Below are positions 1-64,000 of a stretch of 64,000 nt of DNA, piece after piece. A program made the translations under genes and the position numbers. The notes under the pieces are model-generated. The model worked only from the letters and a program-made list of their open reading frames with translations, was not told where the DNA came from and did not search any database. This DNA is from a virus. Taxonomy: Duplodnaviria; Caudoviricetes. The stretch is taken from the IMG/VR virus record IMGVR_UViG_3300044935_000065; one strand, 5' to 3'. Positions within the stretch are counted from its first letter, which is position 1. The number at the start of each line of letters is the position of its first letter.

Positions 1-620
1 TAACGCCCCGTTTCAAGTCGCGGATTTGGCATTTCCTTTGCGTCACCGACAAGAATGTAGAAATCGATCTCATCACGTGTGGACATGAAAGACATATCTT
101 CTCCGTGGGCGCGTTTCCAGACGTTACCGCGCTCAACAAGCGTGAGAGAGCTTTCACGGCGATAGGTAACACCATTTCCGTCTAGACCGCATGCATAAAT
201 GGACATCGGCGTTACACCATCGTTGCAGAACTCGCCGATTTGATCGTACCAAATGTGCTGAATCTTGACGATTTCGCCTTCTTCGTCTTTTACGGTGTCC
301 ATTTCCCAGAATTTGGTATCCGGTAAATCACCAAGGCGTCGATTTTCTTTTGGCCTGCGGGCCATCATTTCAGAGATGCCATCAATCGCAGATAAGTTAC
401 CTGTCGACATCTGAGTGCGTTGGCCTTTTGCATTTTCCACAACTACATATTGGTCGTTTTCATAGACGCCGCCTTTGTCGAAAGAGCATGTTCGACCATA
501 GTGGATCGTGGAATATGAAATAACCCTGACTGATTGGCCATCAGCAAAAGCGTCATTTAGAGACCCTTTGTTTCCAGTAGAAATTTTAACATGTGTGTTT
601 ACGACTGGAATTTCAACCAT
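1..620 (-). CDS. Hypothetical protein, runs off the left window edge
   Basis: Open frame read manually from ATG at 620 (MVEIPVVNTHVKIS...) to the edge without a stop; not in the ORF track because it is truncated. Confidence 0.7.
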   Translation of the reverse strand, partial: MVEIPVVNTHVKISTGNKGSLNDAFADGQSVRVISYSTIHYGRTCSFDKGGVYENDQYVVVENAKGQRTQMSTGNLSAIDGISEMMARRPKENRRLGDLPDTKFWEMDTVKDEEGEIVKIQHIWYDQIGEFCNDGVTPMSIYACGLDGNGVTYRRESSLTLVERGNVWKRAHGEDMSFMSTRDEIDFYILVGDAKEMPNPRLETGR

Positions 621-696
621 GATTGGGTCCTCGGTAATGTTATTCGCTTACTATGTGAGCATAGGCTGAATTTAACAAAAAATAAAATAAACAGGC

Positions 697-727
697 AAAA
701 GCAGGAGCATTTCTACTCCTGCTTTTT
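697..727. terminator. Intrinsic terminator hairpin (bidirectional type)
   Basis: AAAAGCAGGAG-catttcta-CTCCTGCTTTT perfect stem with A/T tails, just downstream of the 732..1064 gene. Confidence 0.75.
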
Positions 728-731
728 GAAT

Positions 732-1064
732 TTACGACGCCTTCGGACGGGTAAACATCACAAAGAGACCTAAGATAATGTCTCCGATAACCCAGATACC
801 CAGGATCAGCATCACACCGATACTTGTGCCAATAGCGGCACCAGTTTGTTCTGCGCTATTCAGCTTATCGTATCCATCCGTGGCTGCCATGAAACCACCG
901 ATGAGCCACCAAGCCATCAGAAGGTTAAAGAGAATGAAGCCCCACTTGAAGATTTTCCCCATGAAGCCTCGTTTCAGTTTCTTCAACTGAACACCGCATT
1001 TTGGGCATTTGAATGCTGAATCACTAATGGATTCCTGACACTCGGGACAACTGATCATAGCCAT
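732..1064 (-). CDS. Zinc-ribbon membrane protein
   Basis: N-terminal CPEC...CPKCG, then two hydrophobic TM segments; GGAG RBS upstream. Confidence 0.8.
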   Translation of the reverse strand: MAMISCPECQESISDSAFKCPKCGVQLKKLKRGFMGKIFKWGFILFNLLMAWWLIGGFMAATDGYDKLNSAEQTGAAIGTSIGVMLILGIWVIGDIILGLFVMFTRPKAS

Positions 1065-1076
1065 ATTACACTCTCC

Positions 1077-1796
1077 TTAGCGTAGTGAGACATCTTTGAA
1101 ATGGAAAAGGAATTCGGGTTCAGTCATAGAACCTCTAAGCGTCACACTGGTCTCTCTGATGCCATCAGTGTCAGACGGCGAAAAGCTACCAGAGAACGAA
1201 ACACTGTCTCCGACTGACATCGACGATAACGCGTTAAAAAGCGTGGACCCCTTGGTGATTAAGGTGCTGTCGCTCAAATCGGAAAACGAATTGTTCCAAG
1301 TTTTGATGATGGTTTTATCGGCAATCCGGATGCCAAGGATGGCGTCGCCTTTGCTCGTTGTCTCAAGGTGGGAAATCGTTCCCGTCCAACCGCTAACAGC
1401 TTTGCCGGACTTGAGAGCATACAAGATTGATTTCTTCCGTTCATCGCGCAACATGGATTGCTGAAGTTCGTTCTTTGTGTTCCTGAAGGCGTTAATATAG
1501 CCAGAAACAGTTTTAATGAACTCAGCTTGATCCGTTGGAATGACTTCAGCCACGTTAACGTTAGTTGAAATCGGTGCTTCAGCAACACGTGCCTCGGTGG
1601 TCTTATCGTTATTGGACCCAATAAGCCAAAGCATCCCAATTACTGCGGCAAATCCAACACCTATTCTGAAAGGTGTAATACGACGGCGAGACTTTCCACA
1701 GTGTGGACATGTCTTTGCAGAAACTGGAATTTGCTTTTGGCACCCTTTACATGCAACCCAAAGATTTACCGTTGTCAACCTGCACCCCCATGACAA
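1077..1796 (-). CDS. Zinc-ribbon, single-TM protein with a C-terminal extracytoplasmic domain
   Basis: CKGC...CPHCG, basic stretch, TM helix, soluble C-domain; start codon uncertain. Confidence 0.7.
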   Translation of the reverse strand: MSWGCRLTTVNLWVACKGCQKQIPVSAKTCPHCGKSRRRITPFRIGVGFAAVIGMLWLIGSNNDKTTEARVAEAPISTNVNVAEVIPTDQAEFIKTVSGYINAFRNTKNELQQSMLRDERKKSILYALKSGKAVSGWTGTISHLETTSKGDAILGIRIADKTIIKTWNNSFSDLSDSTLITKGSTLFNALSSMSVGDSVSFSGSFSPSDTDGIRETSVTLRGSMTEPEFLFHFKDVSLR

Positions 1797-1980
1797 GAAA
1801 CCGCTATATGCGCCAGTGCTGAAAAATTGTCAATAGGTTCGACTAATAGTTAAATGAACGGGTTTGATCTGATAATTAAATACGCAGAAAAGCTCGCTAG
1901 ATGATTTGCTAAATAAAAATATCTGTCTGATAATTCGAAATGAATGAAAGGTCGCTATTAAAAGGGTAGAGGATTAAACA

Positions 1981-2397
1981 ATGGGTGAAGCAAAGCGTCG
2001 TAAAGATTTAAACCTGCCTCCAAAAACGCTTAAATTGTTAGATGAAGACAAGACCGCTCTGGCCGATAAATATGGTTCGACAAAACTGGCATTTTTGGAA
2101 TGGCCTGCCCCCTTCCCTGATGGAAATCCATATAATCATGAATCAGCTGTTCGTATTGAAAAAGATTTAAAGCCTGGTAGCTGGGCCATTTCTCGAAGCT
2201 CACCAACTGACCTGGCATGTTTGGTCGCCAGACAGAAAGAGTATGCTGTGCCGCGCTACAATGTTGATCCCAAAGTTTTCGATCAGATGGATGAGCTGCT
2301 AACTGCGAACCCTGAAATGCTAGTTTTACGACGTCTTGATGGATTGCTAACATTGGTGAAGGTTAGAACGGATGTCGACAATATTCTGAGGCGATAA
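1981..2397 (+). CDS. Hypothetical protein (MGEAKRRK N-terminal motif)
   Basis: 138-aa ORF with GGAGG RBS. Confidence 0.7.
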   Translation: MGEAKRRKDLNLPPKTLKLLDEDKTALADKYGSTKLAFLEWPAPFPDGNPYNHESAVRIEKDLKPGSWAISRSSPTDLACLVARQKEYAVPRYNVDPKVFDQMDELLTANPEMLVLRRLDGLLTLVKVRTDVDNILRR

Positions 2398-2515
2398 GGC
2401 GTTTGAAGCATATGCATCGTCAAGTGTATAAACACAAAGAACGTCAGAGTGTGAACTTGAGAAAAATAAAGCGATTGCCGTTGTTCTAAATTAATAGATT
2501 AATCGGAGGTGTAAT

Positions 2516-2698
2516 ATGAAACATGGACCGCTGATGATTATCGGTGCTGTTATCGGCATTGTGATTGTGGCAACACAAAATTTTTCATCACTAGGGTTAG
2601 TTTTGTTTATGTCAGGCGCTCTTTTTGGAAAAGGCGACGGCGTCTGGGAAACGTTGCAGTCAAAGTCCGATGAGCGTATAGAAAAGAAAATAGTCTGA
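2516..2698 (+). CDS. Small membrane protein
   Basis: 60 aa, two hydrophobic segments, GGAGG RBS. Confidence 0.6.
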   Translation: MKHGPLMIIGAVIGIVIVATQNFSSLGLVLFMSGALFGKGDGVWETLQSKSDERIEKKIV

Positions 2699-2714
2699 GA
2701 ATTGGTGACATCGG

Positions 2715-2993
2715 ATGCAAAAATCAGTCAAGGAAACAATCGAACAGGCAAAAAAGATCGGGTTGATCGACGATAGCAATCAACAAAGAGTAATTGTTGA
2801 TGTCGACAAACGGCTGCTGGATACCGTCATGGTAAAGTACGGCGTAGATAATGCTTCAGAGATTATTGGATTTGCTCTCTTGAAGTGCCTTGTCGATGTT
2901 TTCGAAAAAGAGGCTGATGACAATTTCCTCAAAGTTTTTAATGAGATCGAAGGCACCGTTGATAAAGACATCAAACTTGGATTTGAGGATTGA
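2715..2993 (+). CDS. Putative antitoxin-like/RHH-type small protein with no adjacent PIN toxin
   Basis: RVIVDVDKRLL...SEIIGFAL...DDNF...GTVDKDIKLGF resembles alphaproteobacterial VapB-like antitoxins (recognition from memory). Confidence 0.45.
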   Translation: MQKSVKETIEQAKKIGLIDDSNQQRVIVDVDKRLLDTVMVKYGVDNASEIIGFALLKCLVDVFEKEADDNFLKVFNEIEGTVDKDIKLGFED

Positions 2994-3048
2994 ACTGGAT
3001 CAACGGCGGTAGTCCATTGCAAAGATAAACCTTATCGTTTTTCTGAAG

Positions 3049-6000
3049 TTGAATTTTGGAAATGACGATATGATCTCTCAGAAAGACAAAACTCTATTTA
3101 AAACCCATGTGTTGAAAAACCGTGAAATCCGTACTTATGACGATATTCATGATGCAATTGCAAACGTTTCGAGCGGTGAAAATCCAGGAACGGCAGTTGT
3201 CAATGCAATCAAGGGCGCTGTACTGGGTGGCCGATCAAAACAAGATAAAGACGACAAAGCGCTAAATAAGTTAAAAGGAGATCTGTTCGAAACGTTTGTT
3301 CACGGGATGATCATGACTGATCCAACCTTGAGAGTGGTCTATGCGTTCAAGCCTGGGGATAATGGTGTTATAGATGAAAATCGTCGTTATGCTATTGAGA
3401 AATTAGGCCTTCAGGATAAAGATCAAGACAACGGCATTGATCTTGTATTTATTGACAATATCGGACGTATATTCACTGTTCAGGACAAATATGTAACCAA
3501 TACGAATGCGTCAATTACATATAAAGCCGTGACTACGTTTTATGATCAGTCCAAAGCTGCAGATGGTCAGGTTTTGGTTACATCTGGCGCTCGTATAGAT
3601 GCGGAAAACAAAGGCCCGGAATTAAAAGGGTCGAACCGTATCAAGATAGTCTATGACGATCTTATTAGCCTGTCGGAAGATCGCATTCAGCAGATCATTG
3701 ATTACATCAATAAAAATTCATATGAGAAACGAAAAAAGAAAAATCCGAGGCCGGATCAGAACCGTGCACTTAAGAATATTAAAAGCGGGTTCTCCAAAGG
3801 TGATCGCATTCAGTATATCTCTGCATGTGGAACGGGTAAGACCTTTGTGTCGTCGCGGTTTACAAGCGATGTTTATAAAAAAGGTGGAGATGTCGTCGTT
3901 TTTGTGCCCAGTCTGAACCTGATGAAACAGACAATTGAATCCTGGGCTGACGAATTCGCAGATCGAGAGAACTACTCATTTCAAGCGATCTGTTCGGATA
4001 ACACCGTTACAGGCGATGTACCACGGATTGGTGAGGAAAACGCTGATTTAACGGTCGAAGATTTGAAGTGCTTTACGACGACCGATGTCGATACGATTAA
4101 AAACTATCTCAATCGTCCTCGGAAAAAGGATGAATTGAAGGTCACATTCTGTACTTATCAGTCGTCGCCTGTTTTAAGCGAAGCCATTAAAGACACAACA
4201 TTCAAAGCCTTCAATCTCGGCATTCTGGACGAAGCACACCGAACAGCTGTGCAGGGAGAGAGAAAGGCTGTCGATGAGAGTGCGTTCACCTACCCTCTTA
4301 ATGACGACAGAATTCCCATTCTGCAGCGCATGTCTATGACTGCGACGCCAAGGGTTATGAACATCAAAAAGAACAACGATGAGGACGACAGTTATGCGTA
4401 TTCAATGGATAACGAGGAGACTTATGGTCACGTTGCTCATGAATATAAATTCGCAGAAGCTGTAAAAGACGAGGTCATTGTTCCCTTTAAAATCGTCATT
4501 GCGGCTATGTTTAAAGACGAAGCTGATCATTACAATAATGCTCTTGTTCAGGCAGGTAAGTTGGAGCTTAACCGAGATGATGCAGCGGCAGCCTTAGCTG
4601 TGAAAAAGGTCATTGAAGAAACTGGCGCTCGGAACGTTGTGACCTATCAAACGACAACAAATTCTGCGCAAAGATTATCTAATATCATGAACGAGGTCAT
4701 GCCGGACAATTGGAACGTGAATTTCGTTAGCGGTAAGATGTCTGCAAAAGAACGTGCGCAGAAGGTGTCTATTCTTGGGCAGAGGAATCCGGCCATCATT
4801 ACTAATGCCAAGGTTATGACGGAAGGCGTCGACGTTCCTGATATTGATATGGTTGCGTTTGTCGATAATCGTGAAAGTGGCATCGATATTGTTCAGGCGG
4901 TTGGTCGTGTCACACGAAAATCAGCAAATAAAGAAACTGGCTATGTCGTTCTTCCGGTTGTGATGGATCGAAAGCCAGGTCAGACGCTTGAAGAAGTTGC
5001 CGAGAGTGCAGAATATTCCACACTTTATCGCGTCATCAATGCCCTTGCGGCAGAAGATGAAGATTTGATGGCTGTCATCAATGAGATGGCTTCCGCCCGC
5101 GGGTCTGGAGATGAGGAACGTATTAAAGCGGCGAGAGAAGATTTAAGCAGACGTATTATTCATACAGGCGCAAATGAACAACAAAATCCTAAGTATCTTG
5201 TCCTGTCTGAAACCATCGAAAGAATTATTGAGACAAAAATTGTCAATAAGCTGGCATCGTTTAGAACGCGTGTCGCTGAACTGAATAAGTATCTCGATGA
5301 GAATGGCGGGGAGTATCCTAAGAAGGGAGATAAAGAAGCTGAGTTCTCTGATGGTTCGTCTATGGGAATTTGGGTCAACACACAGAGAGTAGCTTATAAT
5401 GCAGGAAAAATGCCGCAGTCCAGAATAGACCTCTTAAATAGCATCGGGTTTAAATGGGTAGACGGAATGACTTTTGAAGAAAAAGTACAAGAACTCTATC
5501 AATATCTGAATGATAATGGCGGTAAGTATCCTGCAGCTGCGAATAAAGATGTTCTGTTTTCCGATGGAAAGCCTATGGGATCGTGGGTTAATACACAGAG
5601 ACAAGATTGTAAAACAGGGAAAATGCCGCAGTCTAGAATAGACCTCCTAAATAGCATCGGGTTTAAATGGGTTGATAAAGAATACAATTTGACTTTTGAA
5701 CAGAAAGTACAAGAATTTGATCAATATCTAAAAGACAATGGCGGCGTGTATCCTAAGTGGGGAGATAAAGACATTGCGTTCTCCGATGGGAAACCTATGG
5801 GAAGATGGGTCGGCACACTGAGATACGACCGTAAAGAAAATACATTATCGCAGGAAAAAATAGACCTCCTAAATAGCATCGGGTTTGAGTGGGGGACCAT
5901 TTCATTTGAACACAAGGTACAAGAATTTGATCAATATCTAAAAGATAATGGCGGAAGGTATCCTAAGTGGGATGATAAAGACAGTACGTTCTCCAATGGA

Positions 6001-6831
6001 ACGTCTATGGGAGCGTGGATCAGTCAACAGAGAACAGCTTATAATTCAAATAAAATGCCGCAGGCAAGAATAGACCTCCTAAATAGTATCAGGTTTAAAT
6101 GGGTATACGGAATGACTTTTGAAGAAAAAGTACAAAAACTATATCAATATTTAAAAGAGAATGGCGGGGTGTATCCTAAGAATAGGGATAAAGACACTAC
6201 GTTTTTCGATGGCAGTTTTATGGGATCGTGGGTTAGTCAACAAAGAACAGCTTATAATGCAGGGAAAATGTCGCAGGCCAGGATAGATCTGCTAGATAGC
6301 ATCGGGTTTGAGTGGGGGGCCATCTCATTTGAACAAAAGGTACAAGAATTTGATCAGTATCTAAATGATAATGGCAGTGTGCATCCTAAGTCGAATGATA
6401 AAGTCAATACGTTCTCAGATGGTTCGTCTATGGGATCGTGGGTCAATGCACAGAGAACAGCTTATAATGCAGATAAAATGCCGCAGGACAGAATAAAACT
6501 CCTAAATAGCATCGGGTTTAAATGGGAGTACGGAATGACTTTTGAAGAAAAAGTACAAGAATTTGATCAATATCTAAAAGATAATGGCGGTGAGTATCCT
6601 AAGCGGGGAGATAAAGACATTGCGTTCTCCGATGGTTCGTCTATGGGATCGTGGGTAGGCACTCAGAGAGTCGCTTATAATGCAAAGAAACTGCCGCAGT
6701 CCAGGATAGACCTGCTAGACAGCATCGGGTTTGAATGGGAACCCCAAAAAGGTCCAAAACCGAAATCAACCCCTGCTCCTAGAACACCAGATAATGATGA
6801 AGATGATAATCGTCCTTCGATGAGTATGTAG
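3049..6831 (+). CDS. Restriction-endonuclease-like (PD-(D/E)XK, Mrr-type) domain + SF2 DEAH helicase + 7 helicase-associated (HA) repeats
   Basis: GDLFE...DNGIDLV...VQDK nuclease motif; ACGTGKT, LDEAH, TATPR, EGVDVPDID, QAVGRVTR helicase motifs; seven ~70-aa F..KVQE...YP...G.WV..QR......RIDLL.SIGF.W repeats; likely ATG start at 3070. Confidence 0.9.
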   Translation: MNFGNDDMISQKDKTLFKTHVLKNREIRTYDDIHDAIANVSSGENPGTAVVNAIKGAVLGGRSKQDKDDKALNKLKGDLFETFVHGMIMTDPTLRVVYAFKPGDNGVIDENRRYAIEKLGLQDKDQDNGIDLVFIDNIGRIFTVQDKYVTNTNASITYKAVTTFYDQSKAADGQVLVTSGARIDAENKGPELKGSNRIKIVYDDLISLSEDRIQQIIDYINKNSYEKRKKKNPRPDQNRALKNIKSGFSKGDRIQYISACGTGKTFVSSRFTSDVYKKGGDVVVFVPSLNLMKQTIESWADEFADRENYSFQAICSDNTVTGDVPRIGEENADLTVEDLKCFTTTDVDTIKNYLNRPRKKDELKVTFCTYQSSPVLSEAIKDTTFKAFNLGILDEAHRTAVQGERKAVDESAFTYPLNDDRIPILQRMSMTATPRVMNIKKNNDEDDSYAYSMDNEETYGHVAHEYKFAEAVKDEVIVPFKIVIAAMFKDEADHYNNALVQAGKLELNRDDAAAALAVKKVIEETGARNVVTYQTTTNSAQRLSNIMNEVMPDNWNVNFVSGKMSAKERAQKVSILGQRNPAIITNAKVMTEGVDVPDIDMVAFVDNRESGIDIVQAVGRVTRKSANKETGYVVLPVVMDRKPGQTLEEVAESAEYSTLYRVINALAAEDEDLMAVINEMASARGSGDEERIKAAREDLSRRIIHTGANEQQNPKYLVLSETIERIIETKIVNKLASFRTRVAELNKYLDENGGEYPKKGDKEAEFSDGSSMGIWVNTQRVAYNAGKMPQSRIDLLNSIGFKWVDGMTFEEKVQELYQYLNDNGGKYPAAANKDVLFSDGKPMGSWVNTQRQDCKTGKMPQSRIDLLNSIGFKWVDKEYNLTFEQKVQEFDQYLKDNGGVYPKWGDKDIAFSDGKPMGRWVGTLRYDRKENTLSQEKIDLLNSIGFEWGTISFEHKVQEFDQYLKDNGGRYPKWDDKDSTFSNGTSMGAWISQQRTAYNSNKMPQARIDLLNSIRFKWVYGMTFEEKVQKLYQYLKENGGVYPKNRDKDTTFFDGSFMGSWVSQQRTAYNAGKMSQARIDLLDSIGFEWGAISFEQKVQEFDQYLNDNGSVHPKSNDKVNTFSDGSSMGSWVNAQRTAYNADKMPQDRIKLLNSIGFKWEYGMTFEEKVQEFDQYLKDNGGEYPKRGDKDIAFSDGSSMGSWVGTQRVAYNAKKLPQSRIDLLDSIGFEWEPQKGPKPKSTPAPRTPDNDEDDNRPSMSM
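5254..6738 (+). repeat. Seven tandem ~210-bp intragenic repeats encoding HA domains
   Basis: Recurring DNA blocks such as atagacctcctaaatagcatcgggttt and gtacaagaatttgatcaatatcta. Confidence 0.95.
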
Positions 6832-6871
6832 GCGTATTTCAAATTATCGATTTTGACCACTTGCTAAATGA

Positions 6872-6886
6872 GAACAAACCGTGTAC
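6872..6886 (+). promoter_or_regulatory. Alphaproteobacterial LexA (SOS) box upstream of recA
   Basis: GAAC-aaaccgt-GTAC = GAAC-N7-GTAC, the known Rhizobium/Agrobacterium recA operator form, 33 bp before the ATG. Confidence 0.85.
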
Positions 6887-6919
6887 AAGCGCCGTCAATC
6901 GAACAGAAAGGCGGCGACC

Positions 6920-8011
6920 ATGGCAAAGGCATCCCTCAAGCTTGTAGAAGGCAATACTACAGATAAAGAGAAGGCGCTGGATTCAGCGCTGTCTCAGATC
7001 GAACGTGCATTCGGCAAGGGTTCAATCATGAAACTCGGTGCCAATGATCAGGTTGTGGAAGTCAAGACTATCTCGACTGGCTCCCTGTCACTAGACATCG
7101 CGCTGGGTATTGGTGGGCTTCCAAGAGGGCGTATTGTCGAAATCTATGGGCCTGAAAGTTCCGGTAAGACTACCCTCGCCCTCCATACTATCGCTGAAGC
7201 CCAAAAGTCAGGTGGCATCTGTGCATTTGTCGATGCCGAACATGCGCTTGATCCTGTTTACGCACGCAAGCTCGGTGTCGATCTTGATAACTTGCTGATC
7301 TCGCAGCCGGATACTGGAGAGCAGGCTCTTGAGATTACGGAAACCCTTGTTCGCTCAGGAGCAGTTGACGTCCTCATCGTGGATTCTGTGGCAGCCCTTA
7401 CACCTCGTGCAGAAATCGAAGGTGAAATGGGGGCATCGTTGCCAGGGTTACAAGCCCGTTTGATGTCTCAGGCCTTGCGCAAATTGACGGCGACAATTTC
7501 ACGGTCGAATACGCTCGTGATCTTCATCAATCAGATCCGCATGAAAATCGGTGTAATGTTTGGTTCTCCGGAAACCACGACTGGCGGGAATGCTCTCAAG
7601 TTCTACGCTTCTGTCCGTCTCGATATTCGCCGTATCGGTTCCATCAAGGAACGTGATGAAGTCATTGGTAATCAGACCCGTGTGAAGGTAGTCAAGAATA
7701 AGATGGCTCCTCCCTTCAAGCAGGTTGAATTCGACATTATGTATGGTGAAGGCGTTTCGAGAACTGGAGAAATCGTTGATCTTGGTGGGAAGGCCAACGT
7801 CGTTGAAAAGTCTGGAGCCTGGTTCTCGTACAATTCAGTGCGTCTTGGTCAGGGACGTGAGAATGCCAAACAGTTCCTGAAAGAGAACCCTGAGATTTGC
7901 GATGAAATCGCGGAAAAGCTGCGGGCTGATGCAGGGCTTATTGCAGATCAGTTGCTTGATAATAGTGGTCCTGATGCAGATGATGGAGATACATACGGCA
8001 TTGAGGATTGA
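6920..8011 (+). CDS. recA: Recombinase A, alphaproteobacterial type
   Basis: GPESSGKTT Walker [37 protein letters not shown] signature; ATG at 6920. Confidence 0.98.
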
Positions 8012-8052
8012 GGCTCTTCCGCATTGGAGGTTGAAACATAGTTTTGACCTCA

Positions 8053-9912
8053 TTATGGAATTTTCATTTCAGGAATGACTTCCTGGCGTTTGGCCAGCCC
8101 TTGGCCGTTGCGACTAAGCTGGACGGTCTCGGCACGGCCGATTAATCCAGAAAGACCATGGCGCAGATAAGATGCACCACCACATTCCCGCCAGTGACGA
8201 CGGGTGAAGGGTCTGGAACGTTTACGCCCAGACAGACTTTGCTCTTCATGAGCCTTTTTCAGTTCCTTGTTCACCTCGTTCCATTCCGACCATACATGCT
8301 TTACAGGCCTGGCGGATGCCAGGCTTTCCTTCCTTGCAGGTAGAGCAAAGGTGCCATGTTCAGAATTGTTGAACGGGACAATGATTGTCCCATCAACCTG
8401 ACGAGGTAATCCCTCGGAAAGTTCCATAGCCCTGCGGGCAATGGAAACGGCGGCAGCCGTGTGGACGCTCAAGCCATAACGACGAGCAAACTTCACACGA
8501 CCGATCAATGAGGTGTAAGCGGGGTTAACCCGCTTATGTGCAACGCGGAAACGCGTACAGGCTGAAGCGAGTGCTGCGTCAAAACCACTATAGACAAGTG
8601 ATGACAGCATGCGGGCATAATTTGCTCCATCTTCTGCTTTTATGTCTCGCTTCTTACGCGAAAAGTCGAGCTTTTCGCTGATAATAGGCACATCATATTC
8701 CAAAGCAATGTCGACAATCTGTTTGGCGCATTTTCTGACTAAATCCTGAACCTGATCACTGCTCAGTCCATAGGTGTTAAGCGGCAATGTCCATGACCGG
8801 ACTGGATTACCGAAGCGGTCAATGAGAGACAGGGCAATATGATTGGCATTAAAATCAACGCCTAATGCCCCATAGTTATAATCAGGTTCGATCCATTCGA
8901 GCTTCTGATCTACCGTGACGCTCACCTTCCACGATGTTTCATCCTTGATGAACGAAACAGTCGCAGGCTGTTTGTTACTCAGAGCTTCCCGAATGACGTC
9001 AGAGCCGTGATTGAACGATAATGCTTTAAACCTGACAATATGAATTTTTCCATTAAACTTATGTTCTTGGGCCAGGTGCTTCAGCTTATCCGGCAAACGT
9101 AATTCCAGATCAAACAGACCATCATCCCTGATGCTCAGTTTTGCGAAGTCGTTGCCGCTTCCCACTGCGGCATTACCATCAAACTTGAACTGGCTGTTTC
9201 GCTTTTCTCTCCACGCTTCAAGCCATTCTCCATGGTTTTTGAAACCATTTTCATTGAGAAAGTATTGCTTTTTAAAGAGTTTCTTTGTTCCAAAGCAGAT
9301 CGATGGATTCGTAACGGCAAGCTCAGCTTCTGCCAATTTAAGACGCAGTATGCTTAAACGCCGCTTGTTCTGATGTACCGCATCTTTAAGTGTTTTACGC
9401 ACTGCCTTTAATTCACGAAGCTGATCGAGATAAGCGTAATATTCTTTGATTGAGCGTTTTAATTTATCTTCAATATGGACATGCCCATCATCGACCGCAT
9501 CTTTAAAACGCTTTACCCGTTCTTCCCAGAGGACTAGTTCGGCTGAAACCTTTTTCGCATTAATTTTATTGCGATTAATTGCCTTTTCTTTTTTGGCAAT
9601 ATCACTTTCTTTGGACTTAATTCTGTCCTTCAGGTCTTTGACGCGATCTTTCGCTAATTCCTTGATAGAAGAGAGCTTTGCCAATAACTGGCGATAGGCC
9701 ATGTTCAGATGAACAGAGCCGATACCAATTTCGCGGTAGAGTGTTTTATGTAAATCACCAGTCCAGACGCGGCCTGCTTTTAGCTTGGCATGAATAATGC
9801 GTTGAGCATAGTTCATCAAAGAACTATATTGATCCAACACGTTAAAGAGCGGAAGCAAATCATCCGCTCTTAAATCCAGACGTGTTTCAAATGTTCTGAT
9901 CAAATACCACAC
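8053..9912 (-). CDS. tnpB: IS200/IS605/IS607-family TnpB-related RuvC protein (C2c8/V-U2-like clade); no adjacent transposase
   Basis: RuvC-I GVDFNANH, RuvC-II IISEKLDF, VNPAYTSLIG, RuvC-III region YGLSVHTAAAVSIARR; long coiled-coil insertion; no CxxC zinc finger. Confidence 0.8.
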   Translation of the reverse strand: MWYLIRTFETRLDLRADDLLPLFNVLDQYSSLMNYAQRIIHAKLKAGRVWTGDLHKTLYREIGIGSVHLNMAYRQLLAKLSSIKELAKDRVKDLKDRIKSKESDIAKKEKAINRNKINAKKVSAELVLWEERVKRFKDAVDDGHVHIEDKLKRSIKEYYAYLDQLRELKAVRKTLKDAVHQNKRRLSILRLKLAEAELAVTNPSICFGTKKLFKKQYFLNENGFKNHGEWLEAWREKRNSQFKFDGNAAVGSGNDFAKLSIRDDGLFDLELRLPDKLKHLAQEHKFNGKIHIVRFKALSFNHGSDVIREALSNKQPATVSFIKDETSWKVSVTVDQKLEWIEPDYNYGALGVDFNANHIALSLIDRFGNPVRSWTLPLNTYGLSSDQVQDLVRKCAKQIVDIALEYDVPIISEKLDFSRKKRDIKAEDGANYARMLSSLVYSGFDAALASACTRFRVAHKRVNPAYTSLIGRVKFARRYGLSVHTAAAVSIARRAMELSEGLPRQVDGTIIVPFNNSEHGTFALPARKESLASARPVKHVWSEWNEVNKELKKAHEEQSLSGRKRSRPFTRRHWRECGGASYLRHGLSGLIGRAETVQLSRNGQGLAKRQEVIPEMKIP

Positions 9913-9994
9913 CTAATCCCATAATAGGTATTAATTCTTATCAAAATTTATGGACCAGTCAACCTCGAATGCAAGAGTGCCATATTTGATTTGG

Positions 9995-10027
9995 AAAGCG
10001 GGTTAGCATTGTTGGCCCGCTTTTTTC
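9995..10027. terminator. Intrinsic terminator hairpin between the TA operon and tnpB
   Basis: AAAGCGGG-ttagcattgttgg-CCCGCTTTTTTT. Confidence 0.7.
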
Positions 10028-10042
10028 ATGTGACCTATATGA

Positions 10043-10387
10043 CTATTTTGGTGAGGGAGGGCTAATAGCGTCTTCATCATCAAATTCATTGTCAGAGCTA
10101 ACCTCTGGAGTATTCTGTAACATGCGTCCATGCCGGATGTTGATGATGTCGACAAATTCGACATCTGGAATGTAGTCGAGAAGATAATCGCCAACCACAA
10201 AAGTTAATGCATCTTTGATATGCAAACCATGTGCGCCATTTCCGATTTTTGGAAATTGCAGAAGCGTCTTTTTAGCCTCTTTTATCGAATTCAAGAATTT
10301 TTCTGCAGCGGATGGGCTTCGGTCATTAAGATATTTCGTTTCCTTGCGAACGAAGTTGCTTGCTTGTCGCGATAATCTAATACGCAT
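10043..10387 (-). CDS. RelE/ParE family toxin with acidic C-terminal extension
   Basis: MRIRLSRQA...SPSAAEKF...L.QFPKIG...GDYLLDY...IINIRHGR pattern; start codon overlaps the antitoxin stop. Confidence 0.85.
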   Translation of the reverse strand: MRIRLSRQASNFVRKETKYLNDRSPSAAEKFLNSIKEAKKTLLQFPKIGNGAHGLHIKDALTFVVGDYLLDYIPDVEFVDIINIRHGRMLQNTPEVSSDNEFDDEDAISPPSPK

Positions 10388-10647
10388 CAAGCGACCTTCT
10401 TACCGATAATACGCTCCATGTCAGCGATCACATCGTCGATATCATCACTGTCTCCTTCTGCGATCTGTTCTCGGCCTTTAATGGCGTTTAAAATATCCGC
10501 TCCCTCATTCATGAGGTAAGTTTTCAGCGCACGGACAATGATATAGCTCTTAGACCGATCTGTTGCTTCAGCGATTTTTTCAAGGTCGCCGTTAATTTTG
10601 TTAGGGACTCTAACGGTAACTGACTCCGAGAGATTGCTGTTTGACAT
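10387..10647 (-). CDS. CopG/RHH family antitoxin
   Basis: SVTVRVP...LEKIAEATDRSKSYIIVRAL ribbon-helix-helix; GGAGG RBS; GTAAGACA direct repeat at 10666-10683 upstream as candidate operator. Confidence 0.85.
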   Translation of the reverse strand: MSNSNLSESVTVRVPNKINGDLEKIAEATDRSKSYIIVRALKTYLMNEGADILNAIKGREQIAEGDSDDIDDVIADMERIIGKKVA

Positions 10648-10835
10648 TTTATCGCCTCCTATGGCGTAAGACACTGTAAGACATTACTGGTGGCGGAGCA
10701 AGCTTTTTTGAACGATGTTTAGAGGCAGAATTTAAAGAGACCACTAATAGCGAATAGGAAGCAGTAACCGACGACTAACGCTTCTCCACAATGAAATGAC
10801 TAATGCTGGTTCGATCTCGTGTCCCGACTCTTTCG

Positions 10836-11170
10836 TTATCTAAACTTGGGAGGTGTGAAATCTGCTGACTGCTCATTGTTCGTATTATTACCGAGAGCTT
10901 CAACAACTCGTGGATGGGAAAGCCAATCCTCGTATGAATATTCCTTTCCTTTCAAGAAATACTAAGCATTTTTCCGTTGTCGCGATACAACTCTTTCGAT
11001 ACTTTGAATTTGGAATAGGAGGCATCAAGTCCAACGATAATATAGCGTTTGAAGCTTAAACGGTTCATGTCCACGTAATGGTGAACTTGGAGAGGAGATG
11101 CGAACGCGCCTGGTGCAAATCCTAGGCGCACAGCATCTTCCAGATTTAATTTGAAGGAATGCTCATTCAT
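10836..11170 (-). pseudogene. Probable frameshifted hypothetical gene
   Basis: ORF MNEHSFK...KMLSIS stops at 10952; a shifted frame continues YFLKGKEYSYEDWLSHP...ADFTPPKFR* to 10836. Confidence 0.4.
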
Positions 11171-11172
11171 TA

Positions 11173-12675
11173 TTAAAAGCGTTCCAACGCCCCCAACAAA
11201 TAACAATTCCAGTCGCTGTTTGCCTTATTCCAGAAATCACGAGCTTCGAATTCATCATCAAAGACAGCCATCTGCTTTTCTGCATCATCGAATAGCACGA
11301 CAAATTTTTGCGCTGTTGGTTCGCCTTTATCCATTGGCTGGCAGTATGCAACCTTAGCTCCAGGAATTGGCAACGCAGAGCCTGTTGGCTTCGTCTTTTG
11401 CTTAGCCTTAATCTTTTCTCTGATTTCAGGCTGCATAATACGGCGAAGTTCGGCTTCACCTCCCTCTGCCATGTCGAGGCCGTGAGCATAACAAAGAGAT
11501 GCTAACGTTACGAGAGTGCCGCCGAGTTCCTGATTGGGTTCGCCAACGTCACGATTGAAGACATATTTGACCAAAGCGTGCGCGCGATTGGCAGAATAGC
11601 CAAGGGATTGAGCGAGTTCGATGGCCTCTTCAATAAAACGGTCGATGCGCTCGATCTTATCGTGTGCAATCGTATGGCCAAAACAGTCTTCAAGCCAGCT
11701 GCCAACACGCTTCTGATAGGCAACAAACGTGTTCCATGACGGAAGAGGCATTTGCGTTCCAGAGCGAGGAATAGAGCGTTTCAAGGGATCATTCTGGATT
11801 GCCTCAAATCCACGAGCGATTGCTTCATCTAATGGAAAACGGGTGTCTGCAATGAATTCATCTGTCCGACTGGAAGGTTGAGGCTCCCATTCCCACTCAC
11901 CGCTTCTGCTTAAAACAGAAGTTCCATTCGAAACGCACCAGAGATCGTCTCCGCGATGTTTGACTTCGATATGATCATATCCATGAGTTCGACGTTTGCT
12001 GTCGTCAGTAATGGTAAAGGATTCCGCCATATCAACCAGTTCGCGAAGACGTTTGTTTTCTTTACGGATGTCCGCATAAATTTTCAGGACGTCCACGGTG
12101 TCAATATCTTCGTGTCCAAGTTCACGCCGCATAATATGAAGCTGAACAAGATAATCCATGGCTTCATTGTAGATAGACTCGGTTTCGGCTTTGTCCTTCT
12201 CGGCAGCTTCAACACGCGCTTCAGCGGCTTCGAGAGATTTCTTCAAATCTTCGATCTCAAGTTCCAGCTTGGATGCCTTCTCAGACGCGGTAATGCGCGC
12301 ATCCTCGGCCTTGTTCTCCCGAACACGAGCTTCAGCACCATGCTGTCGCGCTGCGTCGCGTTCTGTTTCAAGTTTCACAAGCAATTCGCGGACGGATTTG
12401 CCGTACACTGGGTGCGTATTAGATTGAGATGTGGAATCCAATTCCTTGTGAAAAACGAAATGGGCAGTTTGATTGTTTGTCGTCGTTTCATCTAAGTACC
12501 CGATGCAATGAGAAGCTAGTCGGTGCTCCAATTTATCTGACAGACCACAGTCTGGACAAGGTTCTTCCCATGCATCAACATCCGCCTCCCCGACACGGTA
12601 GACGCCGCCAATCAAGCCATTACCATCGCATGTCTTGCATTCCTTTTTATGCTGAGGCGTCTCACTATGAGTCAT
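11173..12675 (-). CDS. Phage-like mosaic protein: Zn-finger + coiled coil + MazG-like NTP-PPase domain
   Basis: CKTC..G.G / CPDC; coiled coil; ERIDRFIEEAIELAQS...QELGGTLVTL MazG-like segment. Confidence 0.65.
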   Translation of the reverse strand: MTHSETPQHKKECKTCDGNGLIGGVYRVGEADVDAWEEPCPDCGLSDKLEHRLASHCIGYLDETTTNNQTAHFVFHKELDSTSQSNTHPVYGKSVRELLVKLETERDAARQHGAEARVRENKAEDARITASEKASKLELEIEDLKKSLEAAEARVEAAEKDKAETESIYNEAMDYLVQLHIMRRELGHEDIDTVDVLKIYADIRKENKRLRELVDMAESFTITDDSKRRTHGYDHIEVKHRGDDLWCVSNGTSVLSRSGEWEWEPQPSSRTDEFIADTRFPLDEAIARGFEAIQNDPLKRSIPRSGTQMPLPSWNTFVAYQKRVGSWLEDCFGHTIAHDKIERIDRFIEEAIELAQSLGYSANRAHALVKYVFNRDVGEPNQELGGTLVTLASLCYAHGLDMAEGGEAELRRIMQPEIREKIKAKQKTKPTGSALPIPGAKVAYCQPMDKGEPTAQKFVVLFDDAEKQMAVFDDEFEARDFWNKANSDWNCYLLGALERF

Positions 12676-12880
12676 GAATTTTTCCTTGGTTTCAAAAAAA
12701 CGGATGCAATAAAATTATATGAGCGTTGATCCTATGCGCCTGCCATTATTATCCATAGAAATAATAATAATGTCCACAAAAATACATAAATAATAGACGT
12801 GCAAATATAGAAGACAGACGTGGTTATCGGCCTATTTTCTTGAAGTGCATATGTATGATCTCAGCTGATACGAAGCCGTT

Positions 12881-13246
12881 TTACCTAACTCCGACATACA
12901 GACCGTTGTCTGGCATAACTGGCATTTCGGAAAGTGGAAGGCACATGTTGTTCTTCTTCACGACCATTCGCTCTGCAACCAGACGTTTTCCAAATAGTCC
13001 CTGTCGAACATAATCTTTTTCAATTGTGCTAATTGCTGTAACACATGTCTGCTGGTTATCAAAAAGGCGTGTGACTATATTGCAATCATATGCGGATTTG
13101 CTTGAACACAGGAGCGAAACTGCTACCCATACACCTGTTGCTGTGGCACCCATTGTTATCTCTTTCCGGTCAGCGATGCTGCCTTTCATTGGTTGCAAGC
13201 CATCGACCATTCGACAGCTTTTCTCAATCCAAATTAACGATAACAA
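12881..13246 (-). CDS. Hypothetical Cys-containing, possibly exported protein (start probably internal)
   Basis: Hydrophobic segment followed by spaced cysteines. Confidence 0.5.
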   Translation of the reverse strand: MLSLIWIEKSCRMVDGLQPMKGSIADRKEITMGATATGVWVAVSLLCSSKSAYDCNIVTRLFDNQQTCVTAISTIEKDYVRQGLFGKRLVAERMVVKKNNMCLPLSEMPVMPDNGLYVGVR

Positions 13247-13491
13247 AATCGTGGCATGAATAATTCATGTAGTCCAATTGTGAATTTCGCCGAAATAAAA
13301 TAACAGCGTATTTTATGATGCTTTTTTCCGACCATAAGCAAAATATGGCTTCCATGCACCACAGAGCAGGCCAACGAGCAAGAATACAATTATTGCAAAA
13401 AATGAGTTCTCAACAATAGCAAAAAACAGCGATACAATCGCAGTAAAAAGCAGACACCACTTAAAAAACATGGATGAAAACATAGTCATGG

Positions 13492-13881
13492 TTATAGGAC
13501 GCGAGGTGTGGCTTCATTTGCTGTCTTGGGTTCACCGAGCAAGCGCTTGCGTCTTTCAATCAGCGTTTGCAATTTCTTGATGGCATCAGAATCCGGCCAA
13601 GCCTTGCCACCAGATCGCGTTTTCTGGAATTCGTTCATTCCTTCTTGGAAACCTTCATTATAAGCATCGCGAACGAGGTTCTGCAGATAGTCGATGAGAC
13701 CGCCCTCACCGTTCGCCTTTAGCAAAGCGCGTTCGAGTTCTGCGATTTTGCCAAGCAGTCGAGCCTCACGCTCTGATCCCATGCCATTCAGGCGGGCCTG
13801 CTCCAATGTTTCTTGTTCAGCAGCACTCGCACGTTCAAGTGCTGAATCCAACTTTTTCTGCAATGAGCCATCAGAAGTCAT
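13492..13881 (-). CDS. Phage-like hypothetical protein
   Basis: 129-aa ORF, GGAG RBS, coiled-coil N-terminus. Confidence 0.7.
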   Translation of the reverse strand: MTSDGSLQKKLDSALERASAAEQETLEQARLNGMGSEREARLLGKIAELERALLKANGEGGLIDYLQNLVRDAYNEGFQEGMNEFQKTRSGGKAWPDSDAIKKLQTLIERRKRLLGEPKTANEATPRVL

Positions 13882-14119
13882 GAAATATCTCCTTATTTAT
13901 AATTTTCTATACCATGCAGAATTTAAAAAATCATTCTTTATTTGGGGGAGTTTTTAATTTCTAGCTTTATTCTTGAAGTTTCATTTAATCTATCTCGAAT
14001 ATGTAAAGCGTATAAATTCCAAGGCCCATAAATGCTATGCTCACAAAAGTTCCATATCTTTCCATCCATTTTGTATTTCTATTTATGTAGATGCTGTGTA
14101 ATGGATTTTTGAGAACACC

Positions 14120-14340
14120 CAATTGTGCAACAAGGCGTTGCACAATTGTAGTGGGTGGACATGTTGCCTGATAAATTCCAAGAAAACTCAATTGTACAAC
14201 AGGACATTGAACAATTGGGATGGTTCACTTTGAGCGAGTTCAAGTATTTTGTGCTGCGCAATCACAATGTTTTGGTGTTGTGCTATTACAATGTTTTGGT
14301 GCTGTTTAAGAACAAAGTTTTTTTGTAGCACAATTGTGAT
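14120..14340. repeat. Cluster of palindromic CAATTG sites and a 24-bp-spaced direct repeat
   Basis: CAATTG at 14120, 14143, 14189, 14212, 14331; ACAATGTTTTGGTG at 14264 and 14288. Confidence 0.7.
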
Positions 14341-14647
14341 TTCTGAAGGGGAATTCAATAATGCGCTGAATTTCAACAACTTATCTAAAATTGACTGCTG
14401 TTATATAGCAACCCAGAACTCATTGGCTTCGACGTAGAAGACATTGAATTCAAGCTACACAAGTTCCTCGGCGCTAGCGGTTTCCATTTTCAGTTGGTCC
14501 GCGATCAGAAGCTTGAAGATCCTCGTTGTTGGACTCAACGAAAACAGCTGGAGGCAACTTCGGCCGTCCAATAGTCGGATATGCATCGATAGAGTATCAG
14601 GATTCAATTCCCGTATGGAGAGGACGAAAATAGGGAGAGAACAGTGC

Positions 14648-14908
14648 CTACTGTAGTTTTAAGCTTGGGCTGTCGTCGGCTTCAACGCCAAGATTTTCTC
14701 TTGCTTGCGCGATCTGAAATTCAAGATAGTTCATGTACTCGTTGAGAGCGTCAGTAGCAATCTTTGTTGATCCAGCGGAATAGCGGACGACCTGAGCTTC
14801 ATGAAGGTTTTCTGGTTCTTTATTGCCATCGCTCATGATCTGTTTTAGGGCATTAATTAGAATTTGTTCCCGTTCGCTAATTTGCTGAATTCCAGTATTA
14901 TTATTCAT
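14648..14908 (-). CDS. Hypothetical protein
   Basis: 86-aa ORF with AGGA RBS; acidic Pro-Ser tail. Confidence 0.65.
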   Translation of the reverse strand: MNNNTGIQQISEREQILINALKQIMSDGNKEPENLHEAQVVRYSAGSTKIATDALNEYMNYLEFQIAQARENLGVEADDSPSLKLQ

Positions 14909-15066
14909 CTTTTGCCATCCTTTTAGGTTTTAAACGCGAGTAATTGCACATTCAAAAATTATCGTAGTGACTTATTGTGCCTACAACAATATTGGCTAGC
15001 CACAATATTTAGCATTAATTTTCGAACACATAGATGACTCAAACATTATCTGAAATATAAATGTAT

Positions 15067-15690
15067 TCAGGTTTTCCGCTTCTTCTTTATGTATAGCTCC
15101 CCGTGGCCAGGAGATCGCTCGATCTTGCGCAAGAGCTTGGCGTCAAAATCGGTAAGGTTCATGGCCTTTGTATCAGCACGAGTGAGACCGATATCTTTCA
15201 GGACATCTTTTGCCATGCCAGGCTGGTCATGCATGTGAACCAGAGTGCAACAGGCAAGGGTATAGCCGAATTTGAATGCCTTATTGGTCAATTCGTCATC
15301 ATCATTGCTCTTTTGATCCCATACAGAGAAAGAGCCGTCCTTGCTTCTGGATGTGCCGTCCCATGGTTTCTCATAGCGTGGCAGTCCATCGAGCAACCAG
15401 AGGTCATCATCTTTGTAATGCCAACTGACCTGACCTGCGGGCGTGTCGACATACAGGATGGTACTGAATTCATCCATACCGGGTGTGTCATCCAGACCCG
15501 TGCCAGCCTCTAGTCCAGCTCGCAAAGCCATTCGAGCTAATGCTGCAGTAGCGTACGAACGCTCGGTATAGGCTCGCTCAACGCGATGCTTATAGACATC
15601 AACGAGTTCCTCAGCCAGGTTGAGCTGAATTTGCAGGTCCTCAATTCGTCGTTTTGCTGCCATCAATTCGTTTTCGAGATCAGTCGTCAT
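15067..15690 (-). CDS. Phage-like protein with WDGH-type domain
   Basis: LYVDTPAGQVSWHY...YEKPWDG motif. Confidence 0.65.
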   Translation of the reverse strand: MTTDLENELMAAKRRIEDLQIQLNLAEELVDVYKHRVERAYTERSYATAALARMALRAGLEAGTGLDDTPGMDEFSTILYVDTPAGQVSWHYKDDDLWLLDGLPRYEKPWDGTSRSKDGSFSVWDQKSNDDDELTNKAFKFGYTLACCTLVHMHDQPGMAKDVLKDIGLTRADTKAMNLTDFDAKLLRKIERSPGHGELYIKKKRKT

Positions 15691-16004
15691 TGAATGAGAC
15701 CTCGCTTATGAAAATAGAAGATGCCTGCTTCCCTTGCCGCATCTTGGTAAGCCTTACGAGCGGCTTCACGGATCAGACGCTCTGCAGCCGTCTCAGGTTT
15801 ACGAGGTAAGGTGATATGGTCACGAGACTGATTAAAGTCAGACAAGGCATCCGCATAGTCCTTCTCGGCCTGTTCGCGAATAGCGCGTTCTGTGAAAGTC
15901 TCGGGGCGGGTCCATGACCAGTTGCCGAAGTCGCATGTTCCTGTGTTATTGGGCATCAAATTACCTTCCGGTTGAGCAAGCTTAATCGTGGTCGAAGCTT
16001 TCAT
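15687..16004 (-). CDS. Hypothetical protein
   Basis: Overlapping/coupled with neighbouring ORFs. Confidence 0.6.
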   Translation of the reverse strand: MKASTTIKLAQPEGNLMPNNTGTCDFGNWSWTRPETFTERAIREQAEKDYADALSDFNQSRDHITLPRKPETAAERLIREAARKAYQDAAREAGIFYFHKRGLIQ

Positions 16005-16203
16005 AAATAACGTTTTTCACTGCGGATTTTTGCTTCTCCAGGTGGCAGTGAGCCAAAAAATATCCTGAAAACGCTACAAATGCGCCGAAGAACGCTCCTC
16101 CTAGGAAAACGAAATCTTCCGCATATAGAATAAGCGCTGCTCTAATGAAAAAAGAAGCAAAAGCCGAAACAATAATTAGCAGAGAAAGCTTGAGGTAAAT
16201 CAT
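15982..16203 (-). CDS. Small membrane protein
   Basis: Two TM segments. Confidence 0.55.
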   Translation of the reverse strand: MIYLKLSLLIIVSAFASFFIRAALILYAEDFVFLGGAFFGAFVAFSGYFLAHCHLEKQKSAVKNVIYESFDHD

Positions 16204-16344
16204 TTAATGATCTTTATGTTAGATAGCTGAATACGGGAAAGTTTCGTGCATTGATCGAGATAAGCCTGTTGATAAGGCCTAAGCGGTGCAGCGAGATCGT
16301 CCAGAAATTTCGACTGAAAGCCGATAAGGTCTGACGATTCCGGT

Positions 16345-16596
16345 TTATTCTGATTTGGTGTCTGCGCTTGCTGCATGTTCGGCTTCCTTTCGCTTCTTAT
16401 CGTCAACGTAGATGTGACATTTATCGACACCCGAAAAAATGTAGTTCATCTGGTTTTGAACCCAGAGTTCGGATTTGATCTTGTCGCGATGAGCGCGCGC
16501 CTCTTCCACGCCTCCCCATTTCGCACCAAGGAAAATCCCTAGCCCAAAAACAATAAATGCGCTGATAATTCCAGTTTTACGTGAAATGGTGCTCAT
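16345..16596 (-). CDS. Small single-TM protein
   Basis: N-terminal TM helix, AAGGA RBS. Confidence 0.55.
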   Translation of the reverse strand: MSTISRKTGIISAFIVFGLGIFLGAKWGGVEEARAHRDKIKSELWVQNQMNYIFSGVDKCHIYVDDKKRKEAEHAASADTKSE

Positions 16597-16681
16597 TGCT
16601 GTTCCTTTTTCGAGGCAGATTTATACACAAATTAAGTTTAAAATCCAGATGATTTAAATTGGCGCAGTAAATAAATGCGTT

Positions 16682-18205
16682 CTAACTTAATCGCTCCCAA
16701 CTGGCTTCCTCATATTCAACAGCATCAATCACCTGATGAATAATCGAAGATGGCGTCGTTGATCCCTGTCCTGCTACCCGTTTAATGATTTTGAGTGCAA
16801 TCTTGTAACGATCCGCCCTTTGGCTGGCTGCGTCCGCTCGAAATTTTGCCGAATTCAACATTAATCCGAAATTGTCTGGATCAATGAAATGCGTTCCATC
16901 TGGTAGCGTTCGTGTGGATTGACCGTTAGCAATTACTGCTGCAATTTCATCCCATAAATTCTCACGCTTGGCGATTTCTTCGATTTTACGTAGGCGAACT
17001 GCGTGCCATTCCCGCGTAAACAAGTCATTCTTTTCCAGTTTTTCTATTTCACGCTTTAAAATTCCAATCTCAGTAAGAAGATCGGAGTCGCGATATGCCA
17101 TGTTTGGATTAAAATCCTTAAGTGCGATTGCGAGTTTCATAATTGCTCGGAAATCGCTAGGACCAAACCAGGTAGTGATCGGTTGCCTCTGATTGGTGTC
17201 TGTCCAACCATCGTCATCAACGTTCCATCCGGCGAACGACGCAAAAGGTCTTAGGACTTCCGCGATTTCGCCACGCGTGAAGCCGTCGATGACTTTTTGA
17301 TCAATGGTTCGGTTCCAGTCAGCAATTGCAGCTTCCTTGGAGTAATGAGGTGCGGTCTCAGGTGAGCAGATGCAATGTTCATCGTTAGATTGCGCGCTGC
17401 AAACCACTTTGTAATTAACGTGATCAGGTGCTGTCACCTTAGGCGTTGAGTAACACCATGGGCAATCCTTGGGCTTAAGCTTATAATCGATGACAGGAAC
17501 AGAACCATCATCCTTGGCTGGATTAGCAGGGATGACGCCTGTTGCCTTATAGGCCTTAACCTCGGCTTCAAGGGTGGCAATACGCTTCTTGTAGTCGGCA
17601 ATCTCGTTTTCGGCGGCCTTCAGCTGCAGATGCTGTGCTTCGTAGGCCCAGTCAGATGTTGCAAGCCGCTTTAGCAGATCGCTGCAATGCGTCCGTAATT
17701 CCTCGGCATACACCGCCTGAAACTTGTGTTCATTCTTGAACTCTGGAGTAAATGACGGCTCTTTATCCGCATTTGTATAACTCCAGATGTCATCTGACTG
17801 ATCCGGTTTCGAAAGCCAACGATAGGCAATCGGCATGGCAGGATATGGAGACAAATCCGCAACCGCGTCCGCATAGACAGGAATAGTGAATTCGGTCGCG
17901 TGAATATCTTGATCATAATCTTTAAGGGCGCAGAACCGATTGTCTTGACCGTCCTCGGATGTTGACGTCAGATAGCCCACGAGCTTGCCATGAGGACGAT
18001 CATTAAAGCGCGTGTTCCATTCTTTTACCGCTTCATGGACGATGTCGTAGATATGCGTCATCGGTTGTGAACTGCATTCCGGAACATCATCATAATAATC
18101 CGCGCACACGAATTGCCATTCGTGTTCTTTGTTTCCACGCATTTTGACAGCTTCGCGGCCGCAAAATGGACAAGGCTTCAAACGAAGATCGGCCAAATTA
18201 TTCAT
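16682..18205 (-). CDS. Multidomain protein with two Lar-like (restriction alleviation) Zn-binding modules
   Basis: LKPCPFCG...C...C...EAVKEWNTR and PKDCPWC...C...C...AAIADWNR; ATG at 18205. Confidence 0.7.
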   Translation of the reverse strand: MNNLADLRLKPCPFCGREAVKMRGNKEHEWQFVCADYYDDVPECSSQPMTHIYDIVHEAVKEWNTRFNDRPHGKLVGYLTSTSEDGQDNRFCALKDYDQDIHATEFTIPVYADAVADLSPYPAMPIAYRWLSKPDQSDDIWSYTNADKEPSFTPEFKNEHKFQAVYAEELRTHCSDLLKRLATSDWAYEAQHLQLKAAENEIADYKKRIATLEAEVKAYKATGVIPANPAKDDGSVPVIDYKLKPKDCPWCYSTPKVTAPDHVNYKVVCSAQSNDEHCICSPETAPHYSKEAAIADWNRTIDQKVIDGFTRGEIAEVLRPFASFAGWNVDDDGWTDTNQRQPITTWFGPSDFRAIMKLAIALKDFNPNMAYRDSDLLTEIGILKREIEKLEKNDLFTREWHAVRLRKIEEIAKRENLWDEIAAVIANGQSTRTLPDGTHFIDPDNFGLMLNSAKFRADAASQRADRYKIALKIIKRVAGQGSTTPSSIIHQVIDAVEYEEASWERLS

Positions 18206-18552
18206 TATGAACTCCGGTTTTGATCTGACTGGAAATGAATAGAAGCTAGTGATTTCAATGACTGAAACAGACGGCATATGGAAACTGAAATCAATAATAA
18301 TACAAAAAATGTAAGGAGGGAGTGAAATACGATAATTACCTCATGTATTGAACCGTTAGAAAATAGATTCAATACAGAGGTCATACTCAGGTAGACAATT
18401 GAGGTCGCTATAATAACCACACATAAAAATATTCGTTTAATGTGCTGTTTAACACTTAGAGTGGCAAACTTGGCAGAACTACAAGTGCCAAACTCACTGT
18501 GAAAATCGTTCTCCACACTCATAAAATGCCTCACTTGTTTAATTGCTGCCAT
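18205..18552 (-). CDS. Hypothetical membrane protein
   Basis: Two hydrophobic segments, AT-rich. Confidence 0.45.
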   Translation of the reverse strand: MAAIKQVRHFMSVENDFHSEFGTCSSAKFATLSVKQHIKRIFLCVVIIATSIVYLSMTSVLNLFSNGSIHEVIIVFHSLLTFFVLLLISVSICRLFQSLKSLASIHFQSDQNRSS

Positions 18553-18570
18553 GTGTTGATAAAATGGATG

Positions 18571-20043
18571 TTATTCAACTAAAGCCTTTATTTTATGCCA
18601 GTGTTCTCTTAGATGCGCAGGCAACCCGCCAGCTTCATATGATACCGACGACTGAGTATTTAATTCGATAAAATCTGAAAGGTATTCATCTGTCAGGCAC
18701 TCGGCATTGGAAGCATCAATGTCAGCTAAATTGTCTACAAGCGTTTTGAGTGAAAAGACTGAAGCTTCAATAGAGGCCAGCTGGCTATTACGGAGAGCTA
18801 GCTTTTGATCAAAGTCTTCATTGAAATCCAAGTTGCAGAACGCAGCGTATTCCGTTGTAATCGATCCGATCTCATCGCGAACCGAATGAAGCTGCGATGA
18901 AACTGGTGAAACAATAATCGAGTTCAGCAATGATAGTAGGTATTTGCATCGTGCTTTGGTCAATTTAGGCGACATAGCTAGCTGCGCACCAGTGAGAAAC
19001 TCCTCCTGCATGCTTGCCTTAATCTGTCTTTCCATAAGGTCTAGATCTATATCCATTGAGCGATGGTCAGATGCCGAGGCGGTCGTTTCACCTTTATTTT
19101 TGGAATTTTCAACAAGGAGGCGCAAGCTATCAACCTCAACTATAAGCTTGTTATTCGCATCCTTTAAATTGATGCATGACTCGCTAAGTTCATCGAAGTA
19201 TTTTCTAGAAGCTCCGCGTTCATCAGCACGCTGTTGAATTCCTGCGTTAGTATTGTCATCCCTCATGCTAATCGGTGAAATATCAAGAGACATGTCGTTG
19301 ATGTCGGAGCCACCGTTCTGATCTTTACTTGGATCAATAGTGATCGATATATCCTCTAAATCCATCGTTAGTTCGGCTTCAAGATTCTTGTCAATCTTGA
19401 GATCATCGCGTTCCTTAACAACAGCGTCCAGTTGTTTCCGTAGAGTCTCTATTTCATTCTTAGCTGTGGTCAAATCGCGACTAAGGGCGATACTTGCGTT
19501 AATTTCTGACGTAACAAGGCTTGAATAATGGTCGCGCTCAATACGCATATTCGCCAACTGGATTTCAGCATGTGCAGTTTCAGCATCCATAACAGAGTTA
19601 GCGATTGTCGCGTACTTGGTCAGCGCCAAAATCGTGGCTTTTACGTTGTCAGGAGATGCAGCATAAGCAGACGCAATATTCTTGATGGACATAGCCTTCT
19701 CATCGTCCCGAGTGACGACAGGGCTAATTGTCTTCCCAAATGCACCTTCGATAAGGTCCAGGGGGTATTTGATGAACGGCTTCAAAAAATTGGGATCATT
19801 TTTTAGGTTTAGATCAACAGCTGCATCTATAGCTGCTGAGAGCGTGTTGTGGGATGAATGAGAAATACAGTGTCGATCCCAAACCTCATAATTTAGATAA
19901 TGGGCATCTTTAATATCGCACGGACCTTCACCGTCTTGATTGCACGGAATTTCAATTGGGTAAAATTGCCATCTAAACATATTGAGATACAACTGAAATT
20001 CTCCAGAAAATGTATTAAACTGATCGTTGCCTGATGTGCTCAA
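18571..20043 (-). CDS. Coiled-coil hypothetical protein
   Basis: 490-aa ORF with heptad-rich segments. Confidence 0.75.
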   Translation of the reverse strand: MSTSGNDQFNTFSGEFQLYLNMFRWQFYPIEIPCNQDGEGPCDIKDAHYLNYEVWDRHCISHSSHNTLSAAIDAAVDLNLKNDPNFLKPFIKYPLDLIEGAFGKTISPVVTRDDEKAMSIKNIASAYAASPDNVKATILALTKYATIANSVMDAETAHAEIQLANMRIERDHYSSLVTSEINASIALSRDLTTAKNEIETLRKQLDAVVKERDDLKIDKNLEAELTMDLEDISITIDPSKDQNGGSDINDMSLDISPISMRDDNTNAGIQQRADERGASRKYFDELSESCINLKDANNKLIVEVDSLRLLVENSKNKGETTASASDHRSMDIDLDLMERQIKASMQEEFLTGAQLAMSPKLTKARCKYLLSLLNSIIVSPVSSQLHSVRDEIGSITTEYAAFCNLDFNEDFDQKLALRNSQLASIEASVFSLKTLVDNLADIDASNAECLTDEYLSDFIELNTQSSVSYEAGGLPAHLREHWHKIKALVE

Positions 20044-20148
20044 TTAATTAATAAGCACCAATATTTAACGTCGGATTCGATGGATGTGCAATAGGGTATT
20101 TTGTTTATAATGTTAGAGGTAGCCTGTAAAAAATGCAAAAATTTAACG

Positions 20149-20478
20149 CTATGAATATTGAGCAATCCAGTCATCAGGCAAATCTCTCTTGCCAGAAACA
20201 TTGATGGCAAAAACGCGAACACAATCAGGGCTAAAGTGCTTATGCGTCAGCGTAATTTCACGCCATCCAAAATAAGGAAGCCATAAAGTTCGGTCTGGAT
20301 CGCCAGCCTTCGGATATCCTTTTGTTAGAATAACCTGATCAAAATGTATTTGGCTTCCATCAGATGCTTTAAGTCTTTTTTCCCAATATGGCGTAATCAG
20401 GCGGAATTCTTCAAGCTTTTCACCTGATCGAATAGCATCGAAATATTCAGCTTTGAGTGCGAGGTGGAGCGTCTTCAT
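20149..20478 (-). CDS. ASCH domain protein
   Basis: LHLALKAEYFDAIRSGEKLEEFR ASCH signature. Confidence 0.85.
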   Translation of the reverse strand: MKTLHLALKAEYFDAIRSGEKLEEFRLITPYWEKRLKASDGSQIHFDQVILTKGYPKAGDPDRTLWLPYFGWREITLTHKHFSPDCVRVFAINVSGKRDLPDDWIAQYS

Positions 20479-21115
20479 GGATTTCACCAATGAGCCAGTT
20501 AAAGCTGTCTTTTGAGTTAAGGCGAATTATATCTTCTTGAAACACGGTGGCTTTCTGTTCTGAAATTATAAGTTGGTCATGAAGATCGAGCCAATCTTTG
20601 CCTCGATAATCTTCGAAATTCTCAATGATTTTTTCAAGTTCTGCAATCCGAGCGTCACGAATAGCAATCTCGTCCAATTCGGATTCAGCGTACGTCTGAT
20701 TAGGATTCAGTATCTCTGAATGATCGGTGTCAGCTAGATTAGTTGAGTTCGTTTCTGAGATTTCAGTCCTGCGATGTAGCTGCTCAATAAAACCCACCGC
20801 GTCATAAAGTGATCTAAGTGAAGCAACATCTTCAATAGTCGTTGTAAGCGGTTGATAATGTTCAACTTCGAATGATCGTCCATTGACAGTCCCGCTAATT
20901 CTAAGAGTCCAGTTTTCCTCGTCGATAGATTTGAAAACGACTGCATGAAGTGGATAAGATTCCGTGCAGTCGTTTTCTCTTTGTAGCGCCTCAACAGCGT
21001 CCGCGACAACGTGAGCAGGATAAGGAATGCCGTTAATGACAATCGTGGAGAACCCACCTACTTCATGATTGACCCCTTCTCCCTTGACTACAGGAGGAAG
21101 TTTTCGCTTGAGCAT
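20447..21115 (-). CDS. Hypothetical protein, paralog of the 21298..22416 N-terminal domain
   Basis: Shared GGF..I.ING..YPA..V...W.L..SG..N...EDVA.L.SLY domain. Confidence 0.75.
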   Translation of the reverse strand: MLKRKLPPVVKGEGVNHEVGGFSTIVINGIPYPAHVVADAVEALQRENDCTESYPLHAVVFKSIDEENWTLRISGTVNGRSFEVEHYQPLTTTIEDVASLRSLYDAVGFIEQLHRRTEISETNSTNLADTDHSEILNPNQTYAESELDEIAIRDARIAELEKIIENFEDYRGKDWLDLHDQLIISEQKATVFQEDIIRLNSKDSFNWLIGEIHEDAPPRTQS

Positions 21116-21297
21116 GAGCTACAACGTCCCATTGGATATAAGGTGTAGCTTACGGCACTATTACCCTCGCCTAAACACCTTGGTTAGATGTTTAGTGTCA
21201 TGGCTCTCCAATTTAAATGCAAGCATTTGTTCCAAAATGAAACACAATAATTAAACTTTTAATGATAAACGTCGAATTTTAATTTTGAGGCGCATTA

Positions 21298-22416
21298 TTA
21301 TTGCAAAATACCTGTGTCCGATAGCCAGGTGGAAAAAGGAATGCGAGGTTGCCAATTGTTGATGCTAACGGGATTTAATCCATATTTTCCTTCAAATGAA
21401 AGCTGTTCCGCCCTGACGTAATCAATCCAACTTTGTTTTTCATCAGTATGCAGCATCTTATAAATTGGGATTTCTTCATTTGTCAGACACAAATTCGAAC
21501 ATTCATTCACACCAGACTGGTTGTCATTGTCATTAAGGCTATCATTCTCTGTTTCCGAAAATTCACTTAGAGGGGTGTCCTTCAAATGTTCTGTTTTGAC
21601 CGCCAAATCCGTATCAGCATTCAGAAGAATGTTCATAATATCCGCTTCAAGATCATCATTGGCAACGGAAGTGGTGGTTTTTTCTGAATGCTCTGTGACC
21701 TCAGGAAGATCATCATGGATACAATCTACTTCTGTTTCCAATCGTTGTTGGCTAGGAAATGAAGCAGTCGTAGTGCTTTCATTTAACAAGAAAGCAAGCG
21801 CATTTTCGTCTTCACCGTCGAAGCCTGTGTCATGTTCAATGTCGTGATCACGTGATGCTTCAAAATAGAATTCTCTTTCGTACTCTGCCCGTAACTGCGA
21901 GTGTTCTTCGAAAAGAGCCGCGTCTGAATTCTTTTCGATTTCAATTAGATTTTTGATTTCAAGAAAGATTCGATTCCACTTCTGATCATAGAAATCACTA
22001 TTTCTGTTCATGATTTCATTTTGTCTTTTTGCGGCATTGATGAGTTTATCAATCACATTCTGATAATAATCGACGGATAGTTCTTCCTTATATAAAGAAG
22101 GCAGGCCTGCTACATCTTCTGGAGCAACGTGTAGCGGCTCAGTATGCTTATTAATGAAAAAGGTATCATTGATAGCACCTGAAAGTTCCAATACCCATTC
22201 TTCTGTGCTGTCGCGTTTCCAGATAAATGCCTTCAGACGGTGAAATTCAGTCGTGTCAGCCACTGGTAATTCATAATGGTTTATTGCTGATACAACCTGG
22301 TCAGCAGGATAAACGCGACCATTGATAATTAGTTCAGCAAATCCACCGCCATTCGGATTGAAACCCGAACCTCGGATAACAGCTTTTTCGTGAATATCGG
22401 GCATACGGTTCTCCAA
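21298..22416 (-). CDS. Hypothetical acidic protein, paralog of 20447..21115
   Basis: Same N-terminal domain; highly acidic C-terminal half. Confidence 0.75.
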   Translation of the reverse strand: MENRMPDIHEKAVIRGSGFNPNGGGFAELIINGRVYPADQVVSAINHYELPVADTTEFHRLKAFIWKRDSTEEWVLELSGAINDTFFINKHTEPLHVAPEDVAGLPSLYKEELSVDYYQNVIDKLINAAKRQNEIMNRNSDFYDQKWNRIFLEIKNLIEIEKNSDAALFEEHSQLRAEYEREFYFEASRDHDIEHDTGFDGEDENALAFLLNESTTTASFPSQQRLETEVDCIHDDLPEVTEHSEKTTTSVANDDLEADIMNILLNADTDLAVKTEHLKDTPLSEFSETENDSLNDNDNQSGVNECSNLCLTNEEIPIYKMLHTDEKQSWIDYVRAEQLSFEGKYGLNPVSINNWQPRIPFSTWLSDTGILQ

Positions 22417-22909
22417 AATTTAGATGCGGCATATAATTCATAGATAAATGATAAAAATTTAATCGCTAGTCTTTTTTTACTAGCCAAACAGGTTTTTTAA
22501 AATCGACCATAAGAGGGAGATAACGATAAAAACTAGAAAACGAAATGCGTGCGTGGTTGGAAGGTCAAATCTTCTGACCGCTATCTCAGCTAGCAACATT
22601 GCAATTCCAACGATTAAAGTGTCTAGAATCATTTTGTTATGACGAAAAAACTACAGCAGCGCAGGCAATCATTGCGAATACGAGATACAGGGCAATCAAT
22701 AACTTCATGGTATTTTGCTTGCCATCCAAACGAAACTGGCGTGCCTTTCTGGCAAAAATTACACTCACAATCGCAAATGTGACGACTATTGATAGATATG
22801 ACATCCTTGGCTCCTTTAAATGCGCATTTAAAACCTATTTTGCATAATTAACAATGGATATTTCCGATTTAACCCTGTAATAGTTTCCTTAATTAAGGAG
22901 AACAAACAA

Positions 22910-23425
22910 ATGCACAGTTATACGAGTGATCTCGGATCAATCGATGTCGTATCATTGGCGGAAGCGCAATTCAGTCACCAGAAACACGACGCTGTCATCA
23001 CGATTGAAGACCCGGACTGCGGCTTTGGTTTGCGAGTAAAAAACGGAATGCCGCAACTTGTCCTTGCTTTTAATGATATCAGCAGGTTGGATCGCCAATG
23101 GGTCGCGCCTTCTATTGATCACGTATCTCAAGCCATTCTATTTGCGCGACAGCACAAGGACGACAAGCTATTGATTCATTGTGCTGCTGGCGTTTCTCGT
23201 TCTCCAGCAATCGCTCTTGCCATTATTGCTGACAGGCTTGGTGCTGGCCGAGAAAACGAGGCTGTCGAATATTTGTTTTCAACATTTAAAAGTATTGAGC
23301 CCAATGAGCGCGTTGTCGCCTGCGCGGACAGAATTTTGGAGCGCGACAGGGCATTGTTAGGAGCATTCCGCAGGAAGTCGGCCGAGGTTGCCAAATCGAA
23401 GCCTCAAGAAAAATTTAACTGGTAG
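22910..23425 (+). CDS. Predicted protein-tyrosine/dual-specificity phosphatase
   Basis: HCAAGVSRS (CX5R) P-loop; AGGAG RBS. Confidence 0.9.
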   Translation: MHSYTSDLGSIDVVSLAEAQFSHQKHDAVITIEDPDCGFGLRVKNGMPQLVLAFNDISRLDRQWVAPSIDHVSQAILFARQHKDDKLLIHCAAGVSRSPAIALAIIADRLGAGRENEAVEYLFSTFKSIEPNERVVACADRILERDRALLGAFRRKSAEVAKSKPQEKFNW

Positions 23426-23437
23426 GCAGGAGGCTCC

Positions 23438-24001
23438 ATGACAACGCTCACTAAGGAAGATATCGGCGAGATCAAAGTTGCATCGCGAGACTTCGCAAGG
23501 CAGTACTACAAGGAGTTCGGCGCTGTGATCACCATTGGCGATCCAGGTTATCCGCAATTTGTTGTTCCAGAAGTATCCGGCGTCAAGCAACTCATTCTGG
23601 AATTCGATGATGCGATCAGCTTTCGCGGTAGCTCTAAGCTCGTGAGTTTCGAACATCTTGAGCGGGCTATCGAATTTGCCCGTCAGCATCGTGACGTCCC
23701 GTTGCTCGTTCATTGTGGCGCAGGTGAACGTCGGTCGCCCGCTACCGCATTAGCGATCCTTGCTGATCGTCTTGGAGAGGGGCGCGAAGATGATGCGATT
23801 GCCTACATGTTCGAGACTTACAAGAATATCGAGCCAAATACGCGAGTGATCGAGATCGCGGATCATGTACTCGACCGATCTGGCAATCTGGCTTACGCCT
23901 ACTACCTTTTCATCGACAAGCGAAATGAGCAGAAGGAAGCAGAACTACAAAAGCTCAGATCCAAGCCGTCTCTGGTGAAAAGCAAGAAACGTTGGCGTTA
24001 G
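23438..24001 (+). CDS. Predicted protein-tyrosine/dual-specificity phosphatase (tandem paralog)
   Basis: HCGAGERRS (CX5R); aligns along its length with the upstream copy. Confidence 0.9.
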   Translation: MTTLTKEDIGEIKVASRDFARQYYKEFGAVITIGDPGYPQFVVPEVSGVKQLILEFDDAISFRGSSKLVSFEHLERAIEFARQHRDVPLLVHCGAGERRSPATALAILADRLGEGREDDAIAYMFETYKNIEPNTRVIEIADHVLDRSGNLAYAYYLFIDKRNEQKEAELQKLRSKPSLVKSKKRWR

Positions 24002-24008
24002 TGAATAC

Positions 24009-24033
24009 GAGCCTCGCTTAGCGAGGGGCTTTC
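24009..24033 (+). terminator. Intrinsic terminator after the phosphatase pair
   Basis: GAGCCTCGC-tta-GCGAGGGGCTTT. Confidence 0.6.
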
Positions 24034-24049
24034 TCGTGTCATTTATCGG

Positions 24050-24310
24050 TCACCATCTAGCAGGAATGGGTATCTGCTCGACCATTTTCCAGCCTTCTCG
24101 TACAGAGACATCGCTCCATGTGCGAGGGCCAGTCCGTTCTGGAGTGTCGCCCAAAATGAAGAAAATCAACGTTCCATCTGTGGTCTTGCGAAAATGCGCA
24201 ATGCGAAGGCCTGCCCATGGTTCTTGATGCCTGCTAGCAATCCACCAGACTTCGTGGAATTCTTCAGGATCATTTTGCGGCTCTCCGTCTGATCTGTCAT
24301 CCACCCACAT
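24050..24310 (-). CDS. Hypothetical protein (Trp-rich)
   Basis: 86-aa ORF with AGGA RBS. Confidence 0.6.
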   Translation of the reverse strand: MWVDDRSDGEPQNDPEEFHEVWWIASRHQEPWAGLRIAHFRKTTDGTLIFFILGDTPERTGPRTWSDVSVREGWKMVEQIPIPARW

Positions 24311-24450
24311 ATGGTTGCTATTCCTTCTAAGTCACACAGTGCGACGTCTTCACAACATATCGACACAGCTGTCAATCAATCCATGTAACCAACTAAGCGA
24401 AAAGCCCTGCAATTCCGTAAGGTTTATTAGATCCGATCTAATCTTTAATG

Positions 24451-24666
24451 TCACTTTTTTCGGACGATAATCTCAAAGTCGCCAAAGTGCATAAGATTGA
24501 CGTCGACTTTATTCATATTTGCCTCAAGAGACATCATCGCCATGCTGGTCTCTGCCATGTCTGGAGCCTGCTGAAACAGCCCGTTTTTGATCAGCGTAGC
24601 GAGCCTACACATGGCAAGGCGCTCGCTGTCATTGGACGCTTCGCGGAGTGAATTGTCGATCCTCAT
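24451..24666 (-). CDS. Hypothetical protein
   Basis: 4-bp overlap with the upstream ORF. Confidence 0.55.
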   Translation of the reverse strand: MRIDNSLREASNDSERLAMCRLATLIKNGLFQQAPDMAETSMAMMSLEANMNKVDVNLMHFGDFEIIVRKK

Positions 24667-24950
24667 AGTGCGACGCCTCGAATTGCTTGGGAGTTCAGGC
24701 GAGCGCCAGCCGTAAAGGTCACAATGTCATCGATCAGTGCCTTCGGAGACATGAGTTTCGCGTGCCGAATGTCGAGGTAGGTGCCAACTGGCCTAATATC
24801 GATCTCGCCAGATTCAACAATAGAAAGCAGAAATTCTCTGGCTTCCTTGCAGGTCTCAAACTTATCCAGACGGCCGATGATCTCCAGAACCTGATCATGG
24901 TCGGCCAACACGCCATACGGCTCGGTGTACGGGGTTTTGCCGTTTCTCAT
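24663..24950 (-). CDS. Hypothetical protein
   Basis: ATGA overlap, GGAG RBS. Confidence 0.6.
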   Translation of the reverse strand: MRNGKTPYTEPYGVLADHDQVLEIIGRLDKFETCKEAREFLLSIVESGEIDIRPVGTYLDIRHAKLMSPKALIDDIVTFTAGARLNSQAIRGVAL

Positions 24951-26170
24951 GCTGTCTCCTTCGAAGCGGTTGCGATTTTACGTAACAATACGAGTGCAAG
25001 GTCACCATAGTTAGCAATGACTGCCTGCTTGACATCCGGCCCGTTTGTTTTCTGGTTTTCAATCGTATGACTGAATTTTGTCAGCACGCGATTGATCTCT
25101 GTTACATCATCATTACTGATAACTTGCCCTTTCACAAAGGCACCCTGCCCGTCAAATTTAATCTGCTTGATGTATGACATCACTCGATTGGCCATATCCC
25201 AAGCCGCTTCTTCGGCTAAAGTTCCACTAGCTTTGCCATGTTGGTCACGCAATTTACGAACTTTGTTCTGTATATCATTGTAAAGTCTTAATGTTTCAAA
25301 TCTGAGTGAGCGAATAATTTCAGCTGACTGTTTCCCGTCAACCAGATTGACAGTACTGATTTCGAAGTCCTGGATATCATCATCTGACCATACGCGTTCT
25401 ACAGTCGATAGAACGGTTGAGCCATCCTTATCGGTTGTCAGATAGGCTCGGTTAATCGGTAGCGGAACATCATTCAATTGCCCGATAACTGGATGCTCAG
25501 GCAAGACATCTTCATATGAAGCAACTTGGTATGCTTCTCTAATAACCTGCTCCACATTTGCGATATATGCGATTGTTCCGTGTTTATGCACGCGCTCTTG
25601 TGCGGCTTTAACATCTGCCTCATCACAAAAATCATGGGCATAAATATGTAGCCAATCAACTACTGCCTGTTTTGCCACCTTGAGAGCAGAATTAAGAGCA
25701 GCCACCTGCTCAGTTCGTTGTTCTGCGATTTTTTGCCAATCATTATCCGCAACGCCAATAGATGTTAGTGCCGTTGCCAAATACTCCGGATTGGTCGCTT
25801 TTTCGAGCTGGCGCTTTAATTCATTATTTTCTGACTGCAATAGAATGACTTGAGTACGCAAATCATTCTCAGCGGAAGTCGAAGCTTCTGCCGAAGCGAC
25901 GTTTTTTTTCAACTCTGCGATTTCAAGTCGTAAATTAACGATGGTCTGATTGAGATTATTGATATCGAGGACAAGCCCTTCCTTCATCCAGGCTTCGAGC
26001 CAATATCGAGCGTCATTTCTCAATGAATCCCGTTTTTCTGTTGCTAGCAGACCGAAATCGTGACGGTATGACATGCAGGCGCTATCGATCTGATCAGTAG
26101 TTGCAGGGCAATGGGACATCGGTTTATCTCCAATTAACGGTAAATCAGAATTGAATACGTTGGCTAGCAA
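24947..26170 (-). CDS. Phage-like coiled-coil protein
   Basis: IDSACMSYRHDFGL motif and coiled coil; likely start at MSHCP. Confidence 0.7.
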   Translation of the reverse strand: MLANVFNSDLPLIGDKPMSHCPATTDQIDSACMSYRHDFGLLATEKRDSLRNDARYWLEAWMKEGLVLDINNLNQTIVNLRLEIAELKKNVASAEASTSAENDLRTQVILLQSENNELKRQLEKATNPEYLATALTSIGVADNDWQKIAEQRTEQVAALNSALKVAKQAVVDWLHIYAHDFCDEADVKAAQERVHKHGTIAYIANVEQVIREAYQVASYEDVLPEHPVIGQLNDVPLPINRAYLTTDKDGSTVLSTVERVWSDDDIQDFEISTVNLVDGKQSAEIIRSLRFETLRLYNDIQNKVRKLRDQHGKASGTLAEEAAWDMANRVMSYIKQIKFDGQGAFVKGQVISNDDVTEINRVLTKFSHTIENQKTNGPDVKQAVIANYGDLALVLLRKIATASKETA

Positions 26171-26236
26171 TAATTATATGCCTTATCAAGATGATATATA
26201 TTATTTTAAAAAATAGATCTTCTTAAATATGAACTA

Positions 26237-26629
26237 TTATTCAAATGAATACGCCAACCCATAAAATTGAGTCGCATCTTTTGTATAAGCCGCAGAGCCT
26301 TCACCATCATTAATTTTTCCAGTCATCACCAAATTTTCGGTCAAGGCATTATAAATATATAATGAATTACCATCCGATATTATTTCGTAATTTTTATGAA
26401 CTTTGCATATCATTCCTAAAAAATTAGCTCGTTTGCTATTGGTGTCGCAATCTGCCATTGAAGCAAAATTTGTAACGTTTGACCAAATTTTGTCTCTGGA
26501 TGAAGATCGACTCCAATTTGTGCTAAAATCACAGAGTGGCGTATATATTTGTGAAATAAAGAGAATTAAGAAAAAAATAAATGCCAGAAATTCAAAATCA
26601 TTAATATTGCGATGATTGTTATAAGCCAT
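26237..26629 (-). CDS. AT-rich single-TM hypothetical protein
   Basis: 130-aa ORF with an N-terminal hydrophobic segment. Confidence 0.5.
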   Translation of the reverse strand: MAYNNHRNINDFEFLAFIFFLILFISQIYTPLCDFSTNWSRSSSRDKIWSNVTNFASMADCDTNSKRANFLGMICKVHKNYEIISDGNSLYIYNALTENLVMTGKINDGEGSAAYTKDATQFYGLAYSFE

Positions 26630-26667
26630 TTTTTACCTGAGAATTAATTGCGTGTAGGGGTAAGCAT

Positions 26668-26994
26668 TTAAATAAGCGTTGCATCAATGCAATCCAGCAA
26701 ATCTCGATAGGATCGCCAATTCGGAAAGCGCTTTTCGATTTCTGCCAGGAGACGTTCTGCATCGGCAGCTCGTCGTTCGGTGGCCTGAAGTTTCTCATAG
26801 GTGCTTTCTTCGTCATACGACGCAATCAGGCGACGGCCGAGGTCCTCGAAGGGGTCAGTCTTCATTTCGCGATGATAAGCCATATCCACTTGGCCGATTG
26901 GACGTCGAACGACTGCAAAGAGACTTCCATCATCCCTACGAATGAAGCCCCAGTCATCGAGGTCGTTGGGTCTGTAAGTCAGCTTCGTCGCCAT
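26668..26994 (-). CDS. Phage-like hypothetical protein
   Basis: YRP...DDWGFIR motif. Confidence 0.65.
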   Translation of the reverse strand: MATKLTYRPNDLDDWGFIRRDDGSLFAVVRRPIGQVDMAYHREMKTDPFEDLGRRLIASYDEESTYEKLQATERRAADAERLLAEIEKRFPNWRSYRDLLDCIDATLI

Positions 26995-27343
26995 TGTGCG
27001 CGCCCTTTTTGAATGTGTTCGTTTCTAAAACCGTACGCGCCAGTTCGCGCGGGTCGTTATGGCCGTCCCTGATTGCCTCAAGAGCGGCCCTGTACTGATC
27101 CAGGAGCGAAGGCTGGTCGCTTTCGAGTGGCGGAACCCACTTTTCGCCTCTGGCACGCGCTGATGCCTGCTTCTGAGCGAAAGTTGGATCGTTCTTATGC
27201 CGTCGCTCATATTCGGCGACGGCTTTGAAATGAATCGTTGCCTGGTCAGTCTCGCCTTCAGCGCGCAGCTTGGCCCTGATCTCTTGCATCTCCACGTGAT
27301 GCGAGTAGCCGAATTTGTGTTTTATATCGACTTCGTCGCGCAT
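26954..27343 (-). CDS. Hypothetical protein
   Basis: 129-aa ORF, operonic. Confidence 0.65.
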   Translation of the reverse strand: MRDEVDIKHKFGYSHHVEMQEIRAKLRAEGETDQATIHFKAVAEYERRHKNDPTFAQKQASARARGEKWVPPLESDQPSLLDQYRAALEAIRDGHNDPRELARTVLETNTFKKGAHNGDEADLQTQRPR

Positions 27344-27347
27344 ATCG

Positions 27348-28136
27348 TCAGGCGGCCAATTGATTGGTACGAGCTGCGCTTAGAAGTGCCTCGATAGCAT
27401 GACGTGGTAGAGAAGCCTTGCCGCCATCGGCATCGAGCACCTTCAGCCAATCACTGACTTCGACAATATTCGAAATGTCGACTTGGGCGGCAGGCTTGTT
27501 GTCGTTCGTGAAAAGTAAATCGTAGTCGATTTCGGTATTTGGATTGGTGAGAACGTCAAAGACATGCAGGAAATTGCGCTCTGCCTGCTCAGGCGTCCAA
27601 TACTGAAGCTTGACGTCAAGCGCATCAACGGGACTATTCCAAGCAGTTGGTGCAGGTCCCATATTTTGCGCAGCTTCTGCGAAGAGAATAGCGTAATCGA
27701 TATCCTTGACAGCCTTCGGCATGGTAACGCCATCAAGATGAAATCTTTTGGCAATAATCGACATCAGACTGTCTTCGACTTCCTTGTAACCAGTTAGATA
27801 AGGCTTAATAGGTCTAGGAATGTCACAGAGATAGGCTTCGGTGCCATCATGCAAGAGCGCCCAAAGTGCGTTGGCATAATCGCCCTTTTTAATAAAATAA
27901 ATCGCCATCAGGATAGAATGTTCTGCAACCGAATAATATCGAATGCAATGGCCATTAAAACGGCAAATCATGGAAAGCGCATGTGCTATATCCATAATAT
28001 CGAAATCTTCAGGACGGGGGTCTAGCGCCCAAAACTGACGAGACGAATACGTCTGTATCCAGTCCCCTGTCCTTTCTGCGGTCTGAACATCAATAATGGC
28101 ATTTGCATCGGGATTAATTGCTGGATTATGCAGCAT
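27348..28136 (-). CDS. HD-domain phosphohydrolase (YfbR-like 5'-deoxynucleotidase family)
   Basis: DIAHALSMICRFNGH, YSVAEHS, LLHDGTEAYLCDIPRPIK. Confidence 0.88.
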   Translation of the reverse strand: MLHNPAINPDANAIIDVQTAERTGDWIQTYSSRQFWALDPRPEDFDIMDIAHALSMICRFNGHCIRYYSVAEHSILMAIYFIKKGDYANALWALLHDGTEAYLCDIPRPIKPYLTGYKEVEDSLMSIIAKRFHLDGVTMPKAVKDIDYAILFAEAAQNMGPAPTAWNSPVDALDVKLQYWTPEQAERNFLHVFDVLTNPNTEIDYDLLFTNDNKPAAQVDISNIVEVSDWLKVLDADGGKASLPRHAIEALLSAARTNQLAA

Positions 28137-28182
28137 GATAAATTGCCTTCTCTATTTTTTGAGAGGTTAGAAGTGAAAAAAA

Positions 28183-28602
28183 CTAAATTGTTTGTGGTTT
28201 TGGGTGGAGGTATGTGCCTTGCGCAAAGGCGGCGAATAGGCATCCCACGTAGAGGCAGGAAACCGAATGAATTTGAAAGTCGACATTCTGATTTTCAGTA
28301 TTCAAAGAAAACACCGTCGCCAGGTAGAAAACCAGATTGAATATCGCCAGCGCGAAGGGAATAAATGCGTTGTCGTGGCGATATGCGAGGACAGGCAGCA
28401 TCTTGCAGAAAAACCGGATTCTGGAAACGACGATGAAGATCGTGAAAATAATGAAACCAAGCCACGGCAGAAAATTGTATGCAGGATTTCCTACTTTTTT
28501 GATCAAATCCGATGCGATACCAGAGCTGCTAAATAGAAACAGACCTATAAAGAACACCGACAAGGCACTCACATTATTAATAAATAAACGCTTAATCTTC
28601 AT
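28183..28602 (-). CDS. Multi-pass membrane protein
   Basis: Four hydrophobic segments. Confidence 0.55.
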   Translation of the reverse strand: MKIKRLFINNVSALSVFFIGLFLFSSSGIASDLIKKVGNPAYNFLPWLGFIIFTIFIVVSRIRFFCKMLPVLAYRHDNAFIPFALAIFNLVFYLATVFSLNTENQNVDFQIHSVSCLYVGCLFAAFAQGTYLHPKPQTI

Positions 28603-28820
28603 ATTCTATCCTTTTTGAAGATCATTGTTTCATCTTTTGAAAGCGAGGCCGTGTAGAAACCTGAGAGAGAAAATACGAAAAGCGCTCCATTTAAACCGAG
28701 TTTAATTGAACTAAGGAATTCAGACCAACTATGGAGGAGTACAAGAAGAATGAGGATGAGCTGAACCATCGTCAGAATGTCCATATTTTTCTTGAGAAAT
28801 AGATTGATCTTCATGCTCAT
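28599..28820 (-). CDS. Small membrane protein
   Basis: Two TM segments, 4-bp overlap. Confidence 0.5.
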   Translation of the reverse strand: MSMKINLFLKKNMDILTMVQLILILLVLLHSWSEFLSSIKLGLNGALFVFSLSGFYTASLSKDETMIFKKDRI

Positions 28821-29054
28821 TCCTTTTTTTCTGATTATTTTAAATAATGCTGACCAATATGTTGACGAACGTCAAGCGATTATAATTACTAATTTTTTTG
28901 AAAGGTGGTCGAAAGTGACTGCGTCACACACTTGAAATGGGATTATTTATCCGCGTGAAAACATATAGCTTTCCGACCTCTTTACATCCAAAACATATTC
29001 TTCAATGATAACAAAAAGTCCACATATGATTATTAGATGAATTGAGAAGTACAT

Positions 29055-30416
29055 ATGGAATGCGACCGTGACGATTTCTTGATTGGAGACTTCTTTAAAA
29101 AACATGAAGGAGGCAGGATATTTTTCGGAGAAAAAGTTAATGGTGGCGAAATCGTTCATATATCAGAAGTGGATCGCGGTTTGTCGTGCGCTTGTGTTTG
29201 TCCCGAATGCGGGGAGAGGTTGATCGCCAAGAAAGGGAAAGCAAAGAAGCAGATTTATCACTTCGCCCATGAGGCAAATGCGAGAGACAGAGACTGTTAT
29301 TCTCCTGGAGAAACTGCACTTCATAAATTGGCAAAGGCCGTCATAGAAAAAAGAAGGAAAATTTCACTTCCTGAGGTTTCTTTAAAGCGGGGTGAATTTA
29401 AAGTGATAAAGTCACCAGCTTTTGATATTGATGTCGACTGCGTCTCTTTGGAAAAGAGAGTCGGGAGGATAATTCCAGACGTCATCTGTGAACACAGAGG
29501 AACTCGATTCTTCGTTGAATTCGCGGTGACGCACTTCTGTGATGATCAAAAAATTTCGTATTTGAAGGATATTGGTATATCCACCATAGAAATAAATCTC
29601 GCTGCGTTCAAGGATAAAAAGGTCAAGAATATTGAAAATTTGATTTTGCATGATGCCCCACGCGAATGGTTGTGGAATCGCAAATATGATGAGATGTCTC
29701 GTGAATTGGAGAATAAATTAGCGGAAAAAAGAATGACAGAAATAAAAGTTCTGGTTCAAACGTTTTTAACTCGTATTGATAATGAGTTGTTTGAGAGCTT
29801 TGATTTTGAAAGGTGGATAAATGAAAGAGCAACATTACATGGATTGGATGTTATTAGTTTTTTAAATAATGGCTCGACTTGGTATAACTATTTATGGTTG
29901 GGGGTTAGCAATTTAAATTCAAAATACTCACAAGAATTACCAAAAATTCCAGATGACATGATGGGCTTGCCGATTTACGAAGCATTCATGAATAAAATAG
30001 ATGCTGCGAAGAAGAAGCTTGAAGCTGCTGAACGAACCAAAAGAGCTATACAGGAGGCTGCCGAAAACGCTAGAAGCGCAGCAATAGTGGCCGCTGAAAG
30101 AGCTAAAAGAGAGGCATTTGAGATCGCTGAAAGGGCTAAAAAAGAAGCTTTAGAGACTGCTAAAAGAATGAGACGGGAAGCGGAAGAAAGACATGAGGAC
30201 CGGGTTGATCAAAGAATGAAATGGTTTAATAGTGAAGCTAGAAAATTCCGAAATAGAAGAGTTAATACTTGGAAATTGATGCCTAATCCAGAATTGGATT
30301 ATATGACTCCATATCAAGCGGTTAGAGATTCAGAGAAGAAGTTTGAGCAGGCTGTTGAATTGATGAGAGTGAAATTCTGCTCGCCTTCTCTGAATGCGGT
30401 AAGCAAATCTAGCTAA
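29055..30416 (+). CDS. CoiA-like Zn-finger/PD-(D/E)XK nuclease with coiled coil and a C-terminal MbcA/ParS/Xre-like motif
   Basis: CVCPECG...HFAH...C...ETALH; IPDV...VEFAVTH; C-terminal WKLMPNPELDYMTP. Confidence 0.7.
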   Translation: MECDRDDFLIGDFFKKHEGGRIFFGEKVNGGEIVHISEVDRGLSCACVCPECGERLIAKKGKAKKQIYHFAHEANARDRDCYSPGETALHKLAKAVIEKRRKISLPEVSLKRGEFKVIKSPAFDIDVDCVSLEKRVGRIIPDVICEHRGTRFFVEFAVTHFCDDQKISYLKDIGISTIEINLAAFKDKKVKNIENLILHDAPREWLWNRKYDEMSRELENKLAEKRMTEIKVLVQTFLTRIDNELFESFDFERWINERATLHGLDVISFLNNGSTWYNYLWLGVSNLNSKYSQELPKIPDDMMGLPIYEAFMNKIDAAKKKLEAAERTKRAIQEAAENARSAAIVAAERAKREAFEIAERAKKEALETAKRMRREAEERHEDRVDQRMKWFNSEARKFRNRRVNTWKLMPNPELDYMTPYQAVRDSEKKFEQAVELMRVKFCSPSLNAVSKSS

Positions 30417-30484
30417 TTTATTATCTAACGTTTAGAATATGTTATCTGCTAAAGTCATCGTTAATAATTACATGGAATGATCAC

Positions 30485-30775
30485 TTACAGCATTATGTTT
30501 TCACGTTCTTCGTTTTCCAGAACTTCGAGTGCCCTGAGAATGGATTCTCCATGGCATCGCTGCGGTTTGCAGAAGCAGATCACGTGCTGAAACATAAGAG
30601 GTCGCAAATCAAGTGTTGGAAGCGTGTTTTGTTCAAACTTGTCGCACACATCATCGCGAGTGCCGTCCTTGCCAATGACATATGGATTTCCATACGGAGA
30701 GCCGCGCCCGATATATTTAGAGCTCTTGGGTGCCGTACCATGATATTTATTGTGTAGTCTGTTGAGATCGACCAT
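30485..30775 (-). CDS. DUF4326 domain protein
   Basis: YIGRGSPYGNPY...CFCKPQRCHG. Confidence 0.85.
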   Translation of the reverse strand: MVDLNRLHNKYHGTAPKSSKYIGRGSPYGNPYVIGKDGTRDDVCDKFEQNTLPTLDLRPLMFQHVICFCKPQRCHGESILRALEVLENEERENIML

Positions 30776-30778
30776 GTT

Positions 30779-31597
30779 TTATCCTCTGTTTAATGAGAGC
30801 CACGCTCTTGCTGCATTACGTGCCGTTTTAAGATCATGGCATCGGATTAAGGAGTTTGCCATAACATCACTCGCTTTTGCCTCTAGAGAGCCAAAAGAAA
30901 TTTCACGTTTTCCTCCAACAATGACGCCAAATAAATAACGTAAGAAATCTTCATGCGAATAATTGGATTCATGTCCAACACATAGCCAATATCCCGAGAA
31001 ATCACTCCACAGATTCAATAGTAACTGATTTCTGAAACCAGCTAGCTCAGGTAGTACATTACGCATCTCACGTAGTTGCTCAATATCGTCAGCGAGTGTC
31101 ATAGAATTTTTAAAGTCGTAGTCGTCTTCTTTTGCATGTTTGATCAAAGATGAAAGATCATAACTCCAAAGTTCTGCTGCGTGACTGCTGAAAACATGTC
31201 CTGGGAATTCTGTAACAATCTCCGGTTCATTTGCATCTGTCTGTAACTTGAATTCTACAGCTTTTAAGATGGCTGCCAATCGAGCGCGGGTTTCCGATCT
31301 ATGCGAGCTTTCGGCAAAATATTCGACTGATCCACACACCTTTCTGCCAACTCGTGCAATCGACACGTTACGAGAGATGGAAACAATCATTTCATCCTCA
31401 GGCATCAAATCTTCAAAAAGAGATTGTACCGCGCTAAGAGAAGAAGTCAGCCGCATAGGTGTGATCCTTGTATGCGAATGAAGCCAGTATGGACATTTTT
31501 CCTCAAGTCCTAGCTCACTCACAATTAGGCTATCAAGTTTATGGTCAGGGCCATGTCCTTCCTCTACATTTTCAATGAGTTCGTTAAGTTTTCTCAT
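30779..31597 (-). CDS. Phage-like hypothetical protein
   Basis: GPDHKLD...TSSLSA motif of phage accessory proteins. Confidence 0.7.
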   Translation of the reverse strand: MRKLNELIENVEEGHGPDHKLDSLIVSELGLEEKCPYWLHSHTRITPMRLTSSLSAVQSLFEDLMPEDEMIVSISRNVSIARVGRKVCGSVEYFAESSHRSETRARLAAILKAVEFKLQTDANEPEIVTEFPGHVFSSHAAELWSYDLSSLIKHAKEDDYDFKNSMTLADDIEQLREMRNVLPELAGFRNQLLLNLWSDFSGYWLCVGHESNYSHEDFLRYLFGVIVGGKREISFGSLEAKASDVMANSLIRCHDLKTARNAARAWLSLNRG

Positions 31598-31665
31598 AAT
31601 CCACCATAAGTATCGTATTGCGCTCGAATGTCAGCGAAAGGTTTGTGCTGAAAGTGATAGCTTAA

Positions 31666-32280
31666 CTAGCTTTGGGATTTTGCTGCTAACTGATTTTCCA
31701 ATTCGGCAATGCGCTTATTTGCAAATTCCAGCTTTGCATCCGAAATTCGTTTACCTTCAACGGCCATCGCTGAAAGGTGCCTGAAACCAGACTGCATTTC
31801 ATCCAAGTCCGTCTGAAGACTGGCGATCACTTTGTCGACCTGCCCCTTTGCATACAAACCTTCGACGTCTGAAACAGGATATCCATTGTGGTGCATTGGC
31901 TCACATCCGTGAACAATTCCTCGTTGCGGCACCTGCTGTATCTGACCTCGAATATTGAGAGGCTCATTATAAACATAGCGATGTGCAACAACTTCAATGT
32001 CATGCTGCAAAAATTCTGACAAGGTACGCTCTTTCATTTCAGTGAAATAGCGTACTGGGAACGTGTTTTCATCTCGGGCGCGCATAAAATCTGCACCAAT
32101 GTTACATCTGCGGCCAATATCGTCGATACAGATAGCCTTGAGTGGGCGGCCACGATTATCCGTGATGCTCGTCAACGCCTGTTCTGCAAATGATACCCAT
32201 TGATCAAAGTTGTCAAACTGACCAAGAATAATGGGTTCTAGATGCGTTGCTGAAGTCTGTTTGTTCCAAGGTCTGCTCAT
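31666..32280 (-). CDS. Phage-like hypothetical protein
   Basis: F.NF.QWV..A...AICIDD.GRRC.IGADFMRARDE..FPVRYF motif. Confidence 0.7.
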   Translation of the reverse strand: MSRPWNKQTSATHLEPIILGQFDNFDQWVSFAEQALTSITDNRGRPLKAICIDDIGRRCNIGADFMRARDENTFPVRYFTEMKERTLSEFLQHDIEVVAHRYVYNEPLNIRGQIQQVPQRGIVHGCEPMHHNGYPVSDVEGLYAKGQVDKVIASLQTDLDEMQSGFRHLSAMAVEGKRISDAKLEFANKRIAELENQLAAKSQS

Positions 32281-32608
32281 GTATGTTGCATTTCTTTTTT
32301 GTTTCGCTTCGGAGTGAACGAATTCGGGATGTTATCAATGATACTTTTTTTATGCCAATTGATCCATAAATTTCTTCCATATCATCAAAATATGAATCCA
32401 TGGCACGTTTATGAACCTTTTCTTTTGCATAAAAACGGGCTTTGCGAGTATCTTCAGGGAACGGATTATTCAAATATTTGTAAGCGGCTTCTCTTGCCTG
32501 TATTCGATCAGCATAATATTGAGCATTTTTACCCATCAACTCGTACCTTTTTTGTGTGTAAATAAACATTTTTTGAATTTTATATCGACAAAAATAGCAA
32601 TCGAGCAC
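32213..32608 (-). CDS. Hypothetical protein (start probably MGKNAQ at 32536)
   Basis: ORF track. Confidence 0.5.
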   Translation of the reverse strand: MLDCYFCRYKIQKMFIYTQKRYELMGKNAQYYADRIQAREAAYKYLNNPFPEDTRKARFYAKEKVHKRAMDSYFDDMEEIYGSIGIKKVSLITSRIRSLRSETKKKCNIHEQTLEQTDFSNASRTHYSWSV

Positions 32609-32829
32609 AGATCGCGAGATTAAATACGGCCAAAGACGTCCCAGGTTTCACGGCTGAGAAGGTTTTTTGCGAACACCTGAATGTCGACCAATCGTGATGA
32701 GTGAAATATCGAATAGATCGTCATTTTTTATGGGAACCCTTCATTATTAATTTGGCATCGTTCTATCCAAAATGGTTACACAAATATTAGTGATATTGAA
32801 AGTTTAATGTCTATGATATTTTAAATTGT

Positions 32830-32973
32830 GAAATTAGGTTCAGACCCCGATTTTTTGCAATTAAAAATAAGCCTTGAATTTGCTGGGTTTTATTGTACCT
32901 TAAAAAATCGTGGTTTTAACCCAATGTTCTTTGAAATCATTGCCACACCTACATTATCTCCCTTTTCGGGAGA
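32830..32973 (+). promoter_or_regulatory. CRISPR leader (AT-rich, I-F-like)
   Basis: AT-rich ~140 bp directly 5' of repeat 1, containing CAGACCCCGATTTTTT, similar to the GACCC-T-run motif of I-F leaders. Confidence 0.65.
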
Positions 32974-33540
32974 GTTTACCGCCGCACAGGCGGCTCTGAA
33001 TAGCATATCGAGACTGAAATGCCCGGTCGGCATGTTTACCGCCGCACAGGCGGCTCTGAATTATTCGTCGTTGTCATTCAAATCCCAAATTCCGTTTACC
33101 GCCGCACAGGCGGCTCTGAATAGGTGCGCAGTCCCGCACATTGATCAGATATCGTTTACCGCCGCACAGGCGGCTCTGAATTCTACAGCATGCAGAGAAA
33201 TGGAGGGTATTGAGTTTACCGCCGCACAGGCGGCTCTGAATAAAAAAAACGACGACCAGGCAGGACCAGGTAAGTTTACCGCCGCACAGGCGGCTCTGAA
33301 TATCACACCAACGAGATAGGTATCTCTCGTTTCGTTTACCGCCTTCTGGCGGCTCTGAATAGCACTGTCAAATTCATCGACAAACAGGATACGTTTACCG
33401 CCGCACAGGCGGCTCTGAATTTGCAGCGCGTTTGAGACCCTGCAATAGTCACGTTTACCGCCGCATAGGCGGCTCTGAATACTGGGTAGTCGGTTTACGT
33501 ATCATCGTGATAGTTTACCGCCGAACAGGCGGCATAGATA
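32974..33540 (+). CRISPR. CRISPR array: type I-F-like 28-nt repeat GTTTACCGCCGCACAGGCGGCTCTGAAT, 10 repeats, 9 spacers of 32 nt; no cas genes in the window
   Basis: Repeats start at 32974, 33034, 33094, 33154, 33214, 33274, 33334 (27-nt variant), 33393, 33453, 33513 (degenerate terminal); CCGCC/GGCGG stem. Confidence 0.98.
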
Positions 33541-33654
33541 CAAATTGCAAATCTTGCCTTAATATCAAAATTACCAACAGGCGCTTTCTAGGTTGTATTT
33601 CAAGTGGGATCTGTCTATAGACCCGCCCGTATCGCCAATCACTGAGGATTTTGA

Positions 33655-34071
33655 ATGAGTGAATTGAACGATGGGGCTTACAAGCCTACTGACGAGGAGC
33701 CGTTCATGAATGAGCGGCAGCAGGCTTACTTTCGTACAAAACTGATAACGTGGAAAAATGAGATTCTGCGTGAAGCGAGAGACACGTTAGAAATTCTGCA
33801 GGAAAGTAATATCCATCAGCCAGACGTAGCAGATCGTGCATCATCTGAAGCTGACAGGGCAATCGAACTGCGTGCACGTGACAGGCAAAGAAAACTGATT
33901 GCCAAAATTGATGATGCACTTGCGCGCATTGAAGATGGAACATACGGATTCTGCGAAGAAACTGGCGATCCAATCAGTGTAAGAAGACTGGATGCGCGTC
34001 CCATCGCAACGCTTTCCATAGAAGCACAGGAACGCCATGAGCGTCGTGAAAAGGTTTATCGCGACGATTAA
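33655..34071 (+). CDS. dksA: RNA polymerase-binding transcription factor DksA, alphaproteobacterial single-Cys type
   Basis: PFMNERQ..YFR, PD.ADRASSE coiled-coil tip, YGFCEETG.PI..RRL.ARPIATLSIEAQERHER. Confidence 0.95.
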   Translation: MSELNDGAYKPTDEEPFMNERQQAYFRTKLITWKNEILREARDTLEILQESNIHQPDVADRASSEADRAIELRARDRQRKLIAKIDDALARIEDGTYGFCEETGDPISVRRLDARPIATLSIEAQERHERREKVYRDD

Positions 34072-34093
34072 TAATGATACGAGATCGATATGA

Positions 34094-34414
34094 TTATGCT
34101 CGCATTCTTGTATCGATCTCTTCATTGCATTTGAGCCATTCCAGTAATGGATATTCCCTTTTTGAAGAATGAAACCCTTTGGAATGCCATTCGCCATTTT
34201 TATGAGTGAAAACGACAAAACGGATGTAAATATTTCTCGGTCCAATTATGAAATCATAATGCTTTCCGTCTGAAAAAGTAGCTTGGCCGCTTAGCTGTTG
34301 TCCGTGTTTTATAAGTCCATCAGTTAGCACAACGTTTGTTACCGTGAGCTTCATCGAATGTCCCCAACCCTTTTGTGGACGGGAACGATACTCGTGAACG
34401 GTAGGTGGTGTCAA
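34094..34414 (-). CDS. Hypothetical protein
   Basis: ORF track; start uncertain. Confidence 0.55.
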   Translation of the reverse strand: MTPPTVHEYRSRPQKGWGHSMKLTVTNVVLTDGLIKHGQQLSGQATFSDGKHYDFIIGPRNIYIRFVVFTHKNGEWHSKGFHSSKREYPLLEWLKCNEEIDTRMRA

Positions 34415-34508
34415 CAGGCTAAAACTTTAGATTGTGGTTGGTGTTTGCTGGTAGTAAGGTTGGGCCTATTTGAGTTTCAAGTAGACCCATACTTTCTAAT
34501 ACGTAGGC

Positions 34509-35636
34509 TCAAATCAATCCAAAACCTGTGCGCGAAAGCACCTCAGCCGTAAAGCTGGCTTTAGATTCATCAAAGCATGCTAGCTGTAGGTGTTTTGCGA
34601 TGAGATACGTATTGATTTCATTCGGTTCTTGATTGAATGCGTCGTCAGTCAATGTGATGAAATATTCGGCATCGTCATTGTGATCAGAGAGTGCCGTTGC
34701 CTTCGCAACGACAACTCCAGCGTCTTCACAATCGTTTGCAGATGCTGCCAAAATGACTTTGATGTCTTCTACTTCGTTGGGCCACTCACCTTCATTGACG
34801 GCATCTTTACGATAGTCATCAAGGATGTCTCGGGCATCCTCGATAGCTTTCAATAGGTTGGTGTGGCTGACTACAATTCCATTTCCTGTAAAATTCGGAT
34901 CATAGACATGATACACCTTGCAGTCATCAATGTTCATTTTTGTTGCTGCATCATGTCCCAGCATCTTTAACGACTGAAAGTGATCCCGCCATTTAACAGC
35001 TCGCTCGTCAGCAATCAGGAACTTTTCCCGATAAGCGTCTGCATCTGGATTGTTATCTTTGAAATAGGCCAAAACTTCGGTTGCCATGCGTTCAAAATGC
35101 TTCTTAGGATAGGCCAGTTTTTTCGCATCGTCCTGGTATTCAGATTGGAATAAGAACTCTGCAAGTTCGGCTACCAGGTCGTTCTCGACGAATAGTGCCT
35201 CGAATGGTTCTGGCTGCATCAGATTTTCATCGCCGTTTTCCAGTGCATCAATCAAATCTTCCATTGCCTGTCGATATGAGGTCGCAGGTTCTGCATCTTC
35301 GGCGTAATCTTTACAGAGCGCGACAAAGCGGGATTTTAGATCGGATTTGGCTTCCGCGACCTTGGCGGCAATAGCCACATCGATGTCAGAAGTCAGGTTC
35401 TTAATCCTTGTCCATGCCTCAACTTCGAAGTCGATTTCGCTGTCGCTTGGAGTTCCTTTTTGCGCGATCACGGATTCATTTAGATCATGCAATCGGCTCC
35501 ACTCCTTGATAGATTTGAGCAGTTCTAGACCAGGCAGTCTCTCATCACAAGAATTGGAATCGATGCGCTTCCCGTAGTCGTACTGCGCTGCTGCCTTGGC
35601 TTCAGTTTCATCGGTGTTAGGTTCGAGTTCTTTCAT
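34509..35636 (-). CDS. Acidic hypothetical protein
   Basis: 375-aa ORF, operonic. Confidence 0.75.
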   Translation of the reverse strand: MKELEPNTDETEAKAAAQYDYGKRIDSNSCDERLPGLELLKSIKEWSRLHDLNESVIAQKGTPSDSEIDFEVEAWTRIKNLTSDIDVAIAAKVAEAKSDLKSRFVALCKDYAEDAEPATSYRQAMEDLIDALENGDENLMQPEPFEALFVENDLVAELAEFLFQSEYQDDAKKLAYPKKHFERMATEVLAYFKDNNPDADAYREKFLIADERAVKWRDHFQSLKMLGHDAATKMNIDDCKVYHVYDPNFTGNGIVVSHTNLLKAIEDARDILDDYRKDAVNEGEWPNEVEDIKVILAASANDCEDAGVVVAKATALSDHNDDAEYFITLTDDAFNQEPNEINTYLIAKHLQLACFDESKASFTAEVLSRTGFGLI

Positions 35637-35637
35637 A

Positions 35638-36030
35638 TTATTTAAACCCCGTCGTTAAAGTTTCTGTTTGATCTGACGGGTGTAGCGCTCGGCACATTTC
35701 ATCTGCGGTTTTAGCATCAATGCGATGCTCGTAAAGCGCGTCGATGATTTCATTCAGAGGCCGAATTTTATTTAAGAATTCTTCTTGATCATCGTTAAGT
35801 GGTTCAAGAAATTCAAGCGCATACAAACGCGTCTTTAGACGAGAGATTTCAGCATTTTTATCTGCGAGCGCAGCATCGACATCTTCAGCCCTTAAATAGC
35901 CTTCCAGGTGAGCTTCAACTACTTTATTGACCGCGTTGAGGATTTTGCCACCAGGACCATGTACGCCAGCGTCTTTAAGAGCGGATCGCAATTCTTTTTT
36001 GGCCTTTTCGATTTTATAAGACATAATCAA
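35638..36030 (-). CDS. Hypothetical protein
   Basis: Operonic ORF. Confidence 0.65.
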   Translation of the reverse strand: MIMSYKIEKAKKELRSALKDAGVHGPGGKILNAVNKVVEAHLEGYLRAEDVDAALADKNAEISRLKTRLYALEFLEPLNDDQEEFLNKIRPLNEIIDALYEHRIDAKTADEMCRALHPSDQTETLTTGFK

Positions 36031-36425
36031 TCCTTTTTGTTCCTGAGCAGAGTGCTTTTGCGTTGATAAAGATCGGTGAGAAAATCCGCATCCATGGAAT
36101 CTTCTTCAGAAATAAAACCATGACGGACGGCAATATCGATCACCTTGAAATCGAGCCAGTCGATATCGCCTCCAGAAATTTCGCCAGTCGAAGAATTCAC
36201 TTGAGGTCCGACCTCCATCCAGTACCGAATACGACTGCAGTAACAGTCAATCGCAGTTTTCTTGGAGGGGTTACGCAACAGCATTTCCATGTCGCGATCT
36301 TCATCATATGCGCCTGTCATATCATAAGCAGGCCCGTAGGTCTGCCACAGGTAATCGTGGTCAGCTCGGGCCTGCTCGTACGTAATCTTATCGCGGCGAA
36401 GGCGCGGCATCTTCCGTATCCTCAT
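36027..36425 (-). CDS. Hypothetical protein
   Basis: Operonic ORF; start uncertain. Confidence 0.65.
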   Translation of the reverse strand: MRIRKMPRLRRDKITYEQARADHDYLWQTYGPAYDMTGAYDEDRDMEMLLRNPSKKTAIDCYCSRIRYWMEVGPQVNSSTGEISGGDIDWLDFKVIDIAVRHGFISEEDSMDADFLTDLYQRKSTLLRNKKD

Positions 36426-37089
36426 GCGTCGATTGCTCGATCTGTTGCAGAATTTGGTCCCTAACCTTTTCATAATCATGGCTCGTTACAACACCATCAT
36501 TGTCGTATAGGTTATAGACGAAATCTCCAGCAATTTTTGCGCCTTCAACCAGACCCTTTTTGCGGCCCGCTTTGAACTTTTCGTCGTCGGATTGAGCTGG
36601 TAGTCGTGTAATGAAATACGAATTTGCCACAGTCTCGTAAATCGTTTGAGCGGCATCCATAGCCTCTTCGATAGTTTCATAACGCTCATCGTCGTCATCA
36701 TTGATCACGAAGTAATGAGGATCATTGTAATCACGCGGCGTCTTGATGACATCCACCTCCCACCAGCATTCAATGTTATAATCAGTGTGTGTCGTACATT
36801 TCCAAAATTCGTTTTCAAGAACCCACTCCAGTTTGCGGATTTCAACGCCGCTGGTTGCGATATCGGCAGGTTGCTCGGATACTCCGAACGTACATGCTTC
36901 TTCGACCATTTCCTTCAGGGTCTTCGCATCATTACGGGCAGCGAAAGCAACATAGGCAGGATCAAGCCGTGCGATTTCACGGGCGATCTGAGCAAGGTTG
37001 TCTTCCAGACGACCGTTGTCATGTGCAGACTTGAGAACTTTGTAGATGTCCACAGGTGCCAGCATCTTTGATTTCAATGTGTCAGTCAT
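36388..37089 (-). CDS. Phage-like hypothetical protein
   Basis: VEIRKLEW...Y.TIEEA..AAQ..YE motif; ATG at 37089. Confidence 0.7.
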   Translation of the reverse strand: MTDTLKSKMLAPVDIYKVLKSAHDNGRLEDNLAQIAREIARLDPAYVAFAARNDAKTLKEMVEEACTFGVSEQPADIATSGVEIRKLEWVLENEFWKCTTHTDYNIECWWEVDVIKTPRDYNDPHYFVINDDDDERYETIEEAMDAAQTIYETVANSYFITRLPAQSDDEKFKAGRKKGLVEGAKIAGDFVYNLYDNDGVVTSHDYEKVRDQILQQIEQSTHEDTEDAAPSPR

Positions 37090-37090
37090 G

Positions 37091-37642
37091 TTAAGCGCCC
37101 TTCCCTTGTGTTCTGTCTGCAATCTTCCGTAGTTTTTCAGATTTCCGCTTTCGCTTGATCTCGGCCGCACTCAAATGTGCTTCGTGATCCGGCTCTGTCG
37201 GTTTGTAGATGGATTTTTGCCTCCATCTGTAGGGTTCATGGCCCCGATGTGATGAAACAGACAACGAAGCCACGAGCGTTGCCAATGCAGCAGCGTTTAA
37301 ACCACTGTTTCTGCGCCGCTCACGATCATCGCTTTCACGTCGTAACATCGCATTAAAATCGTTGACATTTTTCTCAGTTTCTTCATCGTGATTAATAATG
37401 ATTTGCATCTCGTGAGGATCAACTGAAATTGGTTTGTCGTTATGATGGTCGGATGCATCGCTGTCGTCGAATACAACAACATCACCAATATTCTGACGAG
37501 ACATTGAGCGGTAATTGCAATCAGCACCGGAAACAAAAACGATATCTGAATCTGGAAACATGCCAGGTTCCAATTCACCGTCGAATACAATTCTATTTGT
37601 CATGATGAAACCTTTTCTAGAAATCAAAGCGCATCGAGCCAC
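37091..37642 (-). CDS. Hypothetical protein
   Basis: C-terminal LSAAEIKRKRK motif; likely start at MTNRIV. Confidence 0.65.
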   Translation of the reverse strand: MARCALISRKGFIMTNRIVFDGELEPGMFPDSDIVFVSGADCNYRSMSRQNIGDVVVFDDSDASDHHNDKPISVDPHEMQIIINHDEETEKNVNDFNAMLRRESDDRERRRNSGLNAAALATLVASLSVSSHRGHEPYRWRQKSIYKPTEPDHEAHLSAAEIKRKRKSEKLRKIADRTQGKGA

Positions 37643-38023
37643 ACTTTAATTATTAATTTCCTTTTTGCAGTTCACAAATAAAAAGTCAATAAATAAGACG
37701 CCACCTAGCCGGATGAATACAATTAACTGGATAATAAAATGAAAAGACGGCCTCCAGAAAGCGGGGGTGGGAGGCCGTCTATACGAAGAACGGGGCAGTG
37801 TTCAACGCAGTTCATAAAGAGCATGAATCGATCAAAAATGAAAGAGACAATGTAAATCTGCGTGTAAGGCAATACGATTATTGATCTTTTGGTTATCCGA
37901 CATCTTGCGGTGTATCGACAGTCGACACCAGGATTCGCGCTATCAAACTCATCAATGATGCATCTGATCAAATCAATAGCGGATACATAATGTGGAATTG
38001 CGCTGGACATTAGGCTTTTTGTC

Positions 38024-38488
38024 GTGACTTTATATATGCACACTGGAATAAAAAAGGCAGTAAATGTGACCAATAAATTAGATGACCACGAAGTAATGGA
38101 ATTACTGCGATCAGAATCGCCATTAAATAAAGCCCGCGCAAAATTTTCACATGCGAGCGCTCGCATTGAACAAGCTGGCCAGCAGCGGATCGGATTAAAC
38201 CCCATTGAATGGCGTCGTATGGAATTTGAAGCTGTTGGGGAAATTGCAGATGCGCTTGGCGTCCATATTCCATCAAGTGAAGTGGCCACAGCGCCAGATA
38301 TTCGCTTTATTTATAAGAACTGGCGAGGAGAAACACGTGAACGTCATGTTCGCCCGATTGGATATGATTATGGCTCCAATGAATGGCATCCGGAACCACA
38401 GTGGTTTTTGGTAGGTATCGATACAGAGACAGGAGAAAAGCGAAATTTCGCATTGAAGGATATTCAAAATTCCTGTAAGGAAAAATAA
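38024..38488 (+). CDS. WYL-domain protein without an obvious HTH
   Basis: IRFIYKNWRGETRERHVRP...WHPEPQWFLVGID.E.GEKRNFAL..I. Confidence 0.8.
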   Translation: MTLYMHTGIKKAVNVTNKLDDHEVMELLRSESPLNKARAKFSHASARIEQAGQQRIGLNPIEWRRMEFEAVGEIADALGVHIPSSEVATAPDIRFIYKNWRGETRERHVRPIGYDYGSNEWHPEPQWFLVGIDTETGEKRNFALKDIQNSCKEK

Positions 38489-38562
38489 TATTTAAACATA
38501 AATCGTAGTTGAAAATTTAAATAGCTCAACCATAGTTATTTAAATAAAAGGGGAAGCAACCG

Positions 38563-39231
38563 TTGACCGCTATTAATACTCCGCATATTCTCAAAATCGT
38601 TGGGTGGATTTATAAGGTGTCCGGGGATAGCTTCTGGAAGCTCTGGAATAAACCAGAAAAGCCAACACACATCGTCGATCATGCAACAACACAGGGCATG
38701 AAGATCGAAATCGAGGCCGTGTACGATATTAATGAAGATGTCGCAAAGCGGAATCTCGTTGATTCCGTCGAAGTCGTTCATACACTCCTCGAAGCCAATA
38801 AAGACAAGGAAGATACCGAGGCCATCGAGATCAGCGTTGGACTGTTGCGTCAGGTTGCAACCGTGGCCTCTTGTCGTAAGATTGGTGGCTCCAAAGAAGA
38901 ATTCGAGCGGCTCCAAACGTTGGTAGCTAAGCTTGAAAATGAGTCAATCTCACATCAATCAGAGATGATCGAAGTTTTGAAGGACTGCAGAACATATATT
39001 AAACGATCTGAATTTTACGCTAAGACCCTTCGTGATTATCAACAATTGATTGCGAGCTCTTTGGACAGCGATGATGAGGATGGCGCAGCGCTATATTTGC
39101 CGAGCGGTAATATTGTTCGTGGTGAAGTAGCTGATGTTATGTCTGAGGTGTTTAATAATCTCAAAGAGACTATTAACAAAGCGCTTGTGGATGGGCAGAA
39201 TATTTCTACACGGGGGAACAAAAATGAATGA
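38563..39231 (+). CDS. Hypothetical protein
   Basis: 222-aa ORF. Confidence 0.7.
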   Translation: MTAINTPHILKIVGWIYKVSGDSFWKLWNKPEKPTHIVDHATTQGMKIEIEAVYDINEDVAKRNLVDSVEVVHTLLEANKDKEDTEAIEISVGLLRQVATVASCRKIGGSKEEFERLQTLVAKLENESISHQSEMIEVLKDCRTYIKRSEFYAKTLRDYQQLIASSLDSDDEDGAALYLPSGNIVRGEVADVMSEVFNNLKETINKALVDGQNISTRGNKNE

Positions 39232-39997
39232 AAACACGAAACCTGCAGTGGGTTTGGTTCAAGTTGGTTGGCGATGGAAATCAACTGTTTCAGATGAATG
39301 GAAGACGATCTATTCTATGGAAAAACCTGATCTAGGTTACACGCAAGAGTACGCTGACAAAATCAGATGGGAACCCATATACGGATATGAATGTGATCAG
39401 GAAAATCTAGTTGAAAACGAGTGTGAGGAAGATTTATATCCATTCGATATCTTGTTCGCATCATTGAACATTTTTGAGGCCATTAAGTACAAATCGGATA
39501 ATGAATTCGTGCTTGTTAATATCGGTCACATGAGAAATTTGCTGGAACTTGGGAAGCATGCATCCAGTCATAATGCGATTTCAAACCTCAGTGACTTGAT
39601 ATCAACTCATTCAGATAAATCTGCTCGCGATAACATAGAGATAGCCGTTGGCTTCTACAAGCAGTGTTATAAATCCATTATCCAGTTCGAGAGGGATATC
39701 GATTGGGAAAGTTGGGTTCGTAGCTTGGCAATGGGGATGGAAGATGCAGGCAAAAGCGATGATGCAATCCAGCTAAATCTGCTTGTCGCGCACCTGAAGT
39801 CTGTAGATAAAAAAATTATAAATGCAGCGAAGGCTCTTAAGCCATTTGCGAAAGCTGGGCAATTATTTGGTGTGTCTTTGTCAGAATATGATGAAACAGT
39901 TTACAATCCTGCCGCTGGACATGAATTCTATATTCTAGGAAGCCATCTAAGAAATGCGCGTGCAACTTATGTAAGTATAGAAGGAGTAGATCCATAA
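39134..39997 (+). CDS. Phage-like hypothetical protein (likely start at MNENTK)
   Basis: VGWRWK...WEPIY module like that of the upstream ORF. Confidence 0.7.
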   Translation: MLCLRCLIISKRLLTKRLWMGRIFLHGGTKMNENTKPAVGLVQVGWRWKSTVSDEWKTIYSMEKPDLGYTQEYADKIRWEPIYGYECDQENLVENECEEDLYPFDILFASLNIFEAIKYKSDNEFVLVNIGHMRNLLELGKHASSHNAISNLSDLISTHSDKSARDNIEIAVGFYKQCYKSIIQFERDIDWESWVRSLAMGMEDAGKSDDAIQLNLLVAHLKSVDKKIINAAKALKPFAKAGQLFGVSLSEYDETVYNPAAGHEFYILGSHLRNARATYVSIEGVDP

Positions 39998-40046
39998 AGT
40001 ATTGATATAGTTCATAATTATATGCCTTGGCTGGATTAATTTTTGA

Positions 40047-40637
40047 GTGATAAAAAAGGATCAAACAATGTTGGAATCGTCTCAAAATAGCAATGAGTTC
40101 TCTATTGTTGGCTGGAATCATATATCAATTTGTGGAGGCCTAACCCGCGTTCATTTCTTGCTACAGAATGATATCGAAGATCGTCAATCTTTGTCGTGGA
40201 AACAATCTGAAAAAGGCTCTATTGTTCAGTGGAAGCAAGTTCTTGCTTATAAAGCAGATGCAGTTGATGAAGAACTTGAAAATAGACAAATCGAATTGTC
40301 AGAAATATGTCTGCTTTCAAATGCAACAACGAAAGATGCGGCCGTAAATATTCCAGTAAAGACCATGATCAGAACTTATGTTGCGGTCTGCTCAAAATTA
40401 AGGATTGATAATTACAATCTGCAAACTGCTCAGCGTTTGTTTTTTAACGAATTTAATAATTTTGTAAATCGTGGTTTACTCACATACGTTGTTCCCAATG
40501 ACAAATCGGTAGGGCCATCTACGGTAAGTGTTAGTCTCGATTTTTTGACTAATATACTTGATCTCCTGGAGGTTTTGATTTGTGCAAAAGCCAGAAATGA
40601 GAAAGTGGCGGAAGAACTTAGTGATGGTGCTATCTAG
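40047..40637 (+). CDS. Hypothetical protein
   Basis: 196-aa ORF. Confidence 0.6.
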   Translation: MIKKDQTMLESSQNSNEFSIVGWNHISICGGLTRVHFLLQNDIEDRQSLSWKQSEKGSIVQWKQVLAYKADAVDEELENRQIELSEICLLSNATTKDAAVNIPVKTMIRTYVAVCSKLRIDNYNLQTAQRLFFNEFNNFVNRGLLTYVVPNDKSVGPSTVSVSLDFLTNILDLLEVLICAKARNEKVAEELSDGAI

Positions 40638-40685
40638 TTTGATCGTTACTGAACACTTATCCAAACGTTTTCAAATTAAAAAATT

Positions 40686-40708
40686 AGCCCGCGATTGCGG
40701 GCTTTTTG
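40686..40708. terminator. Terminator between convergent genes
   Basis: AGCCCGC-gatt-GCGGGCT-TTTT. Confidence 0.75.
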
Positions 40709-40729
40709 ATCTCTGAAACACTGATTGTC

Positions 40730-41254
40730 TTATTTTGCGATTGGAGTTGCCATTTCGACCGCAGGCTCTGGAACGTATTCTGGACCTCGATCACAGATAA
40801 GAATTCCGTTAAGATGATCGATTTCGTGCTGGGCGCACTTTGCTGAAATGCCAGACAAATCCATTTCGTAGCGTTTGTTATCCACGAAGGTAAATCCAAC
40901 ACGAATTGTAGAAGGACGATTTACGACAAAACGCTTTCCAGGTATAGATAGACATCCTTCGACAAGATCCGTCTTCTCTAATCCACTGGTGATTATTTCT
41001 GGATCTATCATAACCAATGGTTTCGGATTCTCATTAATGTCTGTGCGATGAAGCATCACTAACATTCTAATAGATTTGCCGATTTGTGGTGCGGCTAGTC
41101 CAATACCACGTGATTCAACCATGATTTCAATCATCTTGCGCGCAAGATCGCGATGTTCGTTTAGAACATCTCCAATTTCTTCAGCCTTATCGCGAAGCAC
41201 TTTATGCGGATGTATAACCACACCCGCAGGAGTTATGTTTTTAAAATCACTCAT
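40730..41254 (-). CDS. def: Peptide deformylase
   Basis: All three motifs present: GIGLAAPQ, EGCLS, QHEIDHLNG. Confidence 0.95.
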   Translation of the reverse strand: MSDFKNITPAGVVIHPHKVLRDKAEEIGDVLNEHRDLARKMIEIMVESRGIGLAAPQIGKSIRMLVMLHRTDINENPKPLVMIDPEIITSGLEKTDLVEGCLSIPGKRFVVNRPSTIRVGFTFVDNKRYEMDLSGISAKCAQHEIDHLNGILICDRGPEYVPEPAVEMATPIAK

Positions 41255-41261
41255 TTAAGCC

Positions 41262-42635
41262 TCAAGGTGTCTGAATGCCAAAGCTTGCAAAATCTTCTGG
41301 CGATTTCAGGTCGCCGCCGCCAGGTGGTGGAATACGAACTACATTTCCAGTCGCTGCCCATGAATTCGCGTCGGGAATTGTCGGAACCCCGTCAGGGCCT
41401 CGGTACTTATCGACTACACTATCAGGAAGTCGAATAATTCGATGTGGAACGCCATCGGTATAGGTAGGCTCCATCACATCGCCAATGATTCCGTTTTCTC
41501 GCAAGAGGTAGGCGACTTCATGGGGCAGTTTTGAGATCATCTCGGGCGTGATTTCCGAATAGTCAACTGAAGCCAGACTTTCCAACGCCTTCAAAACGTC
41601 TCCAGCTTGTCCGTTGGTCATGCCACCTTGAATTAAACGGTCAACAACTGCATTTGCTTGCTGACGAGCTTCAACAGGGGTGATCGGCTTGATTTCAGCT
41701 TCAGACGTAGTGTTAGGCGACTTATCGGAAGTTGGAGATTGCGGGTTGTCATCAACCTTGGATGCTGAAGGAGTTGGGCGGTCATCTGCTTTTTGAGCTT
41801 CTACTTCAGGCTCCGCGCTTTTAGGAGCTTCTACAACTGGCTTAGTTTCTTCAGCCTTCAGTGTTGCCTCTGTTTTAGGTTCGGTTACAGGTTCCGATGT
41901 CGCCGACGTTTCATCTGTCTTTGTATCGGATTTATCCGCTTCAGAAATTGCCTTTGCGGATTCTTCCTTGAATGCGTCAGGATCGAACGCTGGAAGACCG
42001 AATGCTGGCTCGATTACGTCATCGGATGTATTGTCGTTATCAACAGCTGCTGACTGTTCGACACCATTGGAAACAGATTTAGGGGTTTCAGGTGCGGGTG
42101 CGATAATGTCTGGCTTTTTTAAGAAATCAGGACGATCCAGAATTGGCGGCATTGTAGGCTGGGTAGGCTGCGCATTAACGGGCAGGTTGGGCAAAGATCG
42201 TCTAGCGACATCATTCGGCTGAAGTGCCTGCATGAGCTGCATAAGATCATCGTTAGAAATTTCATCGCTCGGATTCTTACTGAATCCGACAGGAGATGAA
42301 ATCAAAGCAATCGCGATGACTGATGCAACCGCAATGCCAATCGCAGTTCCGAGTAGAAATCGGGAATGTTTTCGAATGAATGAACAAGATTGCTTTTCTT
42401 TAAGTTCGGAAATCAAGCTCTGGTAAGTTTCACTGACTTCGGCGATACCGCCGCTACAGATTTCTACTTCTCCATTGGCATCAACGATAAAAATAGACGC
42501 CAACTTATTGTCAATGCGCATGTCAAGACTGAGACGCTGCCCGCCTGAAATAATCAAAGGAGCGCCAGCACCAAGGAAAATAAACTCAGCGCCACCACCT
42601 TTTACGACATCAGCAAGCCTGATTTTTGAAGACAT
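41262..42635 (-). CDS. Membrane-anchored protein with a long Pro/Glu/Thr linker and a conserved-looking C-terminal domain
   Basis: TM at ~aa 92-113, low-complexity linker, globular Gly/Pro-rich C-terminus. Confidence 0.75.
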   Translation of the reverse strand: MSSKIRLADVVKGGGAEFIFLGAGAPLIISGGQRLSLDMRIDNKLASIFIVDANGEVEICSGGIAEVSETYQSLISELKEKQSCSFIRKHSRFLLGTAIGIAVASVIAIALISSPVGFSKNPSDEISNDDLMQLMQALQPNDVARRSLPNLPVNAQPTQPTMPPILDRPDFLKKPDIIAPAPETPKSVSNGVEQSAAVDNDNTSDDVIEPAFGLPAFDPDAFKEESAKAISEADKSDTKTDETSATSEPVTEPKTEATLKAEETKPVVEAPKSAEPEVEAQKADDRPTPSASKVDDNPQSPTSDKSPNTTSEAEIKPITPVEARQQANAVVDRLIQGGMTNGQAGDVLKALESLASVDYSEITPEMISKLPHEVAYLLRENGIIGDVMEPTYTDGVPHRIIRLPDSVVDKYRGPDGVPTIPDANSWAATGNVVRIPPPGGGDLKSPEDFASFGIQTP

Positions 42636-42902
42636 TATTCATTCCCTTTAATTGTTATCAAAATAATAAATGCTTATTTCGGGAATTTCCATAGCTAAGC
42701 GCCGTACGATAAGAAAATCACGGAAATTTTTATATTTTTAAGTCAGTTGCACTGAAAATCAGATTGGAATTCAGCGCAAAATATGTGGAAATTCATAAAT
42801 TAAAATGGGCGTCATATAATTTTTCTTAAATTATTTTGATTTGAGTTTGTAACCTATAGGTGATATCCATAAGAACAATAATTTTAAAGGACTGATCGAA
42901 AA

Positions 42903-43112
42903 ATGGGGAACTGGAAACCAAGGCCTAACCAAAATCTACGACCTGAACAGAAGGCCAATTACTTCGCTGGATACAGTGATGGATATCATGGTTATAATCA
43001 TGGATCTGGCCATGATGATCCGAGATCATCTCCCTCATATGAGAATGGATGGGAAACCGGACGTAAGGATGCGGGCTTTGAATCCAATCTCCCTATTAAC
43101 TGGAAGCGTTAG
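42903..43112 (+). CDS. Small protein, weakly ribosome-modulation-factor-like
   Basis: Y.AGY.DG..G...Y..GW..G pattern; AAGGA RBS. Confidence 0.45.
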   Translation: MGNWKPRPNQNLRPEQKANYFAGYSDGYHGYNHGSGHDDPRSSPSYENGWETGRKDAGFESNLPINWKR

Positions 43113-43117
43113 TTTCA

Positions 43118-43345
43118 ATGCAAGTGGCAGCAATAGAGACCGCGCAGCGTTTTCGGGAACGGCTGAGGAATGAGCGGATCAGGAGACGTTGCTCGCAATC
43201 CGATCTAGCAACACGAGTTGGCCGTAGTCGAAAGTGGTTATCGGATTTCGAACGCGGTCTCATAGAGCCATCGTTTGTTGTCGTTATTGCACTGGCCAAA
43301 GAATTGAACATATCCATTGAATTCATCTCCTCAGATGCCGAATAG
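43118..43345 (+). CDS. XRE-family HTH transcriptional regulator
   Basis: LRNERIRRRCSQSDLATRVGRSRKWLSDFERG..EPS. Confidence 0.85.
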   Translation: MQVAAIETAQRFRERLRNERIRRRCSQSDLATRVGRSRKWLSDFERGLIEPSFVVVIALAKELNISIEFISSDAE

Positions 43346-43416
43346 CCAGAAACTGTTGACCATAGCGAATGATTGGTGCAGTACGATAAAAACGGCTCCA
43401 ATACGAGGCGAGGTTT

Positions 43417-44091
43417 ATGCCAGGCTACGATCACAAAGATCCAAAAAATCTTCGCATCGCGAAAGAGAAATTGCAGAAAGCTCTTAAACGAGTGACTGCA
43501 GAACTGGAAAACACTACGACCACATATGAAGCAATGGGTAATTCAGATGTTGGCAAAGCACTAACACCACATCTCCGGAAGAATTCATTTAAGGCTCTTC
43601 ATGTCTATCAGGGTGAACTCGGTGGATGGTTTGCAGATGTCGAACTTAAAGGGATGCCTCCTGGAATTCCACGAATTATGGGTACACCTGTTGCATTACC
43701 ATTCGAAACGAGGGAAGAAGCTGAAGAAGCAGGCGAGATGATCCTCCTGACACTGCTCGCGACTATAACGCGGGAAAAGGAAACAAAGGATATCGATGCC
43801 GAAAGCGCTGTTCTTGATTTCTATGACGTAACGTTTCCATTTCCGATTGAAATCTTGAGGAAATTTATTCAGGAATTTGGTAAGCCCTCTGACAAAAGAC
43901 TCTCCGAGGCTATTCATGACTTGGAGGAGTTGCTTGTCGTGAATAACGAGGTGGTTACCTCACGTCTGGAAAATGCAGATCAAGCACTGCATCAGCGCAT
44001 CGGGATCAATCTTATGGTAATTTTGGCTTCTGACACCTTCAGATGGCCATCTCCTAAAGAGCAACGTCCACAAAAGCACACAAGGCATTGA
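43417..44091 (+). CDS. Hypothetical protein
   Basis: 224-aa ORF, GAGG RBS. Confidence 0.75.
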   Translation: MPGYDHKDPKNLRIAKEKLQKALKRVTAELENTTTTYEAMGNSDVGKALTPHLRKNSFKALHVYQGELGGWFADVELKGMPPGIPRIMGTPVALPFETREEAEEAGEMILLTLLATITREKETKDIDAESAVLDFYDVTFPFPIEILRKFIQEFGKPSDKRLSEAIHDLEELLVVNNEVVTSRLENADQALHQRIGINLMVILASDTFRWPSPKEQRPQKHTRH

Positions 44092-44124
44092 TATTTCTAT
44101 TATATTGGTGATTGTTGATTTTTT

Positions 44125-45300
44125 GTCTGGCAGGCCGAGAGGCCTATGCAGCGATTGCCATTGACGCAATCTGCGTCTAGGTTTTTTAGCTGCTGGTCTG
44201 TACCTACACAGACGAAGCTCTCTCGGTTCGCACAGATAACGGAAAGCTCAAATCCCGATTGGGATGCCATTCCGTGGGTCGTTAAGTAGCCAAGTGGGCT
44301 TACGATGCCGTCTCCCGGCACTGCCACCTGGCAGGCAGCGTTACAGGTTGGGTTTACGTTCGACCGTCGCCGATACCACCAGCCTGCGAGCTGTGGGTTC
44401 TTCTAGGATGCCTTTGCCATCAACCTTTAAGCGCTACTCAGATTGACAACTACAGTTTGACGTCCCCCGAACCCATCAGGTTAAGTCCATCCTTTTTGCT
44501 CACATAGCATCGGGTAACAACCGATGATCTGAGGCGTGAAGTTCTTAAGAGCGCCTTCGTTTCAGCTAATCCAGCCAAACTAAGGTCAGACGACACCCGA
44601 ACTCACAAGGTGAAGTCCGCTCTCTTACTCCCTTCCGCTCTTTGAGCCAGAAGTAGCGAATGGGGCCGATTCAACCACCGAGACGTTTAGCGCCAAACCT
44701 GGGCACGTCTCCAGTCTATCTCGGCCCCCAACACTCACTGAGGCCAGCGTCACCGGAGCACGACTGAAGTCGATCTTTCCAGATGGCCATCCCTCACACG
44801 GCAGAGGAATGTCCCAAACGCGATAGAGGGGGCTGCACGCCGTTAGCCTCTACGCGAATGGATTTGCATCCCCTCGCATGAGTGTCGCCGAATTCAAGGG
44901 CCGGAAGAACAAGTCCTCCTATTCTCGGCCGAGACATCCCCACCCGTAAATGATGGATTGCCCTCGAATTCGACAGGTGAGCGGCCAGACATCACAAGCT
45001 GGTCTGCGCAATGGTAGCGAACCATTACAGGATTCCGCGCCCACCCATTTGCCCGCCTAGGTCAGGCAATGATCTACCTGATCCTGCCTAGGTCAGGACC
45101 GTCCATAACGAAGACCTTAAAAAGCCTTCGGACACTAAGGGATGTCAGTAAACCAGAGTACATGCCTCTAGCTAACTGTCATGATTGCCGAATACACGAG
45201 ATTCGGTCAGTCATGGCCGCTTCGCGGCTCAACCCTTTGCTGAATGGGCTGCTTAACATGCCAGCATTAATCAGCTGCCTATCGCTGATCACCCAATTCA
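44125..45300 (-). ncRNA. Candidate very large structured non-coding RNA (~1.2 kb; GOLLD/ROOL-like); strand and ends uncertain
   Basis: No convincing ORF; GC-richer than flanks; over 20 local stems plus long-range stems (GGGGCCGA 44662/TCGGCCCC 44721; GAATTC.AGGGC 44890/GCCCT.GAATTC 44960); minus strand appears purine-rich. Confidence 0.7.
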
Positions 45301-45347
45301 AAATAGAAACACGGCTGCCCGTTGTTCCCAGTTTATTTGACAAGGCC

Positions 45348-45626
45348 TTAGCGTGCTTCTTCAGCAGTAAGTCGCTTGCCCGACAGTTCGATCATTTCCG
45401 CGCTGTTCAGGAAGCTAAAGCTATCGGACCTTTCGGTTCGCAACTCAGGCTCCTTTTCCGATGATAAGGTCTTAAAGCGTGTGATGTCAGCAATAAGGCA
45501 GTTTGAATTAACAAGCTTTCTCATCGCTTCGTTCATTTCTTTAATTCCCGTAAATCGGAAGACGCGGCGTTTATCGCCTGTCGATGATTTAATATTGGCA
45601 TGCCCATTAATTTTGTCAACAGACAC
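45348..45626 (-). CDS. Hypothetical protein
   Basis: 92-aa ORF. Confidence 0.5.
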   Translation of the reverse strand: MSVDKINGHANIKSSTGDKRRVFRFTGIKEMNEAMRKLVNSNCLIADITRFKTLSSEKEPELRTERSDSFSFLNSAEMIELSGKRLTAEEAR

Positions 45627-45660
45627 CGCACATTTTTCCTAAAAAATATAAATCTATTTA

Positions 45661-46575
45661 TTAGAACCTCCTTGTCATCGTAGGAGCAAATAAATCAAGT
45701 TGCTCTACCAACATAGCTTCGGAATGAATTTTGTGATCCATAATTAAAGCCGCAACTACGGGAGCTGTCTCAATATTAATTTTGACTAACCATGAAAAGT
45801 CGGTATCTCGCGAATAAATCCGATTATTGCTAGAAATTGATTGTTTGATGTCCTCAACAAAAGCGTCATTTTTCTTTTCAAAATTAATAACTGCCATCAT
45901 AACTGGTCCTGGATCATCAAAAAAGCCGTCGCTCTCAAGGAAATATGCGGCACGTGAATGCTTTAATACTTCATCGAGGTCATTATCGATACCATTCCCG
46001 ACCCTAACATCAAGAAATACGCCTTCGCTATCATAGAGGTCGATAGCAATGTTTGTTGTCGTGGAATTTCTGGGTATGACGAACTTGTCGTTCTTTTTGT
46101 CGTATTGAGGTAACGCGATATATCTTTCGCCATGCCTTATGTCAGAGAAACTCGAAAGAATTTTTTGATTTAGCCCTACATCGATTTTAGACTGATATAA
46201 ATCGATGTAATTTTCCCCATAGGAAAGCAAGAGGGATGGCTTTCTACTTCGAACTTCGTCTTCTGAAGCTTCTGGTGGTTGGATGGCAATGTTCTTAATG
46301 CTGTTCCGAACTAGTAATTCTATGTTTTTACGTTTATTGGGGTCGTCGGTATATTTTTTAGACAGTTGCTCCGCATACTTAGGCATTTTATTTCGAACTG
46401 TAGATATCTCATCTCGGGACCATTTGTGCCCGCCGTGATAAACGGCGTTAATAGAGTGAAAAAAGCCCGCATCTGGTTTGTTGTAGCCTTTTTTGTCCTG
46501 CTTCCGAGCGCCGTCACAATCCTGCGCCAAATCGCTGACGAACTGTTGAAGTGTAAAACCCATGTTATCCTCCAA
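45661..46575 (-). CDS. Hypothetical protein (CDGA...D..G.NK.D N-terminal module)
   Basis: GGAGG RBS before MGFTLQ; module resembles N-termini seen on some phage/plasmid helicases. Confidence 0.7.
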   Translation of the reverse strand: MEDNMGFTLQQFVSDLAQDCDGARKQDKKGYNKPDAGFFHSINAVYHGGHKWSRDEISTVRNKMPKYAEQLSKKYTDDPNKRKNIELLVRNSIKNIAIQPPEASEDEVRSRKPSLLLSYGENYIDLYQSKIDVGLNQKILSSFSDIRHGERYIALPQYDKKNDKFVIPRNSTTTNIAIDLYDSEGVFLDVRVGNGIDNDLDEVLKHSRAAYFLESDGFFDDPGPVMMAVINFEKKNDAFVEDIKQSISSNNRIYSRDTDFSWLVKINIETAPVVAALIMDHKIHSEAMLVEQLDLFAPTMTRRF

Positions 46576-46632
46576 ATTATCAATTACGGATAACTTAGCA
46601 TTTGTTTATAGATACTCAAAATTTTGAATTAA

Positions 46633-46950
46633 TTAGACGTCTGGTATCATTGGTTTATTCAAATCTTCCTTCGGAACAATTTCAAAATCGATCTCACAGC
46701 TGAAAACATGTGCAATTTCACCAAGGGTGCGTAATGTTAATTCGGTGCGACCCCATATAATATCTTCAAGCTCTCCTGGCGTTAGGTCTAATTCCTGTGC
46801 AGCCTTTTCGAGCGTCATCCCATTTTCAGCTGCGACTAGGAACGCCCCCTGGACAGAGGCCAGCACCTCAGCGATAAATGCCTCGGCAAAGGCTTCCTTG
46901 TCTGCGATTTCTTGATCTGTAAGCATTTGAAACCTCATTTTTAAACGCAT
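46633..46950 (-). CDS. HTH (XRE-like) protein
   Basis: GMTLEKAAQELDLTPGELEDIIWG..ELTLRTLGEIA. Confidence 0.7.
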   Translation of the reverse strand: MRLKMRFQMLTDQEIADKEAFAEAFIAEVLASVQGAFLVAAENGMTLEKAAQELDLTPGELEDIIWGRTELTLRTLGEIAHVFSCEIDFEIVPKEDLNKPMIPDV

Positions 46951-47004
46951 TATTCAATAAAAAAGGAGGCTTGTCGCCTCCTCATTATGCTTAATCATAG
47001 AATT

Positions 47005-48192
47005 TTAATTTTTCATAGCATCCATTCTTTCGCGCTGTTTCCAGAATTCCTTCAATGAGAAAATTCCATGATCAATCAATCCATCCTCGATGCCGTCAAT
47101 TGCCTGTTCGAGATGCGGTTCTAATATTGGGGCATCAAGCTGGTGTTCTGCAAAGAAGTGATTAACGGTTCCAGCGCCTTCAGTATGAAAACGGCGACGG
47201 CCGCAATTGTTAAGGGAATAATGCAGATCGCGATCAATATAGCGGAGCCACAACATGTCCGCTGTCGCGAGAACACCTGCTTTGGCGCGTGCTTTATCAA
47301 GAATGGAGTATAGAGCAGTATTTGACCAAGCATGTTTGCTCATAATATCAGATATGATTTTCTGTATTTTTTCATCCTTGGAATATTTGGCAACGAGTTC
47401 TTCCATCGCCTTTGTGCCATCTTTACCTGCAGCCCATGCAATTGAAAGTGTCTCTCTCTCTACAAGACCGAGATTTTTCTTTTCTCCATCGAATACTCCC
47501 GTTTTGCGAGAGTAATGAAGTGCGCACAAAATGGCCACGACCTGATACTTGAGATCAGCCTTTTCAAAACCTGTCCACGGCTTTCCGAGTTGCTTTTTAA
47601 AGGCCTCTTCGGTTGCATCTCTATCAAGAATGCTGTTTTCCCATGTGATGTTATTATCACGCAACCATTCCATAGGAGTGCGAGCTGGGTGGACGTCCTT
47701 ATCACGACCGTCTGGATCAAAGTAGGCCGAAACAGAAGTTACCTTCCAATGTTCGGATTGGTAATGATTTAGACCAACATTGTTTTTGGTACCACCGAGT
47801 GAAAGGGTGCGACTATAGCCCTTACCTTTCATTTTAAATAGAACAATGCCTGCCATAATCGATATCAATGGAACAATTATCCATCGTGTCTGCGATCCGA
47901 CGATGTTTCTTACGTGGTAGAAATCACCAAACGAAACGCCATCTTGCGGGTTGGTGCGGCCATCGAAAATCGATGTAACGAAGTTCTTTGTTTGCTGCCC
48001 TACAGACCCCAGACCTCCTTTGACAATCTCAATAATCTTGATCGAAACATAATCCAATGCGAAAGCTGGATATAGAACAAGAGGGCGCATGAAGAACCAG
48101 ACCAATAGTACAATCATGGCAATCACGATGATTGCAGCAATTGCGAACACTTCAGTTGTATTGGCTTCCTCAGGCTTCAAATTCGATGACAT
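47005..48192 (-). CDS. dotM: Type IVB secretion coupling-complex protein IcmP/DotM (TrbA-like)
   Basis: N-terminal TMs; A.TP.EW...F.KQLG.PW, AR..AGVLA..D.LWL..IDR.L.YSLN..GR....EGAG...HF.AE. Confidence 0.85.
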   Translation of the reverse strand: MSSNLKPEEANTTEVFAIAAIIVIAMIVLLVWFFMRPLVLYPAFALDYVSIKIIEIVKGGLGSVGQQTKNFVTSIFDGRTNPQDGVSFGDFYHVRNIVGSQTRWIIVPLISIMAGIVLFKMKGKGYSRTLSLGGTKNNVGLNHYQSEHWKVTSVSAYFDPDGRDKDVHPARTPMEWLRDNNITWENSILDRDATEEAFKKQLGKPWTGFEKADLKYQVVAILCALHYSRKTGVFDGEKKNLGLVERETLSIAWAAGKDGTKAMEELVAKYSKDEKIQKIISDIMSKHAWSNTALYSILDKARAKAGVLATADMLWLRYIDRDLHYSLNNCGRRRFHTEGAGTVNHFFAEHQLDAPILEPHLEQAIDGIEDGLIDHGIFSLKEFWKQRERMDAMKN

Positions 48193-48245
48193 CTGAAAAC
48201 ACTCCTAAAAAATCACGTAATATCCGATTTTGCCCTTTTTATTCC

Positions 48246-48827
48246 TCACATCAAATTTTTCAGGCGATTAATTTTCGAATTCCCATTTGGTGAGGCCTTT
48301 GTATCATTCTCATCGGCGGAATTATTGGTCGCCTGATCTGTTTGTTTTGCATCAGCAACGGGCCTTGCCTCTGTAGAAGAAGCAGTAGTAGTTGGCGAAG
48401 CTGTAGGTCGATGTTGTGCTGAAGGCGCATAAACAGCCGTTTCAGGCATTTGATGACCATGTTCCTGTATTGGAGCATAAACAGATGATGGAGGCATCGG
48501 ATGAGGCGTTTGTGGCCAAGGTGTCGGAATGGGTAAAGGGGCATGATATCCAACGGGAGGAATTGGGCTTGCGATCCCCTGCCCGTTTTTCCTGTTTTTA
48601 CGTCGCATTCTTTTTTCAAGAATAATATCGAGGTCGCATTCATCAATGATGCTCTCAGGAAGTTCCCCAGATTCCAACATTGCCATCAGGCCAGCGCGCA
48701 ACATCGACCGGAAAACATCCTGAGGTCGATCCAGTTTTTTCGCCGCTTCCCATACGCCAATGAGAATATCATCCTCTTTGATGCCAGGTTTTACATAAAT
48801 CTGAAGTGAACGAGAGCGTTCAAACAT
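48246..48827 (-). CDS. Putative ParR/StbB-like partition adaptor
   Basis: Directly downstream of parM; N-terminal DNA-binding-like domain, Pro-rich disordered middle, C-terminal NRLKNLM. Confidence 0.65.
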   Translation of the reverse strand: MFERSRSLQIYVKPGIKEDDILIGVWEAAKKLDRPQDVFRSMLRAGLMAMLESGELPESIIDECDLDIILEKRMRRKNRKNGQGIASPIPPVGYHAPLPIPTPWPQTPHPMPPSSVYAPIQEHGHQMPETAVYAPSAQHRPTASPTTTASSTEARPVADAKQTDQATNNSADENDTKASPNGNSKINRLKNLM

Positions 48828-48936
48828 TGTATGCCTCAAATAGTTTGGACGTGCACGGCGGCGTATGCGGGCCGAAAGGGAACAAAACTACCAACATACG
48901 TTTTGATCCTGCCGCACACGTCCAACTCGCCATGCC

Positions 48937-49959
48937 TTAGCCCTGCTGCAAAGAGCGAGCGAACTTGAACAGTCCGCGAGCGTTAGCAAATTCTGGATCT
49001 TCGATCATATGACCGTTCGGGAAGTTTTCAGAAATCTTCTGAAAAAGTGCGCCGCCACCGCCAACGAACACGACAGCATTCATTTGAGCGCCCGAACCAA
49101 TACGACGTTCGATTTCTCTTACAATCTTAGCTTCATGCTCACGCTTGATCGGATCGACAAGAGCGCTAACGTCGATATCCTTGCCCCAAAGTCGGATAAC
49201 TCCTTCACGAACAGCGCGGTCGATGACCTTGGTCGCGAAAGTGTCCTTGATCTTATGTTCTGCAGCAATAACCGCTTCAACGGCTTTGTAGACATCCAGA
49301 ACGCCGATATTCGCGGTTCCAGAGCGAGCATAGTCAACTTTGGTTGGCTGGTCCGCCTGACTGATTACGGTAGCGATATCCGTTGTGCGCCCACCAATAT
49401 CAACGATTGCGACGGCACCTTCGGCGTCATGGCGCTCGGTCAAATCGTCATTGTAGATATAATCTACCCATGCAGCGACAGCCTGACAGCCAACACGGAC
49501 ATCATGAATCGAGGCGACAGAGCCATCGCCTGATACACTGACTTTCTTCAGAAGGTTAGCACGCTTGGCGTCAATCTTCTGCTGATCCTTGATACCATTG
49601 ACGAAATAGTCAGCGACCGGAAGGCCTGCAATAATTTCGACATCCTTTGCACCGTATCCGCCACCGACTAGAGCGTGATTGACAAGAACACGGTTCATGG
49701 CAGATAGGTGGAAACCGTCGAACTGCGTGTTTTCCGAAGCAACATCTTCAGAAACCGTGAATGGTCCTTCTTCAGCCGTATCATAGAGACCAACCGAACC
49801 TGAACCCGAAATCTCGCCAAGACCCCAACGGCCTGAACGAACAGACGAGCGCATGCAGAACTTCCTGATGCTGCCATCTTCTGCTTCACCATATAGTTTA
49901 GTTTGTGCATAGCCGTCATCAATTGCGACCAGCAACTTCTTATTTACGTTCTCAGACAT
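48937..49959 (-). CDS. parM: Actin-like plasmid segregation ATPase ParM/StbA
   Basis: AIDDGYAQTK, VDIGGRTTD, VGGGG, EFANARG actin-fold motifs. Confidence 0.92.
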   Translation of the reverse strand: MSENVNKKLLVAIDDGYAQTKLYGEAEDGSIRKFCMRSSVRSGRWGLGEISGSGSVGLYDTAEEGPFTVSEDVASENTQFDGFHLSAMNRVLVNHALVGGGYGAKDVEIIAGLPVADYFVNGIKDQQKIDAKRANLLKKVSVSGDGSVASIHDVRVGCQAVAAWVDYIYNDDLTERHDAEGAVAIVDIGGRTTDIATVISQADQPTKVDYARSGTANIGVLDVYKAVEAVIAAEHKIKDTFATKVIDRAVREGVIRLWGKDIDVSALVDPIKREHEAKIVREIERRIGSGAQMNAVVFVGGGGALFQKISENFPNGHMIEDPEFANARGLFKFARSLQQG

Positions 49960-50056
49960 CTTTTCCCTTTCCGTCTATCAAGAACAATTTAGTCTGAAAT
50001 TAAAAACCCTCAGACTTTTGGGCTATCTGTTTTAAATCGCACAGATTGATTGCGAT

Positions 50057-50401
50057 TTATTTGAATAATCCGTCTTTTTTGAGCGGGGTGAGCTTTACAG
50101 GTGTCTGGTCAAGAGGTTTTTCCCATGCCATGCGACGGTGCATGCTATCGGCCAGCCCTCGAATTTTATATTTCGGCAACGCAGGGCGATATGCACCCGC
50201 GAAATTCTCACGAACAGCGCGCATTGCGCCCATAAAGCCAAGGCCAACCCGTTCGACCCACCAGCCAAGCATAATGACGATGACATCAATTGTTAATGTC
50301 CAAAGACGTACATGCATAAAGCTTGCGAGAATAATTATACCAACTCGAACATCGAGAAAGAAAAATCGCGCAGGTCGATATGTGTTATTCCAATGAGCCA
50401 A
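50057..50401 (-). CDS. icmT: Type IVB secretion protein IcmT/TraK
   Basis: HW.NT.RPARFFFLD.R motif followed by TM segments. Confidence 0.85.
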   Translation of the reverse strand: MAHWNNTYRPARFFFLDVRVGIIILASFMHVRLWTLTIDVIVIMLGWWVERVGLGFMGAMRAVRENFAGAYRPALPKYKIRGLADSMHRRMAWEKPLDQTPVKLTPLKKDGLFK

Positions 50402-50451
50402 TTTTACCTCCTTTTTTAATTATCCTCGAACCAATGAATCTCACAAATAAA

Positions 50452-51654
50452 TTAGCTCTTACCCTTCGAAGCCACACGTTTGTATGTTTCTTTGTCAATA
50501 AGGCCATCGTAAAGAAGTTTTAGCGCGGATTCCTGCATGGTTTGACCAATTGCCGCCTGCTCTGCAAGAAGACGACGAGCAAGCCGTGGCCAGCTATCAA
50601 CATCCTTTTCATTGAGAAAACGGTCACGGACTTTGGGGCCAAAAACCATAAATTCACGGCAACCAATTTTACCGCCGCCTTTTTTAGGAAGGAGAAGCTG
50701 CGTAACAATCATGCGCAAGGATTCCATGATGTCGACACCCATAGCGCGGCGACTGGATTCCGGAAACGGAATAATTGCACGACGTAGTGTTTCAGCGACA
50801 CCAATAGTATGCATCGTCGTGTAGACAAGGTGGCCAGTCAATCCTGCTTCAACGGAAGCTTCAATCGTTGCCTTGTCTCGCGCTTCACCAATTATAATAA
50901 TTGTTGGTTTGCGTCTAAGGGCGTTTCTGACGCAATAAGCGAAAATCGAACCTTCATCTCCATCGCCTTGACGCGGCCGCAAGTCTTTACCCGCATGAAC
51001 CTGGTGAATAATCGACGATGGCATATCTATGTTGTCGTAAACATATTCAATTGGATTAGAATATTCGAGAATTTTTTCATTGGCATCCTGAGGCTCGACA
51101 ATCATACGAACTCCTGAAGAAAGCAACGTCGATTTGCCAGAACCTGTAGGACCCGTCACAAACACAAGACCCTGCTCGGGCCGCCAATTATCAAGGATCG
51201 CTTGCTCGATATTTAATTTACTTATTTCAATTGGCTGAGATGGTAACGTTCTGATCGTTAGCTGCGGGCCTTTTCCGCCAATCATACGACCATTCGTAAT
51301 GTTTACGCGATAACGACGTTGTCCTAAACCGTTAATGCGTACTTCATGTGCTGGATCAAGGTCGTAACCAGAGGCCAACTGAGCAGGCCCATCTTCCTGA
51401 TAGACATATCGAACCAGATCGTCGACTTCGGCACTCGAAATGATTTTATTGGTTACAGGAACAATCTTGCCGCCTATTTCAGCTTTAACGACCATGTCAG
51501 GCTGAATCGTGATATCGGAAGCCTTGCGGTCAGCGCAGAATAACAGTAAGTCGTCAAAGTTATCGCGGTTGAGATGAAGGCCCCAATCGCCAAAAAGCTC
51601 ACCGTCATAACTCTCCGCAAATATTGTTTCTTTCTTTTTGTCTTCTTCGCTCAT
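50452..51654 (-). CDS. dotB: Type IVB secretion ATPase DotB/TraJ (PilT-like)
   Basis: ASDITIQ, GPTGSGKST, PIEYVY, ALRRKP..I.IGEARD, TGHLVYTTMH. Confidence 0.92.
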   Translation of the reverse strand: MSEEDKKKETIFAESYDGELFGDWGLHLNRDNFDDLLLFCADRKASDITIQPDMVVKAEIGGKIVPVTNKIISSAEVDDLVRYVYQEDGPAQLASGYDLDPAHEVRINGLGQRRYRVNITNGRMIGGKGPQLTIRTLPSQPIEISKLNIEQAILDNWRPEQGLVFVTGPTGSGKSTLLSSGVRMIVEPQDANEKILEYSNPIEYVYDNIDMPSSIIHQVHAGKDLRPRQGDGDEGSIFAYCVRNALRRKPTIIIIGEARDKATIEASVEAGLTGHLVYTTMHTIGVAETLRRAIIPFPESSRRAMGVDIMESLRMIVTQLLLPKKGGGKIGCREFMVFGPKVRDRFLNEKDVDSWPRLARRLLAEQAAIGQTMQESALKLLYDGLIDKETYKRVASKGKS

Positions 51655-51665
51655 TTAATTCTACT

Positions 51666-51746
51666 TTCGAAATATTTGATTCAAAATTCCTTGCTCTTGA
51701 TTCAAACATTAGGAATTGGGATTCGAATTTCGAAACTTTCGATTCA
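51666..51746. promoter_or_regulatory. Phased GANTC array 1 (four GATTC, 21-bp period)
   Basis: GATTC at 51678, 51699, 51720, 51741 in the dotC-dotB gap. Confidence 0.75.
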
Positions 51747-51767
51747 ATTCCTAATGTTTTTGTTTTT

Positions 51768-52865
51768 TTAGAACCTGCCGCCCTTCTCGATCTTTGGCTT
51801 GTCAATTGATTTTGCTGAAGATGTTTTTGCAGGTTTTGGAGCAGGTTTTTTGACATTCGAAGTTTTCTTTTGAGGCTTCGCCACGGGCATATCTTCGGAT
51901 TGAACTGCAGCGCCCTTGTCGTCACCTTCCTTCGTCTTCGTTGTAGCCGATGCAGACCAGCCACGAGGATTGATCTGAAGGGATGGATCTTCAGTAATAC
52001 GGATCGCACGATCATTGACGCGCATGTCCTGACCAGTGCCTGTGTTACCCAGTTCTGCTTCTGCTAGACGTGCTGGTGAAACCTTGCCTTCTTCCAGAAG
52101 GGATTTATAACGAACCATGCCTGTGTAGTCGCGGTTTAGACGGTCAAGATTGGTTTGAAATATCTCGTTTGCCTGTTCTTCACCCTGTCTCCAGCCCTCC
52201 GAAACCCAACGTTTCCAGCTTTCTTTTTCGCTTGGAGTTCTGGGAAGAAGTGCGTCAGGAGGAGTTTCTGCTTCGTCAAAGTTTGAAACCAGATAGGTTT
52301 GCCACATTGGCGCAACAGACGTAAATCTCGACTGCTCGACAATTTCGTAGACAGTATCAGCAACACGCAGGGTTTTTCCTGCATCCGATGACTCCCAGCT
52401 TTCCTGTGCTTCAACAATAATTGGTGGATTGACCATGACACCGTTAGGGCCGGAGATCATGAGACTCTGGAAATTATACGATGTCGATAATTCACTAGCA
52501 CGGGCATCCAAACGACGATTGATTTCACGCGTGGCATAAGCCAGACCTGCACGAGCACCATAAGCCGCTGCGGCTTCCCGCATTGCAGGTTCTCGTAGAC
52601 GATCTTCCTTGCTTGTCGGGCTTTCTTTCTTCGGCGCGCGATCAGTTTTCGATATAATTTCGCCTAGAGTTGCAGTTTTTTTCGTCGGAATTTGACCTGC
52701 ACCAGTATTATATCCTGGATTTACGTCAGCACGTTGCTTGGCATCCGATGCAGATTGGACTGCATCGGGCGTTGGTACAACATTTCCAGACATTACCGTA
52801 CATCCAGAGGCGGTTATTGCGATAAGAGAAACAGCAGTTAGATAGCTGATACGCATACTGTACAC
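51768..52865 (-). CDS. dotC: Type IVB secretion lipoprotein DotC/TraI
   Basis: Lipobox ASGC; REAA..YGARAGLA, PP.WQTYL-like segment, W..GW..G..QA..IF..NL.RL.RDY.GM. Confidence 0.9.
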   Translation of the reverse strand: MYSMRISYLTAVSLIAITASGCTVMSGNVVPTPDAVQSASDAKQRADVNPGYNTGAGQIPTKKTATLGEIISKTDRAPKKESPTSKEDRLREPAMREAAAAYGARAGLAYATREINRRLDARASELSTSYNFQSLMISGPNGVMVNPPIIVEAQESWESSDAGKTLRVADTVYEIVEQSRFTSVAPMWQTYLVSNFDEAETPPDALLPRTPSEKESWKRWVSEGWRQGEEQANEIFQTNLDRLNRDYTGMVRYKSLLEEGKVSPARLAEAELGNTGTGQDMRVNDRAIRITEDPSLQINPRGWSASATTKTKEGDDKGAAVQSEDMPVAKPQKKTSNVKKPAPKPAKTSSAKSIDKPKIEKGGRF

Positions 52866-52868
52866 CTT

Positions 52869-53414
52869 TTACTTGCCGAATTTCGGCGATGATCCAGCTA
52901 CGCTTCGTGGCTGCTGATGCTGCTGAAGATAACGGAATTCAACGCGTTTGATGTTCGGATCAACCGATACTTCGCCAAACGGGAATGCCTGAAGACCAAT
53001 GTTTTCGAGTGCTTTTGCAGCAGGAACATCGACAAGTGAAATGTTGATCGATGGCGGAATTGCGGGCGTATTACCTGTAATTGTGAAGCTGTATCCGATC
53101 AGAGCAGCAATTCTTTTAGCTGCTTCATGTGCAGGGCCACTCCAGTTAATTGTAGCAGGCGTCAATAATTCAGGAGGGAGATTGCTTTCATCCAGAGGAA
53201 GAGGAGCAGGTTTTGTCCGCGCAATTTGTACACGAGCTAGGTTTTCCTGAGCTTTTGCCGCGATCTGAACACTGGAGGCAATCTTACTGTCAACCTCTGC
53301 AAGGCCACGATAGCCCGTGTCTACTGATGATTTTGGGGCCGTAGAGGCGCAGGACGCAAGGATTAACCCTGCTCCAGCCGCTAAAAGCGCTTTCTTCGTT
53401 CCAACTGAAATCAT
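52869..53414 (-). CDS. dotD: Type IVB secretion lipoprotein DotG-independent core component DotD/TraH
   Basis: Lipobox LASC; WSGP......IA..IGY.F...G..P..P. Confidence 0.88.
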   Translation of the reverse strand: MISVGTKKALLAAGAGLILASCASTAPKSSVDTGYRGLAEVDSKIASSVQIAAKAQENLARVQIARTKPAPLPLDESNLPPELLTPATINWSGPAHEAAKRIAALIGYSFTITGNTPAIPPSINISLVDVPAAKALENIGLQAFPFGEVSVDPNIKRVEFRYLQQHQQPRSVAGSSPKFGK

Positions 53415-53600
53415 TTAGCTTTCTCCTGATTTACTCACAACCCACATTACATCGCAGGAAACTCATATTGATTTATGGTGACCTCGTATTAAATGCCGTG
53501 CAACCCCAAAAAGATTGCCGGTGACATCATTTAAATTGTCGGCGACTTTCCCGAGACCTGAAATAAATCGTCGGAGACTTTTTATAATTTGCATTAATAC

Positions 53601-53692
53601 GATTCATTAATCCGGAAATATGATTCAAAAATCATTTAAATTGATTCAAAACTCGATGCATTCGATTCGAATTTCGAAACAATATTTGAGTC
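53601..53692. promoter_or_regulatory. Phased GANTC array 2 (four GATTC, 21-bp period)
   Basis: GATTC at 53601, 53622, 53643, 53664; shares the 17-mer GATTCGAATTTCGAAAC with array 1. Confidence 0.75.
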
Positions 53693-54182
53693 ATTGTCTG
53701 AGATTTTGGTTTTTTGGCAATCCTGTTGCGTAGATAAATGTCTGCTGAGAGACCTCATCCAAAGGGCGGATTATTTTTTAGTCTTAAAATCGGTATGAAT
53801 ATGTAACGCATCAATGTTTCTAAAATTCGATTGGCTCACATTTGACTGACTTGAGCAGCAGAGTTTAGTCTGAGAACAGGTTTGGGTGTCAAAAAGGCTT
53901 TTTTGTTAAAAATGATAATTTTGGGCTTTTTATAACCGCCGACAAAACCCTCAGTAAACACTGGGGTTTTATAAAAGATGAATCGGATATTTCGAATTCC
54001 GAATCGGTTTTATAGAAATTGCGGTGTAATTAGGGTGGTTGGTAACATTTTTTATTTCGACATTCGAAGTCAATCTATATTTCCGATTCAAAACCCTTGA
54101 AACAGGTTGTTTTTTTATGGAGTAATGGGGGGAATACAAAAATAAACAGGGAATTGGTCCGCTAGCGCGTCCCAACCCCCAA

Positions 54183-55892
54183 ATGGGGGTCTTTCGCCCC
54201 CTGTCACAGCCACCAGAGGTGCCAATGACCGATAATGCCAGCTTTCAGCCCCGCCAGAACGGGCATCAGCCAAAGACAGAAACAAAGGCTTTCAGCCGAC
54301 CTACAGGTCTGGGCATCAAGCAAAACAAGCCTACTGACGCAGGCGTCGTCCTGCGTCGCAGTCCAGACCCCAAGGCCCCTGGCAGTTGGCGCGTCGCTCC
54401 GCTCCGCCCCCGTCCTTCCAATGTTGACACCAAGGACAATCGTGCTGGAAGCCCAATACATTCCAATGTTGACATCGATGATGTCGAGTTTGGAATTCAC
54501 TCCCACTCCAATGTTGACACCAAGGATGTCAAAAATTCGAACCCAAGACATGGCAACCAAGGCGCTGGCCTTAACAGACCATCTTCGACAACCAACAATT
54601 CCAATGTTGACACCAATGCTGGGTATGAAGCGGCACCGACTGTTTCATCACGTCCGGTTCCAACCAGACTTCGAGAATTCGATAAATCAAATTTGTCGGG
54701 TCCGAGTGGCCCGAATTTGGAAGTCCTTCGAAAACTTCGAGAAGCTACCAAGCAGCGTGTTACGGATCGGGCCAAATCCCGTGGTCGAGATCCAGGCGCT
54801 GGCGCTGTCGAAGTCAATAATGGACTAACGAGGTCTGCCAAGACGCACGAACAATATCTTGAACGCGGACGCTCTATGGTTAGTCGATATCAAAAAGAAA
54901 CAGGTCGCGACCAAGGCTCTCTTCAGAACCTCGATCCTCTCGAATTCGCAAAATGGTTTTTCAGTCTGAAGCCTACGGTAAAGTCTTCGACATGGCGTCC
55001 ATACCGACAAGCCGCGAAAGCCATTTTGTCTTCGATCCCTCACGATAATACCGAACAGGCCTTGGCCTTGATCGACGCTGATATTGTCGAAATCGAGATG
55101 ACGGATCAGCCCTTGCCAAAGTCGGAATTGGTTCCGAATTTCGAAGGAGATCGGAAGAAGTTGCCTCGAAAGACTTCAGCTCGAAAAGAGAAGAGATTTC
55201 CAAAAGTCGATTTCGACAAAGTCGTCTCATACCTTAAACATTTCTCTCGTTCGAAGCTGGCCCCAATTCTGGTTGACTGGATGGTAGCAGGAATATCGAC
55301 AGGACTTCGACCAATAGAATGGGCGACGACAGATATCGAAATCAGAGAGGACCCGAACGCTCCAGACGGTCGTCGAGTTTGGCTTTATGTTCTGAATGCA
55401 AAATCGACGAATGGTAGAGCTAACGGTGTTGTCCGAACTATCGACATATCGAATTTCACAGACGACACTCTGCGCGCAATTCGAAACATGAGTGCTAACG
55501 GCGCGTCATGGCTGTCGAACGGAGAATACGACACGACGCAAAGTCAGGTCGCACAATTGCTTTATTCGACGTCGCAGAAGCTATTCACTGGCCGAGTTCG
55601 AGTTTATTCCCTTTATTCCCTTCGACACCAATTCATTGCGAATGCCAAATCGTACCAGAAGCCGGAAGAGATTGCAGCCATTGTCGGTCACGGTGTTACA
55701 GTCACGGCTGCCGAGAATTACGGCAAGAAGCGTTCAAGCTGGGGACCAGACGAAATTCCGGAACGTCCGAAAGCGGTGGCAGATGAAGTCGCGACTGTTA
55801 AGCAATCTCTCGAATTCTACGCAAACCGAATTAAGCTTCAGGAAGAGGCCGGACTGATACGACCTAACCGTCGCTTGAATGTGGAGGAATAA
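54183..55892 (+). CDS. Tyrosine-recombinase-fold protein with a long disordered N-terminus
   Basis: GLRPIEW (R), NAKSTNGR (K), LYSLRHQF, VGH...AAENYG (H,Y); likely start at 54225. Confidence 0.8.
   Translation: MGVFRPLSQPPEVPMTDNASFQPRQNGHQPKTETKAFSRPTGLGIKQNKPTDAGVVLRRSPDPKAPGSWRVAPLRPRPSNVDTKDNRAGSPIHSNVDIDDVEFGIHSHSNVDTKDVKNSNPRHGNQGAGLNRPSSTTNNSNVDTNAGYEAAPTVSSRPVPTRLREFDKSNLSGPSGPNLEVLRKLREATKQRVTDRAKSRGRDPGAGAVEVNNGLTRSAKTHEQYLERGRSMVSRYQKETGRDQGSLQNLDPLEFAKWFFSLKPTVKSSTWRPYRQAAKAILSSIPHDNTEQALALIDADIVEIEMTDQPLPKSELVPNFEGDRKKLPRKTSARKEKRFPKVDFDKVVSYLKHFSRSKLAPILVDWMVAGISTGLRPIEWATTDIEIREDPNAPDGRRVWLYVLNAKSTNGRANGVVRTIDISNFTDDTLRAIRNMSANGASWLSNGEYDTTQSQVAQLLYSTSQKLFTGRVRVYSLYSLRHQFIANAKSYQKPEEIAAIVGHGVTVTAAENYGKKRSSWGPDEIPERPKAVADEVATVKQSLEFYANRIKLQEEAGLIRPNRRLNVEE
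54417..54616 (+). repeat. Four copies of TCCAATGTTGACA within the recombinase gene
   Basis: Starts at 54417, 54462, 54507, 54600. Confidence 0.85.
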
Positions 55893-55894
55893 AC

Positions 55895-58408
55895 ATGGAC
55901 TGGGTTAACAAGATAATCAATTCGAAGTCGAAAGTTAAAAAGTCTGCCGTCGAACAGGAATATAACTATGAGGCCTTGTTTGGTGAAAAAGCTCCAGATA
56001 GTTCGAAGTATAATCCAGAAAATACGATTGGGGTCAATTCGGACCCCAATGCTGTATCTGACATACCAGTCGAAAACGAATTAGGTGATAAACCAATTTC
56101 CATTGCGGAAGTCGATAGCAACGAAATATCCGAATATGAAGTTGCGCCAGTAGATCGACTGTTCGAACTGACTGAAGAAGAAATCGAGGATATTGTTTCC
56201 GTTATTTCAAACGAAGACAACGTGTCTGATGTGGAAAAATCCGAAGTCGACGGCATTAAAATGGTTGGGTTGCGGCAGTCCGAAATTATAAAAGATGATT
56301 TTCCTGAATACGAAAATTTGGATGAAGTCGCTGTTGATCCATCTTCTGGTTTCGAAGAAGAACCTTTTGTGTCGAACGTTTTAGAAAATTTAGAAAACGA
56401 AATTGGAGATAATCCGAATTCTTTGGAGCGGTGGATGCAGATGGGTGACGCCTTGAATGATGGAATTATCGATGTCGATGATAGACCATTTTCTCCCGCT
56501 GATTTCGAACCAGAAGTATCCAGATTTGGAAGTGCGATCCGATGGACTGACGGGCTGGCAAATCCTATTCTATGGACTATAGAAAACGATTGGACCCAAC
56601 GAGAGTTATCGACAATCAAGAATTTTGTTGGAAAGGTAGCCGTCGCAGTTAGAAATCGTGGGGTGCTACTCGACTCCGACAATATCATGATGATGGCCGA
56701 AACAATATCTGCCGAAAATGTTGGTAGAACCATGTTTATGCTTTCCGAACCTTGGATGTCTAGAACCAAACTTAATTCATCTGACGCCATGAATTTAGCA
56801 GGGAAAATCGCACCTAAAATATGCGATTGTTTGAAATTCGAAACATTATCTAATGCAGGCCTATCAGAAGCGTTTGCAAAAACGCGAGATGAATTCGAAG
56901 ACAAATTAGGGACATCTACGCGTTCCGAAATACAGCATGTCGTGCAGGTTATCCGAAGCTTGAAAACTCCACTGGCTTATACGATGGCGACATCTCTTGA
57001 CTATGTTTGTGCATGCCTTGGAGATCGGGCAGCCATGGTTAGAATATCGGACGCAATTCAGACATTGTTGGACGACGACATGATTGAGCCCGAGTCCATA
57101 ATGCTCGACATGGCGCATGTTGCCGATAATTGGCGACGTCTTGCACATGCTCAATATTTAGGTAGCGACAATTCTTTTGAAGCATTCGAACAGAGATTTG
57201 CTATTGAAGCCATAGATTTGACAGGAAAAAAAGGCAAAATCGAATTTGATAGCAATGTCGTTCTATCAGAACCCAGTAATGATCTGCTGGAACTTTGTAT
57301 TGAAATCAGCGCTCGACATAGCTTTTGTGCTGATCATGTCGATACCAATGAGAATATCAATGAAGCGAACGTGGCCGCAAAAGACATATCAAAAGCAACT
57401 GATCAACTGTCGCCTAGTGATCAAGATTTTTTTGATCAGATTGCCAAGGAATACAGCGACAGCCGTAACGTCCCTATCTCTAAAGAGCCTGATTTTATTT
57501 TGACGGATAAAGGAAGCGGTGGCATGCGAATTCGTGTTCTTGATCGCATTGCAGCTGGTGACGGTAATAACGCCGCAGACCGCAACTATGGGCATTTGTT
57601 GCGTCCATTGCCAATCTTACCTGCTCCTGACGCTGACAAGCTCTATAGCGATCTAATGACTGAATTTCCATGGATGGCTGAAGTCAACGAAGAGGTTGCT
57701 CGCGCAGCAGCTCTAAGTACTCGTCACATTGGTAAATGTTTCACCATATCTCCTATGATGTTAAATGGGCCGTCTGGTATTGGTAAAACAAGATGGGTAC
57801 GACGTGTAGCGCAGCTGAGTTCTATTCCAATTCATTTCATCAGCGTAGCAGGATCAGATAGCTCTAAATCCATAATGGGTAGCGAACGCGGGTGGTCAAA
57901 CGCTAGACCATCTTTGCCTGTTATGGCATTGAGTTCAACTCAGGTCGTCAATCCAATTATTATGGTCGACGAATTGGATAAAGCAAATGCGAGTACAAAT
58001 GGTGATCCATTTGCTGCCCTGTTGCCAATGCTCTCTTCCGAAACAAATACGACATACCCAGATGCCTATCTCTTGGGATCTGTAAACCTGTCATATTCGA
58101 GTTTCATTTTTACGGCCAATTCAATATCAAAACTTGGAACACCATTACTTGACCGCATCGATGTGTTTAATGTCTCTCCACCATCTCCTAAGGATTACCT
58201 TGCTATCCTTCGTGGTATGATAGCAGAAGCCGCACAGAACACGTGCATCAATGAAAGTGAGACAGATGATATCATGGAACGGCTGATGGGGCATGGCATG
58301 GATTGTTTGGCTCGCGGAGATTCATTACGTAAAGTTGAACGAGCCATAAAAGATGCCGTCGCTAAATATGTTTGGAAGCCAAAGAGTCATTTGACGTTGG
58401 TAAAATAG
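55895..58408 (+). CDS. AAA+ ATPase with a Lon-like ATPase module, no protease domain, acidic N-terminus
   Basis: GPSGIGKT, G.ERGW.NARP, NPIIMVDELDK, FTAN, LLDR. Confidence 0.85.
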   Translation: MDWVNKIINSKSKVKKSAVEQEYNYEALFGEKAPDSSKYNPENTIGVNSDPNAVSDIPVENELGDKPISIAEVDSNEISEYEVAPVDRLFELTEEEIEDIVSVISNEDNVSDVEKSEVDGIKMVGLRQSEIIKDDFPEYENLDEVAVDPSSGFEEEPFVSNVLENLENEIGDNPNSLERWMQMGDALNDGIIDVDDRPFSPADFEPEVSRFGSAIRWTDGLANPILWTIENDWTQRELSTIKNFVGKVAVAVRNRGVLLDSDNIMMMAETISAENVGRTMFMLSEPWMSRTKLNSSDAMNLAGKIAPKICDCLKFETLSNAGLSEAFAKTRDEFEDKLGTSTRSEIQHVVQVIRSLKTPLAYTMATSLDYVCACLGDRAAMVRISDAIQTLLDDDMIEPESIMLDMAHVADNWRRLAHAQYLGSDNSFEAFEQRFAIEAIDLTGKKGKIEFDSNVVLSEPSNDLLELCIEISARHSFCADHVDTNENINEANVAAKDISKATDQLSPSDQDFFDQIAKEYSDSRNVPISKEPDFILTDKGSGGMRIRVLDRIAAGDGNNAADRNYGHLLRPLPILPAPDADKLYSDLMTEFPWMAEVNEEVARAAALSTRHIGKCFTISPMMLNGPSGIGKTRWVRRVAQLSSIPIHFISVAGSDSSKSIMGSERGWSNARPSLPVMALSSTQVVNPIIMVDELDKANASTNGDPFAALLPMLSSETNTTYPDAYLLGSVNLSYSSFIFTANSISKLGTPLLDRIDVFNVSPPSPKDYLAILRGMIAEAAQNTCINESETDDIMERLMGHGMDCLARGDSLRKVERAIKDAVAKYVWKPKSHLTLVK

Positions 58409-58489
58409 CATAAAAAAAAGGGAGACCTCTGAGAATCCCTGATTATAAACATTAAAAATATAGCTATATGTTTAAAAAACTTACGCAGA

Positions 58490-58517
58490 AAAAAGCCCCA
58501 CAGTAATGCGGGGCTTA
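58490..58517 (-). terminator. Intrinsic terminator
   Basis: AAAAAAGCCCC-acagtaatgc-GGGGCTT. Confidence 0.65.
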
Positions 58518-58536
58518 AATGATTTATTGGATAGAT

Positions 58537-59130
58537 TTAACGGCTTCCACCGCCGTTACCGCGATCTGAACTTGAGTTAACACAGCTTCGCGTTACCCTT
58601 CCCTTCTCCGTGTATTCGTTCAACCTATACGGCGATGGGCATGTGTATCTATAACCTGTGATAACCTGTCGAGTTAGCGTTACAGTGTAAGGCTCTTGGG
58701 CCGTGTACGGCACTTGAACTGTATAAGTATAAGGATATGCTTCCTGAATGGTTACAACCTCGTCAACTTGTATGACTTCATTGTACGCTGGGATGATTTT
58801 ACATCCACTGGCAAAGTCATCAAAGCTTTCTTCAACACCATTGTTTTTGTTGCACTCTGAAGAAAGAGTGGCTGGATGAGGTACGGTGACAGATTTCTTT
58901 TGAGTGATCTGTTTTGGTCTGTAACGGGTTTCGGTTCGCGATTCCGTTCTATAAAGGGTCACATCTCTATAATGCGTTTCGTAATAAGTTTCTGTCGCGT
59001 ACGTCGGAACTTGCGTCGGGGTTGGTGTACGACTACCACCTCCCTGCCCTTCACTATTATCACCACGGGCAGCTAGAGCCGTAGAAGCTGTCAAAGTTAC
59101 GAAGAGCGCAGATATAAGCAGTTTTTTCAT
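58537..59130 (-). CDS. Secreted protein with an extended Thr/Tyr/Val/Glu beta-hairpin composition
   Basis: Sec signal MKKLLISALFVTLTASTALA; alternating T/Y/V pattern; four Cys. Confidence 0.75.
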   Translation of the reverse strand: MKKLLISALFVTLTASTALAARGDNSEGQGGGSRTPTPTQVPTYATETYYETHYRDVTLYRTESRTETRYRPKQITQKKSVTVPHPATLSSECNKNNGVEESFDDFASGCKIIPAYNEVIQVDEVVTIQEAYPYTYTVQVPYTAQEPYTVTLTRQVITGYRYTCPSPYRLNEYTEKGRVTRSCVNSSSDRGNGGGSR

Positions 59131-59634
59131 CTGAATAATCTCCCTTTTGTTGTAGGTGTTGTATTTTTTTGTTTTTTATATTCTCATATACGACCATTAA
59201 ATGCAAAATTACAATTTTAACGGCCGATAAAATTGGTGATTGCAACGAATTTCAAAGTATAAAATTATATATATATTCATTTTTAAACAAACTTAGGCCA
59301 GTTATGAAAAAATAGCTAGCCTTGCAAAGAGAATTTAAATTTGTCATGGGTTTGTATTTTATGAGATTTAATGCTCTCAAGCTAGAGTAGCGACCAGAAA
59401 AAATTGATATCTCTGCATCCCGAATTTCAATTGGTCGCCATCAGAATTTCAATCAGTCAACTTATCTGTATTTTCGTGATGTCATAATCACCATCACAAT
59501 TGCTGCGGACGCGAGTGACAAGATGAATTCGTGAGACAGGCTGTAATTGAAACCTAACAATATCCGAGCTAGGGCCAAAAAGGCGGATGAAATAACAGCC
59601 AACGCTAGATAGAGTTGAATAAGTCTGATAACTT

Positions 59635-59985
59635 TCATTGTTCGTCATCCAATTCAAGCATGTTGGCAAGCTGCTTGGTTTTTGCGTTCGCATTAAACCG
59701 TAGACGTGACCGAACAAATTTTTTAGCACCACGAATTGCTTTTGCCATCCCCCGATGACCATTTGAAAAATCATTCCCAATCTGGGCACTGATGTGCTTG
59801 TCGGTGAATTTATCGTGGACAGCTGCTCCGTGCATGGATTTGTCCAGATAGTCGGTTTTGCCAACGCGTTGATTGTCGCCACGTTCATTTCCTTTGCCAA
59901 CAGCGTATCCGTTGTTGTATGAATATCTGTCATATCGCATGGTGACAGGCGCACGATTTTTTCTGCGGTGATTGATGTCGGTCAT
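59635..59985 (-). CDS. Basic hypothetical protein
   Basis: GGAG RBS, ATGA overlap. Confidence 0.7.
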   Translation of the reverse strand: MTDINHRRKNRAPVTMRYDRYSYNNGYAVGKGNERGDNQRVGKTDYLDKSMHGAAVHDKFTDKHISAQIGNDFSNGHRGMAKAIRGAKKFVRSRLRFNANAKTKQLANMLELDDEQ

Positions 59986-60260
59986 GGTTTTAACTCCTGT
60001 GTCTCAATCTCATTTTGTTCAAGTGCGAAATTCTCATCCAGCCAATCGCAGATTTTTTCACAAACTTCAGGTTTGAAGTCTAACTGGCCAAGATGAGTAT
60101 TCAACCAGGACAATCGACGATCACGATCAGTCTGCAATGGCTTTACCATTCTAAACGTCATCAGCATGCCACTCGCCATTTGGGGTTCCAGATGACCGCG
60201 CTCTGATGGGTAATCAAAACTATTCGCGTAATTATGGAATCTATTTAAAAGATTGCTCAC
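59982..60260 (-). CDS. Hypothetical protein
   Basis: GGAGG RBS. Confidence 0.65.
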   Translation of the reverse strand: MSNLLNRFHNYANSFDYPSERGHLEPQMASGMLMTFRMVKPLQTDRDRRLSWLNTHLGQLDFKPEVCEKICDWLDENFALEQNEIETQELKP

Positions 60261-60442
60261 CTAAAACCTCCGAAGATTTTTTGTGATAATTTACATACAT
60301 AAATCTGGATTAAATTCATAGTCTATATTTATTTTTAATTGGATTTTTCGGCATCTGAAACTAAGGTTTATATAGAGAAAAATAAATTGGTTTGACACGC
60401 AAATCTTAAATATATAAAACCAGCATAGCAAAGGACATCAAG

Positions 60443-60592
60443 ATGGATTCAGAACAGAATAATTATTCACCTTGGGAAAGAACTGAAATCGAAGATCTGC
60501 AAATTATGAAAACGTTGGATAACGTTTCGGAAAACCAGTTTTCGAGCCTTGTGGACGAATTGTTGAGCATCGCGGATGAATTGCCAGATTGA
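60443..60592 (+). CDS. Small acidic protein (49 aa), below the ORF-track cutoff
   Basis: MDSEQNNYSPWERTEIEDLQ...ADELPD*; AAGGA RBS; TTGACA at 60392; downstream hairpin with T-tract at 60645-60679. Confidence 0.6.
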   Translation: MDSEQNNYSPWERTEIEDLQIMKTLDNVSENQFSSLVDELLSIADELPD

Positions 60593-60687
60593 AATCGTCA
60601 AGTCCGTGAGTAAAAACTCGGAACATAAGAATGACGATTAAAAGAAAAGCCTCTTCCAAATGGAAAGATGAGCTTTTTTGTATTCAT

Positions 60688-61089
60688 TCATGCAAAATGT
60701 GGCTTCCTACAACAGGAGACATGATCTCTGATCCATGTGTAAACATGGTAGCAGCCAACTTCCGATAAGTTATCTCGCGCAAGTACCCGACGAACCCATG
60801 CAGGTCCCCGGTCTTCGTCTTCAATCAAATCTGGTAAACGGTAAGCAAGGTTTATCAACATAATGGCTTTCCATTCTGGTACGTTCCCACGATCTAGTGT
60901 TGCGCAGAAGTCAATCAGATGTACATAATCAGGCTTCGAAATAGTGTTGTCGACGACGACCTGTAGTTCAAATGTGCTAACAGTCATTTTTGCTATGGAC
61001 CTCGTCTTCCTTGCGGTCTCCCCAAAAGACACCTGATGCATTAACGCTAAATGGAGTTGCGTTTCCATGCTTCTGCATAGCGTCAACAA
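60688..61089 (-). CDS. Hypothetical protein (likely start at MTVSTF)
   Basis: ORF track. Confidence 0.5.
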   Translation of the reverse strand: MLTLCRSMETQLHLALMHQVSFGETARKTRSIAKMTVSTFELQVVVDNTISKPDYVHLIDFCATLDRGNVPEWKAIMLINLAYRLPDLIEDEDRGPAWVRRVLARDNLSEVGCYHVYTWIRDHVSCCRKPHFA

Positions 61090-61213
61090 TCAGTTTTTCG
61101 TCGGGAAATAGAATACTTTGCATATCAGAACCCGTTCTTTGATTTTAAATAATTCTGCGGTAGAACCATTTATATGGCGCTCAGTTTTTTTTAAGAATGT
61201 TCAACTGTTTTAG

Positions 61214-62506
61214 CTAAGGGGATTTAAATGTGATTTTATTGCTATCAGCAATCATCGACCTCGGCTTAGAGGTAAATGATATCCCACTGCCTATAAATTT
61301 TGGAGATTCTATATCATAATTTGATAGCGTTTCAATATTCTGAAGATTAATTACTTCGCCGGATTTCATCTTTAATGGTTTGGAAGGTGCGCTACAATTC
61401 ATCATAATAATAGCTTTTGTAACGTCAATTAAGTTTGGCCAGTTAAGAGCGTTTAAATTATTACAGAATAATAGCTCGGCAATGATTGATTTCGGCATCT
61501 GGTAAATATCCGTGTCGGTTACATGTATTGATGAAACCGTTTCTAACGTAGTAGGCATATTTAGGATACAGGAATCTGCAATTCTTAAGCATAGTGAATT
61601 AGATTCTTCTAGTGAGGGGAAAAAATCTGTGTGTACCCCTTGCATATCAATGATATCAGAACCGATTAGCACTTTGGGTAGCGTAAATCTTATCCTATTA
61701 TCTATTAATACCTTGAAAATGCTCGCTTCCATAATTTCAGGAAGTTTAAACAAGCAGTGCCATTTGCCGTGTCGATCAACGATATAAGGCAAGCGGTTGG
61801 TTGCAGTTCCGTTTTTCGGGATAGCGTCGATACTTTGAAAATAATCAATTATCATATCCATGAGAGCAAAGGAAACAGGTGTGTTATTGAAACCCTGAAC
61901 TTGGATTACTTCAAATGCTTTTTTTGCAGTCGGGAACGCCCCGAGTTCAATAGTTGCTACTGGATTGCCGCCTTTATCACGCACAGATAGCAACTGGCAA
62001 TCGGATGTACTGAGTTTCCAGTCATATGCACCACCACCAATGCAGTGCCTCATTATTCTGCTTTCTTCATCTAAGGATTCTGGTGTCAGCAATTGAACGA
62101 CGGAATAGCCACGGCCAAGGTCTTCTAGGTGGCGTATTTGTTCAATGTCTTTTCTAAAATTAACAAGCTTTTGCGATGCCTTTAGCATTGCTTTGTCAGC
62201 TTCGGCAGTAATTTGAGCTATAGAATGAAATTTCATAAGCTTTTTTGGACGATCTAGTTCGTCTAGGTTATGAAGCCATGAAGCATTATTGATTAGGGAA
62301 GCTTCAAGCCAATCAGCTATATGAGGCAACGCTCTTGACGCCATCATTAGTGCGAATTGAGCTTTGCCGTTTTTACGGATATCGTTCAACAATACGCGTC
62401 CGAAGCTTAGCTTTAGGATTCGTGAAATGTCGACAGACCTCGTTGCTCGCATCATTATGGCGTCAATCTGGCCTTCCAATTTGGCTAATTGTTCTGCATG
62501 CATCAT
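61214..62506 (-). CDS. PcfJ-like domain protein with an LRR-like C-terminus
   Basis: LLTPESLDEES..MRHCIG...Y...LSVRD.....ATIEL...QVQG..N. Confidence 0.75.
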   Translation of the reverse strand: MMHAEQLAKLEGQIDAIMMRATRSVDISRILKLSFGRVLLNDIRKNGKAQFALMMASRALPHIADWLEASLINNASWLHNLDELDRPKKLMKFHSIAQITAEADKAMLKASQKLVNFRKDIEQIRHLEDLGRGYSVVQLLTPESLDEESRIMRHCIGGGAYDWKLSTSDCQLLSVRDKGGNPVATIELGAFPTAKKAFEVIQVQGFNNTPVSFALMDMIIDYFQSIDAIPKNGTATNRLPYIVDRHGKWHCLFKLPEIMEASIFKVLIDNRIRFTLPKVLIGSDIIDMQGVHTDFFPSLEESNSLCLRIADSCILNMPTTLETVSSIHVTDTDIYQMPKSIIAELLFCNNLNALNWPNLIDVTKAIIMMNCSAPSKPLKMKSGEVINLQNIETLSNYDIESPKFIGSGISFTSKPRSMIADSNKITFKSP

Positions 62507-62512
62507 GGGAAA

Positions 62513-62710
62513 TCAGCACCTTGTCATATTGACTCGTCCATACCCCGCTAGAACATCAGGTAAATTGTTCGTTCCGGCTTCTTCAATTTGCGCGAATTCA
62601 TCGTGGAAACATGGTTCGCAGATTTCGTGAAACGAACCATATAGGCTGCTTTCGCCGCAATCACGGCGGTCGAGCGTCTGCTTCTTACAACGTGGACATT
62701 TTTCTAGCAT
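62513..62710 (-). CDS. Small Zn-finger protein
   Basis: CPRC...CEPC. Confidence 0.6.
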   Translation of the reverse strand: MLEKCPRCKKQTLDRRDCGESSLYGSFHEICEPCFHDEFAQIEEAGTNNLPDVLAGYGRVNMTRC

Positions 62711-62904
62711 TCGCCATCCCTCGAATTTATGACAACAGCCTTCAAGCCATTATCCATTTCGTCACATGGAAGGAGGTCGTCGGACCAATCGGATAGATCC
62801 ATCCCATTGCACAAAAGCAAGATTTCCGCCGCTGCAGCCGCTTCTTCACGTGTTGGAAGGCGAATATCTGTCTTGATAGAATTTAGTGTGTCGTGAACTG
62901 ACAT
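62704..62904 (-). CDS. Small hypothetical protein
   Basis: Operonic. Confidence 0.55.
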   Translation of the reverse strand: MSVHDTLNSIKTDIRLPTREEAAAAAEILLLCNGMDLSDWSDDLLPCDEMDNGLKAVVINSRDGEC

Positions 62905-62913
62905 AATTGCCCC

Positions 62914-63147
62914 TTAATAATAATATTCATAGTCGCAGTATTCTGCATCCTGACGGCGATCAGCAATGCAATTCAGGCAAAGGCCATTAAAGCTACTGAC
63001 TGATGGGTCTTTAAAATCCGGTGTCTGTGAATACGAGTCCGCTCGAAGATGTTCCATTACGGTCCCATCGGCATTCCGTGTCACATCGTTGCCTTCATCC
63101 CATTCAGGGCCGTATGGGCATCGAGTATCAGTGCATTTATAAGCCAT
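62914..63147 (-). CDS. Small Cys-containing protein
   Basis: C....C...CLNC; AGGAG RBS. Confidence 0.6.
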   Translation of the reverse strand: MAYKCTDTRCPYGPEWDEGNDVTRNADGTVMEHLRADSYSQTPDFKDPSVSSFNGLCLNCIADRRQDAEYCDYEYYY

Positions 63148-63254
63148 CGCAATTCTCCTTGTTTTGGCTTAAATAGCAATGAATATACAATTAGTAAATT
63201 AATATTTTGAAGATTAATACCACAAAGACGCATTATTGTTCGCGGAAACCTATT

Positions 63255-63770
63255 TTACTTGTTTGGAATACAACCATTTTTGCATATATCTGCATCCAAC
63301 AATTCGACTTGGAATTTTCGGTTTGAAATCTTAAATGTTTCTTTGAAGGCTGATAAATCAGAAAGTTTGCCGAGTTCAAGCCACAATGTCCCAAGATCAT
63401 CAGTACGGTCAACAGCGAATAAAAGTAATCCTTTGTGATAAATTTCATAGGCTCGTAAGGTCTTTACGAAAATATATCCTTTATCTTCAAGGCAGTTTGC
63501 ATACCCATCTGCAACATTTTTCGTAATGATATCTTTATTTAGGCCATTACATCTGTCTTTTACATCCAGGATTTCGAGGCGGTGAAGAAATGCGGTGTCG
63601 TAAGGTTTTAGTCCTAGATTTTGTTCTATTCTCGTCAGATTGTTGCTCATCATTTCAATTTTGGTTTGTGCATTTTTCAATTGATTTTCATCGGCACGAG
63701 AAGCACCGTGTAGGCAGGCAAATGCACAAATAGACACCATTGCGATACGTGCGAATTTCGAAATATTCAT
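63255..63770 (-). CDS. Exported hypothetical protein
   Basis: Signal peptide MNISKFARIAMVSICAFACLHGASRA. Confidence 0.65.
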   Translation of the reverse strand: MNISKFARIAMVSICAFACLHGASRADENQLKNAQTKIEMMSNNLTRIEQNLGLKPYDTAFLHRLEILDVKDRCNGLNKDIITKNVADGYANCLEDKGYIFVKTLRAYEIYHKGLLLFAVDRTDDLGTLWLELGKLSDLSAFKETFKISNRKFQVELLDADICKNGCIPNK

Positions 63771-64000
63771 TTTTAAATCCTTCGGGTATTAGGAAAAATC
63801 CAATGTGCAATGAATTTATCTAAATTTACAAGTCAATAAACGGGACTGTCAACAAAGTTGTTTATTGAAGTGTTTCTGGATTTTCCTCAGAGCTGACTAA
63901 AAGGCCATACTCATCTTCATTGCCCGCCACTCGCCTACCGTGGCTGGACCGTACTCATCTTCCAAGACTGGTCCCTTGTGTGAATCTTTCCATTCGATAG

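Follow-up and report, generated by a model that had tools for sequence, protein, structure and literature searches.

A CRISPR array of the type I-F kind, complete with a leader, lies in a stretch of DNA in which no cas genes were detected, and this raises the question of which Cas proteins, if any, it works with. The initial annotation had noted the lack of cas genes within 30 kb on either side and proposed that the array works in trans with a distant plasmid cas operon or a divergent effector, or that it acts as a decoy for host Cas proteins. Our searches extended the absence to the whole 64-kb stretch analysed (hereafter the window): for cas genes or their remnants, tblastn with three sets of I-F Cas protein sequences yielded only matches with E values above 0.2, and no cas gene was recognized by Pfam among the 40 ORFs scanned.

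The array and its parts were placed in the window as follows.

32845..32973, plus strand: CRISPR leader, 129 nt, 36% GC, defined by alignment of the leaders of 15 arrays
32974..33540, plus strand: CRISPR array, defined by repeat/spacer alignment and hairpin fold
33122..33153, plus strand: spacer 3, matching a protospacer in provirus IMGVR_UViG_3300011151_000013 at 32 of 32 positions
33334..33360, plus strand: variant repeat R7, 27 nt, in which the loop TTCT replaces GCACA and the stem and handle are intact
33513..33540, plus strand: degenerate terminal repeat R10, whose final 8 nt are CATAGATA

The 10 repeats and 9 distinct 32-nt spacers described initially were confirmed, with repeat starts every 60 nt and all nine spacers differing from one another. 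Repeat length is 28 nt in 9 of the 10 repeats and 27 nt in the other, so that the 28-nt repeat and 32-nt spacer of type I-F are both present, and the 28-nt consensus, GTTTACCGCCGCACAGGCGGCTCTGAAT, is identical in R1 to R6 and in R8, with a single loop substitution in R9. Thus, where decay had been described as confined to the distal end, the six identical leader-proximal repeats stood, but a decay of the terminus only did not, as the altered repeats (R7, R9, and R10) are spread over the distal half. The minimum-free-energy structure of the repeat contains a 5-bp GC hairpin with a CCGCC/GGCGG stem; this hairpin (5-bp stem, 5-nt loop) occupies repeat positions 6 to 20 and leaves 8 nt downstream, the same position as in 70 reference I-F repeats. 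The Rfam CRISPR-DR4 threshold (35 bits) was reached by R10 only, at 35.5 bits, and Tandem Repeats Finder reported nothing on the array, which is expected since the spacers are unrelated to each other. The orientation of the array follows from the leader, from the degeneracy of the terminal repeat, and from the side on which the PAM of spacer 3 lies. As first annotated, the array stands between a hypothetical gene on the minus strand (32213-32608) and dksA (33655-34071).

The leader that had been proposed was found directly upstream as an AT-rich segment. It contains the boxes conserved in the I-F lineage described below, namely GACCCCGATTTTT, an inverted partner AAAAATCG(G/T)GG, and GTTCTTTGAAATC, and a CTCC...GGAG hairpin in it abuts repeat 1; a promoter scan of the leader gave no score above the shuffled background. 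Searches for close copies of the array returned no exact repeat in IMG/VR, no 24-nt repeat core in 185,579 reference genomes, and no near-identity match to the array region in PLSDB and INPHARED.

Next, we examined what the spacers match. The protospacer of spacer 3 is preceded by 5′-CC, the canonical I-F PAM, and this holds only in the proposed orientation of the array; the PAM was seen on one protospacer, and the chance of CC in a single case is 1/16. The provirus encodes portal, major head, head protease, major tail, and tape-measure proteins; the gene that follows the tape-measure gene contains the protospacer. The spacer search with PAM inference that the initial annotation had suggested, with CC expected, therefore bore fruit, but its expectation of plasmid targets was not supported, the sole identified target being this tailed-phage provirus and nothing significant appearing in PLSDB. 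Exact scans of IMG/VR covered seven of the nine spacers (1 to 4 and 6 to 8); for spacers 1, 2, 4, 6, 7, and 8, scanned with every sixth base unconstrained, no match was obtained. At E ≤ 1, the only matches of the array in PLSDB and INPHARED were nonsignificant (29 of 33 bases in Sinorhizobium, E = 0.5, and a phage record, E = 0.6). Comparison of the spacers with about 110 kb of the replicon and with the related cas loci examined revealed no self-targeting or anti-cas spacer. These results indicated, on the grounds of array structure and of this one target, that the array was built by an I-F system and that one of its spacers was acquired from a tailed phage beside a CC PAM.

The feature that could point to an unusual effector is the 3′ end of the repeat. 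Its last 8 nt are CTCTGAAT, which differ from the canonical I-F handle CU(U/A/C)AGAAA, and the atypical end noted initially is thereby confirmed. The handles of 70 I-F reference loci, taken from species genomes, all conform to CT(T/A/C/G)AG(A/C)A(A/G) or nearly so; a CTCT handle, with T at handle position 4, occurs in none of them. When JGI metagenome contigs were scanned for the hairpin followed by CTCTGAA, about 20 arrays were obtained with repeats ending in CTCTGAA(T/G). By tblastn, arrays with this handle flank full I-F operons in the metagenomic loci L023, L012, and L086, and Pfam matches above threshold were found for Cas1, Csy1, Csy2, Csy3, and Csy4 in L023 and for Csy3 and Csy4 in L012. 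A further metagenomic locus, L036, carries a repeat identical to that of the window directly after cas1 and cas2-3. The divergent effector invoked by the initial annotation is thus not supported, since the variant handle is common to a lineage with standard I-F cas genes and does not point to a foreign effector. Across the 185,579 reference species genomes, the best Csy3 match reaches only about 40% identity. We conclude from these comparisons of repeats and gene content that the atypical handle is a trait of an I-F1 sub-lineage, so far seen only in metagenomes. The reference genomes are thus missing an I-F1 lineage whose crRNA handle is distinct and whose handle-binding subunits (Csy1 and Csy2) have diverged.

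To identify the replicon that carries the array, we performed an exact look-up of the DksA protein, after which overlapping loci were chained without mismatch, and this linked the window to the JGI metagenome contig Ga0485381_00007 (1,002,202 bp), with 100% identity over 20.4 kb and over the last 10.7 kb compared. The same contig of about 1.0 Mb recurs at near-equal size in many JGI assemblies, the longest on record being 1,002,252 bp, and the array-adjacent genes and csy3 each lie on contigs of more than 1 Mb in 43 data blocks. Pfam recognized transfer genes in the window, encoding DotM, DotD, a TraI/DotC-like lipoprotein, and a DotB-like ATPase, together with genes for ParM, PcfJ, RecA, DksA, and peptide deformylase; most genes had no Pfam match. 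The nearest DotM proteins in PLSDB, at 32 to 46% identity, belong to alphaproteobacterial megaplasmids of 0.7 to 1.3 Mb. The replicon is thus a conjugative element of about 1.0 Mb with a Dot/Icm-type type IVB secretion system, and the contig looks like a giant conjugative plasmid of a Pseudomonadota host. The CTCT-handle I-F1 lineage as a whole appears to live on very large conjugative elements.

Several other genes on this replicon were recorded. Just past the transfer genes, at least four paralogous PcfJ-like genes (430 to 517 aa) stand in a row (window 61214-62506 and L090 708-7415). A 1260-aa SF2 helicase (ResIII, Helicase_C) with seven HA (helicase-associated) domains is encoded at window 3049-6831, directly upstream of the plasmid-borne recA (6881-8011), and a 531-aa protein with two Lar (restriction alleviation) domains is encoded at 16682-18277.

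We then walked the contig from the right end of the window with exact protein look-ups, and this revealed a complete type I-F1 locus downstream of the array, with cas2-3 starting 58,551 bp from the array end. Its parts are listed in window-equivalent coordinates, that is, with the window numbering continued along the contig.

90,863-91,929: cas-adjacent array, 18 repeats and 17 spacers
92,091-95,642: cas2-3, 1183 aa
up to 96,553: cas1, next to cas2-3
96,631-100,925: csy1-csy2-csy3-csy4, divergent (csy4 at L093 11186-11779)
101,021-101,090 (L093 11875-11944): collapsed csy4-side array of one repeat, a 14-nt remnant, and one degenerate repeat

The cas1 gene, the cas2-3 fusion, and csy1 to csy4 all lie 58.5 to 67 kb downstream of the array, and the six genes are full-length ORFs without stops, matching the Pfam families Cas3_I-F_Cas2, Cas_Cas1, and Csy1 to Csy4. 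The element's Cas2-3 is 47% identical to a Cas2-3 of the lineage and its Csy3 48% identical to a lineage Csy3; the homologue lists for these two lineage proteins missed the element's own proteins, although they included weaker matches, and a protein unlisted there is therefore not to be taken as absent. Compared with solved structures, the element's Cas6f gave a weak match (E = 4.7e-5) with the catalytic N terminus outside the aligned part. The cas-adjacent array had no matches in PLSDB and INPHARED. An orphan array, meaning one with no matching cas genes on its replicon, was ruled out by the complete I-F1 locus on the same 1,002,202-bp contig. A type I-F3 (CAST) system was likewise ruled out, as the 1183-aa Cas2-3 stands beside cas1 and no Tn7-like gene occurs among the called genes of L091 to L093. 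Between the remote array and the cas locus (L090 10368-16698 and L091 2902-5505) we observed genes of defence or toxin type, for a HipA_C kinase, a GmrSD_N-like protein, T5orf172/MUG113, AbiEii, and an Xre/MbcA-like antitoxin, a nearby cluster that places the cas locus in a defence-rich stretch.

With a complete cas locus 58.5 kb away on the same replicon, the array reads as an ordinary remote array, neither orphan nor decoy, and it looked orphaned because the 64-kb window was too short to reach the cas genes. We put at roughly two in three the probability that it is a remote, third array of the type I-F1 system encoded on the same conjugative element of about 1.0 Mb. Among the options first proposed, the distant plasmid cas operon is thus the one that held, and the divergent effector and the decoy for host Cas proteins were not supported. 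As a decoy or RNA anti-CRISPR, the repeats would titrate host Cas6f or Csy proteins and shield the plasmid from host immunity, and such a role would suit an array that is carried by a mobile element at a distance from cas genes and whose repeat departs slightly from the cas-adjacent one; yet this array is preceded by a complete leader and contains nine unique spacers of 32 nt, one of them derived from a phage and showing the correct PAM, and the Cas proteins concerned are the element's own, which makes this role highly improbable. To our knowledge, RNA anti-CRISPRs are solitary repeat units with no leader or acquisition history. The chief value of the result is therefore one of correction, in that no trans-acting, decoy, or new-effector mechanism is needed.

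Under the reading as a remote array of the element's own system, the course of events can be proposed from established I-F biology, on which the steps of transcription, Csy4 cleavage, loading, and degradation all draw. The array would be transcribed from its own leader, and the element's Cas6f (Csy4) would cleave the repeats at the 3′ base of their CCGCC/GGCGG hairpins, so that the resulting crRNAs, about 60 nt long, would carry CUCUGAAU as their 8-nt handle. These would be loaded into the Csy1-3 complex, and CC-flanked DNA, such as that of the phage matched by spacer 3, would be recognized and destroyed with Cas2-3. In this manner the element may protect its host cell and hence itself.

A syntenic relative indicates how such an arrangement looks in another element. 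Contig Ga0180218_1000014 (596 kb) has a complete I-F locus with two cas-adjacent arrays and, 81 kb away, a remote array flanked by homologues of window 32345-32590 and 34217-38470 at 54 to 86% amino-acid identity. The two remote arrays have no spacer in common, and their spacers have thus turned over since the elements diverged. The cas locus is also syntenic with that of the relative, since in both it is flanked by the same genes, namely DUF465, an SNase gene, and a four-gene operon. When the window was searched by tblastx with the genes that flank cas in the relative, no match appeared. Where the csy4-side array of the element is collapsed, the relative carries an array of 27 repeats. Between the two elements, the Cas proteins are 30 to 65% identical and the locus-flanking genes 53 to 84% identical. 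Within the relative, the repeats of the remote array and of the cas2-3-side array match at all but 1 of 28 positions, and the two leaders show 85% identity.

The remote and the cas-adjacent array of our replicon are less alike. The initial annotation had held that a canonical I-F cas operon with identical repeats elsewhere on the replicon would make this an ordinary remote array; the operon was found, and by this standard the array is in essence an ordinary remote one, although the repeats are not identical, the cas-adjacent repeat, CTTATCCGCCATGTAGGCGGCTCTAAAT, matching the remote one at 20 of 28 positions. The eight differences comprise three in the 5′ flank, four in the loop, and one in the handle; the two repeats agree throughout the stem and in the first four bases of the handle. 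The remote leader is 64% identical to the replicon's own cas2-3-side leader, compared with 86% to the L036 leader, with which homology begins exactly at the L036 cas2-3 stop codon; the own cas2-3-side leader is without the GTTCTTTGAAATC box, and the remote leader keeps all the lineage boxes. Given this divergence in repeat, leader, and Cas proteins, the compatibility of the local Cas6f, Csy1/Csy2, and Cas1 with the remote array is something that we infer. In the single locus L012/L066, the two arrays differ in their loops (GCATA versus GTGCA), and as loop differences are tolerated there, we consider it likely, from repeat comparison, that the local Cas6f processes the remote array. The drift of repeat and leader between two arrays of one replicon provides a natural test case for the tolerance of I-F processing and adaptation.

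The mismatch implies either that the cas module diverged fast or was replaced in place, or that the remote array was re-imported from an L036-like system. According to the first possibility, the cas module with its adjacent arrays and leaders would have diverged or been replaced in situ by a distant allele, leaving the remote array stranded as a decaying relic that retains the ancestral repeat and leader and that the local Cas proteins would no longer process, load, or extend. Consistent with it are the 20/28 match and the leader identities just given, a divergence from the relative that is greater in the Cas proteins than in the syntenic flanking genes, the single difference between the relative's own remote and cas2-3-side repeats, the mutations in R7, R9, and R10, and the presence of 9 spacers compared with 17 in the cas-adjacent array. 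However, the shared stem and first four handle bases, the perfect identity of the six leader-proximal repeats, the intact leader boxes, the full match of spacer 3 to its phage, and the loop differences tolerated inside single loci of the lineage all speak against it, and we regard a stranded relic as unlikely.

Alternatively, a second I-F system of the L036 type, encoded by the host chromosome or by a co-resident element, could serve the array in trans, the array having perhaps been acquired horizontally. The identical 28-nt repeat and the 86% identical leader directly after cas2-3 in L036 would fit this, and isolated I-F arrays have been reported to be laterally transferred in Pseudomonas aeruginosa (PMC13142298). 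The L036 Cas2-3, however, was found only on two short contigs, from samples other than the one that contains the 1-Mb contig; the position of the array is conserved with the 596-kb relative, which favours inheritance over recent import; and the replicon itself encodes a complete cas locus. Service in trans therefore seems quite improbable.

A broader form of these ideas, which we put forward as a doubtful possibility suggested by the repeat and leader comparisons, is that the remote array represents an ancestral type mismatched in repeat and leader to its own cas module, being either the fossil of an in-situ cas-module swap or a shared memory bank read by a second, L036-type I-F system of the same cell. 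If true, it would imply modular exchange of arrays and cas operons among conjugative elements of about 1 Mb in an uncharted I-F lineage with a CUCU handle.

For the preferred reading, that of a remote array served by the cas locus of its own replicon, the closest known case is P. aeruginosa ATCC 10145, whose isolated I-F array CRISPR3, 1.3 Mb from cas, is experimentally active in interference and primed adaptation (preprint PMC13142298). [quoted passage not shown] They differ in distance (58.5 kb here versus 1.3 Mb) and in setting (a conjugative element of about 1 Mb versus a chromosome), and while the P. aeruginosa leaders differ by 3 bp, the remote array here matches its own cas-adjacent array poorly, at 20 of 28 repeat positions and with 64% leader identity.

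CRISPR components on plasmids, apparent orphans included, are common (survey PMC9071438), and the orphan I-F CRISPR4 arrays of Escherichia coli carry anti-cas spacers (Almendros et al. 2016, as related in PMC9071438). The array in the window resembles the plasmid orphan arrays of that survey and E. coli CRISPR4 in being short, on a plasmid-like element, and without cas genes nearby. Unlike them, it has cas genes of the cognate type on its replicon, and no spacer matches the cas loci examined.

With canonical I-F1 systems (Pseudomonas, Pectobacterium, and Enterobacteriaceae; repeat GTTCACTGCCGTACAGGCAGCTTAGAAA), the element has in common the 28-nt repeat, the 32-nt spacers, the same stem and loop positions, the CC PAM, and the gene set cas1, cas2-3, and csy1 to csy4. 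It departs from them in the handle, CTCT(G/A)AA(T/G) versus CT(T/A/C)AGAAA, and in the Csy1 of the lineage, whose match to Pfam is weak. Plasmid plas12 of Salinimonas iocasae (NZ_CP039853.1, 348 kb) is similar in being a megaplasmid with Dot/Icm-type transfer genes, ParM, an I-F1 operon, and the repeat hairpin CCGCCGCACAGGCGG, but it has a canonical handle, CTTAGAAA, its array directly adjoins cas6f, and its Cas proteins are 24 to 37% identical to those of the element. This plasmid, typed as non-mobilizable in PLSDB, carries a full I-F1 system with a 23-repeat array, a PRTRC system, and DotA/TraY.

Follow-up and report, generated by a model that had tools for sequence, protein, structure and literature searches.

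A candidate new class of unusually large structured RNA behind a small conserved gene in a type IVB secretion element

New large structured RNAs are rarely found in bacteria, and those that are known comprise rRNA, RNase P, group II introns, OLE, GOLLD, and ROOL. RNAIII of Staphylococcus aureus, a dual-function RNA of 514 nt that encodes delta-haemolysin, combines a small ORF with extensive conserved secondary structure in one transcript. GOLLD (~800 nt) occurs in phages and in Lactobacillales and lake metagenomes, ROOL (~600 nt) in prophages and on plasmids, in many cases close to tRNA islands, and OLE (~600 nt) in extremophiles of the Bacillota, in which it forms a ribonucleoprotein with OapA, OapB, and OapC. 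Some of the known large RNAs carry out sophisticated biochemistry. Others, as cryo-EM work published in 2025 revealed, build unexpected RNA-only assemblies (PMC12286853). GOLLD homo-oligomerizes via symmetric palindromic kissing loops, ROOL, which is reported to be highly expressed and to be non-essential in one strain, forms RNA-only cages via kissing loops, and OLE dimerizes through a palindromic loop; symmetric palindromic kissing loops hold all three kinds of assembly together (PMC12286853).

We have analyzed a locus in a 64,000-nucleotide stretch of DNA, hereafter the window, that is predicted to specify an RNA comparable to these molecules. Like GOLLD, this RNA would be very large, multi-domain, borne on a mobile element, and supported by covarying helices, but it is ~50% longer, is alphaproteobacterial, has no phage or tRNA context, and lies behind a protein gene under a common promoter. 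As with ROOL, we appear to be dealing with an ornate RNA on mobile DNA; the present RNA, however, is twice the size, there are no tRNA genes in the 64-kb window, and its oligomerization is only conjectured. It shares with OLE its large size, its conservation, and a fixed gene neighborhood, albeit in a different phylum and with dotM, HTH_3, and parM as neighbors rather than oapA and oapB. Finally, the arrangement of a small ORF and conserved structure in one transcript recalls RNAIII, compared to which the predicted transcript is ~3 times longer, carries nearly all of its structure 3' of the ORF, and belongs to another host and context.

Comparisons with Rfam 15 gave no match at the gathering score for the window, at E<=10 for positions 43900-45700, or at E<=5 for three homologous loci, and the models for GOLLD, ROOL, OLE, RNase P, and group I and group II introns did not match the window or the three homologues. 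Permissive scans returned chance matches only (snoTBR4, serC, flavivirus xrRNA, and STnc320). The RNA fits none of the families in Rfam 15, and the suggestion in the original prediction of a new, longer class holds; the alternative offered there, that the RNA is a GOLLD-like family member, finds no support in Rfam or in a tRNA or phage context. In length (more than ~500 nt), multi-domain organization, covarying helices, and lack of a coding signal, the sequence corresponds to a "large ornate ncRNA", which is a descriptive kind rather than a homology family. Taken together, these sequence properties make it a strong candidate for a new, unusually large "ornate" class of bacterial ncRNA.

Extent and surroundings of the conserved unit

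The elements of the locus that are referred to below are as follows.

45591 to 45619, minus strand: sigma-70-type promoter (-35 TTGACA, 17-nt spacer, -10 AATATT; scan score 10/12)
45537 to 45584, minus strand: predicted 5' leader, which in the RNAalifold model is paired to distal segments of the small ORF
45348 to 45536, minus strand: gene for a small protein (62 codons and a stop codon), with an alternative start at the fifth codon (45524)
44125 to 45354, minus strand: candidate ornate non-coding RNA body of ~1.23 kb and ~50 helices, with the stop of the small ORF inside the first of them
44163 to 44187, plus strand: terminator-like hairpin and T-run found by scanning (GACGCAATCTGCGTC then TAGGTTTTTT), within the 3' domain of the RNA

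The RNA had originally been placed at positions 44125-45300. A conserved region is indeed present there, but this extent is too small, the conserved block reaching from 44125 to 45638 of the window with 76-84% nucleotide identity in seven lineages. The block is more conserved than the adjoining protein genes. Conservation sets in exactly at the -35 box of the promoter in the seven lineages, upstream of which the flank diverges, and ends in all seven at a 3' helix at 44125 (GGCCUCUCGGCCUGCCAGA), with both flanks being unalignable. All 7 lineages share an unchanged -35 hexamer and a largely unchanged -10 element, and an A/T-rich tract lies immediately upstream of the promoter (~45620-45645). A second promoter-like site, at 45490-45461, was dismissed as it is not conserved among the homologues.

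Given the position of the -10 element, transcription is predicted to start at ~45584, and this predicted start and the 3' boundary at 44125 together define a putative unit of ~1.46 kb in the window. The transcript would begin ~7 nt past the -10 box and finish at GGCCUGCCAGA. The unit has two parts, a segment of ~240 nt with the 5' leader and the small gene, and a 3' non-coding body of ~1.2 kb. No canonical intrinsic (U-tract) terminator is seen after the 3' end of the RNA, which is buried in a 17-bp closing helix. The terminator-like hairpin on the plus strand (44163-44187) faces a convergent gene of 224 aa, and this hairpin and its A-tract are largely kept in all seven lineages despite the fact that their convergent genes differ.

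Relatives of the nearby DotM protein led to the first homologous locus, in a single genome, that of the alphaproteobacterium Mesorhizobium sp. SP-1A, which is the closest named host (83% protein identity, on a 1.19-Mb contig), where it occupies ~386.8-388.3 kb of NZ_JAVXZD010000002.1. When the two loci are compared, identity amounts to 84.4% for the block at 44125-45638, as against 78% for the type IVB genes and 68-74% for the other flanks. The two ORFs that abut the block in the window, encoding 304 aa upstream and 224 aa convergently downstream, are absent from the SP-1A locus. Five further lineages, all from metagenome assemblies, were reached via the small ORF of the block. Gene order is fixed as dotB-icmT-parM-(193 aa)-dotM-HTH-[unit], the HTH gene being of the HTH_3 type, after which variable cargo specific to each lineage follows. 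Only in the window are the promoter and the HTH gene separated by the orphan 304-aa gene, and its product, because it matches itself alone, is unusable as a synteny anchor.

The distribution of this RNA class is narrow. BLASTN searches with the region found no similar DNA in PLSDB plasmids or in 50,697 phage records, and when the RNA was compared by BLAST with genome samples from the family (401) and from the order (401), the SP-1A genome alone was matched. Scanning JGI metagenomes for a 22-base invariant motif yielded one contig, belonging to one of the lineages already in the alignment (L005), while three motif scans of IMG/VR yielded either nothing or chance 17-mer matches. A DotM search of the 401 order genomes gave one extra, distant match (G589), at a gene-dense locus of 62-65% G+C that has no ORF-free gap. 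The RNA is single-copy in the genome G001. Contigs bearing the unit are 1.0-1.19 Mb in length; in SP-1A, three RepC genes sit on contigs other than that of the unit, and contig 2 is uniformly ~50-52% G+C. Besides the conjugative plasmid of the original prediction, a chromid, a chromosome, and an integrated element are all possible candidates for the replicon.

Fold, strand, and domains of the non-coding body

The original description of an ORF-poor, GC-rich stretch is confirmed: positions 44125-45347 contain only ORFs of at most 75 aa, whichever strand is considered, and have a G+C content of 53.8% compared to 43.9% over the whole window. Pfam searches with ten ORFs of at least 41 aa from the body gave nothing at E<=1 except for one match at chance level (E 0.16). 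In the alignment of the body, 117 of the 149 gap runs are 1-2 nt long, which excludes a conserved reading frame.

Comparison with dinucleotide shuffles, a check that the original prediction had proposed, gave for a core of 976 nt a minimum free energy of -402 kcal/mol (z -5.6) on the minus strand and of -342 kcal/mol (z -3.5) on the plus strand. Two coding controls of equal length, however, gave z-scores of -1.2 and -3.0, so that folding energy alone is only moderately distinctive. The consensus fold obtained with RNAalifold for the seven sequences, which are phylogenetically related and 76-84% identical, contains 351 pairs in 51 helices, and 96.9% of the cells in these pairs are standard base pairs. 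Covariation was measured by counting double compensatory changes, which are found in 43 pairs, compared to 21.8±3.0 in shuffled alignments (0 of 500 reach 43), the fold having been predicted from the same seven-sequence alignment in which the changes were counted. Controls in which the pairing partners were slid by 1-3 columns gave 3-7 double-change pairs. The large structured RNA that had been proposed is thus borne out by conservation in seven lineages together with these 43 pairs, and, on the evidence of the alignment, it is the fold of the RNA that is under selection. The excess of G-U cells (275) over A-C cells (27), together with a consensus energy of -406 kcal/mol that becomes 77 kcal/mol worse (-329 kcal/mol) for the reverse complement, identifies the minus strand as the RNA, as the original prediction had favored and in agreement with the orientation of the promoter.

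The body can be divided into the following domains.

45132 to 45354, minus strand: 5' domain, closed by the 9-bp helix 2, which includes the UAA/UAG stop codon
45049 to 45098, minus strand: a tandem of hairpins at 45082-45098 and 45049-45069, both of which carry ACCUAGG as an invariant loop of 7 nt
44887 to 44974, minus strand: three-way domain, closed by a 15-bp helix, GAAUUC.AGGGC/GCCCU.GAAUUC
44662 to 44884, minus strand: two multi-branch domains (44732-44884 and 44662-44728), made up of helices 23-33 with 10 double-change pairs
44505 to 44644, minus strand: expansion segment, with the second copy of a 41-nt motif (GGACUUNACCUNNUGNGUUCGGG...)
44125 to 44501, minus strand: 3' third, with the motif-A domain (44388-44501), three hairpin domains, and a terminal domain (helices 36-51)

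Most of the stems that had been listed from the window sequence reappear in the consensus fold of the seven homologues, and four of them covary. The helix GAATTC.AGGGC/GCCCT.GAATTC (helix 19) has double compensatory changes in 6 of its 15 pairs, with 99% of its cells paired, and double changes are also seen in GGGGCCGA/TCGGCCCC, which encloses GAGACGT/ACGTCTC, in AATGGT/ACCATT, and in GTCTGT/ACAGAC. CGCG.TAGAGG/CCTCTA.CGCG and CATGA..CCGAAT/ATTCGG..TCATG are likewise part of the consensus fold, with one-sided variation, and the stem CATCGG/CCGATG sits in a segment that is present in three lineages only. The listed stem ACGGAA/TTCCGT is not a consensus helix, RNAalifold pairing its 3' arm over a long range (helix 14); going by inspection of the alignment, the local hairpin is tentatively favored over helix 14. 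This hairpin (ACGGAA/UUCCGU) competes with the 5-bp RNAalifold helix closing the central 940 nt, which is one of several modeled long-range helices that are unproven because they are invariant.

The 5' domain carries an invariant hairpin of 17 nt (UGCUGGCAUGUUAAGCA). In its closing helix, the third base of the stop codon, which is A in the window and G in the other six lineages, covaries with its partner, which is U in the window and C in the others. The loops of the tandem hairpins include the palindrome CCUAGG, and a pseudoknot search identified them as the only conserved complementary unpaired stretches of at least 5 nt in the RNA. Reading of the alignment columns by hand shows two compensatory changes in the first hairpin stem, in the window and in L007, and one-sided variation only (G-U) in the second. 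A long RNAalifold helix that joins the two CCUAGG copies was rejected in favor of two local hairpins because only the latter make the substitutions in the window and L007 compensatory; under the long helix, these substitutions would count as a single double change, two wobbles, and a mismatch.

The 41-nt motif of the expansion segment is part of a direct repeat (D1), the copies of which (44448-44488 and 44578-44618) are 76% identical and spaced by 130 nt. The segment itself, of ~130 nt, occurs in three sequences (the window, L002, and L005), and ~50 nt take its place in L004, L007, L008, and L012. In the 3' third, the helix that closes the terminal domain has 17 bp and ends at GGCCUCUCGGCCUGCCAGA, and the invariant runs UUGAUGGCAAAGGCAUC and GGCCUCUCGGCCUGCCAG are found.

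The small gene and its structured leader

Overlooked in the original prediction was that the RNA does not stand alone: it lies directly behind a 62-codon gene under a common promoter and is base-paired with it. This small ORF is open and indel-free in all seven lineages, with its stop at an identical position and a pN/pS of 0.3-0.7, while the remaining two frames contain 2-7 stops. An open frame and pN/pS are, by themselves, weak evidence for a small gene. A profile search of 1.84 billion proteins, however, identified six remote homologues of 47-115 aa, all from other alphaproteobacteria, which share with the small protein the motif RDxxRFxTLxPNGEAxL...F.YLNSAEM. As judged by these comparisons, the 62-codon gene is genuine.

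The small protein belongs to no Pfam, PHROG, NCBIfam, or PADLOC family. Its AlphaFold2 model has a mean pLDDT of 57.5, which is too low for a fold search, and it is not basic (10 K/R compared to 11 D/E), so that the sequence gives no pointer to RNA binding. RNAalifold predicts 74 pairs in the 5' part of the unit, of which eight show double changes. Covariation with synonymous sites in the ORF is seen for two positions of the leader (pairs 41-134 and 54-122), and the start region of the ORF lies in predicted helices.

At the loci of the remote homologues, the next gene is a conserved one of ~195 aa in five of the six cases and an unrelated gene in the sixth (L026). The cassette of small gene and 195-aa gene is carried by Rhizobium leguminosarum, Pseudorhizobium pelagicum, and Agrobacterium sp. 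DSM 25558. Searches of the ESM Atlas and of family libraries with this 195-aa partner gave nothing usable. An nhmmer comparison of the whole unit with the remote loci gave a weak alignment that covers the small ORF only and in which the RNA is not matched; at this divergence, what remains recognizably shared is the protein sequence alone.

Possible function of the RNA and alternative readings

In our preferred explanation, positions 45619-44125 of the minus strand would form one autonomous transcription unit that makes an RNA of ~1.46 kb. The 5' part of this RNA would consist of a structured leader and the 62-codon gene, and its 3' part would be a multi-domain ncRNA of ~1.2 kb, directly behind the gene and paired with its stop codon. 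The body would be a structural RNA, stable and self-contained, that belongs to the type IVB secretion element and works in the way of ROOL, GOLLD, and OLE, and it may self-associate via the two invariant palindromic CCUAGG loops. That the locus specifies a novel structured RNA is, as a claim on its own, very probable; that this RNA is in addition stable and works as a folded structural body we place at a probability of roughly 0.6. We infer both its transcription and its stability from sequence, and a link of the RNA to the small protein or to conjugation is likewise something that we infer. A structural role is suggested by selection over ~50 helices across 1.2 kb, by the lack of a conserved downstream target for it to regulate, and by the resemblance of the palindromic loops to the kissing loops of OLE, GOLLD, and ROOL (PMC12286853). 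A role of the body as a cis-regulator is unlikely since nothing is conserved downstream of it.

The idea of oligomerization comes from the two CCUAGG loops only. These loops could instead pair intramolecularly or serve as DNA operators for the neighboring HTH protein.

In the main rival reading, the transcript would be first of all an mRNA for the small protein and, as in RNAIII, a regulatory RNA with a dual function, or else an mRNA with a giant 3' UTR that is structured. The body would then control translation or stability of the mRNA or pair in trans with mRNAs of the element or its host. This reading accommodates a real small gene under the common promoter, and also the sequestration of the start region, distal part, and stop codon of that gene in conserved helices, some of which covary with synonymous sites. 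We nevertheless consider it unlikely given that 1.2 kb and ~50 helices far exceed the needs of known translational control elements. Moreover, paired positions are more often invariant (71%) than unpaired ones (55%), which provides no pointer to single-stranded seeds, and the remote homologues have a small gene that functions without the RNA.

We regard as very unlikely that the conserved element is DNA, either the folded single strand of a transferred molecule (an oriT, an origin, or an element of the ssi/Frpo type) or a set of operators bound by proteins, in which the two CCCGACCTAGGCGGG palindromes would be putative sites for the adjacent HTH protein. The type IVB secretion and ParM genes next to the block would suit such a function, as would the two 15-nt near-palindromes, which are 31 bp apart, and single-stranded DNA of the same strand also tolerates G-T pairs. 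The block, however, starts precisely at a consensus promoter of matching orientation, and past the 3' boundary, which is where one would look for a primed origin, no DNA is conserved. To our knowledge, oriT and ssi elements do not resemble 51 covarying helices over 1.2 kb.

A diverged ribozyme or intron class beyond detection by Rfam (group I, group II, or circularly permuted group II) would be consistent with the size and multi-domain architecture, both of which are within the range of group II introns, but this appears extremely improbable: no intron, RNase P, or other model matches at E<=10 in four sequences, there is no ORF for a reverse transcriptase or maturase (those in the body are at most 75 aa), the flanks differ in every lineage so that there is no conserved downstream exon, and the RNA is single-copy in the genome G001. 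Decay of a protein gene, such as that for the 195-aa partner, which follows the small gene, at the very place of the RNA body, in five of six remote homologues, or an unrecognized coding region, is effectively refuted by negative searches with a profile of the 195-aa family (23 members; six frames of the seven RNA loci; positive controls 1e-73 to 1e-106) and by tblastn with the same family, and by conservation above that of the neighboring genes, indels of 1-2 nt, and compensatory substitutions.

A structural RNA of this kind would exceed every ornate class in length, and its phylum is atypical for all of them. It goes together with a backbone of type IVB secretion and ParM genes and is interlocked with a small conserved protein gene. 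The most far-reaching form of our proposal is that this is the largest ornate bacterial ncRNA yet (~1.2 kb), assembling through its CCUAGG loops into an RNA-only or RNA-plus-small-protein complex that serves type IVB conjugation or partition and replaces the 195-aa protein partner, and this form we hold to be distinctly unlikely. If true, replacement of the 195-aa partner would be a natural case of a structured RNA taking the place of a protein partner. Importantly, the named isolate Mesorhizobium sp. SP-1A has a copy that is 84% identical, which would make the RNA experimentally tractable if the strain is obtainable.

Insertions within the RNA and variable DNA at its 3' end

Insertions in the RNA that are confined to one lineage were found at hairpin tips or in linkers in two of the loci from other lineages:

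L007:3566-4742, RNA with a lineage-specific insertion, 13 nt added in the loop of one helix
L005:5172-6464, RNA with a lineage-specific insertion, about 45 nt added beside the expansion segment

This placement is the pattern expected for a modular structured RNA. Gene content between the RNA 3' end and the conserved genes for a 457-aa protein and peptide deformylase is different in every lineage, which suggests that a cargo or integration hot spot adjoins the RNA gene. Two features are relevant at this end of the RNA:

window 43100-44100, and DNA 3' of the RNA in L004, L005 and L008 (loci of other lineages), variable content
window 44163-44187 (+), conserved hairpin followed by a T-run, opposite the RNA and within its 3' domain

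The hairpin and T-run may be a built-in insulator that halts convergent transcription from the downstream cargo gene.

The 304-aa ORF, other matches and the SP-1A replicon

In the window's lineage alone, an inserted orphan reading frame separates the HTH gene from the promoter of the RNA:

window 45661-46575 (-), ORF of 304 aa

A search of 5.8 billion clustered proteins returned the 304-aa protein itself and no other homologue, despite which the ORF is found on 136 contigs; the sole hint of a family is a weak match (E 2e-4) to a PHROG of unknown function. When the RNA region was compared with the whole window by self-BLAST, no other match was obtained, and the sole Rfam match in the window at gathering score is a CRISPR repeat:

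window 33513-33540 (+), CRISPR-DR4 repeat, 35.5 bits against a 35-bit threshold

The Mesorhizobium sp. SP-1A genome, which carries a copy of the RNA block 84% identical to the one in the window, is labelled Mesorhizobium, yet its 1.19-Mb contig 2 has only about 50-52% G+C throughout. All three of its RepC (repABC-type) genes lie off contig 2, on other contigs (contigs concerned: C2, C8, C11 and C12). The genus label and the type of replicon that bears the RNA are both provisional.

A two-gene cassette containing the small protein

At five loci, the gene for a remote homologue of the small protein (these homologues are 47-115 aa long) lies 55-95 nt upstream of a conserved gene for a protein of about 195 aa:

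L017:373-1231
L018:322-1269
L019:619-1445
L021:158-1185
L025:2039-2751

The partner protein, which belongs to no known family, is also present in Rhizobium leguminosarum, Pseudorhizobium pelagicum, Agrobacterium sp. DSM 25558 and Roseospira navarrensis. The small gene and the gene for the 195-aa protein are an uncharacterised two-gene cassette, and in the window's lineage the position expected for the latter gene is occupied by the RNA.
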